From: an uncultured Bdellovibrionales bacterium
Lineage (GTDB): Bacteria > Patescibacteriota > Minisyncoccia > Moranbacterales > DUUL01
Direction: 5' to 3'
Length of the DNA: 64,000 nt
Assembly (NCBI GenBank): GCA_964556685.1
Contig: CAZKWX010000001.1
Location: 11,417 to 75,416, forward strand
In this document: one piece after another, positions 1 through 64,000 of the stretch
How the letters are laid out: each line of letters begins with the position of its first letter
Numbering within the stretch: position 1 is the first letter of the stretch
Made by a program: the position numbers and the translations under genes
The notes under the pieces: model-generated
The model's input: the letters and a program-made list of their open reading frames with translations, nothing else
What the model was told of the DNA's origin: nothing
The model's database searches: none

Positions 1-93
1 TGTAAAACTTGGATTTTGAAATTGATTTGTCATTTGGATTTTCTAATTTGGCATTTCCGAGAATGCTATTTTAGTTATTGGGGGGATATTTTT

Positions 94-1014
94 ATGGCTA
101 ACACACATGAAGCAAAACAAGAGGTGAAACAGCACGCTGGGCAGCTCAGTGATGTGCGAACGGCTGCCCACACGGAGTTACAAGAGCAAGTGCAAGGGCA
201 TGGCGAAGGCGAAGGTGCGCAGCATGAGTCAACGTTGTTTGCCGAGCCCATCACTGTTGTTAAAAGCTTTGTTGTTTCCAATTCATATTTAACCAGCTTG
301 ATGACCGTGATTGTCCTGGTGGTGCTCTTTGTGGCCGCTGGACGGAAAATTAAAAGCGTCCCTCGAGGAGTTCAAAATTTATTTGAAATCATCCTCGAAG
401 GCGCCATGAACTTTTCTGATTCAATCACGGGTGATCGAGAAAAGACTGAGAGATTTCTACCGTTAGTTCTTAGTCTTTTTTTGTTTATTTTGGTGAGTAA
501 TTGGATGGGAATTTTGCCGGGGATTAGCACCATTGGTTTTGTTCAGGAAGGGACAGGACATGAGGTTTTCGTTCCATTCTTCCGAGGGGCAACGGCTGAT
601 TTGAACACGACTTTAGCATTAGCACTGGTAGCTATCGTTGCCACTCACGTGTTTGGCGTGATGACTGTGGGCGGATGGAACTATCTGAACAGATTCATCA
701 ACATCAAAGCTATCGCTGAGATTCCAAGAAAATTTCCCAAAGATAGAAGCGTGATATATATCAATCCCATCAAAGCTTTTGTCAGTCTGATTGAAATCAT
801 TGGAGAATTTGCCAAAATTGCTTCACTGTCCTTTCGATTATTTGGGAATATTTTTGCCGGAGAAGTATTGCTTATTTCTATTACAATTTTGTTTGCATTT
901 TTGCTACCGATTCCATTTATGTTTTTGGAAATTCTAGTGGGCGTAATTCAGGCTATGGTATTTTCAGTTTTGATTTTAGTGTTTTTGACAATGTCGACGA
1001 GTAAAGCGCATTAG
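94..1014 (+). CDS. atpB: F0F1 ATP synthase subunit a
   Basis: Polytopic membrane protein. C-terminal LFGNIFAGEVLL motif is typical of subunit a. First gene of the atp block. The tool ORF starts at TTG 16; the first ATG is at 94. Confidence 0.85.
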   Translation: MANTHEAKQEVKQHAGQLSDVRTAAHTELQEQVQGHGEGEGAQHESTLFAEPITVVKSFVVSNSYLTSLMTVIVLVVLFVAAGRKIKSVPRGVQNLFEIILEGAMNFSDSITGDREKTERFLPLVLSLFLFILVSNWMGILPGISTIGFVQEGTGHEVFVPFFRGATADLNTTLALALVAIVATHVFGVMTVGGWNYLNRFINIKAIAEIPRKFPKDRSVIYINPIKAFVSLIEIIGEFAKIASLSFRLFGNIFAGEVLLISITILFAFLLPIPFMFLEILVGVIQAMVFSVLILVFLTMSTSKAH

Positions 1015-1111
1015 AGTATAATACAAATTTACAAATGAATGCGAATGCTGCGAATATGCGAATAGTTATTAATAGTTAATTTCTCATAACATTTTGCAAA
1101 ACCGACGTTAA

Positions 1112-1372
<261 letters not shown>

Positions 1373-1704
1373 TGCTTTTACCTGGTCCCGCCTAGGCGGG
1401 ATCGGAATAAAAGTGGTAGAAAGATGGCTACGAAATACGAATTGAGTACGCCTGCCTGCCGATAGGCGTTGTGTTTTTCCTCCTTTAGCAAAGGAGGTGT
1501 CACGTCGCTTGCGACGTGATGGAGGATTTGAAAAGTTAGTAGGCCAAGATTTCAAATCTCCCTAGAAATTATGACTTGCTGCGCTCGTCTATAATTTCTT
1601 TCCCTCTTTGCTAAAGAGGGATGGGGAAAAAAGTTCGAACTAAGATTAACGTTGATAGAAAGATTCGTATATTAGTGTTTGATTAGTAATTAGTAGAGAA
1701 TACC

Positions 1705-2205
1705 ATGGAACAAATTTTCAACACATTTCATATCGACTGGAAATTATTGATTGCGCAAGCAATTAATTTTGCCATTGTAGTAGCCGTGCTTTATAAATTT
1801 GCCTACAAGCCTCTCATGAAGCACATGAAGGAAAGGACCAATAAGATTGATCAAGGGCTGAAAGATGCAGAAAATGCAAGAAAACAACTGGAAAAAGCTC
1901 AAGACGAGAAAGAAGCTGAGATTGTAAAAGCGAAAAAAGAGGCTAGGCTGATTTTGGAAGGGGCTCAGAAGCAAGCTGAAAAAAATAAAGGTGCAACGGT
2001 GGCCGAGGCAAAAGAAGAAGCAGAAAAAGTCGTCCAACAAGCCAAAAAGCAAATCGAAGGAGAGAAAGAAAAAATGCTTGTCGAAGTTCGATCTGAAGTT
2101 GGCCAGTTAGTCGTGGCCGCTACTGAAAAAGTGGTGGATGAAAAAATCGACGACAAAAAAGATAGGAAGTTAGTCGAAGAGGCAGTAAGAGATATTAGTA
2201 GATGA
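1705..2205 (+). CDS. atpF: F0F1 ATP synthase subunit b
   Basis: N-terminal TM helix followed by a long charged coiled coil (K/E/A rich). Position between atpE and atpH. Confidence 0.8.
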   Translation: MEQIFNTFHIDWKLLIAQAINFAIVVAVLYKFAYKPLMKHMKERTNKIDQGLKDAENARKQLEKAQDEKEAEIVKAKKEARLILEGAQKQAEKNKGATVAEAKEEAEKVVQQAKKQIEGEKEKMLVEVRSEVGQLVVAATEKVVDEKIDDKKDRKLVEEAVRDISR

Positions 2206-2345
2206 TGAATTACGTGTAGTTAGAAGAATTGTAAGTCTTTAATTTACGGATTACAGATCAATTACAAATATACAGATAGATTAAAAAATTAGATATCGCC
2301 TAAATCTGTATATCTGTACAAATTTGTAATCAGTAAAGAGTCCAT

Positions 2346-2750
2346 ATGAAAGTTTCACCAAAGCAATATGCAAAATTGATATATGAGACAACCGAAGGTC
2401 TAAAAAAAGATCAGGTTTCTGGTGAATTAATAAAGATTGCTGAACTTGTCAAAAAGAACCGAGATGAAAGAAAAATGAGAAGCATCGAAATGGAATTTGA
2501 AAAACTCTTGAAGGAGAGAGAAGGCTTGGTTGATGCAAGCGTGGTGAGCTCAAAAGAGTTAAGCAAAGTTAAACTGGGAGAAATTCAGAAAAAAATTGCT
2601 AGTCAAAAGGGAACCAAGAAAGAAAAAGTTAAGTTGGAAAATATTGTTGATGAGAATATTAAAGGAGGTTTAGTGGTCAGAATTGAAAATGAAATTTTAG
2701 ATGCAAGTGTGTTGAATAGAGTCAATAAACTTAGTGCAAACTTAAGCTAA
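2346..2750 (+). CDS. atpH: F0F1 ATP synthase subunit delta (short form)
   Basis: C-terminal IKGGLVVRIENEILDASVLNRVNKL matches the delta/OSCP C-terminal motif (iGGi...D.Sv...L). Sits between atpF and atpA. Shorter than the typical delta. Confidence 0.65.
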   Translation: MKVSPKQYAKLIYETTEGLKKDQVSGELIKIAELVKKNRDERKMRSIEMEFEKLLKEREGLVDASVVSSKELSKVKLGEIQKKIASQKGTKKEKVKLENIVDENIKGGLVVRIENEILDASVLNRVNKLSANLS

Positions 2751-2777
2751 ATATAATTCCAATTAAATTAAAATATA

Positions 2778-4340
2778 ATGGACAAAGATTTTATTATCGA
2801 ACAACTGAAAAAGCAAATTTCTGAAACTGACACCTCGGCGGAAACTAAAAAGGTCGGCACAGTGGTGGAAGTGGGCGATGGAATTGCCAGGATTGTCGGT
2901 CTTGATGATGCGATGATGGCAGAAATGATTCGGTTTAACGTTGAGAAGGGCAAATCAGAGGATGACTTGTTTGGCGTTGCGATGAACCTGGAAGAAGGCC
3001 AGGTTGGCGTCATCATCATTGGAGATGACTCAAAGATCAAAGAAGGCACGGAAGTTCAATCAACTGGAAAAATTCTATCAGTCCCAGTGAATGAAAAGAT
3101 GATTGGTCGAGTGATCAATCCAATTGGACAGGCCATTGATGGGGAAGATCAAATTGTGGCAGAAGAATTCTATCCTTTGGAGAAAATTGCTCCAGGAGTG
3201 ATGACTCGAGAGGGAGTGAAAGAACCAGTTCAGACTGGAATTAAAGCCATCGATGCCATGATTCCCATTGGACGAGGGCAAAGAGAACTGATCATTGGTG
3301 ATCGGCAGACCGGAAAAACTGCCATTGCTGTTGACACAATCATCAACCAAAAAGGGCAAGACATGATCTGCATCTATGTGGCGGTGGGACAAAAGAAATC
3401 AAAAGTGGCTCAAATCGTGGCCAAGCTCAAAGAGCACGAAGCCATGGATCATACCATTGTAGTGGTGGCAGGGGCTTCAGATCCAGCGGCCTATTCATAT
3501 TTCGCACCCTATGCTGGCTGTGCTATTGGGGAATATTTCATGGATCAAGGAAAAGACGTGCTTGTCGTTTATGATGATCTTTCAAAGCATGCTTGGGCCT
3601 ATCGACAAGTCTCGCTTCTTTTGAGACGACCACCTGGACGAGAAGCCTATCCGGGAGATGTTTTCTATTTGCACTCAAGACTCTTGGAAAGAGCCGCCAA
3701 GCTGAACGAAGACAATGGAGGTGGATCATTGACGGCACTTCCGATTATTGAAACTCAAGCCGGTGATATCTCGGCCTACATTCCAACCAACGTAATCTCG
3801 ATCACTGATGGACAGATTTTTTTGGAATCAGACCTTTTTTATCAAGGCATTCGGCCGGCGCTCAATGTGGGGCTTTCTGTTTCTCGAGTGGGATCAGCCG
3901 CTCAGACCAAGGCGATGAAAAAAGTGGCCGGGAAGGTGAAATTGGAACTGGCTCAATTCCGAGAACTGGAAGCTTTCACAAAATTTGGATCAGATCTGGA
4001 TAAAAAAACTAAGCAGAGAATTGATCGAGGCTATCGCACAGTGGAGATTCTGAAACAGACTCAATATGCTTCGATGTCGATGGAAGACCAGGTGTTGTTG
4101 ATGTGGTCGTTGACCAATGGATATTTGGATGATGTGGAAGTGGAAAAAGTCAAAGAATGGGAGGAGGATCTTTTGAAATATGCTCACGAAGCAGCTAAGG
4201 ACATTTTGGATGAAATTGGCAAGAAGAAAAAGTTGGACGAAAAGTTGGAAGAAAAAATGAAAGGACTGGTAGAAGATTACAAATCGACAAGAAATGATGG
4301 AAGTAAGGAGGGAGACGAGGGCAAGCAGAATAAGGAATAA
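2778..4340 (+). CDS. atpA: F0F1 ATP synthase subunit alpha
   Basis: Walker [19 protein letters not shown]. Alpha-specific C-terminal region. ~520 aa. Confidence 0.95.
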
Positions 4341-4443
4341 TTATCAATAATCAATAAACAATTATCATTCAATAATCAATGATCAATTTCAAAATGAAAA
4401 TTCATTGATAACTGATAATTGTAAATTGAAAATTTTATAAGAT

Positions 4444-5424
4444 ATGGCGAAAGGAGCTAAAGAAATACAACGAAGAATAAAATCAGTTGGCAACACTCGA
4501 AAAATCACTCGAGCGATGGAAATGGTGGCCGCTGCCAAGATGAAGAAGGAAGTTTCTCGCGTTTTGGCTATTCGGGCATATGCTCATAGCGCCCAGATGG
4601 TTTTAACATATCTATCTCGAGCATTTGCTAAACAGAAGCATGGTTTGTTAGAAGTACGAGAAGTCAAGAGAATCTTAGTGGTCTTAATTACATCGAACCG
4701 GGGACTATGCGGTGCTTACAACACTCAGGTGATAAAAAGACTCATAGACCAAGTGGAAAACCCAAAACTTCTGAAAATCAACCGAGTCGGAACAAAGAGA
4801 ATCGAATCAACAGTGCCGGATGATCAGATTGAGTTTGACTTTATCGCAGTGGGAAAGAAAGGCTTTGAACAACTCAATGCACGAGGAAAAAATGTGATTG
4901 CTGAATTTGAAGATTTGAATTACACACCAACACCAGATTCTGTTTGGCCATTAGCCAAGATTGCTATTGATGACTATCAGAATGCAAATTATGACAAAGT
5001 AGTAGTAGCCTACACCGACTTCAAGAACTCTCTGATTCAAGAACCAAAGCTGCGTCAGATTTTGCCGATTTCAAAGATTGACTTGGAAAAGCAAATTGAG
5101 GAAATGAGTTCTGGGATTTCTGGTGATGAAATTCAGGAAACAGAATCAAAGGAAGAAGAGCAGATTGATTATACGATTGAACCAGATCCGCAAGTTGTGG
5201 TGAAACATATGTTGCCGAGGTTGGTGGAAATGCAGCTTTATCATGCCATTTTAGAATCTAATGCTTCACGAGAATCGGCTCGGATGATGGCTATGAAAAA
5301 TGCTAATGAAGCAGCAGGAGAAATGATACAGCTGTTGCAATATTCATATAACCAGATTCGCCAGATGGGAATTACTCAAGAGATTGCGGAGATCACTTCG
5401 GGAAGAACGGCACTTGAGGATTAG
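4444..5424 (+). CDS. atpG: F0F1 ATP synthase subunit gamma
   Basis: N-terminal IQRRIKSVGNTRKITRAMEMVAAAKMKK and C-terminal NQIRQMGITQEIAEI coiled-coil motifs characteristic of gamma. Confidence 0.9.
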   Translation: MAKGAKEIQRRIKSVGNTRKITRAMEMVAAAKMKKEVSRVLAIRAYAHSAQMVLTYLSRAFAKQKHGLLEVREVKRILVVLITSNRGLCGAYNTQVIKRLIDQVENPKLLKINRVGTKRIESTVPDDQIEFDFIAVGKKGFEQLNARGKNVIAEFEDLNYTPTPDSVWPLAKIAIDDYQNANYDKVVVAYTDFKNSLIQEPKLRQILPISKIDLEKQIEEMSSGISGDEIQETESKEEEQIDYTIEPDPQVVVKHMLPRLVEMQLYHAILESNASRESARMMAMKNANEAAGEMIQLLQYSYNQIRQMGITQEIAEITSGRTALED

Positions 5425-5518
5425 TTTTTATAAGCTAGTTATACGCTTTAATACTATCGCCAGTATTACGCCAGCGTATCACCAGCGTTTAGTCAAGGTG
5501 TATTACTGGCTTATATTT

Positions 5519-6073
5519 ATGTTGGAAGTTGAAGCTAAAATTAGAGTAAAAGACCTGGAAACCGCTAGAAAGAATCTCAAAAAGCTGGGAGCCAAAAAAG
5601 TGGAAGAAAAAGTCCAAATTGATAAAGTGTATGGGCGAGATTCTGATTTAGACGACGAGCATAAGGTAATTGAAGGAAGATTCAGCGCCAGGATTAGAAA
5701 GACTAACAAAGTCTGCCGGATTGATTTTAAGGAGATTTTGCGAGGCAAACCAGGCGACGAACATAACATTGAACTGAGTGACATTGATGAGGGTGATAAG
5801 TTTTTACAAAAATTGGATTATAAAGAGGCCTTCACATCGGAGAAGAAAAGGGAAATCTATGGATATGAAAGTTTTGAAATTTGCTTGGATGACTTTCCAA
5901 AACTTGGCTATTTCATTGAAGCAGAAAAAAAGATTGAAGAAGGAGAAAGCAAGGAAGATGCGTATAAAAGTTGTGTGGAAGTTTTGAAGAAAATTGATCC
6001 AAGGGGAGAGATTGAAAACAAAAAATATGGGGATTTGATTCAGGAAGTGATTAATGAGAAAGGGAAGTTTTAA
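5519..6073 (+). CDS. CYTH-domain protein (class IV adenylyl cyclase / triphosphate tunnel metalloenzyme-like)
   Basis: N-terminal MLEVEAKIRV carries the ExExK signature of CYTH. Acidic clusters downstream. The tool ORF 5384 start overlaps the atpG tail; the in-frame ATG at 5519 is preferred. Confidence 0.55.
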   Translation: MLEVEAKIRVKDLETARKNLKKLGAKKVEEKVQIDKVYGRDSDLDDEHKVIEGRFSARIRKTNKVCRIDFKEILRGKPGDEHNIELSDIDEGDKFLQKLDYKEAFTSEKKREIYGYESFEICLDDFPKLGYFIEAEKKIEEGESKEDAYKSCVEVLKKIDPRGEIENKKYGDLIQEVINEKGKF

Positions 6074-6080
6074 CACACAT

Positions 6081-6157
6081 GTCATCTCGACCGAAGCGAA
6101 GTGGAGAGATCTCATGACAACTCACGAGATTCCTCGACTACGCCCGGAATGACAGTG
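6081..6157. repeat. MITE-like element, family B (ATGTCAT..CGA ... TCG..ATGAC terminal inverted repeats)
   Basis: Shares the GAGATCTCATGACAA / GAGATTCCTCGACTACGC core with copies at 34258, 43219 and 60996. Confidence 0.7.
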
Positions 6158-6165
6158 AATTAATT

Positions 6166-6654
6166 ATGAAAAAGTACAATAAAACAGTTCAAGACATTAA
6201 AACGCTGCTGGAGAAAAATGATATCGAATACAAGTTCTTTGAGCACAAACCAGTCAGGACTAGTGAAGAGGCAGTGAAAGTAAGGCCAGATTATAGTTTG
6301 CAACAAGGAGCCAAAGCTATGATTGTCAAGCCCAAAATTAATGGCGAAAGAACATTCGTGATGCTGGTTTTGCCGGGAGACAAGCGATTTGACAACAAGA
6401 AGGTGAAAAAAGTTTTGGACGCTAAAGATGTTACTTTCGCATCCGAAGAAGAAGTCGCCAAATTGACAAATGGAGTAATCCCAGGAGGAGTTCCACCGTT
6501 TGGTAATTTGTTTGGACTGAAAGTGGTTGCTGATCCTGATTTATTTAAAAATGATGAAATAGTTTTTAACTGTGGTGATCAGAGCGCTTCAATTGCAATG
6601 AAGAGTGAAGACTATGAACGAATTGTCAAACCAGAAATTGTCGAGATAACTTAG
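6166..6654 (+). CDS. YbaK/ProX-type aminoacyl-tRNA deacylase domain protein
   Basis: ~160 aa. GVIPGGVPPFGNLFG and CG..SASI motifs resemble the YbaK/EbsC trans-editing domain. Confidence 0.6.
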   Translation: MKKYNKTVQDIKTLLEKNDIEYKFFEHKPVRTSEEAVKVRPDYSLQQGAKAMIVKPKINGERTFVMLVLPGDKRFDNKKVKKVLDAKDVTFASEEEVAKLTNGVIPGGVPPFGNLFGLKVVADPDLFKNDEIVFNCGDQSASIAMKSEDYERIVKPEIVEIT

Positions 6655-6718
6655 GAGCAATTTGAAATTTGAAGTTTGTAATTTTTATTCAATTTATAAT
6701 TAATCAATTTCGAATTGA

Positions 6719-8134
<1,416 letters not shown>

Positions 8135-8139
8135 GAGGT

Positions 8140-8212
8140 AAGATCTAGGATTTAAGAATAAATTCAAATCCCCCACCTCGAGTACGAGGCACCCCCTTTA
8201 CTAAAGGGGGAA
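8140..8212. repeat. Element related to family G (TTCAAATCCC ... CCCCCTTT ACT AAAGGGGG hairpin)
   Basis: Begins GATTTAAGAATAAATTCAAATCCCCC like the 1545 and 9030 copies. Ends in the CCYCTT-N3-AAGRGG hairpin module. Confidence 0.55.
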
Positions 8213-8256
8213 ATAAAGAAATGCTGTAGTGGTACGACATGCTATATTGAAAAATA

Positions 8257-8288
8257 GTATATACCAACGTATATACGAATGTATATAC
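8257..8288. repeat. GTATATAC x3 array (family D)
   Basis: gtatatac-caac-gtatatac-gaat-gtatatac: three copies of the palindromic 8-mer at 12-bp phase. Confidence 0.8.
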
Positions 8289-8307
8289 AAATTAAGCAAG
8301 TATCTTT

Positions 8308-9006
8308 ATGGTATTGCTCGGACTTACAACTTCAAAAAGATCAAATTGGCAGCAGAAAATAAGAGAAGCGTCATATTATAATATTGAAAAAATATCACTT
8401 TTCCCTACGTATTCACGGATATCTGAAAGAAAAAAACTCTACGAAGCGATTGATGGGAGTACCATTGTTGAAATACCTCATGTGCATCTGTGCCATGATA
8501 TAGAATTGTGGGAGCTAGATTATTTTGTTAAAGAATACAATACCCAAATTTTTAACATACACACTGAGAGATTATTTCCGCTGGAGAATGATATTTCAAA
8601 GTATAATTCCAAGATATTCGTTGAAAATGCAGGACTACCCACAGAGAATGAATTAAAGAAATTCGGTGGTTTCTGTATAGATTTTGCACATTGGGAAGAC
8701 TATATAAGATTAGAGGGAGAAAAGTACAATCCAGAAGAGGATAAAATCAGGGACTGGATGAAGAAGTATGATGTTGGTTGTGGTCACGTGTCAGCAATTT
8801 CAGAAGAAATACACGAAGATGAGGGCATTCCAGGAAGAATGTGTTATGCCTCGCATTGGATGAATAGTCTGGATGATATAAAATATATGAAAAAATATGT
8901 CAAGTATGTTTCTAAATATGTTAGTATTGAGTTGGATAATCCTTTCAAGGAACAACTCAAGGTGAAGAAATACTTAGAGAAAATTCTATATAAAAGGATC
9001 AATTGA
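8308..9006 (+). CDS. hypothetical protein, possibly xylose-isomerase-like TIM-barrel (sugar phosphate isomerase/epimerase) fold
   Basis: Conserved H/E/D-containing segments (IFVENAG, CIDFAHWED, CGHV). Inserted between atpD and atpC. Weak assignment. Confidence 0.3.
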   Translation: MVLLGLTTSKRSNWQQKIREASYYNIEKISLFPTYSRISERKKLYEAIDGSTIVEIPHVHLCHDIELWELDYFVKEYNTQIFNIHTERLFPLENDISKYNSKIFVENAGLPTENELKKFGGFCIDFAHWEDYIRLEGEKYNPEEDKIRDWMKKYDVGCGHVSAISEEIHEDEGIPGRMCYASHWMNSLDDIKYMKKYVKYVSKYVSIELDNPFKEQLKVKKYLEKILYKRIN

Positions 9007-9029
9007 TGAAGTGAAGAGCAAGAATTAGG

Positions 9030-9118
9030 AATTAAGATTTAAGAGTTCAAATCCCTCTGAAGAATATGACTCGCATAGCTCGTCTATATTTTTCTTCTCC
9101 CTTTGCTAAAAGGAGAAG
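9030..9118. repeat. Family G element (GATTTAAGAGTTCAAATCCCTC ... GCTCGTCTATA ... CTCCCTTTGCTAAAAGGAGAAG)
   Basis: Near-identical architecture to 1545-1622. Contains a tRNA T-loop-like GTTCAAATCC but no tRNA cloverleaf. Confidence 0.65.
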
Positions 9119-9214
9119 ATTGGAAAGAAAAGGAATAAATAACTATACAACGTTGCTGTGTCGAGAAATAGTACTTGCCATAGTAAGTACGTCCGAGCAC
9201 GTATTAGAATCATT

Positions 9215-9871
9215 ATGATCAGAAAAAATGTCCCATTTTATGCCAATACGGCAGACAATACACACTGCTTTCAGGCTTCTTTGAAAATGGTAATGAAGTA
9301 TTTTTGGCCAAATAGGAATTATTCATGGAAAAAATTAGATAAAATCACCGCAAAAATTCCTGGACTATGGACCTGGCCAATGGCAGGACTGATCTGGTTA
9401 CAAAAACAAGGAATTGAAATTGCGATGGTTGAAGCTTTTGACTATTCAAGATTCATAAAACTAGGAGGAGAATATTTAATTGAGGAATTTGGGAAAGAAG
9501 TAGGGGAAGCCCAGATCAAACACAGTAATATAGACCAAGAAATAAGATTTGCGAAAGAATTTTTGGAGAGAATTAAAATTGAAAAACGAATTCCCAAATT
9601 AAAAGACATAAAAAGATTTTTAAAGAAAGGTTATGTCATTATATGTAATGTTAATTCTCGCAAATTAGCAAAGAAAGAAGGGTATGTCGGTCATTTTATC
9701 GTTATTTTTAATTTTAATGATAAATATCTTTTTCTTCATAACCCTGGTCTTCCACCCCAAAAAAATCAAAGAGTAAGTTTTAAGCAATTTGAAAAAGCTT
9801 GGGCTTATCCGAATGAAAGAGCAAAAGGAATAATAGCGTTAAGAATTAACATTACTAACCAAGATATTTAA
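9215..9871 (+). CDS. C39-like papain-fold cysteine peptidase domain protein
   Basis: NTHCFQASLKMVMKYFW (Cys motif) and GHFIVIF (His motif) resemble Peptidase_C39-like domains. The tool ORF starts at GTG 9158; the in-frame ATG is at 9215. Confidence 0.4.
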   Translation: MIRKNVPFYANTADNTHCFQASLKMVMKYFWPNRNYSWKKLDKITAKIPGLWTWPMAGLIWLQKQGIEIAMVEAFDYSRFIKLGGEYLIEEFGKEVGEAQIKHSNIDQEIRFAKEFLERIKIEKRIPKLKDIKRFLKKGYVIICNVNSRKLAKKEGYVGHFIVIFNFNDKYLFLHNPGLPPQKNQRVSFKQFEKAWAYPNERAKGIIALRINITNQDI

Positions 9872-9984
9872 TAAATTTTGGACCACAACGCCTCGAAATA
9901 AAACGCCGCATCTATGACAGAGCAAGAAATAAAGGGGCGTAGTACTGGCGATTTAAGCAGGGCGTTCTACTGGCATATACAACA

Positions 9985-10428
9985 ATGAAAAAAATCAACC
10001 TAAAAATAACCACTCCGGAACGAGTGGTGCTAGAAAAAGAAGTTGATCAAGTAACTCTGCCGACTAAGGGAGGGGAGATTACGATTTTGCCTGATCACGT
10101 GCCATTGCTTTCTACCATTACGGCTGGGATCATTGTGGCCAAGATCGACGAACAAATTTCTCCTATGGCGATTTCAGGCGGTTTTTTGGAATATCACAAC
10201 AATCAAGTGACGGTTTTGGCTGACACAGCAGAAAGGGTTGAAGAAATAGATTTGGATCGAGCAGAAGAAGCTCGAAAAAGAGCCGAAAAATTGAAACAGG
10301 AAACCAGGAAAACGCTTGACGAAGGACAATATGCTGCGGTGGTCTCGCAAATTGAGAAACAACTTGCTAGAATAAAAGCAGCCCAAAAATATCGACCTCG
10401 TAGCAGTTCGACATTGGGCGATGAATAG
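9985..10428 (+). CDS. atpC: F0F1 ATP synthase subunit epsilon
   Basis: N-terminal beta-sandwich (ITTPERVVLEKEVDQVTLPTKGGEITILPDHVPL) plus C-terminal helical hairpin. Last atp gene. Confidence 0.85.
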   Translation: MKKINLKITTPERVVLEKEVDQVTLPTKGGEITILPDHVPLLSTITAGIIVAKIDEQISPMAISGGFLEYHNNQVTVLADTAERVEEIDLDRAEEARKRAEKLKQETRKTLDEGQYAAVVSQIEKQLARIKAAQKYRPRSSSTLGDE

Positions 10429-11965
10429 AAATAAAAGACAAATTTTGATAAAAAAAATACCAACTTGGGTTTTGATCTCATTAGCCCTGATTTTGGCTTT
10501 GGGGCTGTTTTTACGTGTCTATAAACTTGGCCAACAATCACTCATAGCTGATGAATATTTGGGGATGAACATTAGCTATGGCTACAATCAAACAGGGGAA
10601 TGGACATTCTGGGATTTCAACAAACAAAAATTGATGGAGTGGGATTATAATCGAGCTCAAATTTATTATTGGCAAGTAGCTCAAGTTTTCAACTTTTTTG
10701 AGCCAACCGAAGCCAACTCTCGCTTGATAAGCGTGATGTGGGGAATGATCGGATTACTTTCAATTTTTTTGATTGCTTTTTGGGTGACAAAAAATTATGT
10801 TGTTGCGCTGATTTCAACCTTGCTTTTGGCAGTGAGTGTTTCTTCACTGACTTTTGATCGAAAGCTGAGAATGTATTCAATGTTTGTTCCGATATACCTT
10901 TGGCTATCCTATTTTTTATATATGTTTATAGAATCTCAGCCGAAAAGGGGGCCAAACTTTATCAAAAATATATCAGAAAAAACCAAACTTAATTGGAATT
11001 TCTTTCTGCCCGCTATTCTATTGGGACTTATATCAGTAGCAACGCATTTACTGGCAGTTAATATTGGAATAGTGTTGTTAGTCTACTTGCTAGTTATGGC
11101 TTGGAAGGCTCGCAAAAAAGAAAAAGCCTGGGCCAATCGATATTCCTATTACCTTATAGTTTTTTTGCTGCTCATTATTATTGGAATGAATTTCAGTTAT
11201 GCTCAACTAGCGTTGAAAGAATTTTCTTTCTGGATAAACAATTGGAGTTACCTATCAAAAGCCAGCTTGGATTATAGTCACATGTTTTTGGCCGGACTCT
11301 TCTTGGTGGCCGGAATATATTGGCTGATTAAAAATAATTCAAAGAAAGGAATTTGGATTGTTGTCTCATATTTAACAATTCTTTTCTTGGCAATTATGGT
11401 TTGGAGAAGAAGCGCTGGGCATCAGTATCTGCTTTTCACCCAACCTTTCAAGATTATGATCATCGCTGGTGGAATCTATTTTATTTCAGATGTTCTTTCT
11501 AAAGAAGTTTTCAATGGCTCAAGGAGGTGGTTTTGGGGACTGATTACAACCTTTTTAATATTGCTGATTAATTTTTCGTTCTTTTCCTCAAAGGAAAGCT
11601 TTTATGCTGGTCCCAAAAGTTGGTCCCACACAAACTATCGTGAGGGATATGATTATTATCATAAGCACCGAAAAGCTAACAGCGCAGTCATCATTCGTCC
11701 AGCGGTGACCTATTACCTGAAGGGCGTGAACACCGATGTCATTGAATACAATGAGGATGACAAGCTTCAGCTAGAAGAAATACTCAGCGCTCAAAGTAAG
11801 TATGATGAAATTTGGTTTATCTATTCAAAAGACACCTATGTAAGTGGAGATGCCAAGGATCATATTCGAGAGAACTTTGAACTAATCGAAACTAAATATA
11901 CTAACAAGAAATTGCAAATTAGAAGGTGGCAGAAAGAAGATACAAAAAATAACGCCAGCTCATGA
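10421..11965 (+). CDS. GT-C family membrane glycosyltransferase (PMT/ArnT-like, GT39/GT83-like), paralog 1
   Basis: ~12 TM helices. DE motif in the first extracytoplasmic loop (SLIADEYLGMN). Overlaps the atpC stop by 8 nt. Confidence 0.6.
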   Translation: MNRNKRQILIKKIPTWVLISLALILALGLFLRVYKLGQQSLIADEYLGMNISYGYNQTGEWTFWDFNKQKLMEWDYNRAQIYYWQVAQVFNFFEPTEANSRLISVMWGMIGLLSIFLIAFWVTKNYVVALISTLLLAVSVSSLTFDRKLRMYSMFVPIYLWLSYFLYMFIESQPKRGPNFIKNISEKTKLNWNFFLPAILLGLISVATHLLAVNIGIVLLVYLLVMAWKARKKEKAWANRYSYYLIVFLLLIIIGMNFSYAQLALKEFSFWINNWSYLSKASLDYSHMFLAGLFLVAGIYWLIKNNSKKGIWIVVSYLTILFLAIMVWRRSAGHQYLLFTQPFKIMIIAGGIYFISDVLSKEVFNGSRRWFWGLITTFLILLINFSFFSSKESFYAGPKSWSHTNYREGYDYYHKHRKANSAVIIRPAVTYYLKGVNTDVIEYNEDDKLQLEEILSAQSKYDEIWFIYSKDTYVSGDAKDHIRENFELIETKYTNKKLQIRRWQKEDTKNNASS

Positions 11966-12963
11966 AGATGTCTAACAAAAGAAAGGTCACTCTGATTTTG
12001 ATGGCGATTCTACTGATAGCTGTCGGAGTCAACCTATATTTATGGAAAAGTGGCGGTGGGGGAGAGAATAATCCTGGAATTCTTAAAATCGGTTTCATCA
12101 CGGATGTTCACTGCTATTCAAAACTTAACAAAGAGACCAACGAGTGGGAGATCAACTGGAGATGCAAACAGCCATTCGATGCCTTCATCAAACAAATGAA
12201 TGAAGAGTTTGGGCCTGATTTCGTAGTTGAAGGTGGAGATTTCGTTGACGGAAGAGATCGTCTAGAGGATGATGGATTTTTAAAGGCCAAAGATTTTTAT
12301 GATCAAATTCGTGCTCCGAAATATCATGTGCTAGGAAATCATGAAACCGACAACATGACCAAAGATTGCTGGAAGGAGATCGTAGGTTACGACAGCACCT
12401 ATTATTATTTTGACATCAAAGATTATCGAATGATTGTTCTGGATGCCAACAATGTTCAAACCGAAGAAGGCATTGTTGACATGAGTCCTAAAACGCCTCA
12501 TTCCTATCGGGGCTTGATGACTGATGAGCAAATGAATTGGTTGAAGAGCTTGTTTGAAGAGTCAAGCGATAAAAAAGTAATTGTGTTTATTCATGAGCCG
12601 CCATTTGATGAAACACCGGGAAGATTGAAAGAGGATCATTTTATTAACCCAAAACCATTGAGAGATTTATTTTCGCAGCATAGAGTCCTGGCAGTGTTCA
12701 GTGGGCACACAGAGGAAATGTGTGACGTGACAATAGACGGAGTGCGATATTTTTCACTCCAAGGATTCCATAAGGGAAATTCACTTTTACCCAAAGAGCA
12801 AAGGTTTAAAGATCAAGGAGCTTTTTATCAAGTGATATTAGATGAAAAAGAGGCAGACGTTGAAATGTTTTATAGTGATGGAAGAGACACGGAATATAAG
12901 TCGATGGAGATAAATCAAGATACAGCGTATTGCAATAACGACGCATTGCCAGAACAGGAATGA
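11962..12963 (+). CDS. calcineurin-like metallophosphoesterase, TM-anchored (paralog A)
   Basis: N-terminal TM helix, then GFITDVHC, GGDFVDGRD, GNHE and GHTE metallophosphoesterase motifs. Confidence 0.75.
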   Translation: MKMSNKRKVTLILMAILLIAVGVNLYLWKSGGGGENNPGILKIGFITDVHCYSKLNKETNEWEINWRCKQPFDAFIKQMNEEFGPDFVVEGGDFVDGRDRLEDDGFLKAKDFYDQIRAPKYHVLGNHETDNMTKDCWKEIVGYDSTYYYFDIKDYRMIVLDANNVQTEEGIVDMSPKTPHSYRGLMTDEQMNWLKSLFEESSDKKVIVFIHEPPFDETPGRLKEDHFINPKPLRDLFSQHRVLAVFSGHTEEMCDVTIDGVRYFSLQGFHKGNSLLPKEQRFKDQGAFYQVILDEKEADVEMFYSDGRDTEYKSMEINQDTAYCNNDALPEQE

Positions 12964-12977
12964 TATTATAAAGAATA

Positions 12978-15116
12978 ATGAAAGAGGTTGATTCAACTAA
13001 AGGGAGAAATAAAAAACCGATTATTTTATTTATCGGTATCGTGATTGCAATAGTGGCTGGAATATTCATATTTAGATCTGACAGAGAATCTTTGAGGATC
13101 GTTTTTGTCACGGATTGGGAATATGGAGAGATGAAAAGAATTGGCAGCAAAGCAAGTGGCTCGGCTGATGAAGAGCTGAAGAAGGTTGTCAAAAGCGCTC
13201 ATCGAGGCATCAACCCAGACCTGGCAATTGGAGGAGGAGACTATATCAACGGCGCAAAAATTGACGAAAAAAAGGCCACAGAGCAACTAAAGCTAGAGAG
13301 AGATATTTTCGAAAAGATAAAGTCCGAAAAAGTATATTTGTTGGGAGATCATGATTTAAAGAAAATTCCACTGCAGCAAGCAGAAGAAATTTTGGGAGTA
13401 AAATATCAAAACAATAGGATCGACAAGAAAGGATATAGGGTGGTATTTCTTAATAGTCAAGAGATTTTTAGAGGCGAGGGTGAGAGGCTAGAAAAAGAGC
13501 TAGCTTGGCTCAAGGCTCAATTGAAAGATGGATTGCCTGTAATAATTTTTTCTCATTTCAACATAATCGCAACGCCCCAAAAGGACAAATGGAAACGAGC
13601 AGCTGGAAATTCTGACAAGATCAGAGAGGTTTTACAAAACCATCCCAATGTAGTAGCAGTTATTATGGGCGAAGGACTGAGAGATTATGCGGTTAGAGAA
13701 AAGGGTATTGTATATGTCTCAATTCCTGGATTGGTTGAGCAAGATTATGTAGGGAGCTATGCTGAAATTCAGGCGACAAAGAAAGATAATTTGGCAGAAA
13801 TTAAAGTTATCCGTCGAGGAATTGACCCGATCGAATACATTATATTCAAAGACTTAACAGATATATACTCAGCTAAGATTGAAGCAAAGGGAGAAGAGAA
13901 AATTGCAGAAATTTTGTGGAACGAATTGGGCGTCCAAAAAGAGGGAAATGTGATGGCCAGCGAAAGCCAGGGGACCGAAAGCAGCCTGAGTGTTTCAGAA
14001 AACGGAAAAGTGTTTGTTGCATATGAAGATGGCGAGGATAAGAATAAGGCGAGAATAAGATCAGTTGGGGCAAAAGAAGCTCAGAATCTTGAAGGCCAAA
14101 ATAGTCAACAAGGAAAAATTAGTCAGCAAAAAGGAGGTGATCCTTTTGTTGAAGCAAGCTCGGAAAAAACATACGTTGGATTTATGGATTATCAAAATGG
14201 AGCTCGAGCTAGGATCAGGGAATGGGACGGTGTGGAGTGGAGAGATCTTGCTGATGCGAATCACCCAGAAGGCCTAATTAGTATTTCCAAAGGACACGAG
14301 CCAGTTTTGGCGCTTGATCAATCAAAACAACTCTACGTAGCTTTTAATCAAGGAGCTAATTCAGAAGTTGAATGCGGTGATGAGTTATGTTGGGTTAAGG
14401 TGATGAAATGGAGTGGCGATGTTTGGGAAGATTTAGGAGACCAGAGTTTTGTTCAGCAATCAGTCAATAATCAACCGGGAACCGAAGTGGCCATTGCTGC
14501 ATCAAAAATAGACGAGTCTGTCTACATCGCATTTCAAAATCAATCTCAAAATAACAAAATTCAGGTAAAACAATACGATGGAGAAAGATGGAAGAATATA
14601 TCAAATTTAGATAATAATTTAGCTACGAATATCTCCGGCTTCAGTCCGTCAATTACTACTGGGAAAAATGGGGGATTATACTTAGCTTATGTTGGTGAGA
14701 ATTTTGAAAAGTTATATATTCAAGAATGGGATGGAAACGAATGGCATCCTGTTGGAGATGGAGCAATTTCTTCGGGAAAATGTTCGGAAGTTGATATCGC
14801 AGTGAGTGATTCTGGGATAATATATGCAGCTTATTCGCAGTATAAGAAGAACACAATTATTCCTAAAAAATCTAAGAAAAAAAATTCAGAGGAATATTTT
14901 CCCAGCAGAAGCAATGCCTGGAGGGTTCGAGTGAAAAGGCTAAACGGAGAAAAATGGGAGAGCATTTCTGATGACTTAAATCCAAGCGGATACATATCTC
15001 GGGGAAACGGAAAAGGAGATCCGTCGTTGGATGTGTGGAAGGAAAACATTTATGTTTCATTCACCGATAAAGCCAGTGATTATAAAGTAAAAGTAAAACA
15101 AACTCAAATTAAATAG
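12978..15116 (+). CDS. TM-anchored degenerate metallophosphoesterase-like domain fused to C-terminal beta-propeller-like repeats
   Basis: N-terminal VFVTDWEYG / GGGDYING / LLGDHD / FSHFNI are divergent MPP motifs. The C-terminal ~350 aa hold 5-6 repeats of the form hYhAF ... (E/Q)WDGxxWxxh.D. Confidence 0.6.
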   Translation: MKEVDSTKGRNKKPIILFIGIVIAIVAGIFIFRSDRESLRIVFVTDWEYGEMKRIGSKASGSADEELKKVVKSAHRGINPDLAIGGGDYINGAKIDEKKATEQLKLERDIFEKIKSEKVYLLGDHDLKKIPLQQAEEILGVKYQNNRIDKKGYRVVFLNSQEIFRGEGERLEKELAWLKAQLKDGLPVIIFSHFNIIATPQKDKWKRAAGNSDKIREVLQNHPNVVAVIMGEGLRDYAVREKGIVYVSIPGLVEQDYVGSYAEIQATKKDNLAEIKVIRRGIDPIEYIIFKDLTDIYSAKIEAKGEEKIAEILWNELGVQKEGNVMASESQGTESSLSVSENGKVFVAYEDGEDKNKARIRSVGAKEAQNLEGQNSQQGKISQQKGGDPFVEASSEKTYVGFMDYQNGARARIREWDGVEWRDLADANHPEGLISISKGHEPVLALDQSKQLYVAFNQGANSEVECGDELCWVKVMKWSGDVWEDLGDQSFVQQSVNNQPGTEVAIAASKIDESVYIAFQNQSQNNKIQVKQYDGERWKNISNLDNNLATNISGFSPSITTGKNGGLYLAYVGENFEKLYIQEWDGNEWHPVGDGAISSGKCSEVDIAVSDSGIIYAAYSQYKKNTIIPKKSKKKNSEEYFPSRSNAWRVRVKRLNGEKWESISDDLNPSGYISRGNGKGDPSLDVWKENIYVSFTDKASDYKVKVKQTQIK

Positions 15117-15280
15117 AGAAGTTACGCGATCTAGGTTTAATTTCTCACAAGTAAGGCATTTTTGCCAAACGTTCGCTCCGCTTCCTAAGGTGTCAAAAAT
15201 ACCTTACTTGCGGGAAATTTCCGTTAAGTAAAGCAGGAAAGTGCGCAACTTCTATTAAATAACAATATACACTAAAAAAT

Positions 15281-16300
15281 ATGCCTAAGAAAAATAAATA
15301 CATAATATTTACGCTTATCGCAGTGCTATTGTTAGTGGGAGTTTTTTTGTATCGAACAAAAAATAGTAAGCTGATCAATGAATGGAGTGAAAAAAAGGTA
15401 GAAAAAATAGCTACCGAGCCATTAAAAGTGGGTTTCATCACTGATGCTCATTGCTATTCCAAGCAGGACAAGGACACTGGAGAGTGGACGCTAAATTGGC
15501 GCTGTCAACAGCCACTAGAAATATTCGTGAAAAAAATGAACGAAGATTTTAGGCCAGATGCGGCAATCCAAAGCGGTGATTTTATTGACGGCAAAGATGA
15601 TCATGCCGAAGGGACATTTATTGAAGCTCAAAAAATATTCGATCAATTGACAATGTCAAAATTGAAAGTGGTTGGCAACCATGAAGTTCGAGATTTCACC
15701 AAGCAGAGATGGCTGGAGATGACGGGAAATGAAAAAACCTACTACCATCAGGACATCAAGGGCTATCGCTTGGTGGTTTTGGATGCAAACAACAAACCTG
15801 GTCAGGACGGGTCGTCAGTCGACACTAGCCCGGAACTTGAATATTACCCAGGTTTTATTGACAAGGATCAAATGAAATGGCTCGAAAAACTACTGAAGAA
15901 CTCAAGAGAATACGAAGTGGTAGTTTTTGTCCACCAGCCAACATTTGCCACAGATGCAAAAGAACAAAGAGAATTGTTTGTCGGGGGAGAAGAATTGAGG
16001 AAACTTTTTGCTGAACGAGGAGTGAGGGCAGTTTTTTCTGGCCACATTGAAAGAGTTTGCAATTTTGAAGAAAATGGAGTGGAATATTTTGTGCTCAAAG
16101 GTTTCTGGAAAGAGAATGGGGGACTCAAAGAAGAATTCCAATATAAAAAAGGCGGAAACTTCAGCGAAGTTACAGTTTTGCCAGATGATGTCAAGGTCGA
16201 AATGTATCATCGGGTAGGGAGAGACATGCCCTATGGGAGCAAGGAGATAACACCCGAGAATTATTCCTGTTTTGACGGGGCGACCCTTGCTGACGATTAG
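15281..16300 (+). CDS. calcineurin-like metallophosphoesterase, TM-anchored (paralog B)
   Basis: Clear paralog of 11962..12963 (VGFITDAHCYSK, SGDFIDGKDD, VGNHE, FSGHIE). Confidence 0.75.
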   Translation: MPKKNKYIIFTLIAVLLLVGVFLYRTKNSKLINEWSEKKVEKIATEPLKVGFITDAHCYSKQDKDTGEWTLNWRCQQPLEIFVKKMNEDFRPDAAIQSGDFIDGKDDHAEGTFIEAQKIFDQLTMSKLKVVGNHEVRDFTKQRWLEMTGNEKTYYHQDIKGYRLVVLDANNKPGQDGSSVDTSPELEYYPGFIDKDQMKWLEKLLKNSREYEVVVFVHQPTFATDAKEQRELFVGGEELRKLFAERGVRAVFSGHIERVCNFEENGVEYFVLKGFWKENGGLKEEFQYKKGGNFSEVTVLPDDVKVEMYHRVGRDMPYGSKEITPENYSCFDGATLADD

Positions 16301-16316
16301 ACCGTCCATACATATT

Positions 16317-18077
16317 ATGCAAAAAGTAAAAATCAAAGAGCACTTCAGAAAAAATTGGCACCGGTGGATGCTTTTGGTTATTATTCTGTTGGCTATTTGG
16401 GTGAGGGCTTACAATTATTCTGACTGGCTGCTCATGCGCGCTGATCAAGCCAGAGATGGCTATTATGCAAAAGAAGCATTTGATAACGGGCTAGATCATT
16501 TGCGGCTTTTAGGTCCTAAAGTTGATCTGGCTTATCTTGAAGGGGACAAACTTGAAAGAGGCAACACGCTCCATTTAGCTGGTCCCTTTTATTATTACAT
16601 TCAATATTTTTCCGTGTCTGTCTTTAACACTATGGAACCCTGGGTGGTGGCTTTACCGGATTTAGTGTTTTTTCTATTATCTATTCCTCTTTTCTTTCTT
16701 CTGGCTCGAACATTTTTTTCAAAAACTAACAGTCTTTTATTGACAACCCTATATGCTTTTTCATTTTTCAACATAATTTATTCAAGATTTGCCTGGAATC
16801 CCAACCATTTATATTTTTGGATAGTATTGTTTGTCTTAAGCATGGCCAGGGTGGCAACTGAAAAAGAAAACAAGAAAAAAGGCTGGTGGTTTCTGACAGC
16901 TGTTTTTGGTTTTTTAATTATTTCACAGCTTCATTTCTTGGCCTTGGCTGGTTTTTTTATCGTCGGCATAATTTTCTGGATTATTCTCAGAAAGAGAATA
17001 AAAATCAGCAAAAAATATTGGCTGGCAGCTTTGGCTATCGTGCTTATTTTAAATATTCCTTTGGCAGTTAGTGAATACAAAAACAGAGGTGACAATGTCA
17101 AGCGATATTTAGTGGCCATGACTCGAGAAAGAGAAACGGATGATACACTTTATAAAAAAATTAGCACTACCATGAAGAAGCAGGGAGAATTTTTCTCCAT
17201 CAGTTTGACATCATTTCACGAAGAGGAAATAGCTCCGATTGAAATGATGGGCCTAGTGCTATTTTTGATTTCAATCGGAGCTTTTATTTTCCATTTGGTG
17301 AAAAAGAAGGAAATAACTACTATAAAAAACCAAAAAGTTTTATTTGTGCTGCTGCTTCTTTGGTCAGGTGTTTTCCTTTTGTTGTTTTTTCGAATTTACT
17401 TTAAACTCAACAACGCACGCTATTACATCATGTTAGTCCCAATGAGTTTTCTATTTTTAGGTTTTTGGTTGGCTATGTTGGAAAAGATTAGAAAAAAAGG
17501 CTTAGGAATTTTGATGATGATTGCCGTTTCTCTGACCTTGTTGGCAGGAAACTTGAATGCCACTGCGTACTTTTATGAATCTTTACAAGCTGGCTATAAA
17601 GCAGAAAAGTATTCACGAGATCCAAAATTGGGACCATACAGAGAATTGATAACCTTGGGCGAAATGAGACAAGCTTATATTTTCATGACTGAAGAAGCCA
17701 AAAAAGAAAACAAGGAAGCCTGTTTTCGCAACTCAAACTACCAATACAATTTAGGATTTAAGTATATTGCTGATGTCTATCATTCAGTCGAAGACTTGCG
17801 AAGTTTTAATGTTGAAGACGAAGCGCTTGATTGTAAATATTTCTACACTACCAGGGCGAAGAGAGGAGCAGGAGGCATTGATGAAGAATTTCTCGGAAGA
17901 TTTGAAAGAGGAAAACCCAAGCAATTTGGTGCGATGATTGTTTGGGAAATGAATCTTAAGGAAGGAGAAATAAAGAAAATTCTTGCAAAGAATGTTGAGG
18001 AAGTTGAAAAACCAAAGAAGAAAGATGATGAAAAAAGAATTATAATTTGGAAAGAAGTCTTCAATGGAAAAGAATAA
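16317..18077 (+). CDS. GT-C family membrane glycosyltransferase, paralog 2
   Basis: Polytopic. Shares the N-terminal WxRxYN..DWL..ADQ..D motif with paralogs 3 and 4. The tool ORF starts at TTG 16272; the ATG is at 16317. Confidence 0.6.
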   Translation: MQKVKIKEHFRKNWHRWMLLVIILLAIWVRAYNYSDWLLMRADQARDGYYAKEAFDNGLDHLRLLGPKVDLAYLEGDKLERGNTLHLAGPFYYYIQYFSVSVFNTMEPWVVALPDLVFFLLSIPLFFLLARTFFSKTNSLLLTTLYAFSFFNIIYSRFAWNPNHLYFWIVLFVLSMARVATEKENKKKGWWFLTAVFGFLIISQLHFLALAGFFIVGIIFWIILRKRIKISKKYWLAALAIVLILNIPLAVSEYKNRGDNVKRYLVAMTRERETDDTLYKKISTTMKKQGEFFSISLTSFHEEEIAPIEMMGLVLFLISIGAFIFHLVKKKEITTIKNQKVLFVLLLLWSGVFLLLFFRIYFKLNNARYYIMLVPMSFLFLGFWLAMLEKIRKKGLGILMMIAVSLTLLAGNLNATAYFYESLQAGYKAEKYSRDPKLGPYRELITLGEMRQAYIFMTEEAKKENKEACFRNSNYQYNLGFKYIADVYHSVEDLRSFNVEDEALDCKYFYTTRAKRGAGGIDEEFLGRFERGKPKQFGAMIVWEMNLKEGEIKKILAKNVEEVEKPKKKDDEKRIIIWKEVFNGKE

Positions 18078-19788
18078 TTTTCAAAAAAATTGGCACTGGT
18101 GGGTTTTGGGATCGATTATCGTTCTGGCTTTTTTCGTTCGTGTTTATAATTTTCACGACTGGCTCTATTTTGAGGCTGATCAAGTGCGTAATGCTAACAA
18201 TGCCATCGCCGCTTTTGAAAATGGACCAGGAGAACTTCCTCTGCTGGGGCCCAAAGCAGGGGGAACTGACCTCCATCTAGGACCAATTTCCTATTATTTT
18301 GAATATCTGAGCGCAATCATCACTCAGAGCACCAGACCAGAAGTTTTTGCTTTTCCCAATCTGCTATTTCTCTTGCTGCTTGTGCCTTTGACCTATTATT
18401 TTCTTTCTCACTTTTTTCCAAAAAAAATCAGCCTTTTGGTGGTTCTCGTTTTCTCACTATCATATATGGTCACTCAATATTCTCGTTTTTCTTGGAATCC
18501 AAATGCGATTTTGTTTTGGAGTCTGCTTTTTATGCTTGGGTTATATAAAACATATTCAGAAAAAGAGACTGGAAAGTCAGGCTGGTGGCTTCTTGTTATG
18601 GCTCTGAGCTACGCTGTTGCCAGCCAACTGCACATGGTGGCGTTGCTCGGGTTTCCCTTGATAGCAATTATTTTTTGGATTTTCTATCGACCATTTCACA
18701 TCAAATGGGCTTTTTGGCTAGCTAGTATTGCTCTCTTGTTTTTCTTTTATACTCCGGTGATTGTCAATGATCTGAATACCAGCGGATCCAATACGAAAAA
18801 TTTCTTGCATTCACTCGGAAGCAGGAGTGAAAAGAGAGGATTAATTGAAAGCGGAATTAAAACGGTTGATCTGCACGGAAAATATTACACTTTTGCTACG
18901 CTTTCTTTAAATGAAAAAGAATTTAAATTTTCTCATTGGTTAGGAATCTTATTTGTCATTTTTGGTTTTACACTTATTGTTCTTCATTGGAGAGGGAAGA
19001 TTAAATTGTCTAAAAAATTGCCGCGATCGTTCTTGATTCTTCTTTCTGTTTGGTTTGGTGTTTATCTGCTGATTTATTTTAGGTTAGTCTTCGACTTGGA
19101 TGAACCACGCTTTTGGTTTCCAACTATATTTTTGGCTTTTATTTTACTAGCAATTATTTTTTCCTATTTGTGGAAATATCGATGGGGAAAGCCAGCGGTT
19201 TACGTTATTACAATACTGTTAGTTTTATTGAATCTAACCGCAATCGCTAATTGGTATGGAGGTTTGAAAAACCAGGATGAAAAAAACCGCTTTGGCAGAA
19301 AACCGACAAGCACGACTTTAATTCAAAACGACTTTATTGCTTTGGGCGATATAGAAAAAGCAGCCAGCTTAATTACAGAAAGCTTAAGCGTTGGAAAAGC
19401 GTGCTTTAATACTCCCTCGACATATTTAGCATCTTATAAATTTATATTTAACAGAAACCATTCAGAATTTGAAACAAGAAGAATAGACAAGAGCATTGAA
19501 ATTGGCAATGTCGAAGGTTGTGACGTATTCATTCTGGATCATAGTGGGAACAAGAAAGAAGAGATAGAAGAAAAATTCCTGAAAAAAGGAGCCGAAATTG
19601 AGATTAAAAAAATAGGAACGCAGGGATTAATAACGATTTGGGGAGTCAATGTCATTAGGAATGTGAATGCAGAGAATCTTGAATTAACTCAATCAGACGA
19701 AGATCCTGATGGTATTAAAAAAGAAAAAAAGCCCACAAAAAGGCCTCGGTTGAAGTGGAAAGATATCTTTTCGAAAACCGGAAAGTAG
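18064..19788 (+). CDS. GT-C family membrane glycosyltransferase, paralog 3
   Basis: MEKNNFQKNWHWW..VRVYNFHDWLYFEADQVRN mirrors paralog 2. Overlaps its stop by 14 nt. Confidence 0.6.
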   Translation: MEKNNFQKNWHWWVLGSIIVLAFFVRVYNFHDWLYFEADQVRNANNAIAAFENGPGELPLLGPKAGGTDLHLGPISYYFEYLSAIITQSTRPEVFAFPNLLFLLLLVPLTYYFLSHFFPKKISLLVVLVFSLSYMVTQYSRFSWNPNAILFWSLLFMLGLYKTYSEKETGKSGWWLLVMALSYAVASQLHMVALLGFPLIAIIFWIFYRPFHIKWAFWLASIALLFFFYTPVIVNDLNTSGSNTKNFLHSLGSRSEKRGLIESGIKTVDLHGKYYTFATLSLNEKEFKFSHWLGILFVIFGFTLIVLHWRGKIKLSKKLPRSFLILLSVWFGVYLLIYFRLVFDLDEPRFWFPTIFLAFILLAIIFSYLWKYRWGKPAVYVITILLVLLNLTAIANWYGGLKNQDEKNRFGRKPTSTTLIQNDFIALGDIEKAASLITESLSVGKACFNTPSTYLASYKFIFNRNHSEFETRRIDKSIEIGNVEGCDVFILDHSGNKKEEIEEKFLKKGAEIEIKKIGTQGLITIWGVNVIRNVNAENLELTQSDEDPDGIKKEKKPTKRPRLKWKDIFSKTGK

Positions 19789-19914
19789 TTGTTCAGAAAG
19801 CGGAAATTGGTAATGGAAATTTGAAAATAGAAGATAGATAAATTCAAAAATAAATATGCCAATTTCAAATATCCATTTTCAATTACTGATTTCCAGTTTC
19901 CAAACAGCCAGTTT

Positions 19915-21060
19915 CTATATTTTCACTGGCAATCTCCAGATAACTTTGGTAGCCAAGAAGAAGTTTAACAGGGTAGCGGCAATGACGCCGATGATGGCAG
20001 CGAGAATATAGTGCAGTCCGATTGAAAGCCCGAAAGAAAAAATTGCAAAGTTGAAGAACATTGTGACAACAGAAAAAACATAATAATAGATCACTCGACG
20101 CATGCTCTCTTTTCGATCGGGTGATTTTTTGTCGCTATAAGTGAATAGGGAATTGAAAGCATAGTTCGTCAGGATTGAAACTGCTACTGCGATGATATAA
20201 GCTGGTCTTTCGACTATATTAAAAATTTCTACTAAAATTGCCAAGAGGCCAAGGTTCACAATCACGCCACTAGCTCCGACAATGCAGAATTTAATGAAAC
20301 GTCCGGCCTCAGGAACGGTGCGGAAAAGATGCCAAAGGTGACTAAAAAATTCCAGGCCTTGCTTGAGGGTAGCTTTACTTTGGTCATTTTCTCGAGGAAG
20401 AAATTTCTGTGGAACCAAAGAAACCTTTTTTGGATTTGTGCGCACAAGCAATTCAACTTGGATTTTGAAGCCTCTTGGTTCAAGTTTAACCCTTTCAAGT
20501 AGTTCTCTTTTAAAAAGAAAAAGTCCGGCCAAAGGATCAGAAGTCTTGCGAGTAGGAATGAAAATAATTTGAGTGAACCATTTCATTCCCAAGGAAACAG
20601 CTCGCCGATAGATTCCATAAGGAGTTTTGAGACTGCCTAGTCCTGTAGCGCTTCCTCCTTTCATATAACGAGAAGCGGAAACGAAGTCAGCATCATCACT
20701 GATGGCTTTTCCCAACATTGTTAGCATTACTTCTGGTGGATGTTGCAAGTCTGTGTCCATAGAACCAATATATTTGCCTTGAGATTTTTCAAAGCCAACA
20801 ATGACGGCTGAAGCCAAACCTTCTTTATTACCATAAATAAGCCTTATTTGAGGGTCTTTTTGAACCTCCCGTTCAATGATTTTTGGCGTTTCATCGTCGC
20901 TATCATCAACAAAAATCATTTCATAGTCATATTTGGTATTTGCAAAAACAGCCGTCAGCTTCTCGATTAGCGGTAATACGTTATCCTTTTCATTGAACGT
21001 GGGCAGCACAATGCTGAGCAGTTTTTGATTCTCCATGTTTATTTTTTGTAGTTGACGCAT
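19915..21060 (-). CDS. polyprenyl-phosphate glycosyltransferase (GT2, Dol-P-Man synthase-like) with C-terminal GtrA-like TM domain
   Basis: LSIVLPTFNE, FVDDSDDET and DTDLQHPPE are GT2 motifs. C-terminal 4-TM GtrA-like tail. Alternative ATG at 21036 (MENQK...). Confidence 0.75.
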   Translation of the reverse strand: MRQLQKINMENQKLLSIVLPTFNEKDNVLPLIEKLTAVFANTKYDYEMIFVDDSDDETPKIIEREVQKDPQIRLIYGNKEGLASAVIVGFEKSQGKYIGSMDTDLQHPPEVMLTMLGKAISDDADFVSASRYMKGGSATGLGSLKTPYGIYRRAVSLGMKWFTQIIFIPTRKTSDPLAGLFLFKRELLERVKLEPRGFKIQVELLVRTNPKKVSLVPQKFLPRENDQSKATLKQGLEFFSHLWHLFRTVPEAGRFIKFCIVGASGVIVNLGLLAILVEIFNIVERPAYIIAVAVSILTNYAFNSLFTYSDKKSPDRKESMRRVIYYYVFSVVTMFFNFAIFSFGLSIGLHYILAAIIGVIAATLLNFFLATKVIWRLPVKI

Positions 21061-21075
21061 ATATGCGTCAACTAC
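21048..21075. promoter_or_regulatory. 28-bp perfect palindrome GTAGTTGACGCATAT|ATGCGTCAACTAC at the 5' end of the GT2 gene
   Basis: Perfect inverted repeat. A sibling copy lies inside the GT-C paralog 4 CDS at 22364. Confidence 0.4.
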
Positions 21076-21104
21076 GCTATTATAATTTTCGGTTCAATGA
21101 AGTA

Positions 21105-22907
21105 TTATAAAACATCCTTCCAAAAAAGCCTTTCTGTTTTTCCTGACCCTCCTTCTTCATCTGGAGCTAGCTCTTTTTCTTTTTTAGTTGGTAGTTTTTC
21201 TTTTTGGACTTCCAGCTGAAAAACTTCTAACTGTCCAATTTGTTTCGAATCAACTATTTTAGTATAAGGTTGAATTTTTTTGTTGATAGAATTCTTGCCG
21301 CCAGATTTTGTTACTAAAGCAAAAATAGTGTCGACATTTTCCAAGTCACTCGACCCTCCTGCATAGGAATAGTCTATTTCGTTTTGAAGGGAAAGCAAGT
21401 ACTTCGTTGGCAGCATGTATTCTGCTTTAGTGTTATAAATCAATGTCAATCCGGGATTATTTTTGAGCATATACTCAATAGCTTTTTCAAATTGGCCTAA
21501 GGTAACCCCATCTTGGTTTTTGAGAATCAGTGTTCGGTTAGTATCAAAACTTTTTTCTTGAGAAAGTTCGTTTTCCCTGAACCAAGCGCAGGTGCCGAAA
21601 ATATTTAATAATAAGAAAATTGCTGAAATGATAAAAATTAATGGAAGATAATTTTTCACCACTCTTTTTTCTAGTGCCGAAAACCAAAGAGCGATGATGA
21701 TAAATGGGATGGGGAAAACCGGGACAAAATAACGTGGTCTGAGCAGGTACGAAGTAGTAATAGTAACTAAAAAGAACAGTACTATCCAGATAATGAGCAT
21801 GAAAAGAAAGTTTTTATCATTCTGCTTTGATTTAACCTTGTATTCTTTAATGGCCAGATAAATACCAGAAAAAATGAAAAGTAATCCAAACCCAACAGTT
21901 ATGGGGTCAGCTTTGTGGCCTTTTCGGTGACTGAATGAAGTGGTGATCAGTGAATAACCCTTAGCTTGTTCGCGGAAATTTCGAATGATTTTCTTGTGGA
22001 ACTTTTTGTCCTTTGATTTGGCCTCGAAGGCACCAAAAAAGTTTTTAGTGTTTGAAAAATCAGTCTTGAAATCACTAATAATCACTGGGGAATAAATTAT
22101 TCCGAAAATTAAGAGAGTTGTCAAAACATAAAAAAGAGAATTTTTGGAAGAAAGGATGTTTTTAACGTTTCCTGATTGAGGTTTCACCGCGAGTACTCGC
22201 GGTGAAACCTCTCTTGAGCGGTCCCAAATATAATAAACAATGAAAACTACCGAAATTGCAATTAAAGCAAAGGCGGCATAAAAATGAAGTTGCGATGCGA
22301 CAGCAAAGGCAAAGGCCCAAAGAGCAATCCAGCCAATTTTTTTCCAAAGATTCTTATTTTCTTGTAGATGACGCACATGTGCGTCATCTACAGAAGAAAA
22401 ACGCAATAGAGCATAAATTGTCAATAGCATGAAAAACGGCACGGAATTTGGATTCCAGGAGAAACGGGAATACTGAATAATTAAGAAGGAAAAAGAATAA
22501 AGTAATGTGGCTAAAAGAGCTGGCACTGGCTTGAAATAGAGTCGCAAAAATAAATAGAAGAGTGGAATGACTAGAATCGAAAACAGCAAGTCTGGATAGG
22601 CAAAAACGTCAGGGGACGAAGATTTAAAAATCGCACCAGAGGTCCATTGCATGTAATAGTAGGCTGGTCCTAATCGCAAGAAATCTGTGCCACCAGTTTC
22701 AGTTGAGACTTTCGTAGCCCTTGGTCCCAATAGCGGCAAGTTTTCTGCTCCATTTTCAATGGCTGGTTTCAAAAGGGAAGCATCTCGTGCCTGGTCCCAC
22801 TTAAAAAACAGCCAATCATGATGTTGATAGGTTCGAACCCAAATTGCTCCGGCGATGATCAGAACAAGAGCAACGCCAACCCAGATTTTTGTTTTGTTGT
22901 TATTCAT
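21105..22907 (-). CDS. GT-C family membrane glycosyltransferase, paralog 4
   Basis: MNNNKTKIW...VRTYQHHDWLFFKWDQARD. Same architecture as paralogs 2 and 3. Confidence 0.6.
   Translation of the reverse strand: MNNNKTKIWVGVALVLIIAGAIWVRTYQHHDWLFFKWDQARDASLLKPAIENGAENLPLLGPRATKVSTETGGTDFLRLGPAYYYMQWTSGAIFKSSSPDVFAYPDLLFSILVIPLFYLFLRLYFKPVPALLATLLYSFSFLIIQYSRFSWNPNSVPFFMLLTIYALLRFSSVDDAHVRHLQENKNLWKKIGWIALWAFAFAVASQLHFYAAFALIAISVVFIVYYIWDRSREVSPRVLAVKPQSGNVKNILSSKNSLFYVLTTLLIFGIIYSPVIISDFKTDFSNTKNFFGAFEAKSKDKKFHKKIIRNFREQAKGYSLITTSFSHRKGHKADPITVGFGLLFIFSGIYLAIKEYKVKSKQNDKNFLFMLIIWIVLFFLVTITTSYLLRPRYFVPVFPIPFIIIALWFSALEKRVVKNYLPLIFIISAIFLLLNIFGTCAWFRENELSQEKSFDTNRTLILKNQDGVTLGQFEKAIEYMLKNNPGLTLIYNTKAEYMLPTKYLLSLQNEIDYSYAGGSSDLENVDTIFALVTKSGGKNSINKKIQPYTKIVDSKQIGQLEVFQLEVQKEKLPTKKEKELAPDEEGGSGKTERLFWKDVL
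22364..22391. repeat. 28-bp palindrome GTAGATGACGCACATGTGCGTCATCTAC embedded in-frame in the GT-C paralog 4 CDS
   Basis: Near-copy of the 21048 palindrome. Encodes an extra ...DDAHVRHLQ... segment absent from paralogs 2 and 3 at the aligned position. Confidence 0.5.
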
Positions 22908-23094
22908 TCTTGCTCCAGTCTCTGATTAAAATCGTTTTCTTTTCATCATCAACTTCCAATACGACTTTCTGTTTTTCTCTCCACTTCCATTTTCGAACAA
23001 TTTCAATAGGCAATGTTACACCATAGCTAGTTCCACTAGATGTTTTGGTGATTTTTCGAATGAAATGTTCTTCGATTTTTCTTCTAGTTTTCAT
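22900..23094 (-). CDS. AbrB/SpoVT/MazE-family swapped-hairpin DNA-binding protein
   Basis: YGVTLPIEIVRKWKW...VVLEVDDEKKTILIRD matches the AbrB N-domain (VVIPIELRR..G....L.I.VDDEKIIL). Overlaps the paralog 4 start by 8 nt. Confidence 0.55.
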   Translation of the reverse strand: MKTRRKIEEHFIRKITKTSSGTSYGVTLPIEIVRKWKWREKQKVVLEVDDEKKTILIRDWSKNE

Positions 23095-23103
23095 TTTTTT
23101 GCT

Positions 23104-23125
23104 CCACCTGAGATATCTCAGGTGG
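23104..23125. promoter_or_regulatory. 22-bp perfect palindrome CCACCTGAGAT|ATCTCAGGTGG overlapping the RBS of the AbrB-like gene
   Basis: The left arm CCACC is the complement of the GGTGG Shine-Dalgarno of the minus-strand gene starting at 23094. Confidence 0.4.
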
Positions 23126-23162
23126 AAAATATTTTAATGCCTAAGAATGCCTTATTTTGGGG

Positions 23163-24626
23163 TTATTTAGAGGTCTTCTTTTTTAGGGAGTCACGAAACA
23201 TGGTCCAATCTTCTTGCTTGATTTCTTTGAAAATATACAAGAACAACAAATATACAGCAAATAAAATTCCGCCCCAAAGGATGAACATAAATTTTCCTTG
23301 AGGAAGAAAAGAGATGGCGATGAAATAAATCACGATACTAGCTAGAAAGTATTTTAGTAACTTTATATAGTTAATAAACTTGGCCACATTCTTCTGGGAA
23401 AAATAAATTATGACAAACATGACCAAAAGGGAAGTGATTGAGGTGGCGACAGCAGCTCCCATAATGCCATATTGCTGAATCAAAAAGAAACCTAGTATTG
23501 TGTTGGTGACCATGCCAGAAAAAGTGATCCACATTGGAATTCGATTCTTGCCAGCGCCATTGAGAACAAAAGCCAGGGCATAGAAAACCGTCAGGAATCC
23601 AACTCCAAAAGCAAGGATCTGCATTGGCAAATAAGCGGGAATGAAATTTTCGCCATAGAAAAACAAAACGGCCGAAGGTGCGAAAGCGGAGAGCAGAAAT
23701 ACAAAAGGAATCAGCAGCATGAACAAAAAGCGCATCGATTTGTTCATCAGATTTTTTGTTTCTTTGTTCAATCCTTGAGAAGTGGTTTCGGAAATTTTTG
23801 GCAGTAAAATTAAGGTGAGGAAATAGAAAAGATAGAAGGGAATGCGGGCGAGCGTGATGGCCGCGTTGTAGAATCCAGTTAGGGAGTCGTCTTGCAGAAT
23901 TCCTTTGACCATGAAGAGATCGATCGAAATCATGATCTCAAAGAATATCATGAATAAAGTTATTGGCCAGGCAAATTTGATCAGCTTTTTCCAAGTGATT
24001 TCTGATTTTGATTGTATATTTTTCGACTTTAGTTTTTTGTATGGATCAGCAATGAATGCGACGATGAACACGGCCAAAGGAGCCAAAAAGTGGCCCACAA
24101 CGGCTCCAGGGACTGCGAAAATCACAGCTAGTGGAATGATAAAGACCACCTTAGCAAAAGAGCGGAAAAACTTCAGGAATGCTTGTTTTTGGAATTGTTG
24201 AATGCCAACAAAATAATAGACATAGAAGCTGGCCAGAGCGAAAGCTGGGATGATGAGAGAGGAAAGCTGGAAAAGAGGCGTCAGAGTGGGGTCATTAAGA
24301 AGCGTGGCGAAAACAGGCGCCAAAAGGAAATATAAAGTGGTGACGACAACAATCAAAATCAATTGAACTGCCAAAGCATTTTTTCGAATGATGGGAATCT
24401 GATTTTTGTCTTTCTTGAAGATTTCACTCAGATATTTGCTCATTGAAATTGGCACGCCTCGGCCAATCAAAACCACAACCATGGTGGACAAGGTGATGGC
24501 CAAAGCATAGCGACCATAATCTGCCGGACCCAAAACCCGGCCCAAAACTGAGTGGACAATGTAACCAGAAATAGCAAAGGCCATTTCTGCTAGGAGCAAC
24601 CAAATTGAAGCACGGACTAGGGACAT
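23163..24626 (-). CDS. MOP-superfamily polysaccharide flippase (Wzx/MurJ-like)
   Basis: ~14 TM helices, 487 aa. Typical polysaccharide biosynthesis protein topology. Confidence 0.7.
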   Translation of the reverse strand: MSLVRASIWLLLAEMAFAISGYIVHSVLGRVLGPADYGRYALAITLSTMVVVLIGRGVPISMSKYLSEIFKKDKNQIPIIRKNALAVQLILIVVVTTLYFLLAPVFATLLNDPTLTPLFQLSSLIIPAFALASFYVYYFVGIQQFQKQAFLKFFRSFAKVVFIIPLAVIFAVPGAVVGHFLAPLAVFIVAFIADPYKKLKSKNIQSKSEITWKKLIKFAWPITLFMIFFEIMISIDLFMVKGILQDDSLTGFYNAAITLARIPFYLFYFLTLILLPKISETTSQGLNKETKNLMNKSMRFLFMLLIPFVFLLSAFAPSAVLFFYGENFIPAYLPMQILAFGVGFLTVFYALAFVLNGAGKNRIPMWITFSGMVTNTILGFFLIQQYGIMGAAVATSITSLLVMFVIIYFSQKNVAKFINYIKLLKYFLASIVIYFIAISFLPQGKFMFILWGGILFAVYLLFLYIFKEIKQEDWTMFRDSLKKKTSK

Positions 24627-24631
24627 CTGGA

Positions 24632-24683
24632 ATGTATTAGGTATTAATACTTTGTCATTCCCGTGAAGGCGGGAATCTATTAG
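24632..24683. repeat. Family F element (TATTAGGTATTA..TTGTCATTCCCG-loop-CGGGAATCTATTAG)
   Basis: Reverse-complement copy of the element at 55193-55250. Confidence 0.6.
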
Positions 24684-24899
24684 TCAGTGTTTTTTAAAGA
24701 CGTATTCTATATTAACAATAAAATCTTCTCCTTCTTCAATTATATCTATTTGTTTATCAATCACTTCATATCGCCCAGCCTTTTCAGAACTATCCTTTTT
24801 AAAGCTTAAAATATCTCCAATGGATAGAGGCATTCCTCCTTGAATAGAGACAACCTCTTCTTTTCCATCAATAATTATTTTTGTATTTTTCTTGATCAT
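24684..24899 (-). CDS. hypothetical small protein
   Basis: 71-aa ORF in an operon-like arrangement downstream of the Tmk-like gene. No recognisable motif. Confidence 0.3.
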   Translation of the reverse strand: MIKKNTKIIIDGKEEVVSIQGGMPLSIGDILSFKKDSSEKAGRYEVIDKQIDIIEEGEDFIVNIEYVFKKH

Positions 24900-24903
24900 T
24901 TTT

Positions 24904-25497
24904 CTAATTATTTATTACTGATTGGAGTTCTTCGAAAACTTCATCCCGGCTTTGTTCGCCATCGATCACAGTCATTTTCCACCGCTTACAAAAAATTCTG
25001 TAAAGCTTCCTTTTATCGTGCAGATAATCAGGGCTCTGATCAATCGATTTTTCACGATTAAGAACGGCATCGGGTGAAACGTCAATGAAAATATAATAAT
25101 CAGGCGGAACAATCTTTTTTTCTGCCGAGCCTAGCAGGCCTTTAATGTTTCTCTCACCCTCTAAGTAGAGGATGTTGACTATTTGATCATAGAAATACCT
25201 GTCGGTGATGACATAGTCGTTGCCAGCTTTTTCCAATCGATCATAATATTTTTTGAATCTCGTTAGGTCAATCAATAATCCAATTTTTCGCAAAAAGATT
25301 TTGAAAAACCCAGCCGAAGTAACCGACTTGCTTTTCTTGTCTTTCGGTCTTCTCCTTAAGGTGGTGTTAGCAATAGAAAAATCAAGCACGTGAAAATATT
25401 GAACGGTTTTTCCGTTTTTCTCGAGATCATCTTTGAGCCTTTCGACTTGAGTGGATTTTCCGGAACCATCAATTCCAGAAATAGAAATGATTTTCAT
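24904..25497 (-). CDS. thymidylate kinase-family P-loop kinase (Tmk-like)
   Basis: GIDGSGKST P-loop and a DRY-like motif (ITDRYFYD) match the dTMP kinase family. Diverges elsewhere. Confidence 0.55.
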   Translation of the reverse strand: MKIISISGIDGSGKSTQVERLKDDLEKNGKTVQYFHVLDFSIANTTLRRRPKDKKSKSVTSAGFFKIFLRKIGLLIDLTRFKKYYDRLEKAGNDYVITDRYFYDQIVNILYLEGERNIKGLLGSAEKKIVPPDYYIFIDVSPDAVLNREKSIDQSPDYLHDKRKLYRIFCKRWKMTVIDGEQSRDEVFEELQSVINN

Positions 25498-26039
25498 TTT
25501 TTATATATTCTAAGCAAATAGGATGCTGCAAATAGCTGAATTGTACCCATGACAAAAAATAGCACTGTGAAAGATGAATAATTCACAATCAGCCCACCAA
25601 CAATAATAGCTATTCCAGCAATAATAATCCATACGCCTTCAGCTAGTCCCCAAGCAAAACCACTTTTCTTCCTAGTTGTGCTTTCTGCGTACAATGCATC
25701 CCAGGTAGGCATGATAAAAGCGGAACCGATGCCAATGCCAGCTTGAACTAACAGTAACTCAATCGGTGAGGAAACTAGCAAATACCCATAAGTAAACAGA
25801 GCTACAATAAAGAAACCAATAATCAGCAGTTTTTCTTTGGAGATGTTTTTATCTGAATATTTTCCAACTAAAATTGTTGTCAGTCCCATTAATATTAAAT
25901 AAACAGCCCAAGCCCATGAAATGTCTAATATGTTGCCTCCAACTTGCTGCCCGAAAACTGCAAAGAGGGGGCCGAGCATTCCTGCGCTCAATGACCATAA
26001 GCCAATGCCTATTAATAATGTTCTTCCGTTTTTGTTCAT
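25494..26039 (-). CDS. MFS-like 6-TM membrane protein (half-size)
   Basis: Six predicted TM helices with MFS-like loops. Only half the usual 12-TM length. ATG at 26039 (the tool ORF starts at GTG 26063). Confidence 0.4.
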   Translation of the reverse strand: MNKNGRTLLIGIGLWSLSAGMLGPLFAVFGQQVGGNILDISWAWAVYLILMGLTTILVGKYSDKNISKEKLLIIGFFIVALFTYGYLLVSSPIELLLVQAGIGIGSAFIMPTWDALYAESTTRKKSGFAWGLAEGVWIIIAGIAIIVGGLIVNYSSFTVLFFVMGTIQLFAASYLLRIYKK

Positions 26040-26070
26040 CGTCAATAAGGTAATACGAAACACCTATCTA

Positions 26071-26208
26071 TCCCTCCCCTTGGTAAAGGGAGGTTGGGAG
26101 GGGTTCGTCAGAATGTCAGGAGTCGCCGACCATTTTAACTAACTCCCCGAGCAAAGCTCATCCGCTTCGCTCCACTCCACTCTTACCAAGAGGGGGAAAA
26201 GAAATGAA
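26071..26208. repeat. Family A composite repeat (GGGTTCGTCAGAATGTCAGGAGTCGCC...CTAACTCCCCGAGCAAAGCTCATCCGCTTCGCTCCACTCTTACCAAGAGGGGGAA)
   Basis: A ~100-nt core recurs at 47141, 54515, 60195 and partially at 30381. It contains three internal hairpins. Confidence 0.75.
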
Positions 26209-26226
26209 TTTCTCAATTTAAAATAG

Positions 26227-27717
26227 TTAATACATCAAAACTGCTACAGGCATCATTTTGGCAACCGGCTTCATGACGCCATTGGTTTTGAGGCCTTCAA
26301 TAGCTTTATCCGGATTTTTATAATGAGCTGCATCCTGTTCGATCACGCCTTTTGAGGCGGCGTTGTAGAGCTTGACTCCTCGACGATTCATTTTGTCAAA
26401 AAGCACTTTTTTATTTTCTGGCACTTCAGATGTTTTGGTTTTAGATTTTCCGGTGCCGTGAGCGGCCGAAAAGTAGGCTGATTCGTTGTCATTTGTCCCA
26501 ACTCCAAAGTAAGCTGGAGTGCTCATAGAAGAAGGCATGAAAACAGGCTCGCCAGTTTGGGCAAATTTTGTTCCTTGCATTCTTTCTGGTCCAAAGGCCC
26601 GGGTGGTGTTCTGACGGTGAATCATCAAATCTTTACCAAAGTGATTTTCTTTTTTTGCATAAACATGGTTCATGTCATAGATCAGATTCAGCGAATCTTT
26701 CTTGCCCAAAATTTCTTCGATGGTTCTCTTGAGATGAAATTGAATCATGGTTCGATTGGCAAAGCCCATATTGGAAGCAGCTCGGTGAGCTGTGAAATAG
26801 TTTCTTCCCAAATCGCTGTCGGCCTTGAAAGAGAAGAATTCTTTTTTGTCTTTATATTTAGGCACTTCGGTTTCAATTGTTCGGTGCCAATCGATTTTGT
26901 TGTTGAGGAAGAAAAATCGTCCCATTTCCAAAATTGCTCTTTGGCTCAGATGTTCCTTGATTTTAGGAGTATAAAAATAGCTGGCATATTGGCCAAATAA
27001 TCCTGATCCTGTGTGAATCCAAAAAACATATTGACCTTTTTTCAGGTTGAATTTTTGAGCAGCGTCTTCGTCTAAAACATCAGTAACTTTCATCAGATCT
27101 ACAAAGTGATTGCCAGCGGCTCCCAAAATTCCCAGGCGGAATTGCCCAAAACGGAAAAACCAGCGAGGGAGAGAATTGTACAAATCTTTTTTGGTCACTT
27201 TTTCATCTTCAAACATGTTGCCCTCAGAGTGGACATTCTTGAACTGCTCGACGTCATCTTGCAACCACTCAGAAAGTGCTCGAGAACCTCTTTGGCAGAT
27301 GTCTAAAACGACTCGAAGGGGAACATAGGTGCCAAAGTATGTTTTGGTAGGAATTACTTCAACTAATTTCTTGAAAAGCTCATCAATTTGTTCTTCTTTC
27401 AAATTTTCCTCGCTAAAGGGCGTGCTCATCAATCGCATCCCGCAATTTGGTGCGGTGTCTAAAAGTTGAGGCATGAAATGATTTTCTGTGGCTACCACAG
27501 TTCCTCCGGCATTTCTCCGGCCAGGCTTCTTATGAACATCAGTCATGGCTGCAACATGCGCAACTACGTAAGAATCAGATGCCACATCAACCAGCTGCCC
27601 TATGGTTTCATCATCAGGCATCAGTTCGTCAGAGACATGAAAAATCACCGGAACTTTTTGATTTCCTGAAGGCTGTAAAATTTTTTTATAATCAGATATT
27701 TTTTCGAATTGATTCAT
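26227..27717 (-). CDS. rtcB: RtcB-family RNA ligase
   Basis: HVAAMTDVHKK, NCGMR, GNHFVD and AAHGTGK motifs characteristic of RtcB. 496 aa. Confidence 0.8.
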   Translation of the reverse strand: MNQFEKISDYKKILQPSGNQKVPVIFHVSDELMPDDETIGQLVDVASDSYVVAHVAAMTDVHKKPGRRNAGGTVVATENHFMPQLLDTAPNCGMRLMSTPFSEENLKEEQIDELFKKLVEVIPTKTYFGTYVPLRVVLDICQRGSRALSEWLQDDVEQFKNVHSEGNMFEDEKVTKKDLYNSLPRWFFRFGQFRLGILGAAGNHFVDLMKVTDVLDEDAAQKFNLKKGQYVFWIHTGSGLFGQYASYFYTPKIKEHLSQRAILEMGRFFFLNNKIDWHRTIETEVPKYKDKKEFFSFKADSDLGRNYFTAHRAASNMGFANRTMIQFHLKRTIEEILGKKDSLNLIYDMNHVYAKKENHFGKDLMIHRQNTTRAFGPERMQGTKFAQTGEPVFMPSSMSTPAYFGVGTNDNESAYFSAAHGTGKSKTKTSEVPENKKVLFDKMNRRGVKLYNAASKGVIEQDAAHYKNPDKAIEGLKTNGVMKPVAKMMPVAVLMY

Positions 27718-27753
27718 TTATGCTATGATAATGAAAAAGAAAGGAGGTTTGTC

Positions 27754-27972
27754 ATGCAAGCACTTAATAATTTCTGCGCAAATTTATCTAAATTCTTTAT
27801 TTTTCCAATAGGAATGGTTTATCTGAGTTTATCATTCGCCTGCCAATCTCGAAGTGCAGGCTTAGGGTCTTGTATCGTGCTAAATTGCTACGCGACTGCC
27901 ATAATTGGCATACTTATAATGATCTACGTCGTATCACCGATGTACACTAGGTATCAAAGAGGGAAAAAATAA
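27754..27972 (+). CDS. small membrane protein (hypothetical)
   Basis: AGGAGG Shine-Dalgarno 7 nt upstream of the ATG at 27754. Two hydrophobic helices. Confidence 0.3.
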   Translation: MQALNNFCANLSKFFIFPIGMVYLSLSFACQSRSAGLGSCIVLNCYATAIIGILIMIYVVSPMYTRYQRGKK

Positions 27973-27996
27973 AATGGAAAACAAATATCAATCTTG

Positions 27997-28019
27997 AGGA
28001 CCCATGAATTCGGGTCCTC
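27997..28019. terminator. hairpin GAGGACCC-ATGAATT-CGGGTCCTC between convergent genes
   Basis: 8-bp GC-rich perfect stem between the 27754(+) and 28025(-) genes. Only a weak U-tract. Confidence 0.4.
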
Positions 28020-28024
28020 AAAGC

Positions 28025-29200
28025 TTATAGGCTCTCATAAACTTCAGCATACTCCTTAGCTGTTTTTTTTATGTCAAAATTTTCCTGGGCAAATTTTCTA
28101 GCATTAGAGCCGATTCGGTCTAGTGTGACTGGGTTGTTTTTTAAATATTCAATTGTCTTAGCCAAAGTTTCAGGATCGGCTTTGGGAACGATAACCCCAT
28201 TTTCTCCATCCCTGACGAACTCTTTTAAAACAGGCAGATCTGAAATAACAACAGCTCTTCCACAAGCCATCGGTTCAACGATAGCATAGGGAATGTCAAA
28301 TTTTCCTTCCATTTTACGCGCTGGGAAAATATTTAAATCAGTCGTATTAAAAAGTCTGGCAATGTCATTAAAATAGTCCAAAAACACCACCTGCTTATCA
28401 TAGCCCGATTTCTTCAGTCTTTCAATCACTGCCTCTTTCTTCTTTTTATCTTCAGGAGATTTTATTCGTACAGTCATAATCAGCTTATATTTCAAATCTT
28501 TTTTCCAAAGAATTTCCATCGCATCAATCACATCATCAACTGTTTTTTCATTCATCTTGGTGTATTCTCCAGTATACTGGAGAAGGAAATCTTCAGAAGA
28601 AAATCCCAATTCTTGAATCAGCTGCTCGTCTTTTGCTGTAGGGGAATATTCTTCTAAATCAATCCCGGGGTATATTGTAGCGGTATTCTCAATGCCTACC
28701 TTATTCAGTTTTTCTTCGGTGTGATTGGATTGAGTGATAACTTTATCAGTGAAGAAAACTTTTCTCAGTTTTTTATTATTCCCACATGTAGAGTTGAGAC
28801 ATTGCCTCGACTCTACGGATGGCAAGGCAGCTACGGTTTGGATGGTTTTGGCCTTAGAAAATGACAAACGTAGTTTTATCATGAATGAAGTCAAAGAGCG
28901 AGGAGTGAAAAGGAAGTGAATAGCGTCTGCGTTCAGCTTGAAGCGATAAAGTCTCATGAGCAATCTCAGCTTTGACCAAGCGCCGAATTTGGTGGAACTA
29001 TAAATTGGTTCTGGTTTTGCTTCGGCCAAATAGCCTTCCTTTTTCTCTTCTTTCTTTTTAATCTCCTTAGCAAACTCTTGGGTGGTCAACACTTCAAACT
29101 CAAAATCACCCTCAACATTTTGAGATAATTCATAGGCTAAATTTTTCGATGCCTCATCCCAGGGTGGAGCCAATGGGCGAGTGTAGAGGAGAATTTTCAA
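28025..29200 (-). CDS. glycosyltransferase family 1 (GT4-like)
   Basis: C-terminal EGKFDIPYAIVEPMACGRAVVISDLPVLKEFV...GENG is the GT1 E-x7-E type motif. Apparent TTG start. Confidence 0.8.
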   Translation of the reverse strand: MKILLYTRPLAPPWDEASKNLAYELSQNVEGDFEFEVLTTQEFAKEIKKKEEKKEGYLAEAKPEPIYSSTKFGAWSKLRLLMRLYRFKLNADAIHFLFTPRSLTSFMIKLRLSFSKAKTIQTVAALPSVESRQCLNSTCGNNKKLRKVFFTDKVITQSNHTEEKLNKVGIENTATIYPGIDLEEYSPTAKDEQLIQELGFSSEDFLLQYTGEYTKMNEKTVDDVIDAMEILWKKDLKYKLIMTVRIKSPEDKKKKEAVIERLKKSGYDKQVVFLDYFNDIARLFNTTDLNIFPARKMEGKFDIPYAIVEPMACGRAVVISDLPVLKEFVRDGENGVIVPKADPETLAKTIEYLKNNPVTLDRIGSNARKFAQENFDIKKTAKEYAEVYESL

Positions 29201-29321
29201 TTTCAGATTTTAAATTTATAATTTCAATTTTGTAATTAATCAGGTTTCGTTTCTTGAAGCTAAGCTTCGCAGCCGTTACTTTATGTAAAAGTTGACTTAG
29301 AATAAAATCTACTTATACTTG

Positions 29322-29452
29322 AGTTGGGCAGGATGGTTAGGTGACGTATACCTTTTACAGAGCGGACTTGGTCCTTTTAAAAGCTGTTAGGTGGGGACTA
29401 AGTTCGTTGTATATCAAACTTGGCCGTTCTGCCCATTTTTTATAGGTCAATG
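29322..29452 (+). ncRNA. candidate structured small RNA (closing stem TGGGCAGGA...TCTGCCCA plus U-tract)
   Basis: ~125-nt intergenic segment whose ends pair (TTGGGCAG / CTGCCCA), followed by TTTTTTAT on the + strand. Internal hairpins GGACTTGGTCC and GGTGACGTATACC. Confidence 0.2.
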
Positions 29453-29874
29453 AAGAAACCTTTCTGGGCCTTTTTTGTTTCCAAGCGTTTTGTGATTTCT
29501 TCAACATTCTTATCTTTATTCCAAATAACTCTAACCAAGGCTTTATGCTCTCCGGATCTCAATGATTCTATTTCTTTTTTCACTTCATTTGGAGTCGCAA
29601 CTGACGACTTTCCACCGCTGGGAATTTCCACTTTTTCAGTGTGGGACAACTGGTCGTCCATGTAATATTCAACCGTGAAAGTTCTTTTTTGCGGTTCGGA
29701 ATTATTGATGAAGAAATCAAGATTGCTTAAATTACTATCTATAGTCTCAAATCCCACCACCACAAAACCACGAGTGGCTTTTTGGTTGAGAACTTTGTCG
29801 CCATGCCGAAACAGGATGCCAACGGCACCGAATATTATGATTAATATTAATACAATTAACAATTTTGACTTCAT
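29440..29874 (-). CDS. N-terminally TM-anchored hypothetical protein
   Basis: Single N-terminal TM helix, then a soluble domain. No motif recognised. Confidence 0.4.
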   Translation of the reverse strand: MKSKLLIVLILIIIFGAVGILFRHGDKVLNQKATRGFVVVGFETIDSNLSNLDFFINNSEPQKRTFTVEYYMDDQLSHTEKVEIPSGGKSSVATPNEVKKEIESLRSGEHKALVRVIWNKDKNVEEITKRLETKKAQKGFFIDL

Positions 29875-29880
29875 TTTTCT

Positions 29881-29960
29881 TGTTTTTCTTCCCCTCTTCT
29901 TAAGAGGGGACTGAATTCATTGGTTTTGAATTCAGGGAGTTCGTCGGGAGGCTGTTATGT
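29881..29960. repeat. hairpin-module repeat (CCCCTCTT-CTT-AAGAGGGG + CTGAATTCA-TTGGTTTT-GAATTCAG)
   Basis: The TGAATTCA-N-TGAATTCA hairpin module recurs at ~36518, ~47164 and ~58785. Confidence 0.6.
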
Positions 29961-29979
29961 TTACCAAGTATTATATTCC

Positions 29980-30363
29980 TTAATTATCCAGTCCTAATTC
30001 TTCTCTAATTTTGAACAAAATCCCGTCTAAATTATTATATATTTCATTGTTCCAAAATCTGACAGCCTTAATTCTTTGTGTTTTTAAAAATTCAGACCTA
30101 TTCTTGTCACTTTCTCTGCTACTTTCATAAGCATGTTGATCCCCATCTAATTCTATGGCCAGTCTCTTTCTAGGACAATAAAAATCTAAAATGTATTTTC
30201 CTATACTGTATTGCCGATAAAATTTGTATCCCTCAATTTGTTTATTTCTTAACTGTTGCCATAATTTTCCTTCAGCGTCAGTCTGATTTTTTCGAAAAGC
30301 TCGGGGCAATTGTTTAGATCTTTTTTGATTGTGTCGATTAGACAACATCTTTTTATTTATCAT
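29980..30363 (-). CDS. DUF559 / Vsr-like endonuclease-fold protein
   Basis: YRQYSIGKYILDFYCPRKRLAIELDGDQH matches the DUF559 (very-short-patch-repair endonuclease-like) core. ATG at 30363. Confidence 0.6.
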   Translation of the reverse strand: MINKKMLSNRHNQKRSKQLPRAFRKNQTDAEGKLWQQLRNKQIEGYKFYRQYSIGKYILDFYCPRKRLAIELDGDQHAYESSRESDKNRSEFLKTQRIKAVRFWNNEIYNNLDGILFKIREELGLDN

Positions 30364-30380
30364 TGACAACTGCCAGATAG

Positions 30381-30418
30381 CTAACTCCCCCTAACCCCCT
30401 CTTGCCAAGAGGGGGAAT
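30381..30418. repeat. partial family A element (CTAACTCCCCCTAACCCCCTCTTGCCAAGAGGGGGAA)
   Basis: Matches the 3' half of family A. Confidence 0.55.
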
Positions 30419-30430
30419 TCATATAATTTA

Positions 30431-32422
30431 CTAATTTCGCTTATAAATCACTGTGTTAGTTGAAGCATATACCTTAGAGAAATTATTTGAATTGTCAAAT
30501 TGGGCGTTGTCATAACCTTTTTTGAGCATGATGTATTTCACTCCGGTTTCGTCGTAACACTGCACTCCACGCTCGGTGTCTGGCTGAATAACCATGTCTC
30601 TAGTGCAGGTTTCTCGTTTCTTGTATATGTCGTCATAGCGTTTGTCGAAAGTCCGCGAAAGCGGATATTTATATCCCCGCATAAAAAATATTTTTATCCA
30701 CGAGTCTCCGGCCAAATGAGTATGGTCCTTGAGAACTTGTTCATCTTTAGTGGTTCGATCAGCCAAATACATTGAGGCCAAATAGGTTTGAAAAACTTCC
30801 TGATTTTTTCTGGGATCATGGTCACGAGCTGAGTCAGAAATGTCGGAAAAACCAGAAATAAATCCAGTTCCGAAGATGACTAGCCCGACAAGAATGGCCA
30901 ATGCCTTGGAAAGTCTTCGAGCAGAGAGGGCAAAAATTAGTACAACAGAAATGGCTGCCAAAATCGACATAGGGTAAGTGATGTAGCTAACGATTCTGTT
31001 GGAAGGAATGTCAACCTTCAAAAAGGTAGGTTTAACACTCATCAAAATGATCATGACAGTCCAAGCGAGCAAAAATCCCAGCGATGCCAAGATAAGAATG
31101 TTTTTCTTCTCATTGCCATCTTTGCCAGATTTTTTGAAGACAAAAAGCATAACTAGTGCGATGACGGCCAATCCGATCATTCCATAGAGAAATCTCCAAG
31201 GTCCAGCGCTGAGTATCACTGCTCCGATGGTCAGTCCAGTTCGAGTGGCCTTGACGGGTGTGCCCACGGCGGTGTCAATTGCTTCAGGATTGAGATAGGA
31301 TGGCTCGCGAACAAAGAAAAAGAAGAGGATCAATAAAATTACCAGGATCATGTTGCGGAAGGCAAAAAACGGTTTCGCATAAACTAGGAGGGCAGAAAAA
31401 AACTTTTTCAAATTGAAACGATAATAAATCAAAAGCGCTACGAGTAAAACTACCAAAAATCCAACCAGAGCATATAAAAATATATAACTGGAAAGATGAT
31501 GAGTATAGACCATAGTGGCTACAGCCAGAATAAAAGCCATGGCTAAGTTGCGACTCTTGAATTTCAGTGTTGTGACAAAAAGATAGATTACGAAAGGGAT
31601 GAAGAAGTTGCCAATGATGTTGCCAATCACGCCGCCAGAAACAAATTTGGCTCCCGGAGATGAAATTGCATAAAAAGTACCAGTGATGAGCAGAACAAAG
31701 AATGCAATATTTTTTGCCGTTCTTTTTTTGGTAAAATATTCACTCAAACGATAGGCTAAAATAAATATGGCCAGTAATGAAAAAATATTGATTAGAAACA
31801 AAGTGACAACCGGCATGGCACTGACAAAGGGAATCTTCGTCAATGCAGCAACCGAAGCAAAAACGATGTGTTCACCGATAATGAAATCTGGTTGGCCATC
31901 ATAGTCAGGCAGTGTTCCATTGGTGGTGATGTAACTGGACCAATACATGTGATGGCCCATGTCGGTGGTTTGGGGCATGATGCCGCGAGAAACATAGAAA
32001 CCACGAATGGCGACAGCGAACAATAGAATCAAAATAAATATTAAAATCTGCCGATAGGAGAAATGCCGCAAAGAGGAGAAGTAATCTTCTTTCGGTGTCA
32101 TCCCGGACTTGCCGTGCCCGCTCTTTGGAGGGATCCGGGATCCATTCTCTCTAGTCCTAAGTTTATAAACACCCCAGCAAAGAGCAGAGAACAGCAATAT
32201 GACCATCAAAATCCATTTTCCTGTGATGGGAATGCTGCCAAAATCCATCAGCATGACCAGAAAGTTGGTGGCAGTCAGACTCAGTCCGAAAGAAATGACT
32301 AACTTTTCCAATGCAGAAAACCGGTTTTGAAAGCGACCCAAAATAGCTAACATAAAAAAGAATCCCGGAATAAAAAGGACCAAAAAAATTGATAAATAAA
32401 GTTTTATTATGGGTATTAGCAT
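30431..32422 (-). CDS. large polytopic membrane protein with C-terminal extracytoplasmic domain (possible GT-C-like glycosyltransferase / polymerase)
   Basis: ~13 TM helices plus a ~150-aa soluble C-terminal domain. Sits in the glycan cluster. Family assignment uncertain. Confidence 0.45.
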   Translation of the reverse strand: MLIPIIKLYLSIFLVLFIPGFFFMLAILGRFQNRFSALEKLVISFGLSLTATNFLVMLMDFGSIPITGKWILMVILLFSALCWGVYKLRTRENGSRIPPKSGHGKSGMTPKEDYFSSLRHFSYRQILIFILILLFAVAIRGFYVSRGIMPQTTDMGHHMYWSSYITTNGTLPDYDGQPDFIIGEHIVFASVAALTKIPFVSAMPVVTLFLINIFSLLAIFILAYRLSEYFTKKRTAKNIAFFVLLITGTFYAISSPGAKFVSGGVIGNIIGNFFIPFVIYLFVTTLKFKSRNLAMAFILAVATMVYTHHLSSYIFLYALVGFLVVLLVALLIYYRFNLKKFFSALLVYAKPFFAFRNMILVILLILFFFFVREPSYLNPEAIDTAVGTPVKATRTGLTIGAVILSAGPWRFLYGMIGLAVIALVMLFVFKKSGKDGNEKKNILILASLGFLLAWTVMIILMSVKPTFLKVDIPSNRIVSYITYPMSILAAISVVLIFALSARRLSKALAILVGLVIFGTGFISGFSDISDSARDHDPRKNQEVFQTYLASMYLADRTTKDEQVLKDHTHLAGDSWIKIFFMRGYKYPLSRTFDKRYDDIYKKRETCTRDMVIQPDTERGVQCYDETGVKYIMLKKGYDNAQFDNSNNFSKVYASTNTVIYKRN

Positions 32423-32467
32423 TGATTACTACACTAATTATACGCCAAAATTAGGGAAAAACAACAT

Positions 32468-32496
32468 TTGACAAAATACTTATAAAATGATATAAT
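32468..32496 (+). promoter_or_regulatory. consensus sigma70-type promoter TTGACA-17-TATAAT
   Basis: TTGACA at 32468-32473, 17-nt spacer, TATAAT at 32491-32496. Lies ~85 nt upstream of the ATG at 32584. Flanked by the 11-bp inverted repeat AAACAACATTT / AAATGTTGTTT. Confidence 0.5.
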
Positions 32497-32583
32497 CATA
32501 GAATATAATAAATGTTGTTTTTTTTAAATAATCTCTCAATAGCGACGCAAAATAAACCAACAGAAATCAGTGAGGAAAGGAGA

Positions 32584-33015
32584 ATGGCCATGCAAAGGTT
32601 TATTGTCAAGCAAGGAAATTTTGAGGTAATGGAGTTTCCCGGTGAAAGTTTCTGTAAGGTGCCAGGCGCCGTTCATAATGGACAGCATTGGCAGGCACCG
32701 GGCAAGATTCTTGTTCAACTAGAGTCTGATGACGAAAGAGGGGCGGTATTCTCATTGTTTCATCCCAAAACGAATGGCGTTACAACTGGCCATGTTGACA
32801 TCATCTTCGCAATTCATGGGAAAAATGCGGAGTTGAGACGATATTCCGGGATGAAAAAAATATCATTAAGAAGTGCGCTCTTCAAGATGTTTTGGCCAGA
32901 TGGGCCGAACCATCTCATCGAGACCTTACGTTCATTGGGTGGTAGTTTCATCAAGAACCATCAGGCTACCCGTTTCGGACGAATCGTTATTTTGGCCGCT
33001 AACAGTTTGAATTAA
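32584..33015 (+). CDS. hypothetical protein
   Basis: GAGGAAAGGAG Shine-Dalgarno before the ATG at 32584. 143 aa. No recognised motif. Confidence 0.45.
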   Translation: MAMQRFIVKQGNFEVMEFPGESFCKVPGAVHNGQHWQAPGKILVQLESDDERGAVFSLFHPKTNGVTTGHVDIIFAIHGKNAELRRYSGMKKISLRSALFKMFWPDGPNHLIETLRSLGGSFIKNHQATRFGRIVILAANSLN

Positions 33016-33032
33016 TAAGCGGCATGAACAAA

Positions 33033-33077
33033 AAAGGTCCCGTCGACAGACAATTTGTCGATGGGCCTTTATCTTTT
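33033..33077 (+). terminator. rho-independent terminator
   Basis: GGTCCCGTCGAC-loop-GTCGATGGGCC stem followed by TTTATCTTTT. Lies 18 nt after the stop of 32584..33015. Confidence 0.6.
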
Positions 33078-33084
33078 AGAAAGA

Positions 33085-34194
33085 TTAATATTTCTTCATC
33101 TCATCCAAGTACCTTTGGCAAATTTGGTCCCAAGTAAAGTTTTCTTCTACGTACTGTCCTGCGCGTTTGCCGAATGCTCGAGTGAAGGCATCACCGGCAT
33201 CAAGAATTTTATTTATTTTTCCCAGCCAATGGTCAACATTTTCTGGATCAACCAAGAAGCCATTTTCCCCATCTTTAATTGCGTCAGCCAAACCTTCAAG
33301 ATTGGAAGCGACTACTACTCGTTCACAAGTTCCTGCTTCAATGGCGTTGATGCCAAAGCCTTCCATTGATCCGGGCACCTTGATGTTAGGCGAAACCACC
33401 AAATCAACCGTGTTGAGCAAAATTTTCAGGTCTTTTTGTGGTAGGGAGGGAAGGAGCTTCACCCGATCTTCCAAGCTATTTTGGATTATTGCTTGCTCAC
33501 AATTGAGAAAATCATCCGGGTCGCCAGCAGTATTCTTGTGCACTCGGTGTCCAGTGGCAATCATCACAACATTTTCAGCCAGCTTGGGCATGATATTTTC
33601 AATAAACCAACTGGTTCCTTTGTGGGGAACAAAGCGAGCTAATCTCAAAATTACTTTTTTGTTGTCTAATTTCTTTCCGAAAAGCTCAGCCAGTTCATCA
33701 CGATTATGGGATTCTCTTAATTCATTTGGATTGACACCATTGGGAATGAAAGTGCATAAATCTTGATCAATATCAACTTTGATGGCTTCGTCAATAGTCG
33801 TGGTACCAACCGTGAAAAGTTGATCCATCTTTTTCAAGGATGGAATGTTAGTCTTAGCGTAAATCTTTGACAGTAAACCATCTTTTCTGGCATAGACGAT
33901 ATCCAAGCCATGAACAACGCAAAAGAATTTTTTATTTTTATAAAAAGGCTTCAAGGCGGCACCAATGGGTGCTAAAATTCCACTGCCGAAAAGGCATGCA
34001 TCATATTTTCTCAACTGGAATAAGGCTATGAAAAAAGTCATTGGAACAAAAACAGGCAACCACCATTTGCCTTTCCCGTTTGTGATTATTTTTGTCTCGG
34101 TGATTTTCTGCAAACCACGAGACAGATCCCTGTTTTGATTTTCTATGCCTCCAACCAAAGGAGGGTAGGAATGTGATATAAAAAGTATCTTCAT
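33085..34194 (-). CDS. glycosyltransferase family 1 (GT4-like)
   Basis: MKILFISHSYPPLVGGIE N-terminus. C-terminal EGFGINAIEAGTCERVVVASNLEGL...GENG motif. Confidence 0.8.
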   Translation of the reverse strand: MKILFISHSYPPLVGGIENQNRDLSRGLQKITETKIITNGKGKWWLPVFVPMTFFIALFQLRKYDACLFGSGILAPIGAALKPFYKNKKFFCVVHGLDIVYARKDGLLSKIYAKTNIPSLKKMDQLFTVGTTTIDEAIKVDIDQDLCTFIPNGVNPNELRESHNRDELAELFGKKLDNKKVILRLARFVPHKGTSWFIENIMPKLAENVVMIATGHRVHKNTAGDPDDFLNCEQAIIQNSLEDRVKLLPSLPQKDLKILLNTVDLVVSPNIKVPGSMEGFGINAIEAGTCERVVVASNLEGLADAIKDGENGFLVDPENVDHWLGKINKILDAGDAFTRAFGKRAGQYVEENFTWDQICQRYLDEMKKY

Positions 34195-34202
34195 TTTAAA
34201 TC

Positions 34203-34246
34203 TGGCGACCCAAATATACGAATTAACACTCGAATGTTACGAATGG
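34203..34246. repeat. Family C element (GGCGACCCAAATATACGAATTAACACTCGAAT...)
   Basis: Begins 9 nt upstream of the GT1 start codon. Related copies at 63471 (abutting the pyrG start) and 60881. Confidence 0.6.
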
Positions 34247-34257
34247 GTTAAATGAAA

Positions 34258-34392
34258 TGTCATTCCGAGCGTAGTCACGTCGTTCTAGAATGACAGTGAC
34301 GTAGTCGAGGAATCTCGAGAATTTTAATTAGATTTCTCCACTTCGCTACGCGGAGCCTGCACTGAGCAAGGCCGAATGTGGTCGAAATGACA
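34258..34392. repeat. MITE-like element family B (long copy)
   Basis: ATGTCATTCCGAGCGTAGTC ... GTCGAAATGACAT terminal inverted repeats. Internal GAGGAATCTCGAGA and CTCCACTTCGCTACGC cores. Confidence 0.7.
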
Positions 34393-34394
34393 TA

Positions 34395-35393
34395 TTATTG
34401 ACTTTGCTTTCTTTTTTCGTAGATATCCTTCCTGCGACGATAGATCGAATCCTCGGTCAACTGACGATTAGATTTAATCATATCAGCCACTAGGGCAAAA
34501 ACTAAAAATTGAATGCCTAAGAGCAACGAAAGGGAAGAAAAAACAATCAGATTGATGTAGGGGGTAATTTTAAAGGAAGTGAAATAATTAATGAAAAAGA
34601 CGATAAAGCCAAAAGTTCCGATTGTTCCAAAAAATATTCCCGGCCAACCAAAAAATTTCATTGGTCGAACATCGCGGATGGCTTTCAGAATGAGTTTAAA
34701 GCTAGTAGAGACAAACTTCCAAATAGATTTGGTAATTCTTCCTTGCCGGCCAGAAAAATAGGTAACTTTGACTGGAATCCATTTGAGTCTAAGATTTTTT
34801 CCAATGGCATCAATAATTGTTTCTTGAGTATAAGTGAAATATAAGTTTGTCAAATTGAGTCGCAAAAGAGTTTCACTGTTAAGGGCCCGAAAGCCACAGG
34901 TCAAATCATCAGTTTTCTGATTGAGAAAAAAGCCAATTAATCTGGCTGCTAATTTGTTAAGGAAACTTCGAATCCATGGAATATTTTCCGCTTTCAGTTT
35001 TCCAAAGCGATTAGCAATTGCCATATCAGCCTCTTGTTTTATTACCGGAGATAGAAGTTTGGGAATGTCTTCTGGATTAAACTGGCCATCAGCGTCTACG
35101 TTGACCATGAAATCAGTCCCGTTTTTTAATGCGCTTTCAACGGCTTGGCGAAATGAATAGGCCAATCTTCGATTGGGCTTGTAGGAAACAATAATATCAA
35201 CCCCAGCTTCTTTGGCAACTTCAACAGATCGATCAGTCGATCCATCATCCACAATTTGAATTAATTTTTCCGTGATCACGCTACCGGCTCCACTGGAGTA
35301 AAAATCATTACTAAAACTTCTCTTTATCCTGGCCACAGTTTGGCCTAGTTTTTCTTCTTCATTATAGACGGGGAGATTTACAATAAGTTTCAT
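34395..35393 (-). CDS. glycosyltransferase family 2 (Dpm1/Dpg1-like) with C-terminal TM helices
   Basis: VNLPVYNEE, VDDGSTD and VDADGQ GT2 motifs. Two C-terminal TM helices. Confidence 0.8.
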   Translation of the reverse strand: MKLIVNLPVYNEEEKLGQTVARIKRSFSNDFYSSGAGSVITEKLIQIVDDGSTDRSVEVAKEAGVDIIVSYKPNRRLAYSFRQAVESALKNGTDFMVNVDADGQFNPEDIPKLLSPVIKQEADMAIANRFGKLKAENIPWIRSFLNKLAARLIGFFLNQKTDDLTCGFRALNSETLLRLNLTNLYFTYTQETIIDAIGKNLRLKWIPVKVTYFSGRQGRITKSIWKFVSTSFKLILKAIRDVRPMKFFGWPGIFFGTIGTFGFIVFFINYFTSFKITPYINLIVFSSLSLLLGIQFLVFALVADMIKSNRQLTEDSIYRRRKDIYEKRKQSQ

Positions 35394-35607
35394 GGGTAGT
35401 AGTTTGTAGTTGCGTTGAGATTAAAAAATATAACAACATTTAAACTTGCCTTTCTAAGGCATTATCACTATAATTATACTCCAAAAGATAATAAGTTACA
35501 ATATTCAACCCAAACAGTCAAGCACTTTTATATTGTTTTTTAAAAATAGCGGAGTACACTTTTGAATAATAAAATCACTTTTTCGGCAATGAAAGAGAGG
35601 TGTTCAA

Positions 35608-36219
35608 GTGACTATAATTCACGATTATCAGCCAAGCAATAAGGAAAAGTTAATAAGCGTGCTATTTCCAAAACTAGCACCTCCAAAACTGTCATTTTCC
35701 AGAAGAATGTGTAGGGAATTACTGGATGAATTCGGAGTGATTCTTGAGGATGAATTACTACCGCTTGGGGGAAAGGAAGAACATATCGTAAGTGCTTTTT
35801 TCGGAGTTTGTGGGAGGCAAGAGGAAACAATGAGGCAGATTTCAAATGAACTTGAAATCTGCTACACACACGTTTCAAGGTTGAAAACGAGAACTCTTTT
35901 TCAGTTAAGACATCGTGCAGGAAAAGAATTTATGGATGTCATAGCTAGGATATCAAAACAATGGGAAGGATTGAAAAAAGAGGTAACGGATTTAAGAAAA
36001 ATTAATTATCCATTCCCGGAAAAAATCTCGGTTTCAGGCCTCTTGTCCAAAGAAATTGTTGACATTCTTGAAGAAAAAAAAGTGTTTAACCTGAAAAAGT
36101 TAGCAACGTGCCCATTCTGGAAATTTAAAAGAATTGGCAAAAAACGCCAGAGAATAATAAAAAGTGTTCTAAAAAAACACATGCTTTATCCAGGTATGGA
36201 AGAGGAGGATTTCAGGTAA
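35608..36219 (+). CDS. putative transcription regulator: sigma-70 region-4-like HTH fused to an RNAP alpha-CTD-like helix-hairpin-helix domain
   Basis: EEHIVSAFFGVCGRQEETMRQISNELEICYTHVSRLKTRTLFQLR fits the sigma region 4 pattern. The C-terminal LLSKEIVDILEEKKVFNLKKLATCPFWKFKRIGKKRQRIIKSVL fits an alpha-CTD/HhH pattern. Confidence 0.45.
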   Translation: MTIIHDYQPSNKEKLISVLFPKLAPPKLSFSRRMCRELLDEFGVILEDELLPLGGKEEHIVSAFFGVCGRQEETMRQISNELEICYTHVSRLKTRTLFQLRHRAGKEFMDVIARISKQWEGLKKEVTDLRKINYPFPEKISVSGLLSKEIVDILEEKKVFNLKKLATCPFWKFKRIGKKRQRIIKSVLKKHMLYPGMEEEDFR

Positions 36220-36338
36220 AAAAGTTATCAAGATGTATAGTGGGTAAAATTTTAGATCATAAAACCGGGAGTCGTCGACACGATTAGCCGGTTTTTTGCT
36301 TGAAAAAAATACTCCATAGAGAACTCTATGGAGGACAC

Positions 36339-36370
36339 GTATATACGAACGTATATACGTTGGTATATAC
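36339..36370. repeat. GTATATAC x3 array (family D)
   Basis: gtatatac-gaac-gtatatac-gttg-gtatatac. Preceded by the perfect palindrome CTCCATAGAG-AA-CTCTATGGAG. Confidence 0.8.
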
Positions 36371-36419
36371 TAGTCTCAACTCGCTAGCATAGCTATGCAC
36401 TTTGGCAACTACTTATTTA

Positions 36420-36585
36420 AGTTTCCTCCCCTTGCTAAGGGTAGAGAATTGCGAATGAGTAATTCTTAAGGAGGGGTTAGTCTAAATGGCAGTAGTCGCC
36501 GGTCATACAGACGAACTCCCCTGAATTCATTACTAATAAATTCAGCACCCTCTTACTAAGAGGGGGGGGGAGCAAGAAGAAAAAA
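36420..36585. repeat. cluster of hairpin modules (CCTCCCCTT...AAGGAGGGG, CTGAATTCATT..AAATTCAG, CCCTCTTACTAAGAGGGGGGGG)
   Basis: Same module types as at 29881, 47141 and 58770. Confidence 0.55.
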
Positions 36586-37878
36586 TTATTTCCTTCCAAT
36601 CCCATGATATTTGATTCCCAGCTTTTTTATTGCTTCGTGATCCAAACAATTTCTTCCATCAACAATTGCCAGAATTTTGTTCTTCTTAAAATCCTCTGGC
36701 TTCAAATCCAGAAACTCTTGGTGATGAGTGGCCAAAATGACTGCCTTTGATTTTTGTAAAGCTTCTTTCGGTGACTTTGCGTCAGACATTCTGGGAAAAT
36801 AGGGATCGAATCTGATGACTTTAGCTCCTCTTTTTTCTAAGATTTTGATCATTTGCAAAGAGGGTGATTCACGAAGATCGTCTACGTTTTCTTTATAAGA
36901 AAGTCCCAAGATGGTTATAGGAGTTCCTTTGATTGGCAATTTGACCTTATTGAGAAGATTTTGCAGAATATCAACTGTATAATGAGGCATGAAACGGTTT
37001 ATTTCTCGTGCTTTGCGCAAAAAGTGATGATCAAACCCAGCCTTTTTCGCTCGCTCAATCAAATAATAGGGATCAACCGGAATACAATGACCACCCACGC
37101 CACAGCTCTGACGGAAGGCCATGAATCCAAACGGCTTAGTGGCGGCTCCGTCAATCACGTCTTTGAGATCAATGTCCATCTGATCAAAACTTTGAGCCAA
37201 CTCATTGACAAAGGCGATGTTGATGTCGCGAAAAGAATTCTCCACCACTTTGACCGCTTCAGCTTCCCTGATTGACTTCATTGGTTTAATTTCTGCATCA
37301 ATAATTGACTCATAGAACTCTTTGGCTATTTTCAATCCTGTTTTCGAAAGAGCACCAACTACTCGAGCAATATTGCTCACGTCATAACCGGCGCTAACAG
37401 AAACTTTTCCCGGGTCAATTCTTTCTGGACAGTGAGCTAAATAATAATCTCGTCCCTCTTTCAAGCCAGCATCCGCAAATATAGGTTCCACTATTTCTTC
37501 GCAAACACCGGGATTAATAGTGGATTCAACGATAACTAGTTGGCCCTTTTTTCGGTTTTTTATGATCAATTCCACGGCTGATTTGATTGGATCAAGAATG
37601 GGATAGAACTGCTCATCGACCGGGGTAGGCACACAAATAATCACCACATCAGATTTTTTTATACTCAAGCCGCTTGAGGAAACTGAAATCTTTTTCAACA
37701 AACTTTTTCGTTTCTCGATGAACTCATCTTTCAGAGGACTTTGCCCTTTTTTGACAATAGCTATTTTTTTCTTGTCTAAATCAATCCCAAAAACTTTGTG
37801 ACCCTTTTCTACACATCGGACTGCTAGTGGCAAACCTACATAGCCAAGACCAATGATAGCAATGGTTTTATTTTCCAT
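36586..37878 (-). CDS. UDP-glucose/GDP-mannose dehydrogenase family nucleotide-sugar dehydrogenase
   Basis: N-terminal IAIIGLGYVGLPLAV Rossmann fold. Catalytic region GFMAFRQSCGVGGHCIPVDPYYL. 430 aa. Confidence 0.85.
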   Translation of the reverse strand: MENKTIAIIGLGYVGLPLAVRCVEKGHKVFGIDLDKKKIAIVKKGQSPLKDEFIEKRKSLLKKISVSSSGLSIKKSDVVIICVPTPVDEQFYPILDPIKSAVELIIKNRKKGQLVIVESTINPGVCEEIVEPIFADAGLKEGRDYYLAHCPERIDPGKVSVSAGYDVSNIARVVGALSKTGLKIAKEFYESIIDAEIKPMKSIREAEAVKVVENSFRDINIAFVNELAQSFDQMDIDLKDVIDGAATKPFGFMAFRQSCGVGGHCIPVDPYYLIERAKKAGFDHHFLRKAREINRFMPHYTVDILQNLLNKVKLPIKGTPITILGLSYKENVDDLRESPSLQMIKILEKRGAKVIRFDPYFPRMSDAKSPKEALQKSKAVILATHHQEFLDLKPEDFKKNKILAIVDGRNCLDHEAIKKLGIKYHGIGRK

Positions 37879-37933
37879 TTACGTTTTATAATTTTTTATA
37901 ATAATTCAATTCACTTCTTTATTCTAGTCTTAG

Positions 37934-39610
37934 ATGAATATTATATCAAGACTAAAAAGTCCGGTAGCATATTTGACACAACTTCACAATTCTTGCCATA
38001 TATTTCAATTCATGGTAGTATCTATAATTGATACATTAGACTTAACCATTTTTGTGAAGTCAGTTCGATTTATACGTGAAGTTATAGAAAACTCACTCAT
38101 CACAATAATTATGGGAGCAGTGGCCTTTGCGCTGATTCTGGTGACCACTTTGAATTTCACCGCCGCTACTCTTGTTTTTGTGCTTTTTATATTTCTGGCC
38201 ATACTCCAGCACAGTTTTTCACGAGGATGGCTATTTTTGTTAGTTATTGCTCTTTTGTTGCCATCGATTGGAATTGGTACCAGCTATTTCGCAATTCATG
38301 AAATTTTTCTGACCATCCTGGCCGTGATTGGTCTCATTTCCATCGGGATTGAGAATAAAAAAATTCCCATTAACAAGATTTCTTACTATTTCTTTTTACT
38401 CATCATTATCGGTGGTAGCATCATCGTTTTTGGCAGCGCTTTTGAACAAGTAATCGATCCCAGTGTCTGGATTCTGATAGTGACATTGGCCTTGATCTGG
38501 GCGTTGCTAATTGCTTTTCAATACTTTTTTCAAACTCAAAAAAGATTGCAAAGGTTTTTCTTGGCGTTAATCACTGTAGGTGTGTTGCATTCAGCTTTTG
38601 GTATTTTGGCCTACATATTTGACTGGCAGACATCATTGGGAATGGGAATTTCAAGTGGGAAATTCGAACATCTGATTTTTGCCGATGCCTCCATTCGAGT
38701 GAATGGATTTCTGGGAGACGGTTTTGTGATGAGAGTGGGGGACAGTGCCTTGGCACCACTCTTACTGATCACCATTCCTGTCGCCATTGGATTGTTGCTG
38801 AGTTTTCAGAAAGAAAAAAAATCTCCCGCGAAGAAAACATTCGACACGAAACGGGACAGACTTTTTGATTCAATTCACCTCGCCAGAACGAAGGAAGAAC
38901 TTCGAAGAAAAATCGTAGTCATTTCCCAGAAAACCAATGTTAAAGATCTTCAAAAAGAGTTGCCCATGATTTTTAACAAAAAGACTCTCATTATTGGTTT
39001 CATCTTGCTTCAAGCGGTGGCCTTAATCCTGACGTTTTCCTATAGTGCCTTGGTGATATTGACGATCGGACTCTTTGCTATTGGACTATTGTTACGCAAC
39101 AAGTCCCTGCTTTCCATCGCTGCTTCAATATTAATTGTTTTGTCCATTGCATTTCCAGGTTTTCGATCTTCGTTAATCAATGAATCAACTGCCAATTTGA
39201 CTCAATGGTTTTCTGGTTTTGAGCAAGTAAGTAAATCATGGGCTTTTGGAAATGGCTGGAGAGTTGAACTGCAAGAAGGAGAGTCGTCCGGTATTAGCGC
39301 AGAGCACATCTACAACTCCTATCTTTACATCTGGAATATTTTAGGCCTGGCCGGGCTGTTGGTTTTTCTGGCAATGTTAGTCCAATATTTTATTGAAATT
39401 AGAAATGCCTACATTAGATCTGATGGATGGCAGAGAATTTGGCTGATTGTTATTTTGGCAGTCTTTATTGAGTTTGCTTTGTTGGGTCTAACTAACAATG
39501 CATTGCTTTTTGGTCCCGCGGCACTAATTTTCTGGCTACTCTATGGAGCCATTCAAAATCTCAAAAAGAGAAAAGTTGAGTTTGGCCTGACTGAAACCAA
39601 AATTTTTTAG
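37934..39610 (+). CDS. O-antigen ligase/polymerase-like (Wzy_C domain) membrane protein
   Basis: Polytopic. C-terminal AEHIYNSYLYIWNILGLAGL matches the H-x2-N-x-Y-L O-antigen ligase motif. A large internal loop is present. Confidence 0.5.
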   Translation: MNIISRLKSPVAYLTQLHNSCHIFQFMVVSIIDTLDLTIFVKSVRFIREVIENSLITIIMGAVAFALILVTTLNFTAATLVFVLFIFLAILQHSFSRGWLFLLVIALLLPSIGIGTSYFAIHEIFLTILAVIGLISIGIENKKIPINKISYYFFLLIIIGGSIIVFGSAFEQVIDPSVWILIVTLALIWALLIAFQYFFQTQKRLQRFFLALITVGVLHSAFGILAYIFDWQTSLGMGISSGKFEHLIFADASIRVNGFLGDGFVMRVGDSALAPLLLITIPVAIGLLLSFQKEKKSPAKKTFDTKRDRLFDSIHLARTKEELRRKIVVISQKTNVKDLQKELPMIFNKKTLIIGFILLQAVALILTFSYSALVILTIGLFAIGLLLRNKSLLSIAASILIVLSIAFPGFRSSLINESTANLTQWFSGFEQVSKSWAFGNGWRVELQEGESSGISAEHIYNSYLYIWNILGLAGLLVFLAMLVQYFIEIRNAYIRSDGWQRIWLIVILAVFIEFALLGLTNNALLFGPAALIFWLLYGAIQNLKKRKVEFGLTETKIF

Positions 39611-39640
39611 CCAATCAGTCAATCAAAATATTCAAGTCCT

Positions 39641-39666
39641 ACTCTCATATATGCATATATGAGAGT
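39641..39666. promoter_or_regulatory. 26-bp perfect palindrome ACTCTCATATATG|CATATATGAGAGT (family E)
   Basis: Identical copies at 50291 and 50801. A half copy at 47289. Confidence 0.7.
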
Positions 39667-39887
39667 AAAAGTTTTTGTGGTTGTGATGATTTTCAAAACC
39701 CAGAACTTGACCCATTACTCGGTTTTGGGAGCTTGTAACGCGGACCGATGCTGATATAAAGAAACTTAGTTTTCAGGGAAACTAAGTTTCTTGCGGCGTA
39801 CCCTGAGAGAGGAGATAGCTAATACTAGCAAAGTCTTTACAAAAAGGCTTTTTTTGGTTATGCTTGTTAAGTTCTAATTCGTTATAT

Positions 39888-41255
39888 ATGCCAAAGAAAT
39901 ATTCGAAAAAATTTTGGATCAGTTTTTGGCTTATCTCAGCTGTTTTTTTGCTGGGGTGGTTTGTCTTTTTGCAATACAAAAGTAAAGGATATTTGGGATT
40001 GATTTCCTTTTTTAGACCAGCAGCAAAAATTCTTCCCATAGATCAAAAACAAAAGGAGGAATTGGGTGTGGTTTTTGATATCATAGATAAACTGGCTGAC
40101 AGCGAAGAAAAGACTTTTTTAATCTTATTTCAAAACAATAACGAGTTGAGACCAGGCGGTGGCTACATTGGATCGTTTGGAATTCTGAAGATTAAAGACA
40201 AGAAAATAACCTTCGTTGATTCTCATGACACCAATATTTTTGATGATCGAGCGTCCACTGAGATTGAACCACCCTTTCCGATGAAAAAAATGTTACGCAT
40301 TCCAGATTGGGAATTGCGAGACAGCAACTGGTCACCAGACTTTCCAACTAACGCAAAAAAGGCCGAGGAATTCTTTCACCTAGAAGGCGGCCAGGAGCAA
40401 TTTGATGGAGTGATCGCCATTTCCACTGCTCTCCTGCCTTCTTTTTTGGAAATCACCGGGCCAGTCAGTGTCGAAGGATATCCGGGGGAATATAACAGTG
40501 AAAATGCTATTACCAAACTTCAATATCAGGTGGAAAGGGGATATAAGGATCAAGATATTGAAAAAGGAAAACGAAAATATATTATGAAGGATCTTTCGAA
40601 AAAGATCATGGATCGAACTCAGGCGATGAGTTTTTTGGACAAGAAGAAACTAGCCGAAAGAGTGGAGCAGCATTTGGACGAGAAAGATATTTTAATCTAT
40701 TTTAAAGACGAGGAATTGCAAGAAAAGATTCGAACTTTAGGTTGGAGCGGAGAAGTTCAAGATTCAGAAAGCGACTATCTCATGATTGTGGATGCCAATA
40801 TGGGTTCGCTCAAGTCTGATGCAGTGATCGATCGTTCTGTTGAATACACGGTTGATTTTCAAGAAGATATGCCCAAAGCGACTTTGAAAATAACTTATCA
40901 ACACAATGGCAAAAGCCGGGACTGGAAAACCAAAGACTATGACACCTACACTCGGGTTTATGTGCCCAAAGAGAGTTGGCTTCACAATGCTACTGGAGTA
41001 GGCAAAACTCGCTTTGGAGAAGAGCTGGACAAAAAGTATTTTGGATTTTTGCATCAGGTGAAACTGGGTGAGACTAAAACCGTGGTGGTCAACTATGATT
41101 TGCCTGAAAATATTACTGAGGAAAATTACAGCTTGCTTGTTCAAAAACAAGCCGGCTTGAAAAATCTGCCGCTTAAGAGTATTATTATAAAAAAAGGAGG
41201 AGAAAGAGTTGAAAAAAACATTATCATAAAAAATTCCGAAGCTATAGGAGGTTAA
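39888..41255 (+). CDS. DUF4012-domain protein
   Basis: N-terminal TM helix, then the ELRPGGGYIGSFG motif characteristic of DUF4012. The tool ORF starts at 39864; the ATG at 39888 is preferred. Confidence 0.5.
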   Translation: MPKKYSKKFWISFWLISAVFLLGWFVFLQYKSKGYLGLISFFRPAAKILPIDQKQKEELGVVFDIIDKLADSEEKTFLILFQNNNELRPGGGYIGSFGILKIKDKKITFVDSHDTNIFDDRASTEIEPPFPMKKMLRIPDWELRDSNWSPDFPTNAKKAEEFFHLEGGQEQFDGVIAISTALLPSFLEITGPVSVEGYPGEYNSENAITKLQYQVERGYKDQDIEKGKRKYIMKDLSKKIMDRTQAMSFLDKKKLAERVEQHLDEKDILIYFKDEELQEKIRTLGWSGEVQDSESDYLMIVDANMGSLKSDAVIDRSVEYTVDFQEDMPKATLKITYQHNGKSRDWKTKDYDTYTRVYVPKESWLHNATGVGKTRFGEELDKKYFGFLHQVKLGETKTVVVNYDLPENITEENYSLLVQKQAGLKNLPLKSIIIKKGGERVEKNIIIKNSEAIGG

Positions 41256-41256
41256 A

Positions 41257-41409
41257 ATGACAAAAGTGGAATCAGAGGCAGGATTGCCATGGCGAATTAT
41301 AAAGATAGTTGGTGCAGTTGCGATGACAGTGCTACTGCTATGGAAACAATTTCTCGAAATTTTTAAAAGGGCGCTAAAGCAGGAAGGAAATTCAAATGGA
41401 TACTTTTGA
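41257..41409 (+). CDS. small membrane protein (50 aa), hypothetical
   Basis: GGAGGT Shine-Dalgarno 6 nt upstream. One TM helix. Confidence 0.25.
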   Translation: MTKVESEAGLPWRIIKIVGAVAMTVLLLWKQFLEIFKRALKQEGNSNGYF

Positions 41410-41548
41410 GCGTAAATTATATTTAGGATGGCGAGATTCAATTTCATCAGGGATTCGATGTACAATTATGATTATAGGTGCCGCAGCTTTGACACTGATC
41501 TCATCAATAATTTATCGAAAGGAGGGCTGGGGTGATTGGAACGAATAG
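41396..41548 (+). CDS. small membrane protein (50 aa), hypothetical
   Basis: Overlaps the previous small ORF by 14 nt. One TM helix. Followed by a terminator. Confidence 0.2.
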   Translation: MDTFERKLYLGWRDSISSGIRCTIMIIGAAALTLISSIIYRKEGWGDWNE

Positions 41549-41564
41549 AGAATTCAAAAATTTT

Positions 41565-41614
41565 GGGCAGGGGAAGCATAATAAAATGCGAACCTTGCCC
41601 GCCTTTTTATTTTA
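41565..41614 (+). terminator. rho-independent terminator
   Basis: GGGCAGG-loop-CCTTGCCC stem followed by GCCTTTTTATTTT. Confidence 0.5.
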
Positions 41615-41654
41615 GAAACAAATGCTATAATAAAATCGTTCCATAAAAACAAAA

Positions 41655-42200
41655 ATGACTTTTAAAAAAACAAAACTTAAAGACGCTTTTTTAATTGAGC
41701 CCAAAGTTTTTCAAGACGAGAGAGGTTTTTTTCTTGAACCATATTCGAAGAGGGTTTTTAAGGAAAACGAAATCGACATTGACTTTGTTCAAGACAATCA
41801 TTCATTGTCAGTCAAGAAGGGAGTGTTGCGAGGAATGCATTTCCAAGTACCACCCAAAGCTCAAACCAAACTGGTGCGAGTTACTAGAGGATCAGTTTAT
41901 GACGTGATTATTGATTTACGAAAAAATTCTCCCACATTCAAAAAGTGGGAAGGCTTTGAACTGTCAGCTGAAAATTTTTTGATGTTGCTCATTCCTCGAG
42001 GCTTTGCTCATGGCTTTTGCACTCTGGAAGATAACACAGAATTCATGTATAAAGTGGATGAATTTTATGCACCGGAAACAGACAGCGGCTTTGTTTGGAA
42101 CGATCCGGAAATAAATATTGATTGGCCAGTGAAAGACCCGATTCTTTCAGAGAAAGATGGACAACTAAAAAAGTTTAAAGACTTAAATAATCCTTTTTAA
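41655..42200 (+). CDS. rmlC: dTDP-4-dehydrorhamnose 3,5-epimerase
   Basis: RGFFLE, RGMHFQ and cupin-fold motifs. 181 aa. Confidence 0.85.
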   Translation: MTFKKTKLKDAFLIEPKVFQDERGFFLEPYSKRVFKENEIDIDFVQDNHSLSVKKGVLRGMHFQVPPKAQTKLVRVTRGSVYDVIIDLRKNSPTFKKWEGFELSAENFLMLLIPRGFAHGFCTLEDNTEFMYKVDEFYAPETDSGFVWNDPEINIDWPVKDPILSEKDGQLKKFKDLNNPF

Positions 42201-43214
42201 ATGAAACTTCTAATCACTGGTGGAGCCGGTTTCATTGGCTCCAATTTTATTCACTATTGGATGGGGAAATACCCTAAAGACCAAATTGTCAATTTGGATG
42301 TTTTGACATATGCGGGGAATTTGGAAAATTTAAAAAGTTTGGAGGGAAATAAAAAGCATAAGTTCGTTAAGGCTGACATTGTAAATTTCGATGAAATTAA
42401 TCAAATCATAAAAAAGGAAAAGCCAGACATTATTGTTCATTTTGCTGCCGAATCACACGTCGATCGATCAATTTTGGGGCCAGATGCGTTTATGAAAACT
42501 AACATTGAAGGGACACATAATTTACTCAAAAGCGCAAAAGAAAATGGAAACATTCGCTTTCATCACATCTCCACCGATGAAGTATATGGCTCTTTGGGCC
42601 CGGATGACCCAGCTTTCAATGAAAAAACGCCCTATGATCCAAGGAGCCCTTATAGTGCGTCAAAAGCCGCGGCTGATCATTTGGTGATGGCCTATTTTCA
42701 TACTTTCAATCTTCCCGTAACAATTTCAAATTGTTCCAACAATTATGGCCCCTATCAATTTCCAGAAAAATTGATTCCTCTTTTCGTGACCAATCTGCTG
42801 GAAGGGAAGAAAATCCCGCTCTATGGAGATGGAATGAACATCCGCGATTGGCTTTTTGTAAAGGATCATTGCGAAGCAATCGATTTGATAATTCAAAAAG
42901 GAAGACCGGGAAAGACTTATTGTGTTGGAGGGGATTCGGAAAAAACCAATAAAGAAATTACTTTTAAAATTTTGGATCTTATGGGTGAGAAGGAAGACAG
43001 AGTCGAGTATGTGAAAGATCGCAAGGGGCATGATCGGCGTTATGCGATTGATTTTTCAAAGATTAAAAATAAATTGGGCTGGGAACCGAAGGTAACCTTC
43101 GAAGAGGGACTGAAGGAGACAGTCGAGTGGTACAAAAATAATCAAGATTGGTGGAAGCGAGTGAAGAGCGGGGAGTATGAGGAGTATTATGAGAAAAACT
43201 ATGGGAAGAAATAA
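42201..43214 (+). CDS. rmlB: dTDP-glucose 4,6-dehydratase
   Basis: MKLLITGGAGFIGSNF. YSASKAAADH catalytic YxxxK. 337 aa. Confidence 0.9.
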   Translation: MKLLITGGAGFIGSNFIHYWMGKYPKDQIVNLDVLTYAGNLENLKSLEGNKKHKFVKADIVNFDEINQIIKKEKPDIIVHFAAESHVDRSILGPDAFMKTNIEGTHNLLKSAKENGNIRFHHISTDEVYGSLGPDDPAFNEKTPYDPRSPYSASKAAADHLVMAYFHTFNLPVTISNCSNNYGPYQFPEKLIPLFVTNLLEGKKIPLYGDGMNIRDWLFVKDHCEAIDLIIQKGRPGKTYCVGGDSEKTNKEITFKILDLMGEKEDRVEYVKDRKGHDRRYAIDFSKIKNKLGWEPKVTFEEGLKETVEWYKNNQDWWKRVKSGEYEEYYEKNYGKK

Positions 43215-43218
43215 ACTA

Positions 43219-43319
43219 TGTCATCCCGAGCGAAGTCCCGCCTTAGCGGGAAGAAGTCGAGGGATCTCATGACAATAACGAGATCTCTCCACTTCGCTAC
43301 GCTACGGTCGAGATGACAT
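43219..43319. repeat. MITE-like element family B
   Basis: TGTCATCCCGAGCGAAGTC ... GGTCGAGATGACAT inverted termini. Sits between rmlB and rmlD. Confidence 0.7.
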
Positions 43320-43329
43320 TTTAAAAACC

Positions 43330-44184
43330 GTGAAGCGTGTTTTAATAATTGGTGCCAAAGGGATGCTTGGTCAAGATCTGGCCAAGATTTTTTCAGCTGA
43401 CAAAAGCTATGAAGTGATCAGTTGGGATGTTGAGGAAATTAACATCACTGACAGAGATCAAGTCTTCAAAAAAATAGAAGATGAAAAACCAGAAATTATT
43501 ATTAACGCAGCTGCCTATAATGCCGTGGACAAAGCTGAAGAAGATGAGAAGGAATTTGAATTAGCCAAAAAGGTCAACGGAGAAGGGCCAAAGAACTTGG
43601 CTGAAATTGCAAAAAAGATTGATGCGATATTTGTCCATTACGTTTCCGATTATATTTTTGATGGGGAAGTGGGAGATTATTCTGAAGAAGATGTGCCCAG
43701 TCCCATTTCAAGATATGGGGAATCAAAGGCGTTGGGAGAAAATAATGTAAAAAGAGTAGGTGGTAATTTTTACATACTTCGCACATCAAAATTGTTTGGG
43801 AAGCCAGCCCAGTCAGAGTCTGCCAAAAAAAGTTTTTTTGAAGTGATGTTGGATTTAGCTCAAGAAAAAGATGAAATCAAAGTTGTTGACAGTGAAAGAT
43901 CGTGTTTCACTTACACGCCAGATCTTGCTCAGGCGACTAAAGAATTAATTGAGCAAAATTATGACTTCGGGATTTATCATATAATTAATGAGGGAGCAGT
44001 GACTTGGTATGAGGGAGTGTTAGAGCTGTTCAAAAAAGCCAGTATTAAAAATGTCAAAGTTGTTCCGGTTGGATCGGAGGAATTTCCTCGACCGGCCAAA
44101 AGACCGAAGAGTTCTGTGCTCAAAAACACAAAATTTCCTAAATTGAAACACTATGGCGAAGCCCTGGAAGAATGGTTAAAATAG
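43330..44184 (+). CDS. rmlD: dTDP-4-dehydrorhamnose reductase
   Basis: VLIIGAKGMLGQDL Rossmann fold. YGESKALGE YxxxK. GTG start. Confidence 0.8.
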   Translation: MKRVLIIGAKGMLGQDLAKIFSADKSYEVISWDVEEINITDRDQVFKKIEDEKPEIIINAAAYNAVDKAEEDEKEFELAKKVNGEGPKNLAEIAKKIDAIFVHYVSDYIFDGEVGDYSEEDVPSPISRYGESKALGENNVKRVGGNFYILRTSKLFGKPAQSESAKKSFFEVMLDLAQEKDEIKVVDSERSCFTYTPDLAQATKELIEQNYDFGIYHIINEGAVTWYEGVLELFKKASIKNVKVVPVGSEEFPRPAKRPKSSVLKNTKFPKLKHYGEALEEWLK

Positions 44185-44399
44185 TTTGTTTTTAAGCGTT
44201 TTTGTGCTATTGTAAAGACGGAGTTTATGCTCCATCTTTAATGTTAATCCGCGCCCCAAAAGACACTCACTAGTGATTAAACAGACGGGTCTTTTGGAGC
44301 GGGATTCCGCCCCGCAAACAAGCTATCGGGTTAAATATATCATCCAAAGATGTATCCCAGGCTCATTTGCGGAGCTTCATATTAGTAATTCAAAAGCTT

Positions 44400-45338
44400 A
44401 TGACAGTTAAGCAAATTTGTGATTTGGCGACGAAAATTGGCATCAAGAATGATTTTCGAACTAAAGCTGAAATCAATGAATATCTGAAGAAACAGAAAAA
44501 GGAATATGATGATCTTCCCAAGGAAGAGAAAAAATATTTTGATAAGGAGAAATTCAGCAATCCATACTCAGACAGTCGTATTAATTTTGACAGTGGTAAA
44601 AAAATAAAAAAAATAATCAGTGGCATCGATTTGACCATGGGAGGTGTATTGCTGGCAAAAGAACTTCAGGCCGATTTGATTCTCCTCCATCACCCGGTCG
44701 GGTCTGCCTTAGCTAATCTTGACGGAGTGATGGATCTTCAAGTTGATATGATGGAAAAATATGGCGTACCGGTTAATATTGCTGAAAAATTACTTCATAA
44801 AAGAATTTCCGAAGTAGCTCGAGGAGTAAATCCAGTCAATCATCAGGTAACAGTTGATGCTGCTAAATTACTTAACATCAGTTTGGCTAACATTCACACT
44901 CCTGCGGATAACTGCGTGGCAAAATTTGTTGAAGATAAAATTAAAAAAGCAAAGCCTAAGTATGCCTCGGACATTATGAAGGTCTTAAATTCCATTAAAG
45001 AATATCAGGAAGCTAAAAAGCAAGGAGTGGGTCCCAGATTGTTTGTTGGAGACGAGAAGAACCGTTGCGGAAAAGTTGTCGTATCTGAAATGACCGGTGG
45101 CACTGAAGGTTCGAAAGAAATCTATCAGGCTATGGCCAATACTGGTATCGGAACCGTTGTCGGCATGCATCAAAGCGAAGAACACAGGAAAGCGGCTGAA
45201 AAAGCGCATATCAATGTAATTATCGCGGGGCACATTTCCTCTGACTCACTTGGCATGAATTTAATCTTAGACGAACTTGAAAAGAAAGGGATGAAAATCA
45301 TTCCGTTTTCAGGTTTGATTCGTATTAAGCGATGCTAA
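44400..45338 (+). CDS. Nif3-family dinuclear metal centre protein (GTP cyclohydrolase 1 type 2 homolog)
   Basis: ADLILLHHP, NIHTPADN and AGHISSD motifs typical of NIF3/YqfO. The tool ORF starts at TTG 44367. Confidence 0.7.
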   Translation: MTVKQICDLATKIGIKNDFRTKAEINEYLKKQKKEYDDLPKEEKKYFDKEKFSNPYSDSRINFDSGKKIKKIISGIDLTMGGVLLAKELQADLILLHHPVGSALANLDGVMDLQVDMMEKYGVPVNIAEKLLHKRISEVARGVNPVNHQVTVDAAKLLNISLANIHTPADNCVAKFVEDKIKKAKPKYASDIMKVLNSIKEYQEAKKQGVGPRLFVGDEKNRCGKVVVSEMTGGTEGSKEIYQAMANTGIGTVVGMHQSEEHRKAAEKAHINVIIAGHISSDSLGMNLILDELEKKGMKIIPFSGLIRIKRC

Positions 45339-45382
45339 TCCACGAATGACATGCGAATACCACAAATTAAAATGCAGTAAAA

Positions 45383-45751
45383 ATGAAAAGGAGGATAATT
45401 GAAAAGGAATTGTCTTATGAAATTGTTGGTATTTGTTTTGATGTTCATAACGAGCTAGGGAGATTTCTAAGAGAGAAGCAATATGCCGATGAACTCGAAA
45501 AGAGGTTTTTGCAAAAAGGCATGAAGTATGAACGAGAGATTCTGTTAAACAAAATTTGTAAAAGCAACATAGAGGGCAACAAAGTTGATTTTCTGATTGA
45601 AAATAGAATTGTGCTGGAAGTTAAAAGCAAAGAAATTCATTTCAAAAGAAGATTATTATCAATTACAAAGATATTTAAGGTGTGCCAGTTTGCAACTGGG
45701 AATGATAGTAAATTTCAGACAACCGCACCTGAAGCCGAAAAGAGTGATTAA
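45383..45751 (+). CDS. GxxExxY-family (PDDEXK_3) protein
   Basis: ELSYEIVGICFDVHNELGRFLREKQYADEL ... VDFLIENRIVLEVKSKE matches the GxxExxY / PD-(D/E)xK_3 pattern. Confidence 0.6.
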   Translation: MKRRIIEKELSYEIVGICFDVHNELGRFLREKQYADELEKRFLQKGMKYEREILLNKICKSNIEGNKVDFLIENRIVLEVKSKEIHFKRRLLSITKIFKVCQFATGNDSKFQTTAPEAEKSD

Positions 45752-45822
45752 CAAATATTATAAAAAATAATGTCCAAGTATTATTTGCGGTATTCGTATG
45801 TAATTTGTAGCATTCGCATTGC

Positions 45823-47094
45823 ATGAATTTCTCAAAACATATTCTGAAAAATGGAACCCGAGTAGTGCTGGTGCCGATGAAGGACACCCAAACGGTCACC
45901 ATCCTGATTTTGGTGGAAGCCGGTTCAAAGTATGAGACCAAGAACAATAATGGAATCTCGCATTTTATTGAACACATGATGTTCAAGGGAACCAAGAAGC
46001 ATCCAACTGCCAAAAGCCTCACTGAACTATTTGACAATGTTGGTGGAGAATACAATGCTTTCACTGGGAAAGAACAAACTGGATACTTTATCAAGGTTCC
46101 CAAGCAGCATTTTGAAATGGCACTTGAGGTGGTATGCGATTTATACTTAAACTCACTTCTAAAAAGCGTGGAAATAAATAAAGAAAGGGGAGTGATTCTT
46201 CAAGAAGCAGCCATGTATCGTGACACTCCAACGAGGTATGTTTGGGACATTTTTGAAGGATTAATGTATGGAGATCAGCCGGCTGGGTGGGACATCATCG
46301 GAACGGATGAAAATATAAAAGGTTTCAACCGAAAGTTTTTCATTGATTATATGCAGAAGATGTACCTAGCAAAATCTACGGTCGTTTCAATAGCAGGAAA
46401 TGTTGAAGAGGGGAGGGCCCTAGAATTAACAGAGAAGTATTTTAGAACAGATGGGAGCAGAAAGAAAAAGACAACCAAAAAGAAAGTCAAAGAACAGCAG
46501 AACGTTCCTAAAATCAGATTATATCCAAAAAAAACTGATCAAACCCATTTGATGTTGGGCTTTCGTGGGCCACACATGTTCAGCCCAGATCGACATGCAG
46601 CTGTTGTATTGGGAACTGTTTTGGGCGGAGGATTCAGTTCGCGAGCATGTATTAACATTCGAGAAAAGCACGGTCTGACCTATTACATTGAATCCGCCAC
46701 AGAAATGATGACTGATTCCGGATTCATTTTCATGCGAGCTGGTGTGCAACATGAAAATCTTCTGAAAGCGACTCGGCTCATCTTAGAAGAATTTAAAAAA
46801 ATCCGAGATAAAAAAGTTTCTCAAAAGGAACTGAAGAAAGCCAAGGAGTATCTAAAAGGGAAGACATTAATGTCATTGGAATCAACCAATGCTGTGGCAA
46901 GTTTCTTTGGGGATCAGGAACTTTTTCGGAAAAAAATAAAAAGTCCAGAAGAGCTGTTCGAAAAAATTGATGCTGTCACAGCTGAGCAAATTCAAAAAAT
47001 AGTACAGAAGATCGTCAAAAATAACAAAGTAAATTTTGCGGTTATCGGTCCACACAAGGATGAAGCATCACTTAAAAAGATTTTAAGAGTTTAG
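45823..47094 (+). CDS. M16-family zinc metallopeptidase (insulinase-like)
   Basis: HFIEHMMFKGT (HxxEH inverted zincin motif). Downstream E. 423 aa. Confidence 0.8.
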   Translation: MNFSKHILKNGTRVVLVPMKDTQTVTILILVEAGSKYETKNNNGISHFIEHMMFKGTKKHPTAKSLTELFDNVGGEYNAFTGKEQTGYFIKVPKQHFEMALEVVCDLYLNSLLKSVEINKERGVILQEAAMYRDTPTRYVWDIFEGLMYGDQPAGWDIIGTDENIKGFNRKFFIDYMQKMYLAKSTVVSIAGNVEEGRALELTEKYFRTDGSRKKKTTKKKVKEQQNVPKIRLYPKKTDQTHLMLGFRGPHMFSPDRHAAVVLGTVLGGGFSSRACINIREKHGLTYYIESATEMMTDSGFIFMRAGVQHENLLKATRLILEEFKKIRDKKVSQKELKKAKEYLKGKTLMSLESTNAVASFFGDQELFRKKIKSPEELFEKIDAVTAEQIQKIVQKIVKNNKVNFAVIGPHKDEASLKKILRV

Positions 47095-47140
47095 CCTTTT
47101 ATGAACTGTATAATACCTTAAGCTATGAAAAGCCTTTTTG

Positions 47141-47284
47141 TCCCTCCCCTTCGAAAGGGGATGTTGAATTCATTAGTTTTGAATTCAAAGGGGTTCGTCA
47201 GAATGTCAGGAGTCGCCAGCCATTTTGACTAACTCCCCGAGCAAAACTCATCCGCTTTGCTCCACTCTTATCAAGAGGGGGAAG
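47141..47284. repeat. Family A composite repeat (full copy with upstream hairpin modules)
   Basis: CCCTCCCCTTCGAAAGGGGATG, TGAATTCATTAGTTTTGAATTCA, GGGGTTCGTCAGAATGTCAGGAGTCGCC ... CTCTTATCAAGAGGGGGAA. Confidence 0.75.
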
Positions 47285-47288
47285 GTCG

Positions 47289-47306
47289 TATGCATATATG
47301 AGAGTA
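47289..47306. repeat. half copy of family E palindrome (TATGCATATATGAGAGTA)
   Basis: Right arm only, directly abutting the family A copy. Confidence 0.5.
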
Positions 47307-47345
47307 CAGTAAAAGAAATAAGAGTTTTAGTTAATTTTAAATTAT

Positions 47346-48380
47346 ATGGAAACAAGAAAAATTGACATTTCAAGCGGTGTCATTTGGAGAATTATATTGA
47401 TCGCTCTCCTGCTTTGGTTTTTATTTTTCATCCGAGACATTCTGCTATTATTGATTTTAGCTATAGTTGTTGTCAGCGCCGCACTTCCTCTGGTGGACAA
47501 AATGGAATCAAAGAAAATACCCCGCGCATTAGGAACACTAGGAATTTTCTTGGGTTTTATTTTGGTGGTGGCTTTTATTTTCTACTTAATTTTGCCTCAA
47601 TTAGTCGACGAATTTAAACAATTGGGACAAACCTTACCGAAATATTTCGAAGGAATAAATCGTTTTTTTGAAAATGCTTCACAACTGGCAATAACCTATA
47701 ATTTCAGCAACCTGCAAGATATAATTGACAGAAGTTCGGAAGCTCTGGCTAGTTCTGCTTCGAGTTTCTTCTCTAGTACGGTAGGATTTCTTGGAGGGTT
47801 CCTGAAGATTATCATAATTTTTTCACTTTCTTTCTATATGTTGGTGAAGAGGAATGGTACTCAGAATTTTATCAAGCAAGTTACTCCAGCTAAGCATCAA
47901 GAATATGTGACAGATTTAATCAATCGAATTCAAAGAAAGATGGGTCGTTGGTTGGTAGGGCAGATCGCTCTCATTTTCATTGTCTTTGGGTTGTACTATT
48001 TAGCCTTGACTTTACTGGGTGTTCCATTTGCTCTGGCCTTGGCAATTTTCGGAGGATTGCTGGAAATTATTCCATACTTGGGTCCAATCATAGCGGCTAT
48101 TCCAGCGATATTACTGGCTTTCACTGTCTCTCCCCTGACAGCGCTGCTGGTTGCCGCAGCCTATTTTTTGATTCAACAGATGGAAAATCATCTCTTCACG
48201 CCATTGATTATGAGGAAAGCCGTTGGTCTTAATCCGGTTATAGTTATTTTAGCTCTTTTGGTAGGAGCAAAAATAGCCGGAATTTTAGGGGTAATTCTAG
48301 CAGTTCCCGTGACTACAGCAATTGGAGTTTTCATTAAAGACTTAATGGAGAAAAAAGAAGCAGCAGAAGCTGATGCGTAA
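47346..48380 (+). CDS. AI-2E family transporter (PerM/UPF0118)
   Basis: 8-TM topology. Typical AI-2E organisation. 344 aa. Confidence 0.7.
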   Translation: METRKIDISSGVIWRIILIALLLWFLFFIRDILLLLILAIVVVSAALPLVDKMESKKIPRALGTLGIFLGFILVVAFIFYLILPQLVDEFKQLGQTLPKYFEGINRFFENASQLAITYNFSNLQDIIDRSSEALASSASSFFSSTVGFLGGFLKIIIIFSLSFYMLVKRNGTQNFIKQVTPAKHQEYVTDLINRIQRKMGRWLVGQIALIFIVFGLYYLALTLLGVPFALALAIFGGLLEIIPYLGPIIAAIPAILLAFTVSPLTALLVAAAYFLIQQMENHLFTPLIMRKAVGLNPVIVILALLVGAKIAGILGVILAVPVTTAIGVFIKDLMEKKEAAEADA

Positions 48381-48403
48381 ATCAACTCATAACTACACTT
48401 TCA

Positions 48404-49105
48404 ATGTCTAGTATTCTTGGAGTTGAAATTGGAACAGAAAGAAAAAAAGAAATATTTGATTTTGTCGATGAAGCCTTGGGAGGCGATAAGCAGAAATATA
48501 TAGTCACTCTTAATCCAGAAATTCTGCTCAAAGCTGAAGGGAATGAAAATTATAGAAATATTCTCAATAGAGCTGATCTGAAACTCATAGATGGGTTCGG
48601 TATTAAGCTAGTTTCATGGATAAAGAAACTTAAGACAGGAGGAAGAATTGCAGGAGTGGATCTGGCTGAATATATTGTAAAAAAATCAAAAGAAAATAAT
48701 TACAAAATAGGGATTGTAATAAGAAAAGATGGTTTAAGTAGTAGGGAAGAGGCGGAAAATTTTTTTAAAGATTATAACAATTTTGAAATAATTGAAATAG
48801 GGACAGAAAAAAACTACCATTTAAATGGTATATATAATGGTAGGATAGATGTGCTGATAGTTTGTTTGGGTGCGCCATATCAAGAAAAATTCATTTGGCA
48901 AGCCAGAAAACAAAATATGTATGCCAGATTGGCAATCGGAGCCGGAGGGACAATAGATTTTTGGACGGGAAAACAAAAAAGAGCACCAAAGTGGATGCAA
49001 GAAGCAGGACTGGAGTGGCTTTGGCGCTTTCTCAACCAGCCGAATAGATTTTTCAGAATGTTTAACGCTACAGTCGTGTTTTTATGGAAAAGTATTGTGA
49101 ACTAG
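48404..49105 (+). CDS. WecB/TagA/CpsF-family glycosyltransferase (GT26)
   Basis: DGFGIKLVS, DVLIVCLGAPYQEKFI and LEWLWRFLNQPNRFFRM motifs. Confidence 0.8.
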   Translation: MSSILGVEIGTERKKEIFDFVDEALGGDKQKYIVTLNPEILLKAEGNENYRNILNRADLKLIDGFGIKLVSWIKKLKTGGRIAGVDLAEYIVKKSKENNYKIGIVIRKDGLSSREEAENFFKDYNNFEIIEIGTEKNYHLNGIYNGRIDVLIVCLGAPYQEKFIWQARKQNMYARLAIGAGGTIDFWTGKQKRAPKWMQEAGLEWLWRFLNQPNRFFRMFNATVVFLWKSIVN

Positions 49106-49106
49106 C

Positions 49107-49634
49107 ATGAAAAAGAAGACCCAATTAGACAACTTTGAAAATAAATGTTTCGCGGAGGCTATTAAAATGGCCAAGAAGGCTTATGAAAATGGAAATTATC
49201 CTGTAGGCGCAGTAGTTGCCGCAGAGGAAGAGATTATTAGTCAGGCAAGCAATGAGATAAAATCTTCCGGATCGATTGTTAGTCATGCCGAAAACATAGC
49301 CATTACGCAAAAAGGGAGGGAACTGTTGCAAGCGTCTGAAGCCAATAAAGAAATAAGTTTATTTTCTACGCTCGAACCTTGTCTACAGTGCTTGGGAGCA
49401 GCGACCATGAATGGCGTTAAGAAAATTTATTTTATTCAAAAAGATCCAAATGGTGGGGCTTGTGGTATCAAGTATGATAATATCGGACTATATTATAAAG
49501 AATTCTGGCCAGAAATATTTCACGCACCAATCTCAGACGAGCCTTTGAAATTAATGCTTAGATTTTTCCACGAAGAGATTGATCAGGGAAATACGAAGTG
49601 GCCCAATAGGATGTTAAAATTATTAGAGAAATAA
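49107..49634 (+). CDS. CMP/dCMP-type (cytidine/deoxycytidylate) deaminase
   Basis: HAE ... PCLQC zinc-binding motifs. 175 aa. A TadA-like tRNA adenosine deaminase cannot be excluded. Confidence 0.65.
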   Translation: MKKKTQLDNFENKCFAEAIKMAKKAYENGNYPVGAVVAAEEEIISQASNEIKSSGSIVSHAENIAITQKGRELLQASEANKEISLFSTLEPCLQCLGAATMNGVKKIYFIQKDPNGGACGIKYDNIGLYYKEFWPEIFHAPISDEPLKLMLRFFHEEIDQGNTKWPNRMLKLLEK

Positions 49635-49636
49635 AA

Positions 49637-50224
49637 ATGAAAAGAAAAATAGTTTTAGCATCACAATCACCCAGAAGAAAGCAGCTCTTAGAGCAAATTG
49701 GTTTGAACGATTTTGAAGTGAGAGAAAGTGAATATGAGGAAGACATGACGATTAATAAGGCCCCAGAGGAACTAGTTAAATTGCTAGCCTTAGAAAAGAC
49801 AAGAGATGTAGCTAAGCATTATGATGATGCAATAATAATCGGGGGAGACACCGTGATTGAATTTGAAGGGAAAGTTTTAGGCAAACCAGCAGACAAAACC
49901 GCAGCGAGAAAACTATTAAAAAAATTGTCTGGCAACAAGAATCGTGCGCTATCAGGACTAGCAATTATCGATACAAAAGCAAAAAAAGAAGTAGTTGATG
50001 TTGGAGAAGCTCAAGTTGAATTTCGAAAGCTATCCGGAGAAGAAATAGACACTTACATTTCCACAGGTGAACCTTTGGAAATGGCCGGCGGCTATGGTTT
50101 AATGAATAGAGGAGCAGTTTTAATAAAAGGAATAGAAGGAGACATGTATGGGGTGATCGCTTTTCCTTTAAATAAACTATATCTACATTTAAAAAAATTA
50201 GGAGTGGACGTTTTGAAAATGTAA
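49637..50224 (+). CDS. maf: Maf-like nucleoside triphosphate pyrophosphatase
   Basis: IVLASQSPRRKQLL N-terminus. GGDTV and GKP motifs. 195 aa. Confidence 0.85.
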   Translation: MKRKIVLASQSPRRKQLLEQIGLNDFEVRESEYEEDMTINKAPEELVKLLALEKTRDVAKHYDDAIIIGGDTVIEFEGKVLGKPADKTAARKLLKKLSGNKNRALSGLAIIDTKAKKEVVDVGEAQVEFRKLSGEEIDTYISTGEPLEMAGGYGLMNRGAVLIKGIEGDMYGVIAFPLNKLYLHLKKLGVDVLKM

Positions 50225-50290
50225 TGGAGGAGAAAACTCATTGTCTATCTAATTGCTCTTTGCTCCACAGTTTCTTGATTTAGCACACAT

Positions 50291-50316
50291 ACTCTCATAT
50301 ATGCATATATGAGAGT
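50291..50316. promoter_or_regulatory. 26-bp perfect palindrome (family E), ~55 nt upstream of the TrpR-like gene
   Basis: ACTCTCATATATGCATATATGAGAGT. Candidate operator or attenuator. Confidence 0.7.
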
Positions 50317-50370
50317 GGATGATAGAATTGTAATGCAAGGTATTTCTTATAAAATTTCTTATAAAAAAAT

Positions 50371-50787
50371 ATGGCAAAAAGAAGAGTATACGAAGTAGAT
50401 CAAAAAGAACGATATCGGATGTTGAATGATTTTTTTGAAATGGTTGCTGGAATAAAAACAAAAAAGGAGGCCGCAAACTTTTTCAAGGACATGCTAACCC
50501 CAAGCGAATCGCTGATGATTACTCGTAGAATTGAAATTGCCAAGATGTTAATCACGGGACATACTTTTGATGAAATAAAAGACATTCTTAAAGTTGGCAC
50601 TAACACAGTCAATAGTGTCAACCGTTGGTTGTTTACAGGCTTTGGTGGATATTTAAATGAAATAAAGAAAAGTAATAATAAAAGTAGTCTGAAAAATAGT
50701 ATGCCAAAAAGTGAGTGGGATAGTATAAAGAAAAAATACCCAGCCCACTTTATGATTTTTAATCTAGTCGATAAATTTAAAAAATAA
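50371..50787 (+). CDS. TrpR-related YerC/YecD-family DNA-binding protein
   Basis: LNDFFEMV...EAANFFKDMLTPSESLMITRRIEIAKMLITGHTFDEIKDILKVGTNTVNSVNRWL matches the YerC/YecD (Trp-repressor-like) fold pattern. Confidence 0.6.
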   Translation: MAKRRVYEVDQKERYRMLNDFFEMVAGIKTKKEAANFFKDMLTPSESLMITRRIEIAKMLITGHTFDEIKDILKVGTNTVNSVNRWLFTGFGGYLNEIKKSNNKSSLKNSMPKSEWDSIKKKYPAHFMIFNLVDKFKK

Positions 50788-50800
50788 CAATAAACATTTT

Positions 50801-50826
50801 ACTCTCATATATGCATATATGAGAGT
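50801..50826. promoter_or_regulatory. 26-bp perfect palindrome (family E), between the TrpR-like stop and the gltX start
   Basis: 13 nt after the stop at 50787 and ~27 nt before the gltX ATG. Confidence 0.7.
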
Positions 50827-50853
50827 AAAACAGAAGGAGAGTTTTGAATTTAG

Positions 50854-52374
50854 ATGGATAAAAAAAATAGTAAGAAAAAAAAGGATAAGAAAAAAGGGGG
50901 AGAGATTCGAACGCGTTTTGCGCCATCTCCCACTGGGTTTGTTCACGTGGGAAATTTGCGCACTGTTTTGTATAGTTATTTGATGGCTAAAAAAAATAAA
51001 GGCAGTTTTTTGTTGCGAGTGGAAGACACTGATCAAGATAGACGAGTGGAAGGCGCCATGGAAAAAATGCTTGAAAGTTTGCGCTGGGTTGGCATTGAGC
51101 CTGATGAAGGCGTACTTTTGGATAAAGATGGCAAAGTTCAACAAAAAGGTGAGCATGGGCCTTACATTCAATCAGAGAGGCTCAAAATCTACCAGGAGCA
51201 CGTTCTCGGGCTTCTTTCGAAAGGAAAGGTCTATCACTGCTTTTGCACGGAGAATCGTTTGAAAGAGCTGCGAGAAGAGCAACAAAAGAACAAGCAAGCA
51301 CCCAAATATGACGGGTTTTGCCGCAATTTATCAAAGGAAGAGAAAGATGAAAAAATAAAAAATGGAAAAGATTACGTAATAAGGTTAAAAGTTCCCAAAA
51401 ACGAAACCATAGAATTCAAGGATGAAGTCTTCGGAAAAATAAAAATAGATTCAAACACGATTGATGACCAAGTGCTTTTGAAATCAGATGGTTTTCCGAC
51501 TTATCATTTAGCGGTGGTTGTCGATGACCATTTGATGGACATCACTCATATTACTCGAGGTGAAGACTGGCTGCCCAGCACACCAAAACATGTATTATTA
51601 TACCAAGCATTTGGCTGGGAAATTCCGACAATAATTCATTTACCAAATGTTTTGGGACAAAACGGAAAGAAACTTTCCAAGAGGGAAGGGGATGTTGGCG
51701 TTGAAGACTTTCGAAGAAAGGGCTATCTTCCGGAAGCACTGATTAACTTTCTGGCGCTGCTTGGCTGGAATCCAAAGACTGAGCAAGAACACTTCTCCTT
51801 GAATGAGTTGGTGAAAAAATTTGATGTTAACGGTTTGCATAAGGCCGGAGCAGTGTTTGATTATAAAAAACTAGATTGGATGAATAGCCATTACATCAAG
51901 CAAAAAGATGATGCTGCGCTGTTTGGATTATGTCGACCATATCTAAAAAAATATTTAGAGGAAAATAAATTTTCTGCTGCTGATGAATTACTTCAAAAAA
52001 TAGTTACAATCGAAAAAGAGAGAATTAAAAAACTTTCGGAGATCATTGATGACATTAATTATTATTTTACTGAGCCAAAATATGAAAAAGAAATGCTTTG
52101 GTGGAAAAAAATGACTGACGAGGAGCTTGAAAAATCTCTGAAACAATCGCTTGAAGTGCTTAAGAAGTTAAAAGAAAAAGATTACACCATTGAAAAACTC
52201 CAAGAAAAACTATTTGAGGCGGCTGGTGATAAGAAAGGCGAGCTTCTTTGGCCGCTACGAGTTGCTTTGACTGGAGAAGAGAAAAGTCCCAGTCCATTTG
52301 AAGTGGCTTGGATTTTAGGGAAAGAAAAAGCAACAAAAAGAGTGAAAAACGCGCTAAAACTTGTGCAAAAATAA
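50854..52374 (+). CDS. gltX: glutamyl-tRNA synthetase
   Basis: HIGH-type motif PSPTGFVHVGNLRT. KLSKR (KMSKS-type). N-terminal Lys-rich extension. Confidence 0.9.
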   Translation: MDKKNSKKKKDKKKGGEIRTRFAPSPTGFVHVGNLRTVLYSYLMAKKNKGSFLLRVEDTDQDRRVEGAMEKMLESLRWVGIEPDEGVLLDKDGKVQQKGEHGPYIQSERLKIYQEHVLGLLSKGKVYHCFCTENRLKELREEQQKNKQAPKYDGFCRNLSKEEKDEKIKNGKDYVIRLKVPKNETIEFKDEVFGKIKIDSNTIDDQVLLKSDGFPTYHLAVVVDDHLMDITHITRGEDWLPSTPKHVLLYQAFGWEIPTIIHLPNVLGQNGKKLSKREGDVGVEDFRRKGYLPEALINFLALLGWNPKTEQEHFSLNELVKKFDVNGLHKAGAVFDYKKLDWMNSHYIKQKDDAALFGLCRPYLKKYLEENKFSAADELLQKIVTIEKERIKKLSEIIDDINYYFTEPKYEKEMLWWKKMTDEELEKSLKQSLEVLKKLKEKDYTIEKLQEKLFEAAGDKKGELLWPLRVALTGEEKSPSPFEVAWILGKEKATKRVKNALKLVQK

Positions 52375-52426
52375 AGATTTGTTATAATGTTGACTTAAAT
52401 ACCCCGGACAGATCCCGGGAGATTAG

Positions 52427-53713
52427 ATGGGAAACAAAAAGAAAAACTTAAGTATAGCCATTCTGAGTGTCTTGATTGTGACAAGTCTTTTTTTGGTGGG
52501 AGAAAAAACCAAAATTCAACCTATTCAAGCGCTTAGCGACAGAGAAGAGTTAGAAAAGTTAGAAAGAAAGTCAACGGAATATCAGCAGATAATTAATCAG
52601 AAGCAACAGCAACAGACAACATTGGAAAATCAACTAAAATTGATGGACGTTCAAGTGGACAGATTTGGCAATGAAGTTGACATTGTTAAGCAAGACATCG
52701 AACGCTATAAATCGGAAATAGAGCAAACTCAACAACAACTCGAGGCTGCCACCAAAGAATATGAAGAAGTGCGAGCTAGACTGGAAGAATCGATCAGACT
52801 CTATGACCAGATTGATCAAGAGTTCGCTCTGGAATATTTGACTAGTGATGGAGATCTTTCATTGGTGCTTAATCAATCAGAATATCTGGATCAAACTGCT
52901 CAGCGAGTGGCTCAAGTTCTGAACGAGACAGAAGCTCAAAAACAAAAACTGGAGGAAAAGAAAAATGACTATGACAACAAGCGAGCAGATCTTGAAAAGA
53001 GGGAAGCCGAGTTGGGAGAACAGATTTTCTATCTGAATAATGAAAAAATGACCAAAAATGTTCTGCTTGATCAAACGGAAGGAGAGGAAGCGAAATACAA
53101 AAAACTGCTTAGCCGAGTCGAAAAACAAAAGAAGGAATTGTTGGGAGACATTGATTCTTTGTCATCTGAGAAACGAGGAGAACTCGATAAGATTTTAGCC
53201 AAAGCACCCAAACCCAAGAGCGGCTTAGCGTCTACTAGTTGGTATTACGCTCAGGATGATAAAAAGTGGGCTTACAAAAGAATTGGCCTGTCTTCATCGT
53301 TGATGAAAGATTATGGCTGTGCGGTCACTGCGTTAGCCATGGTATTCACTCATTACGGAGAAAAAATTTCTCCTGGTAAGCTTGCGTCTCAGCCAATATT
53401 CTATCGAGACTTGATTGTTTGGCCAAGCACTTGGAAAGGAGTTGATTTGAATTCAAGCATTAACCATGGAAATATTGACTGGAGTCGCGTCAAGAAAGAA
53501 GTTAAGAAAGATCGTCCAGTGATTGTGTTTGTCCGTTCAAGAACCGGGGCAGGGCACTACGTTGTCGTTCATGGAAGAGATAAAAAAGGAAAGTATGTTG
53601 TCCATGATCCATTGTTTGGTGCCAATATCTATCTCGACACAACCGAAAAATTAGTTGGGGCCATTTTTGATACTTCTACAACCGTTGACCAAATGATCAT
53701 TTATAATGATTAG
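52427..53713 (+). CDS. secreted coiled-coil protein with C-terminal C39-like papain-fold peptidase domain (PcsB-like architecture)
   Basis: Signal/TM helix, a ~200-aa Q/E/K-rich coiled coil, then DYGCAVTALAMVFTHYG (Cys) ... GAGHYVVVHG (His) ... HDP. Confidence 0.5.
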   Translation: MGNKKKNLSIAILSVLIVTSLFLVGEKTKIQPIQALSDREELEKLERKSTEYQQIINQKQQQQTTLENQLKLMDVQVDRFGNEVDIVKQDIERYKSEIEQTQQQLEAATKEYEEVRARLEESIRLYDQIDQEFALEYLTSDGDLSLVLNQSEYLDQTAQRVAQVLNETEAQKQKLEEKKNDYDNKRADLEKREAELGEQIFYLNNEKMTKNVLLDQTEGEEAKYKKLLSRVEKQKKELLGDIDSLSSEKRGELDKILAKAPKPKSGLASTSWYYAQDDKKWAYKRIGLSSSLMKDYGCAVTALAMVFTHYGEKISPGKLASQPIFYRDLIVWPSTWKGVDLNSSINHGNIDWSRVKKEVKKDRPVIVFVRSRTGAGHYVVVHGRDKKGKYVVHDPLFGANIYLDTTEKLVGAIFDTSTTVDQMIIYND

Positions 53714-53812
53714 AAAAATTTAGAAAAATTTTTCGGCTAGAAGGTACTGGGAAGTTCGGTGTGTGTTAAAAAAAATGCCAAAGAAAACTTCTCTAAAAAA
53801 TTCGTAAAAAAT

Positions 53813-53847
53813 GTGGCCCAAGTGGGGGAGACCCCATTTTTTTATTC
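53813..53847 (+). terminator. hairpin plus T-tract (GTGGCCCAAGTGGGGGAGACCCCATTTTTTTAT)
   Basis: GGGG-AGA-CCCC stem followed by seven T. Confidence 0.45.
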
Positions 53848-54089
53848 CCGTTTAAAAACCCTGAAAAAAATGTTAGAATTGAGCCACACCCAGACGTAGG
53901 GTAGTAGCTCTGGCGTTTAGTCATTTGAAGTCCTAAAGTTTCTCTTGAGTGAAATTCTGATCAAAGTTAATATATTATATGAGGGGCTGAATGAACCTAG
54001 GATTAAATAGGCATAATGTCGTAAAATATACATTGTGCGACGCACTGTGTTATCTAAGATAAGCTAAGTTCTCATTAAAACACTTTCCC

Positions 54090-54503
54090 ATGCACTCTTC
54101 TCCCGTTCCACAAGGTTTCTCCAAATCTTTTTATATCATCGGAGTTTTAATTTTGATTATTTTTGTATTTTTGGCCTACCACTACGTTCCCTCTCGCAGG
54201 TATGTTGAATTTATTGGCGAAGGATCATCAATGGAACCAACTCTTTTTCACGGCGACACTCTCATAGTTGACCCCCGAGCACTCCCCCAGGAAAATGATC
54301 TGATTGTCTTTAATTGCAAAACCTGTGAAAAGAATAATGAGGAAATTATGACTAAACGGCTCTACGAAATAAATTCTGAAGGATGCTATTGGCTATTGGG
54401 TGACAATCGAGAAAATTCATTTGACTCAAAAGACTATGGATGGTTATGTGAAGATGATATAGAATATCATGGGGTGGTGAAAGAAATAGTTAATGAACAG
54501 TGA
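54090..54503 (+). CDS. lepB: signal peptidase I (S26 family)
   Basis: N-terminal TM helix. SMEPTL catalytic Ser box. KRL (Lys box). GDNRENSFDSKDYGW box E. Confidence 0.7.
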   Translation: MHSSPVPQGFSKSFYIIGVLILIIFVFLAYHYVPSRRYVEFIGEGSSMEPTLFHGDTLIVDPRALPQENDLIVFNCKTCEKNNEEIMTKRLYEINSEGCYWLLGDNRENSFDSKDYGWLCEDDIEYHGVVKEIVNEQ

Positions 54504-54514
54504 GCACCGGCCTT

Positions 54515-54575
54515 CTAACTAACTCCCCGAGCAAAGCTCATCCGCTTCGCTCCACTCTTACCAAGAGGGGGAAAA
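54515..54575. repeat. family A element (3' portion)
   Basis: CTAACTAACTCCCCGAGCAAAGCTCATCCGCTTCGCTCCACTCTTACCAAGAGGGGGAAAAG. Confidence 0.7.
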
Positions 54576-54582
54576 GAACATA

Positions 54583-54620
54583 AAAAAATAGAAGCGCCGT
54601 GTTGCGTTGTGGCGCCTCTA
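54583..54620 (-). terminator. rho-independent terminator of the GNAT gene
   Basis: Minus strand reads AGAGGCGCC-loop-GGCGCTTCT followed by ATTTTTTTAT. Confidence 0.55.
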
Positions 54621-54642
54621 TGATCATAAAAATATTGACTTA

Positions 54643-55080
54643 CTATTGTTGTAGCTCGAGGTAGAACCAGCCGGTGTTGCCGATTTCATGAAAACCCAAA
54701 GAGTTATAAGCTGCTCTAGCTCCCAATCTTTCATCTTTTAGATCGCTTTTCAAAAACAACATTTCTATACCGAAAGCTTCCGCTAAGTTCTTCAGATGAA
54801 TCGTTAAAACACTTCCCAAACCTTGACGCCTATACTGTTTGTCTATGACCATGTCTTCCAAAAGCGCCCCCTTACCAAGACCGTCCATAGCGTTTGCATG
54901 TCCCGAGAGAATTCCAAAGCCTACAACCTCAGTTTTCGCAAGCATAACGTATGGAAAACAATGGCAGTCCGCAATGAGCTCCTTTGGTTCAAATTTCGCC
55001 TTTCTGCTACTGAGCTGTTTCAGCAGCATAGCAACACGATCTGCGTGACATAATTCAAAAGGTGCTATTTTATAACCCAT
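54643..55080 (-). CDS. GNAT-family N-acetyltransferase
   Basis: QYRRQGLGSVL acetyl-CoA binding motif. Strong GGGAGGAGG Shine-Dalgarno before the ATG at 55080. Confidence 0.7.
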   Translation of the reverse strand: MGYKIAPFELCHADRVAMLLKQLSSRKAKFEPKELIADCHCFPYVMLAKTEVVGFGILSGHANAMDGLGKGALLEDMVIDKQYRRQGLGSVLTIHLKNLAEAFGIEMLFLKSDLKDERLGARAAYNSLGFHEIGNTGWFYLELQQ

Positions 55081-55192
55081 GACAAGCCTCCTCCCTCTCA
55101 CGGTATATGATTATTACACTGGACCTCCATAGTAAGGCATGTTAATTATAAGTCAAGAATGAAGCACCATCCCGCATGTTTAAAATATTAAA

Positions 55193-55250
55193 ACTAATAG
55201 ATTCCCGCCTACGCGGGAATGACAAGCTATATATACTTAATACCTAATAC
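55193..55250. repeat. Family F element (CTAATAGATTCCCGCC-loop-CGGGAATGACAAGCTATATATACTTAATACCTAATAC)
   Basis: Mirror of 24632-24683. Immediately upstream of the Cas4-like gene. Confidence 0.6.
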
Positions 55251-55271
55251 AAAATACTTGATACTAACTTC

Positions 55272-56399
55272 ATGAATACCTCTTTTTCTGCCCTGGACAC
55301 GTTCCGCACTTGTCCACTCAAATACAAATATCAACAGATAGATAAGATTAAAACTCCGAAAAGTCCGGAAGCAATTTTTGGGTCGCTGATGCATGATACG
55401 ATGAAATTCATCCACACTGGTCAATTTATTATGCCTACTCAGAAAGAAGCCTTGCACCACTTCTCCACCAACTGGGAACCTGATGTTTTTGAAGATGAAG
55501 TCAAAGAGCGAGCTGCTTTTGCTCAAGGAGTGAACATCGTTCAGAAGTATTATAAGAAAAATGACCCAAACAAGTTTCAAATCGTGGATCTGGAATCACG
55601 TTTCACCATTGAGATTGAAAATAAAAATAAAAAAGAGACCCATTTGGTCTCTGGCTTCATTGATCGGATCGATAAGATCGAGGATGGATTCGAAATCATT
55701 GACTACAAGACATCTCGCAAGCTTCCGCCGCAAAAAATGATTGACAGCAACCTCCAGTTATTAATTTATTTGTTAGCTTTCTTAAAAAGATATCCCAATG
55801 AAGAAAAAAATCTTGGGAAAGTGAAGCTTTCTCTCTATTTTCTTCAACACGGAACCAAACTTTCTGCTCAAAAGAACCCAGACCAACTTCAAGCTGGCAT
55901 CAAAGAAGTTTTAGACATCATTGATCAGATTGAAAATTTAGACTATCCACCTATGGTCACTCCGTTGTGCGATTGGTGCGGTTATCAAAAAATGTGTCCC
56001 ATGTGGAAACACAAATTCAAGGATGAACGAAAATCAGATGCTGAAAAAGAGAAAATTATTGATGAATATGTTGCTCTTGCTGAGGATATAAAAACTAATC
56101 GCAAAAAATTAGGTGAGCTCCAACGAGAAATGTTGGAAATCATGGAAATTGAAGAAGTCGAACGGCTTTTTGGAAAAGATAAAATTGTATCTAAAACTCA
56201 TCGACAAACATTCACCTATGATGAGAAAAAATTAAAACAGATCCTTTTGGATCTGGGCAAATGGGACGATGTAGTCAAGGTTGACGGCGTAAAACTGAGA
56301 AAAATTATGGAAACTTTGCCAATTGACAAAAAGAAAGAGATAGAAGACACTAAAGAACTGAAATCAGAGAGCTTTAGCTTATCAGTAAAAAAACAATAA
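55272..56399 (+). CDS. Cas4/RecB-like PD-(D/E)xK nuclease with C-terminal Cys cluster (stand-alone)
   Basis: N-terminal CPLKYKY. GFIDRID...EIIDYKTS (D ... ExK). C-terminal CDWCGYQKMCP (C-x2-C-x5-C). No cas genes or CRISPR nearby. Confidence 0.55.
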   Translation: MNTSFSALDTFRTCPLKYKYQQIDKIKTPKSPEAIFGSLMHDTMKFIHTGQFIMPTQKEALHHFSTNWEPDVFEDEVKERAAFAQGVNIVQKYYKKNDPNKFQIVDLESRFTIEIENKNKKETHLVSGFIDRIDKIEDGFEIIDYKTSRKLPPQKMIDSNLQLLIYLLAFLKRYPNEEKNLGKVKLSLYFLQHGTKLSAQKNPDQLQAGIKEVLDIIDQIENLDYPPMVTPLCDWCGYQKMCPMWKHKFKDERKSDAEKEKIIDEYVALAEDIKTNRKKLGELQREMLEIMEIEEVERLFGKDKIVSKTHRQTFTYDEKKLKQILLDLGKWDDVVKVDGVKLRKIMETLPIDKKKEIEDTKELKSESFSLSVKKQ

Positions 56400-56429
56400 C
56401 AATTGTTTGTTTAGAAAAGGAGGAATGGT

Positions 56430-56705
56430 ATGGAGATACAACAGCTGTTTGAAAAACTTCGTGAGATGATCAACAAGGGAGAGCCTTTTTTCGATCTACT
56501 TGCACAGGCATTTAAAGCGATGGATGATGAGAAGTGGCCGGAGAATGACGCGGGGCAAATCAAGCATCTTCGACAGAACCTGGCTACCACTATCGAAGCT
56601 CACCTAGCTGAGGCTTTGACTAGGGCTGGTTATTCTGACGAAGAAACAGTCAAAAAAACCACGATCTTTATCCAGATGCTGTTTAGCTTCCCTCCCTCAA
56701 GATAG
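56430..56705 (+). CDS. hypothetical protein
   Basis: Strong AAGGAGG Shine-Dalgarno. 91 aa. Lies 30 nt downstream of the nuclease gene. Confidence 0.45.
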   Translation: MEIQQLFEKLREMINKGEPFFDLLAQAFKAMDDEKWPENDAGQIKHLRQNLATTIEAHLAEALTRAGYSDEETVKKTTIFIQMLFSFPPSR

Positions 56706-56855
56706 CCTTCCTCTTACGCAATAATCAACGCCCACCACTTATCAAGCCCGGTGGGCGTTATGTATTCAAATGGGGTTTGATTATATTGTAAAGCATGCGC
56801 TGGGTGCTTTTTTTACCTTTTTTTCTAGTTATTTTATAATTTTATAAAAAACTTT

Positions 56856-56889
56856 GCGGAAGACCTTCTGGTCTTCCGCTTTTGGTTTA
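56856..56889. terminator. bidirectional rho-independent terminator GCGGAAGACC-TTCT-GGTCTTCCGC
   Basis: Perfect 10-bp GC-rich stem. TTTTGGTTT on the + strand and AAAGTTTTTTAT on the - strand. Confidence 0.75.
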
Positions 56890-56920
56890 AACAGCTTGAG
56901 CGAGCAATAGGTTGACAAAC

Positions 56921-57124
56921 CTACTTTTCGGCTATAACGAGTCTGTCAACGTGTATTGGAAACCTCTCAATTATTTCTCCGTTTGTTATGTCTCTTATTT
57001 TTAAGAGAGGCCCAATGCTTAAGTCGAAACGTGACTTCCCAATTACTCTCCCGATCTGCCATTCATCTTGTTGACTACCAGGACTGCAAGGAACAACTAA
57101 ACTGAATAGGGGTATTTTTACCAT
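56921..57124 (-). CDS. hypothetical small protein (67 aa)
   Basis: AAGGAGG Shine-Dalgarno 6 nt upstream of the ATG. Confidence 0.35.
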   Translation of the reverse strand: MVKIPLFSLVVPCSPGSQQDEWQIGRVIGKSRFDLSIGPLLKIRDITNGEIIERFPIHVDRLVIAEK

Positions 57125-57149
57125 GGTGACCTCCTTACTCTTTTGCAGA

Positions 57150-57300
57150 AAATTTCTATTTCTTTCTCCAATCCCTTATTTCCAGCAATCCCCTGCCTTT
57201 GTCCTTGATGGACATTTTTTGTCGTTCTTTCCAGCCGTATTTATCAACAATATCTCTTGGGATTGTCAGAGAACAACTATATCGCGTGCCATTGTATTGA
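57150..57300. repeat. ~150-nt leader element, copy 1 (upstream of the 56921..57124 gene)
   Basis: Shares TTCTCCAATC...TTCCAGCAATCCCCTGC and CCTTTGTCCTT...TGTTCTTTCCAG..TATTT.TCAAC...TTGGGA.TG with copy 2. Confidence 0.6.
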
Positions 57301-57322
57301 ATGTTTAATTAGAACACTCAGA

Positions 57323-57571
57323 TTACAGGATTTTAATGAATAACCATTCTGGCTGACTTGTTTTTGCGAGATCCATGGTTGCCTCTTCCATTTCAGGGTG
57401 ATCTATATTTGAAGGAATAGTCTTTTCGACGATAAGTTTATCATCATCCCCCCTGCTCAAGGTAATAATCATTCCGGGTCCTTTTGCTTCTGATAATTCC
57501 TTGATCCTGTCATAGGTTAGTTGCATGATTTTTTCCTCCTTAATTTCTTTTATTGTGCTTTTATTAAGCAA
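57323..57571 (-). CDS. hypothetical small protein (82 aa)
   Basis: AAGGAGG Shine-Dalgarno 8 nt upstream of the ATG. Confidence 0.35.
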   Translation of the reverse strand: MLNKSTIKEIKEEKIMQLTYDRIKELSEAKGPGMIITLSRGDDDKLIVEKTIPSNIDHPEMEEATMDLAKTSQPEWLFIKIL

Positions 57572-57667
57572 TTACTAACCCCTAAAAGCATTTTGTCAAA
57601 AAACAATTTCCATAAAGTTCACATAACTTTGTGTGTGGTTTATGCTATCAAAGAACAATGCTAAAAA

Positions 57668-57950
57668 TGAGCCTGGTCACTATTTCCTTCTCCAATCTCT
57701 CACTTCCAACAATCCCCTGCTCCCGGTTGAATACTGCTTCTATCGTCGCAATTCAACGGGACAGGCCTTTATCTTCTCCGCCAATCCTTTATCTCGAGAA
57801 GACCACGACCTTTGTCCTTTACGGTGAATTTCTGATGTTCTTTCCAGTCATATTTTTCAACGAATTCTTTGGGAATGACCAAGGCATAGCTGTGAGACGA
57901 CATCTTGAGCAGTTTTCTTGTAGGCGTTTTCATTCGAATAAAATTAAGAT
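57668..57950. repeat. leader element, copy 2, with ~90-nt internal partial duplication
   Basis: Same blocks as copy 1, split by an insert (TCCCGGTTGAATACTGC...TTCTCCGCCAATCCTTTATCTC...) that re-iterates the 5' block. Confidence 0.6.
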
Positions 57951-58010
57951 TTTATTCGCGCAGATCGACGCTGACTAAACGCAGACTCACGCGGAATGTT
58001 TGATCAAGCC

Positions 58011-58042
58011 GTATATACAGTCGTATATACGTGGGTATATAC
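58011..58042. repeat. GTATATAC x3 array (family D)
   Basis: gtatatac-agtc-gtatatac-gtgg-gtatatac. Lies 10 nt downstream of the stop of the HAD gene on the other strand. Confidence 0.8.
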
Positions 58043-58052
58043 TTTTATACAG

Positions 58053-58667
58053 TTATCTCTCTGGATTATATTTTAATGACTCAATGTCTTTGCTGAATTT
58101 ATCAAAATCAACATACTGAACAAATTTGATTCCCAGCTTCTCTGAATTTTTTTTATTCTTCAAATTGTTATCAAAAAAAATACATTCATCCCCTTTATGT
58201 TCAATCACATCCAACCCCTTCTTAAAAAATTCAATGTCCGGTTTGATTAATCCCAAATTAAAAGAATAGACACATTTATCAAAAAATTTCTCATAGTCAA
58301 CCTTCTTTCTGTGTTCCTTGACTTCCATTCTGCTCATGTTTGAAAAAATGTAAAGCCTAAATTTTCCAAACAGCTGATTTTCAATGAATTTCAATATTTT
58401 TTCATTTGTTTCGATATGCTCATTAAAAAACTTGGCATAGAAATCTTCCTCTGATATGTCTTTTGCAGAAATGCCAATATCAGAAATAAAATTGGCATAA
58501 AATTCATGCTCGTCGATTTTATCAATGTCTCTCAAGTCCCGCCACTTTTTCCAAGCAGGTTCAATTTCCCCGTTTGGGTGAAACGTATTTTTTAGCCAAG
58601 CATTAAATGATTTATCGTCATATATCCTGATGACGCCACCAACGTCAAATAATATTATGTTTCTCAT
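58053..58667 (-). CDS. HAD-superfamily hydrolase
   Basis: ILFDVGGVI (DxG motif I). S/T motif II. K and FFDN motif IV. Confidence 0.65.
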   Translation of the reverse strand: MRNIILFDVGGVIRIYDDKSFNAWLKNTFHPNGEIEPAWKKWRDLRDIDKIDEHEFYANFISDIGISAKDISEEDFYAKFFNEHIETNEKILKFIENQLFGKFRLYIFSNMSRMEVKEHRKKVDYEKFFDKCVYSFNLGLIKPDIEFFKKGLDVIEHKGDECIFFDNNLKNKKNSEKLGIKFVQYVDFDKFSKDIESLKYNPER

Positions 58668-58684
58668 GTCTGATTGTGATTTTC

Positions 58685-58716
58685 GTATATACGAACGTAT
58701 ATACGTGGATATATAT
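58685..58716. repeat. GTATATAC array (two perfect copies plus a degenerate ATATATAT)
   Basis: gtatatac-gaac-gtatatac-gtgg-atatatat. Lies 18 nt upstream of the HAD start. Confidence 0.75.
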
Positions 58717-58898
58717 GTTTAAACTTCGTATGTCTTCTTCAGAGTTGCTTTTGTTAATAGTGATCACCAGCCCTTCGACTAACTCCCCTGAATTCAAAAC
58801 TAATGAATTCAGTCCCCTCTTAACAAGAGGGGAAATAGAATTTCCGCCGGAGTTTGTGCCGCACTTGCCGTATCCGCCTTTGGAGGAATGCGGTGCGG

Positions 58899-58918
58899 GA
58901 ATATACGAACGTATATAC
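58899..58918. repeat. GTATATAC array (two copies)
   Basis: gaatatac-gaac-gtatatac. Confidence 0.65.
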
Positions 58919-58977
58919 GCTTTGGCACGTCTCAGTCAACCACCCCTTCACCCCTCCTTTCTAAGGAGGGGAAATAT

Positions 58978-59685
58978 CTAATCTTCAATTATTGTTCCTT
59001 GGAATTTTTCTCCTTTGAATATCTTTTCAAGATTTTTTATGTTGCGACCTTCAGCTATGATAACCTTTAGACCCGTTTTTTGAGCATGTTTGGCTGCTAC
59101 TGGATCGAATGGCACATTGGCTCCCGGATCCCACTTATTTCCCACCAACTTACGAAATTCTTTCCAGTTCATGTTTTCGAATTTTTTGGCATCTTTATAC
59201 TTGTTGGGATCTTTATCACAAACATATTTTACATTGGAAAGATTGATGAGAGTTTTAGCATCCAGTCTTTCGGCCAGGATTGTTGCTACATAGTCGGTGG
59301 ACCAACCTGGTCGCCAACCAGCTGCAACCATGATGCCCTCTCCTTTTTTGAAATGTTTTTTCAGGTCCTCTTTGGTGCGAGGATTTTTGTTTATCCGGGG
59401 GTGAGCATAATCTCTGAAGATAGTTTTAATGAGATGGCCATTGAGTCTGGTTGAATGAACCCCAATCCAGTCACGGTCATCATTAGTCAGGTGGGCAGCC
59501 TTGCTGGCTGCTTGTTGATATTTTCTGGCCGTCTTTCCTCCTCCGGTGATGAGAACGAATTTTCTTCCATTTTTGATTTCCTTGATGATCAGCGCTCTGA
59601 ATTTCTTCAAGAATCTCCAATCAATTTTATCGGGAACGATCAGGGAGCCGCCCAGTGAGATTACTATGATTTCTTTTTTGGACAT
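58978..59685 (-). CDS. pyrH: amino-acid-kinase-family UMP kinase (archaeal type)
   Basis: IIVISLGGSLI N-terminus. VLITGGGKTARKY. IGVHSTRLNGHL. ~235 aa. Confidence 0.6.
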   Translation of the reverse strand: MSKKEIIVISLGGSLIVPDKIDWRFLKKFRALIIKEIKNGRKFVLITGGGKTARKYQQAASKAAHLTNDDRDWIGVHSTRLNGHLIKTIFRDYAHPRINKNPRTKEDLKKHFKKGEGIMVAAGWRPGWSTDYVATILAERLDAKTLINLSNVKYVCDKDPNKYKDAKKFENMNWKEFRKLVGNKWDPGANVPFDPVAAKHAQKTGLKVIIAEGRNIKNLEKIFKGEKFQGTIIED

Positions 59686-59701
59686 TTGATTTATTTTTTA
59701 A

Positions 59702-60148
59702 TTACCATGAAATATTTTTTGATCTGAAAAAAATTCTCGAACACAATGATCCCTCTTTTGCTGACTGAGTCAGCTCATCTGCTCGATCACTCCATCTTTG
59801 TTTAATGTATTGAGTGATACCCTTTTCGGTTTGTGGGACATTTGGTTCTCCTTTTATTATCGTTGCTGCATAGTCTCTCATAACAAGTATATAATCTCCC
59901 CTGTCGCTGGTGTCCTCTCCAATCAGTTCATCAATTTCAACAGTGACGCCAAGTTTGGTTGAGGCAGCTCTCCTTGCAATATCTTCCCATTTTTCTTCGG
60001 GATTCTTTTTTGATGCCGCTGGAAATCCCCAGTAACCAGGCATGCTGGCATCATCTAGTGGTCTTTTTACTATTAGGTATTTTGACTTATCCTCATTATA
60101 AATCACGAGAGCTGCTGAACAAACAACGGGTTTCGAATTATTTGTCAT
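59702..60148 (-). CDS. NUDIX-family hydrolase
   Basis: GYWGFPAASKKNPEEKWEDIARRAASTKLGV approximates the Nudix box G-x5-E-x7-REUxEExGU. Confidence 0.5.
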   Translation of the reverse strand: MTNNSKPVVCSAALVIYNEDKSKYLIVKRPLDDASMPGYWGFPAASKKNPEEKWEDIARRAASTKLGVTVEIDELIGEDTSDRGDYILVMRDYAATIIKGEPNVPQTEKGITQYIKQRWSDRADELTQSAKEGSLCSRIFFRSKNISW

Positions 60149-60194
60149 AATGCTTTTTTAAATTAGGAAATATTTATTCATTTTTCCTTAAAAC

Positions 60195-60254
60195 ATCAGG
60201 AGTCACCAGCCATTTTGACTAACTCCCCCTAGCCCCCTCTTACCAAGAGGGGGA
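60195..60254. repeat. family A element (short variant)
   Basis: CAGGAGTCACCAGCCATTTTGACTAACTCCCCCTAGCCCCCTCTTACCAAGAGGGGGAAC. Confidence 0.65.
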
Positions 60255-60318
60255 ACTATTGAACATTTGTAATTCACGTATTCGCGTCACTCGCATTCAT
60301 TCGCGGATTAGCATCGCA

Positions 60319-60768
60319 TTAATGGCAGCATTTGGCTGGAACGTAGCCCTTGTTTTTTGCATCCTCTTCGGAAGAAAAACAGACTCGATTCTCTGTTTTG
60401 ATCCTCGCGGCCCATTGGCATGATGGCAAGTGATATTTATCTGAATTTTTGCTGCCAACCAAGAGACATTCCTGATCTTGCTGAGCACCTTCATTATTAT
60501 TAACCGTATTTTGACCAACGTCAATTCCCTTCCTTTCCAACGCTTCTCCAAGTGTTTTGATTTTTTCCTGGGCGGGATTGGCTGCAGCCAGTTGATTGAG
60601 TTGGACATCAATTTTGGCCACTTGATTTTGCTTTTCGTGAGTTTGACCGGCCCGAAAACTTACTACTGCCACCAAAATCAAAGCCAAAACAGTCAAAATT
60701 TTTTGATCATGTTTTTGCCAAAATATCCTTATTTTATCTCCTAATGTCTTTTTATTTTGAGTTGACAA
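60319..60768 (-). CDS. TM-anchored protein with C-terminal Cys/His-rich putative metal-binding domain
   Basis: N-terminal TM helix. C-terminal CLLVGSKNSDKYHLPSCQWAARIKTENRVCFSSEEDAKNKGYVPAKCCH. Apparent TTG start. Confidence 0.4.
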   Translation of the reverse strand: MSTQNKKTLGDKIRIFWQKHDQKILTVLALILVAVVSFRAGQTHEKQNQVAKIDVQLNQLAAANPAQEKIKTLGEALERKGIDVGQNTVNNNEGAQQDQECLLVGSKNSDKYHLPSCQWAARIKTENRVCFSSEEDAKNKGYVPAKCCH

Positions 60769-60880
60769 ATCGGATTCTATACGATATTATTTACCTTAGT
60801 TTCTCGCATAGGAATAGTACCCTATGCGCGCGGATGTACGCAGACTTAACGCTGACACACGCGGGTAATTTATTTATTTA

Positions 60881-60960
60881 GGCGACCCTAATTTACCTGC
60901 CCGCAATGCTGCGCATGCAAAGCAGGCGGGCGAATGAATATTCGAATAACTCGAATGGAG
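60881..60960. repeat. family C-related element (GGCGACCCTAATTTACCTGCCCGC...CGAATGAATATTCGAATAACTCGAATGG)
   Basis: Shares the GGCGACCC head and CGAAT/ATTCG-rich body with 34203 and 63471. Confidence 0.5.
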
Positions 60961-60995
60961 GTGCTCGATTACGTGGATTATAACATATATTTAAT

Positions 60996-61076
60996 GTCAT
61001 TTCGACTGGAGCGTAGCGGAATGGAGAAATCTCGTTTTATTCATGAGATTCCTCGACTACGCTCGGAATGACAGCA
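60996..61076. repeat. MITE-like element family B
   Basis: GTCATTTCGACTGGAGCGTAGCGGAATGGAGAAATCTC ... GAGATTCCTCGACTACGCTCGGAATGACAG. Directly upstream of rpmA. Confidence 0.7.
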
Positions 61077-61082
61077 GGACTA

Positions 61083-61355
61083 ATGGCGCATAGAAAAGCT
61101 GGGGGCTCAACTGAACTTGGACGAGATTCTAAACCCAAATATCTTGGGGTGAAGCGTTTTGGTGGCCAAAAAGTTAAAAGCGGTGAAATTCTCATTCGTC
61201 AAAGAGGATCGAAATTCCGAGCCGGAAAAAATACGAAAATTACTTCCGACGACACCATTATCGCGGTCAAAGATGGTGAAGTTAGTTTTGTTACAAAAAA
61301 GATTAAAAAGTTTACTGGAAACCTGGAAACAGCGAAGATTGTTGAAGTGGTATAG
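61083..61355 (+). CDS. rpmA: 50S ribosomal protein L27
   Basis: MAHRKAGGSTELGRDSKPKYLGVKRFGGQKV..G.ILIRQRGSKF matches the L27 signature. C-terminal extension. ATG at 61083. Confidence 0.85.
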   Translation: MAHRKAGGSTELGRDSKPKYLGVKRFGGQKVKSGEILIRQRGSKFRAGKNTKITSDDTIIAVKDGEVSFVTKKIKKFTGNLETAKIVEVV

Positions 61356-61517
61356 AGTTTACGGATTACCCTACTTCGCTCTGACAAGCTACGAAGGGCA
61401 GGCAGATTGTTACAGATATACAGATAGAAAACGCTCTGTTCTAGGAGCTGTTTTTTTGTTGTTTTTTAAAAGAAAATCGCTCGATCAGGAGCGATTTCCC
61501 GTCGAACGATTAGATTC

Positions 61518-61733
61518 TTATGATATGTTTTTGAAATAGGTTCTCCTTGGCTCTTTTGTAAAGAGTGTCACGTAGAGAAACCCCTCCGCATCAACTCCAG
61601 CATGTCCTTCCAAGAAATCTTTGTAGATCTGAAACAATTTCTCAACCTCAACCTGTTCGTTTTCGCTTGTGTCAAAAATAGTGCCGTTGCTTTCCTTCCA
61701 TTTGTTGAGAACCTCTCTTAGCGTTGACTTCAT
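61518..61733 (-). CDS. hypothetical small protein
   Basis: 71-aa ORF between rpmA and pyrG. No motif. Confidence 0.25.
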   Translation of the reverse strand: MKSTLREVLNKWKESNGTIFDTSENEQVEVEKLFQIYKDFLEGHAGVDAEGFLYVTLFTKEPRRTYFKNIS

Positions 61734-61830
61734 TTTAAAATTCCTTTCTTTGAAAAATGATTTACAGTTACAATAAATTAACTAAAAAGCATAGCATAAT
61801 ACTACGCTTTTGTCAAGTCTTTAGGGATTT

Positions 61831-63465
61831 TTATTTCTTCGCTGCTTTGATAAATTCAAAGAAAAGCGGATTCGGCTTGAGTGGTCTTGAAGTAAATTCT
61901 GGATGAAATTGAGAGCCTAGCATGAAAGGATGAATGTCTCTACGAAGTTCAGCGATTTCCATAAGTCGTCGATCAGGTGAGATTCCCGAAAAAACAAAGC
62001 CTTCGTTTTGCAAACGCTTGATATATTTCAGATTCACTTCATAGCGATGACGATGCCTCTCTTTGATTTTTTGTTTTTTGTAGGCAGCGTATGCAATAGT
62101 TCTTTTCTTTATGTTGCAAGGATAGTTGCCTAGCCTCATTGTGGCGCCATAGTTGCTTTCTTCCATGTTTTTCTTTTGTTCAGGCATGAGGTCAATCACA
62201 GGATACTTTGATTTCGGTTTGATTTCCGTTGTGTGAGCTTCTTTCAAGCCAACTACATGACGAGCAAATTCAACAGTCATGAGCTGCATCCCATAGCAAA
62301 GTCCAAGGTATGGAATTTTATTTTCTCTAACATACTTTATTGCCTTTATTTTTCCTTCTACTCCGCGAGATCCAAACCCTCCTGGAACAATCACCCCATC
62401 GCACTTATCGAGCTCTGCTAATTTAGACGAATCTTTTTCATAAACTTCTGAATTCAACCAGATTATTTCTGGATTCAGGTTGTGAGCCCACGCAGCGTGG
62501 TTAATTGATTCAATCACGGAAATATAGGTGTCCCTGCAAGATTTTGAATTAAAATACTTACCAACTATTCCGATTCGAACAATGTTTTTTAACTTCTTAA
62601 TCTTCTTGGATAGCTTGATCCAATTCTGCATGTTAGTTTTTCTGGGCTTGAGACCCATCGAATTCAAAACAACGTTTCCGAAATTTTCTTTTTCAAAATT
62701 GACTGGGATGTCATAAATCGAATCAACATCTGGAGCCGACATTATTCTTTCTTTTGGCTGGCTGCAAACAGTGCTAATGGTTTGCTTGATGTCATCGGTA
62801 ACAGGCAAGTTTGCTCTGCAAAGAATAAAATCAGGAGAAATACCAGCAGAGTTCAAGGTTCGGATTGCATATTGAGTAGGCTTTGATTTTTGTTCTCCCA
62901 AAAGCCTTGGGGTAGGAAGATAGCTGGCCATAACAAAGAAAACGTTCTTTGGGTCTTTAATTTTCATCATTCTGGAGGCTTCCAGGAACAAAAGGAGTTG
63001 ATATTCTCCAATCGTTCCTCCAAATTCAACTATTGTTATTTCTGCTCTATTTTTCCTTTGACACTCCTTGATTCTTCGAATTATTTCATTAGGTACGTCA
63101 GGATAGACCTCAACGTCCTCACCGCCATACTCGAGATTTCTCTCTCGCTTGATCACCTCCCGATAAACTTGTCCCGTAGTTATATAGTTATCACATGTGC
63201 AGGTTTGATTCGTAAACCTTTCATAATTTCCAAGATCTTGATCGGCTTCAATCCCGTCGGAACCAACAAAAACCTCCCCATGTTCTGCTGGTCGAATTGT
63301 TCCAGCATCAACGTTCACGTACATGTCACACTTTATATTTGCAACCCGATAACCCTTTGAGTTTAAAATTTTTCCAATTGAAGCAGCCGCAACTCCTTTT
63401 CCAACAGATGACATGACTCCCCCAACAACAAAGATGAACTTTTTTACGCTTTTTGTTTTTTTCAT
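61831..63465 (-). CDS. pyrG: CTP synthase
   Basis: N-terminal synthetase domain (FVVGGVMSSVGKGVAAASIGKIL). C-terminal class-I glutamine amidotransferase (GLCYGMQ, HPEF). Confidence 0.95.
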   Translation of the reverse strand: MKKTKSVKKFIFVVGGVMSSVGKGVAAASIGKILNSKGYRVANIKCDMYVNVDAGTIRPAEHGEVFVGSDGIEADQDLGNYERFTNQTCTCDNYITTGQVYREVIKRERNLEYGGEDVEVYPDVPNEIIRRIKECQRKNRAEITIVEFGGTIGEYQLLLFLEASRMMKIKDPKNVFFVMASYLPTPRLLGEQKSKPTQYAIRTLNSAGISPDFILCRANLPVTDDIKQTISTVCSQPKERIMSAPDVDSIYDIPVNFEKENFGNVVLNSMGLKPRKTNMQNWIKLSKKIKKLKNIVRIGIVGKYFNSKSCRDTYISVIESINHAAWAHNLNPEIIWLNSEVYEKDSSKLAELDKCDGVIVPGGFGSRGVEGKIKAIKYVRENKIPYLGLCYGMQLMTVEFARHVVGLKEAHTTEIKPKSKYPVIDLMPEQKKNMEESNYGATMRLGNYPCNIKKRTIAYAAYKKQKIKERHRHRYEVNLKYIKRLQNEGFVFSGISPDRRLMEIAELRRDIHPFMLGSQFHPEFTSRPLKPNPLFFEFIKAAKK

Positions 63466-63470
63466 TTATT

Positions 63471-63570
63471 TAAGGCGACCCAAATTTACGAATTGACACT
63501 CGAATTTACGAATGAATTTCATTCGAGTCATTCGGATGAGAATTCGTATATTAGGATCGCATATTAAGAT
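63471..63570. repeat. Family C element (GGCGACCCAAATTTACGAATTGACACTCGAATTTACGAATGAATTTCATTCGAGTCATTCGGATGAGAATTCG...)
   Basis: Begins 6 nt upstream of the pyrG start codon. Same position relative to the start as the copy before GT1 at 34203. Confidence 0.6.
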
Positions 63571-63627
63571 TCAAAACAAAAACCGCTCCCCTAACAAAAA
63601 AGCGGCTCCTGAGTAGTTCTTAATCCG

Positions 63628-64000
63628 CTACTCAGCCTCCACAATTACTTTAATTTCAACCTCAATCCCATGATCGAGATTTATTTTAATCTTATGCTCC
63701 CCGATTTCTTTTATTGGATCGACTAAAATTATATATTTTTCTTCTAATTTCACTCCTTGGGCAGCCAATGCTTCTACGATCTCCTTGGCAACAACTGAAC
63801 CAAATAGTTTGTCGTCTTCTGCTTTTGACTTGATGACCACTTCACGCCCGTCAAGGTCTTCGGCGATTTCTTGAGCTTTTGCTAAATCTTCTTTCTCCTT
63901 TTCCGTTTGTTCTTTCTTGGCTTCTTCAGCTTTAGCTATGCTCTCAGGAGTGGCTGGTTCAGCTAAACCATTGGGAATTAAAAAATTTCTGGCAAATCCA
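63628..64000 (-). CDS. rplI: 50S ribosomal protein L9 (5' end beyond the window)
   Basis: The frame is open to the window edge. It encodes ...GFARNFLIPNGLAEPAT...KAEEAKKEQ...KLFGSVVAKEIVEALAAQGVKL, matching the L9 N-domain, linker helix and C-domain. Confidence 0.75.
   Translation of the reverse strand, partial: GFARNFLIPNGLAEPATPESIAKAEEAKKEQTEKEKEDLAKAQEIAEDLDGREVVIKSKAEDDKLFGSVVAKEIVEALAAQGVKLEEKYIILVDPIKEIGEHKIKINLDHGIEVEIKVIVEAE

Follow-up and report, generated by a model that had tools for sequence, protein, structure and literature searches.

Described repressors with phased or palindromic operators

Among the described regulators closest to the locus considered here, MraZ is an AbrB-fold repressor that binds three to four phased boxes cooperatively, with one ‘cradle’ per box and the transcription start inside box 1, and thereby regulates its own promoter (PMC12957436). 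In the window, that is, the whole 64-kb stretch of DNA analysed here, a putative counterpart is a 54-aa protein with the same kind of swapped-hairpin/AbrB ‘cradle’ module, whose gene would likewise be autoregulated through a phased array, judging from our comparative analysis. Several properties set the two apart. MraZ is about 150 aa long, has two AbrB-like halves per chain and forms octameric or dodecameric rings, whereas the window protein is a single half-domain. MraZ recognises short GTG[G/T] direct repeats with 6-nt spacers and a 10-bp period, whereas the units in the window are 10–12-bp palindromes with a 12-bp period. Finally, MraZ heads the dcw operon, while the window regulator has no dcw link.

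The antitoxins of the MazE, VapB and AbrB type, as well as AbrB and SpoVT (PF04014), appear from structural modelling to share the fold of the window protein, and they combine palindromic operators with autoregulation, as the window protein presumably does. The MazE–MazF locus of Eubacterium plexicaudatum (L041) even has the same layout of three GTATATAC units as the window. However, MazE and VapB possess a toxin partner and a C-terminal toxin-binding/oligomerisation domain, both absent from the window regulator, and AbrB sites are loosely defined, in contrast to the sharply defined, tiled arrays of the window.

Similar in size are Sso7c4, C68 (pSSVx) and C56 (pSSVi), proteins of ~50–60 aa that consist of the swapped-hairpin domain only and are among the best fold and sequence matches of the window regulator; they are, however, archaeal or viral, and the similarity is remote (E 0.2–0.3 by profile). 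Their described role is that of chromatin-like proteins or general binders of DNA, and we know of no defined phased operator array described for them. MetJ provides a functional analogy only. Its met boxes are tandem 8-bp palindromes placed head to tail, each bound by one small β-sheet dimer, and neighbouring dimers cooperate; yet MetJ has a ribbon–helix–helix fold, an 8-bp period and S-adenosylmethionine as a co-repressor, and its sequence is unrelated to that of the window regulator. To our knowledge, almost nothing has been established about gene regulation in CPR/Patescibacteria, a scarcity explained by the small number of cultivable representatives.

Palindromic octamer arrays in the window

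The octamer GTATATAC is present in the 64-kb window in 12 perfect copies versus 0.12 expected (100 dinucleotide shuffles, 0/100 of which reached 12), and all 12 are confined to five arrays with strict 12-bp phasing. The arrays, to which no strand is assigned, are the following:

8257..8288, array 1: GTATATAC-CAAC-GTATATAC-GAAT-GTATATAC, perfect triple, 19 nt 5′ of the ATG at 8308
36339..36370, array 2: GTATATAC-GAAC-GTATATAC-GTTG-GTATATAC, perfect triple and near-perfect 32-nt palindrome
58011..58042, array 3: GTATATAC-AGTC-GTATATAC-GTGG-GTATATAC, perfect triple; precedes the regulator gene (− strand) by 77 nt and follows the HAD stop codon by 10 nt
58685..58716, array 4: GTATATAC-GAAC-GTATATAC-GTGG-ATATATAT, third unit with 2 mismatches; precedes the HAD start codon by 17 nt
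58899..58918, doublet: GAATATAC-GAAC-GTATATAC, in the pyrH–HAD intergenic region between REP-like hairpins, possibly an auxiliary or decaying site

A search of the window for weaker copies gave no arrays beyond these five, near-match pairs being found solely at lags of 12 and 24. The sequence-only reading, which had reported the phased triples and the doublet, the degenerate third unit of array 4 and two arrays within 20 nt of the HAD stop and start, proved accurate on all these points. Its spacer consensus GAAC/GTGG holds as well: the spacers read CAAC, GAAT, GAAC, GTTG, AGTC, GTGG, GAAC, GTGG and GAAC, and therefore GAAC (three times) and GTGG (twice) are the most frequent. The 4-nt ‘spacer’ is the outer part of a 10–12-bp palindromic unit tiled head to tail, with the window consensus aCGTATATACGt. 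Among 68 arrays of other genomes, 48 have complementary bases on either side of the octamer, versus ~17 expected, which is what a symmetric dimer site would lead one to expect.

Array 2 is an orphan located in a convergent intergenic region, where it faces no gene start, and a terminator-like hairpin (− strand) lies 5 nt after it. A literature search for the octamer, or for AbrB/SpoVT/MazE in CPR taxa, found no relevant work; the octamer appears in a faRel2 paper.

The putative 54-aa regulator and its paralogues

The regulator gene has HAD, pyrH and NUDIX genes as neighbours, and further copies of it are recognisable in the window:

57769..57933, − strand: regulator gene encoding the 54-aa AbrB/MazE-fold protein MKTPTRKLLKMSSHSYALVIPKEFVEKYDWKEHQKFTVKDKGRGLLEIKDWRRR, putative binder of the arrays
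57156..57308, − strand: truncated, start-less paralogue devoid of the N-terminus (...YSCSLTIPRDIVDKYGWKERQKMSIKDKGRGLLEIRDWRKK), with no array upstream; likely a pseudogene of the regulator gene
57680..57724, − strand: 3′ remnant of another regulator gene copy (GSRGLLEVRDWRRK*)
22900..23094, − strand: second intact paralogue, 64 aa, without a GTATATAC array but preceded by a unique 22-bp palindrome at 23104–23125

The best Pfam family for the 54-aa protein is PF04014 (‘MazE_antitoxin’; E=3.1e-5), with 24.3 bits lying just under the gathering cut-off of 24.7, and a match to the same family is precomputed for most of its homologues. In the PDB, the profile of the regulator family matches the AbrB N-domain (E=0.03). 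The AF2 model of the protein (mean pLDDT 89.1; elements E9-12, E15-17, H22-27, E36-42 and E45-50) has the swapped-hairpin beta fold, a beta-beta-alpha-beta-beta half-barrel. When the model was compared with the PDB by Foldseek, the top 19 matches were all of the SpoVT/AbrB type (MazE, Sso7c4, C68, C56, VapB, AbrB-N, SpoVT) at TM 0.5–0.7, with E-values that are weak (0.2–2.5) because the domain is tiny. The family numbers at least 2092 clusters; those source names seen that include an organism point to Patescibacteria lineages or are unclassified. Its members are 52–64 aa long and have no C-terminal toxin-binding extension, the swapped-hairpin domain alone filling the model.

Three candidate binders had been named from the sequence: this AbrB-like protein, a sigma-r4-like protein of 203 aa (35608–36219) and a TrpR-like protein. 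The first is favoured by the presence of its family beside arrays in both directions of search, as described below. A role for another factor encoded in the window, such as the 203-aa or the TrpR-like protein, was considered on the grounds that 120 nt separate the former from array 2 and that it contains a helix-turn-helix resembling sigma region 4. However, the 203-aa protein has no homologue in the array-bearing loci L004–L132, and its gene is convergent to array 2, which is not upstream of it. Binding by another factor of the window is, in our estimation, very improbable.

Linkage of arrays and regulators in other genomes

The motif was used to find the protein in a scan of 185,579 species genomes, where the triple pattern occurs at 68 loci (the chance expectation of ~0.004 is a back-of-envelope estimate that assumes uniform base composition). 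Most of the loci are in Patescibacteria MAGs, 20 of them in one MAG. An HMM of the window protein revealed a homologue in 15 of the 68 array loci (8 kb each), directly next to the array in 14 of them; among viral contigs, only 3 triples were found, 0/3 with the CPR regulator. Gene orientation at the 68 genome loci shows no strong bias of the arrays towards gene starts, but this count is weak because it left out genes of <60 aa, and spurious long ORFs cross the arrays.

In the opposite direction, protein similarity alone, with a 4-sequence alignment as the query, led to 49 metagenome loci. A perfectly palindromic 8-mer repeats at a 12-bp lag upstream of 22 of 47 regulator genes versus 12 of 785 control windows, and no enrichment was seen at other lags in the same comparison. 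A self-similarity detector found an array in 29 of 53 distinct upstream regions, and 26 of these 29 arrays end 0–20 nt from the ATG. The arrays at the metagenome loci consist of 2–4 palindromic units with a 12-bp period. This architecture is constant, and the palindrome itself varies with the protein lineage (GTATATAC, GTACGTAC, TAACGTTA, TCACGTGA, TAGAGGCCTCTA and others): ‘SSHSY’-type proteins go with GTA[TC][AG]TAC-like units, ‘SAYS[YF]’-type proteins with TAGAGGCYTCTA units, and ‘SG(S/T)MY’-type proteins with TAACGTTA or TCACGTGA units. Two of the loci (L104 and L081) contain extra arrays of their own class elsewhere within the same locus, which fits multi-site regulons.

On this comparative evidence, we regard it as probable that the five arrays of the window are operators of the 54-aa factor (57769..57933, − strand), and the proposal that the phased palindromes are cooperative sites of a dimeric transcription factor is thereby supported. 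The protein would be a new AbrB-type autoregulated repressor, a member or variant of this group that seems not to have been described before. The position homologous to array 3, upstream of the regulator gene, is occupied by arrays in other genomes, and array 3 is proposed as a candidate autoregulatory operator; what counts against autoregulation is its distance of 77 nt from the regulator ATG, compared with the usual 0–20 nt elsewhere.

In non-CPR genomes, the same triple lies beside other regulators, MarR in L021 and MazE in L041, and therefore the array sequence alone does not identify the binder. The 54-aa protein might be viewed as the antitoxin of a type II toxin–antitoxin (TA) system, with the arrays as its operator and the extra arrays as TA promoters that have decayed or been duplicated. 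The name of the best Pfam family speaks for this view, as does the fact that several sources call the homologues antitoxins; the MazE–MazF pair of L041, which is genuine, and a VapB-like gene in L029 both adjoin a GTATATAC triple, and behind each of the duplicated and decayed regulator copies in the window lies a small ORF of 67 aa with a Shine–Dalgarno sequence. The regulator family also shares with antitoxins a palindromic operator at its own promoter. Against it, the gene downstream of the regulator at ~65 family loci varies (TatD, HAD, histidine phosphatase, RNase H-like, deaminase-like, enolase, MurB and others) or is absent, and no recurrent toxin partner (MazF, PIN or similar) was found downstream of these family members. 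Moreover, the protein amounts to the ~50-aa DNA-binding domain without the toxin-binding tail of MazE and VapB, and arrays in other genomes also lie 5′ of housekeeping genes (UvrA, RuvB, LigA, GlmS and MurB). An antitoxin function is, in our estimation, improbable.

The linkage also bears on the possibility that the arrays are protein-independent structural or selfish elements, either REP/MITE-like repeats or RNA/DNA hairpins with a role in termination or mRNA stability. The window does contain many other intergenic repeat families, and arrays 1, 4 and 2 can fold as RNA: arrays 1 and 4 have a minimum free energy between −9 and −10 kcal/mol (z about −2.3), and array 2, which adjoins the terminator hairpin, reaches −20 kcal/mol (z −4.3). 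Rfam and tRNA scans of the window gave no matches. Yet the five copies have only the array (32 nt) in common, with no common flank or terminal repeat (families D3 and D8), and many arrays elsewhere have direct rather than inverted spacers (TTAG/TTAG, CTAA/CTAA, AATA/AATA), so that long hairpins are impossible for them. Linkage to one protein family and sequence turnover with constant 12-bp phasing would be unexpected for a selfish repeat, and we consider this explanation very improbable.

Candidate target genes

If the arrays are operators of the 54-aa factor, two further genes of the window are proposed as its regulated targets:

58053..58667, − strand: HAD-IA phosphatase gene, 204 aa, GC 31%, with array 4 as its candidate operator
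8308..9006, + strand: gene of a 232-aa protein with no Pfam/NCBIfam match, GC 34%

The HAD protein matches Pfam HAD_2 and the NCBIfam HAD-IA/pyrimidine 5′-nucleotidase-like families, all under equivalog cut-offs, and a distant HAD homologue is encoded directly downstream of the regulator in L104. Orthologues of the HAD gene in 4 genomes are found in four different contexts, with no arrays and no regulator nearby. Those of the 232-aa gene in 3 genomes reside within rmlC-rmlB-X-rmlD sugar operons, also without arrays and with no regulator nearby. Since arrays are missing at the orthologues of both genes in these seven other genomes, the targets are lineage-specific.

The HAD gene had been described as bracketed by a pair of arrays. 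A better reading of the array at 58011–58042 is that it belongs upstream of the regulator gene, which is on the same strand; the pair therefore marks two neighbouring regulated genes and not a cassette enclosed between arrays. The related suggestion that the arrays are recombination sites between which the HAD gene forms an excisable or invertible cassette would agree with a 20-nt direct repeat common to the two HAD-flanking arrays, CGTATATACGTGG[G/A]TATATA, with the low GC content of the gene (31% vs ~41% in its neighbours), with the varied contexts of its orthologues, and with the nearby gene remnants as a sign of past rearrangement. Nevertheless, the ORFs scanned from 54 to 63.5 kb include no integrase, recombinase or transposase, the remaining arrays bracket nothing, and the arrays of relatives are single copies directly before the regulator start codon. 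The HAD orthologues elsewhere have no arrays, and the locus is identical in all contigs recovered for this strain. A recombinase site thus finds no support, and a mobile cassette is most unlikely.

Proposed mechanism of regulation

According to the preferred reading, in which the 54-aa factor binds the arrays, two chains would form one swapped-hairpin DNA-binding module, and one module would read one 10–12-bp palindrome (aCGTATATACGt). Two to four such modules might then bind cooperatively, head to tail at 12-bp spacing, presumably in response to some signal. The arrays are expected to span the transcription start or to follow directly after it, 0–20 nt from the start codon, so that occupancy would repress the gene. 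By this means, the factor may control its own gene via array 3, the HAD phosphatase gene via array 4, perhaps with the help of the doublet, and the 232-aa gene via array 1, with array 2 as a putative orphan or decoy site. The operator reading would account for all five arrays of the window, and it predicts joint regulation of the HAD phosphatase gene and the 232-aa gene with the regulator.

The source of the window is itself a Patescibacteria (CPR) bacterium, and its regulator is part of a large family, known by name only from Patescibacteria lineages, in which the putative operator palindrome has diversified along with the protein. More speculatively, Patescibacteria might possess a widespread, paralogously expanding family of ~55-aa mini-repressors, each paralogue with its own co-diversified, 12-bp-tiled palindromic ‘barcode’ operator. 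Such a family could constitute a major undescribed layer of transcriptional control in these organisms with their reduced genomes, maybe directed preferentially at accessory low-GC hydrolase, phosphatase or nuclease genes (nucleotide scavenging), or at silencing recently acquired genes; we put this forward tentatively. A regulator family paired with a recognisable operator grammar, that is, 2–4 palindromes, one per 12 bp, ending just before the start codon, could allow regulons to be read straight from MAG sequences. It would also offer a natural protein–operator series in which DNA recognition by the minimal AbrB fold could be studied, as well as a compact set of orthogonal repressor–operator parts.

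Promoter context of the arrays

The idea that the arrays are themselves sigma-70 promoters was rejected, as they give only weak 9/12 matches and shuffled sequences score as well. An archaeal TATA box, suggested by an ATPase and an archaeal-type UMP kinase, was also dropped: L27, a signal peptidase and an F-type ATP synthase operon indicate a bacterium, and the named homologues, all from Patescibacteria, also counted against this idea. A weak promoter-like match is present between array 3 and the regulator gene. In ~11 of 29 regulator loci, −10-like hexamers are found 8–31 nt before the arrays, an enrichment that is only suggestive. At array 1, the following element can be read from the sequence:

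8240..8248, + strand: TGcTATATT, resembling an extended −10 element and separated from array 1 by 8 nt

If functional, this element would put the transcription start at the first unit of array 1.

Phased palindromic arrays

There are 12 copies of the octamer GTATATAC in the 64-kb window, where 0.12 would be expected, and five arrays with exact 12-bp phasing account for all of them. These arrays are probably operators for a predicted 54-aa AbrB/MazE-fold protein encoded beside one of them (hereafter, the regulator). The arrays and the regulator paralogues are as follows.

8257–8288: array 1, perfect triple of GTATATAC, 19 nt upstream of the ATG of a 232-aa gene (8308–9006, + strand)
36339–36370: array 2, perfect triple; an orphan between two convergent genes, facing no gene start
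58011–58042: array 3, perfect triple, 10 nt past the stop of a HAD-IA phosphatase gene and 77 nt upstream of the regulator gene (57933..57769, same strand)
58685–58716: array 4, third unit ATATATAT, 17 nt upstream of the ATG of the HAD gene (58667..58053, − strand)
58899–58918: doublet, first unit GAATATAC, flanked by REP-like hairpins; on the − strand it precedes array 4 by 183 nt (214 nt from start to start)
57156–57308: start-less truncated regulator paralogue, adjoining the 54-aa gene
57680–57724: 3′ remnant of a regulator paralogue, adjoining the 54-aa gene
22900–23094 (− strand): second intact AbrB-like paralogue, without a GTATATAC array

The coordinates, the spacers, and the placement around the HAD gene reported in the sequence-only reading were all confirmed. 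The spacers are GAAC (three times), GTGG (twice), and single CAAC, GAAT, GTTG, and AGTC. A relaxed search of the window revealed no additional arrays, with near-match pairs at lags 12 and 24 only, and beyond the array itself nothing in the flanks is common to the five copies. The repeated unit is larger than the octamer: its consensus in the window reads aCGTATATACGt, the bases next to the octamer are complementary in 48 arrays out of 68 from a genome scan (see below), and the units are tiled with no true spacer between neighbours. RNA forms of the arrays are able to fold as hairpins; an RNA-only role is disfavoured, since many arrays in other genomes bear direct, not inverted, spacers.

The position of array 3 upstream of the regulator gene is more telling than its position after the HAD stop, and the 77-nt distance is atypical. 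The leader between array 3 and the regulator ATG (57931–58010, −) folds strongly (−31.7 kcal/mol for a 120-nt fragment, z −3.1) and bears an AT-rich hairpin, GAAUAAAAU...AUUUUAUUC, that touches the start codon. As for the second paralogue, a unique perfect 22-bp palindrome, CCACCTGAGATATCTCAGGTGG (23104–23125), lies 9 nt upstream of its ATG and may be either the operator of this paralogue or a terminator for the gene upstream.

The 54-aa protein

The 54-aa ORF matches Pfam PF04014 (MazE/AbrB/SpoVT family) with E = 3e-5, just below the cut-off, and the family profile matches the AbrB N-domain with E = 0.03. AlphaFold2, run with 106 homologues, gave a confident model (mean pLDDT 89) whose beta-beta-alpha-beta-beta order is that of a swapped-hairpin half-barrel, the chain consisting of this domain alone. 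All 19 best PDB matches are of the SpoVT/AbrB type (MazE, Sso7c4, C68, C56, VapB1, AbrB-N, SpoVT), with TM-scores of 0.5–0.7 and weak E-values owing to the very small domain. The protein appears to belong, remotely, to the SpoVT/AbrB/MazE superfamily, the generic label that NCBI already gives to its homologues.

From motif to protein

As a check on the arrays, the sequence-only reading had proposed counting the motif genome-wide together with the genes it precedes. A search for the perfect GTATATAC triple in one genome per species (185,579 species) returned 68 loci against about 0.004 chance matches, the latter a rough estimate of our own that assumes uniform base composition. The majority belong to Patescibacteria/CPR MAGs (Saccharibacteria, Moranbacteria, Paceibacterota, Doudnabacteria, Nomurabacteria, and others), with 20 loci in one MAG and 2–4 in several others. 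For at least 12 loci, an ORF of 52–62 aa begins 7–25 nt after the array and carries the signature RKLxKxxxxSYxxxIPKExxxxxGWRExQK of the regulator family; a profile search detected the family in 15 of these 68 loci (8 kb each), and in 14 the gene is array-adjacent. The triples of the other loci precede varied genes, for UvrA, RuvB, LigA, GlmS, MurB, NUDIX, histidine phosphatase, DHH phosphoesterase, SNase, HD hydrolase, and a paralogous uncharacterised family. A few non-CPR triples stand beside other regulators (a MazE–MazF pair in Eubacterium plexicaudatum, a VapB-like gene, MarR).

In the MAG FW300_bin.57, at least 8 of 20 triples (L006, L014, L019, L024, L025, L031, L051, L066) lie upstream of members of one paralogous family of 160–560 aa, with the N-terminus M.PNCQQIA..L.EIQKLKA.FD and no Pfam match; many of its arrays continue into a degenerate fourth unit, GTATAGCA.

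From protein to motif

At 90% identity, the regulator family divides into at least 2092 clusters. The noted source names that include an organism are those of Patescibacteria lineages or are unclassified (“uncultured bacterium”); for several sources, a functional antitoxin label is all that is given. When 49 metagenome loci were collected by protein similarity alone and the DNA upstream of each gene was inspected, nearly all showed 2–4 palindromic units with a 12-bp period just upstream of the start codon. The palindrome itself varies by lineage, examples being GTATATAC, GTACGTAC, GTGTACAC, TAACGTTA and TCACGTGA (×4 each), TGAACGTTCA, TAGAGGCCTCTA, GTCTGTTC, and GCTACGTAGC. A strict test, requiring a perfect 8-bp palindrome and no more than one mismatch in its repeat, detected lag 12 before 22 of 47 regulator genes versus 12 of 785 random control windows of the same loci, some of the control matches being same-class arrays elsewhere in the locus (e.g., three TAGARGCYTCTA doublets in L104). 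Among the lags 9 to 15, only lag 12 was enriched. A self-similarity detector found an array in 29 of 53 distinct upstream regions, and 26 of the 29 end 0–20 nt from the ATG.

Protein subgroups pair with operator classes: “SSHSY” with GTA[TC][AG]TAC-type units, “SAYS[YF]” with TAGAGGCYTCTA, and “SG(S/T)MY” with TAACGTTA or TCACGTGA. Shared ancestry could contribute to this pairing; a constant architecture with a changing sequence is what a putative protein–operator pair predicts. Some loci bear more than one palindrome class or several same-class arrays (L081, 2932–2955 and 3951–3974; L104, 1544, 2739, and 8024), suggesting that a genome may hold several regulator/operator pairs and multi-site regulons.

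Family loci also bear on a toxin–antitoxin module. Across about 65 family members, the gene downstream varies or is missing (TatD three times, HAD twice, histidine phosphatase, RNase H-like, deaminase-like, HD, enolase, MurB, a putative type I restriction subunit assigned by its sequence without a family scan, and others), with no recurrent toxin among them. Antitoxin identity is unlikely, as the 54-aa protein lacks two defining antitoxin features.

Proposed mechanism

In MraZ, one AbrB-type cradle reads each box, binding is cooperative over 3–4 phased boxes, and transcription starts inside box 1 (PMC12957436). By analogy, one 54-aa dimer would be one module reading one palindrome of 10–12 bp; because no true spacer separates the units, adjacent dimers would touch and bind cooperatively across 24–48 bp. 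Hexamers resembling a −10 element, suggestive only, lie 8–31 nt upstream of the array in about 11 of 29 loci, and array 1 shows the same placement (extended −10-like TGcTATATT, 8 nt upstream). In that arrangement, the transcription start and the early transcribed region would lie under the array, so that its occupancy would be expected to repress. The regulator is not itself an MraZ, an identity dismissed because it is a single half-domain, its candidate sites are palindromic with a 12-bp period, and dcw context is absent.

No link of CPR bacteria to AbrB-type regulators or to these arrays was found in the openly accessible literature. What appears new is a widespread Patescibacteria-lineage family with a sharply defined, diversifying candidate operator grammar, which would make CPR regulons predictable from sequence.

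Candidate target genes

The window belongs to a bacterium (GC ~38%), encodes an F-type ATP synthase operon, ribosomal protein L27, signal peptidase, and an archaeal-type UMP kinase, and is found in metagenome assemblies only. The GC content of the HAD (58053–58667) and 232-aa (8308–9006) genes is markedly low (31% and 34% vs. 40–46% in neighbours), which hints that the arrays are located on accessory or recently acquired genes. HAD orthologues (44–67% identity) occupy four different contexts in four other genomes, and orthologues of the 232-aa gene, which has no family match, lie within rmlC-rmlB-X-rmlD operons without intergenic space; neither arrays nor the regulator were found near the former in those four genomes or near the latter in three, so the targets would be lineage-specific. 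The array-free HAD orthologues also bear on the suggestion that the arrays are recombinase sites bounding an excisable cassette, which finds no support in these orthologues or in the ORFs scanned at 54–63.5 kb, where no recombinase was found. Links of the regulator to a HAD gene (the window and L104) and to a histidine phosphatase gene (L046 and L091) recur across operator classes.

The HAD orthologues (L126–L129) share a AGTTATCTTTTT-like motif about 25 nt upstream of each ATG, absent from the window; in L127 (3970–4640), an 18-nt inverted repeat, GAGTTATCTTTTTC / GAAAAAGATAACTC, encloses the ORF. One of the four contexts is defence-island-like (AlwI restriction enzyme, Mrr, UDG, SNase). The 232-aa family, without Pfam assignment, is mostly from Patescibacteria, with a few weak outside matches, one named Pacearchaeota archaeon. 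Its position between dTDP-glucose 4,6-dehydratase-like and dTDP-4-dehydrorhamnose reductase-like genes in three genomes (L123–L125, 6001–6720) suggests a role in dTDP-sugar synthesis.

Other repeats and operon features

A perfect 24-bp palindrome, CTCTCATATATGCATATATGAGAG (28 bp with TA flanks), is a second operator-like motif of the window: three copies (39642–39665, 50292–50315, 50802–50825) against 0 expected each lie 24–200 nt upstream of a + strand gene, and a half-copy lies near 47289–47315. Several families of REP-like intergenic elements, including G-rich hairpins CCCCTCTTnnnAAGAGGGG and composite units of 45–110 nt often stacked 3′ of genes, occur at 26099–26217, 29885–29937, 30381–30436, 36477–36570, 47124–47288, 54479–54578, 58777–58837, 58947–58976, and 60184–60274. 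In the ATP synthase operon (1705–8134; L121), CYTH-domain and tRNA_edit (YbaK-like) genes lie between the gamma and beta subunit genes.
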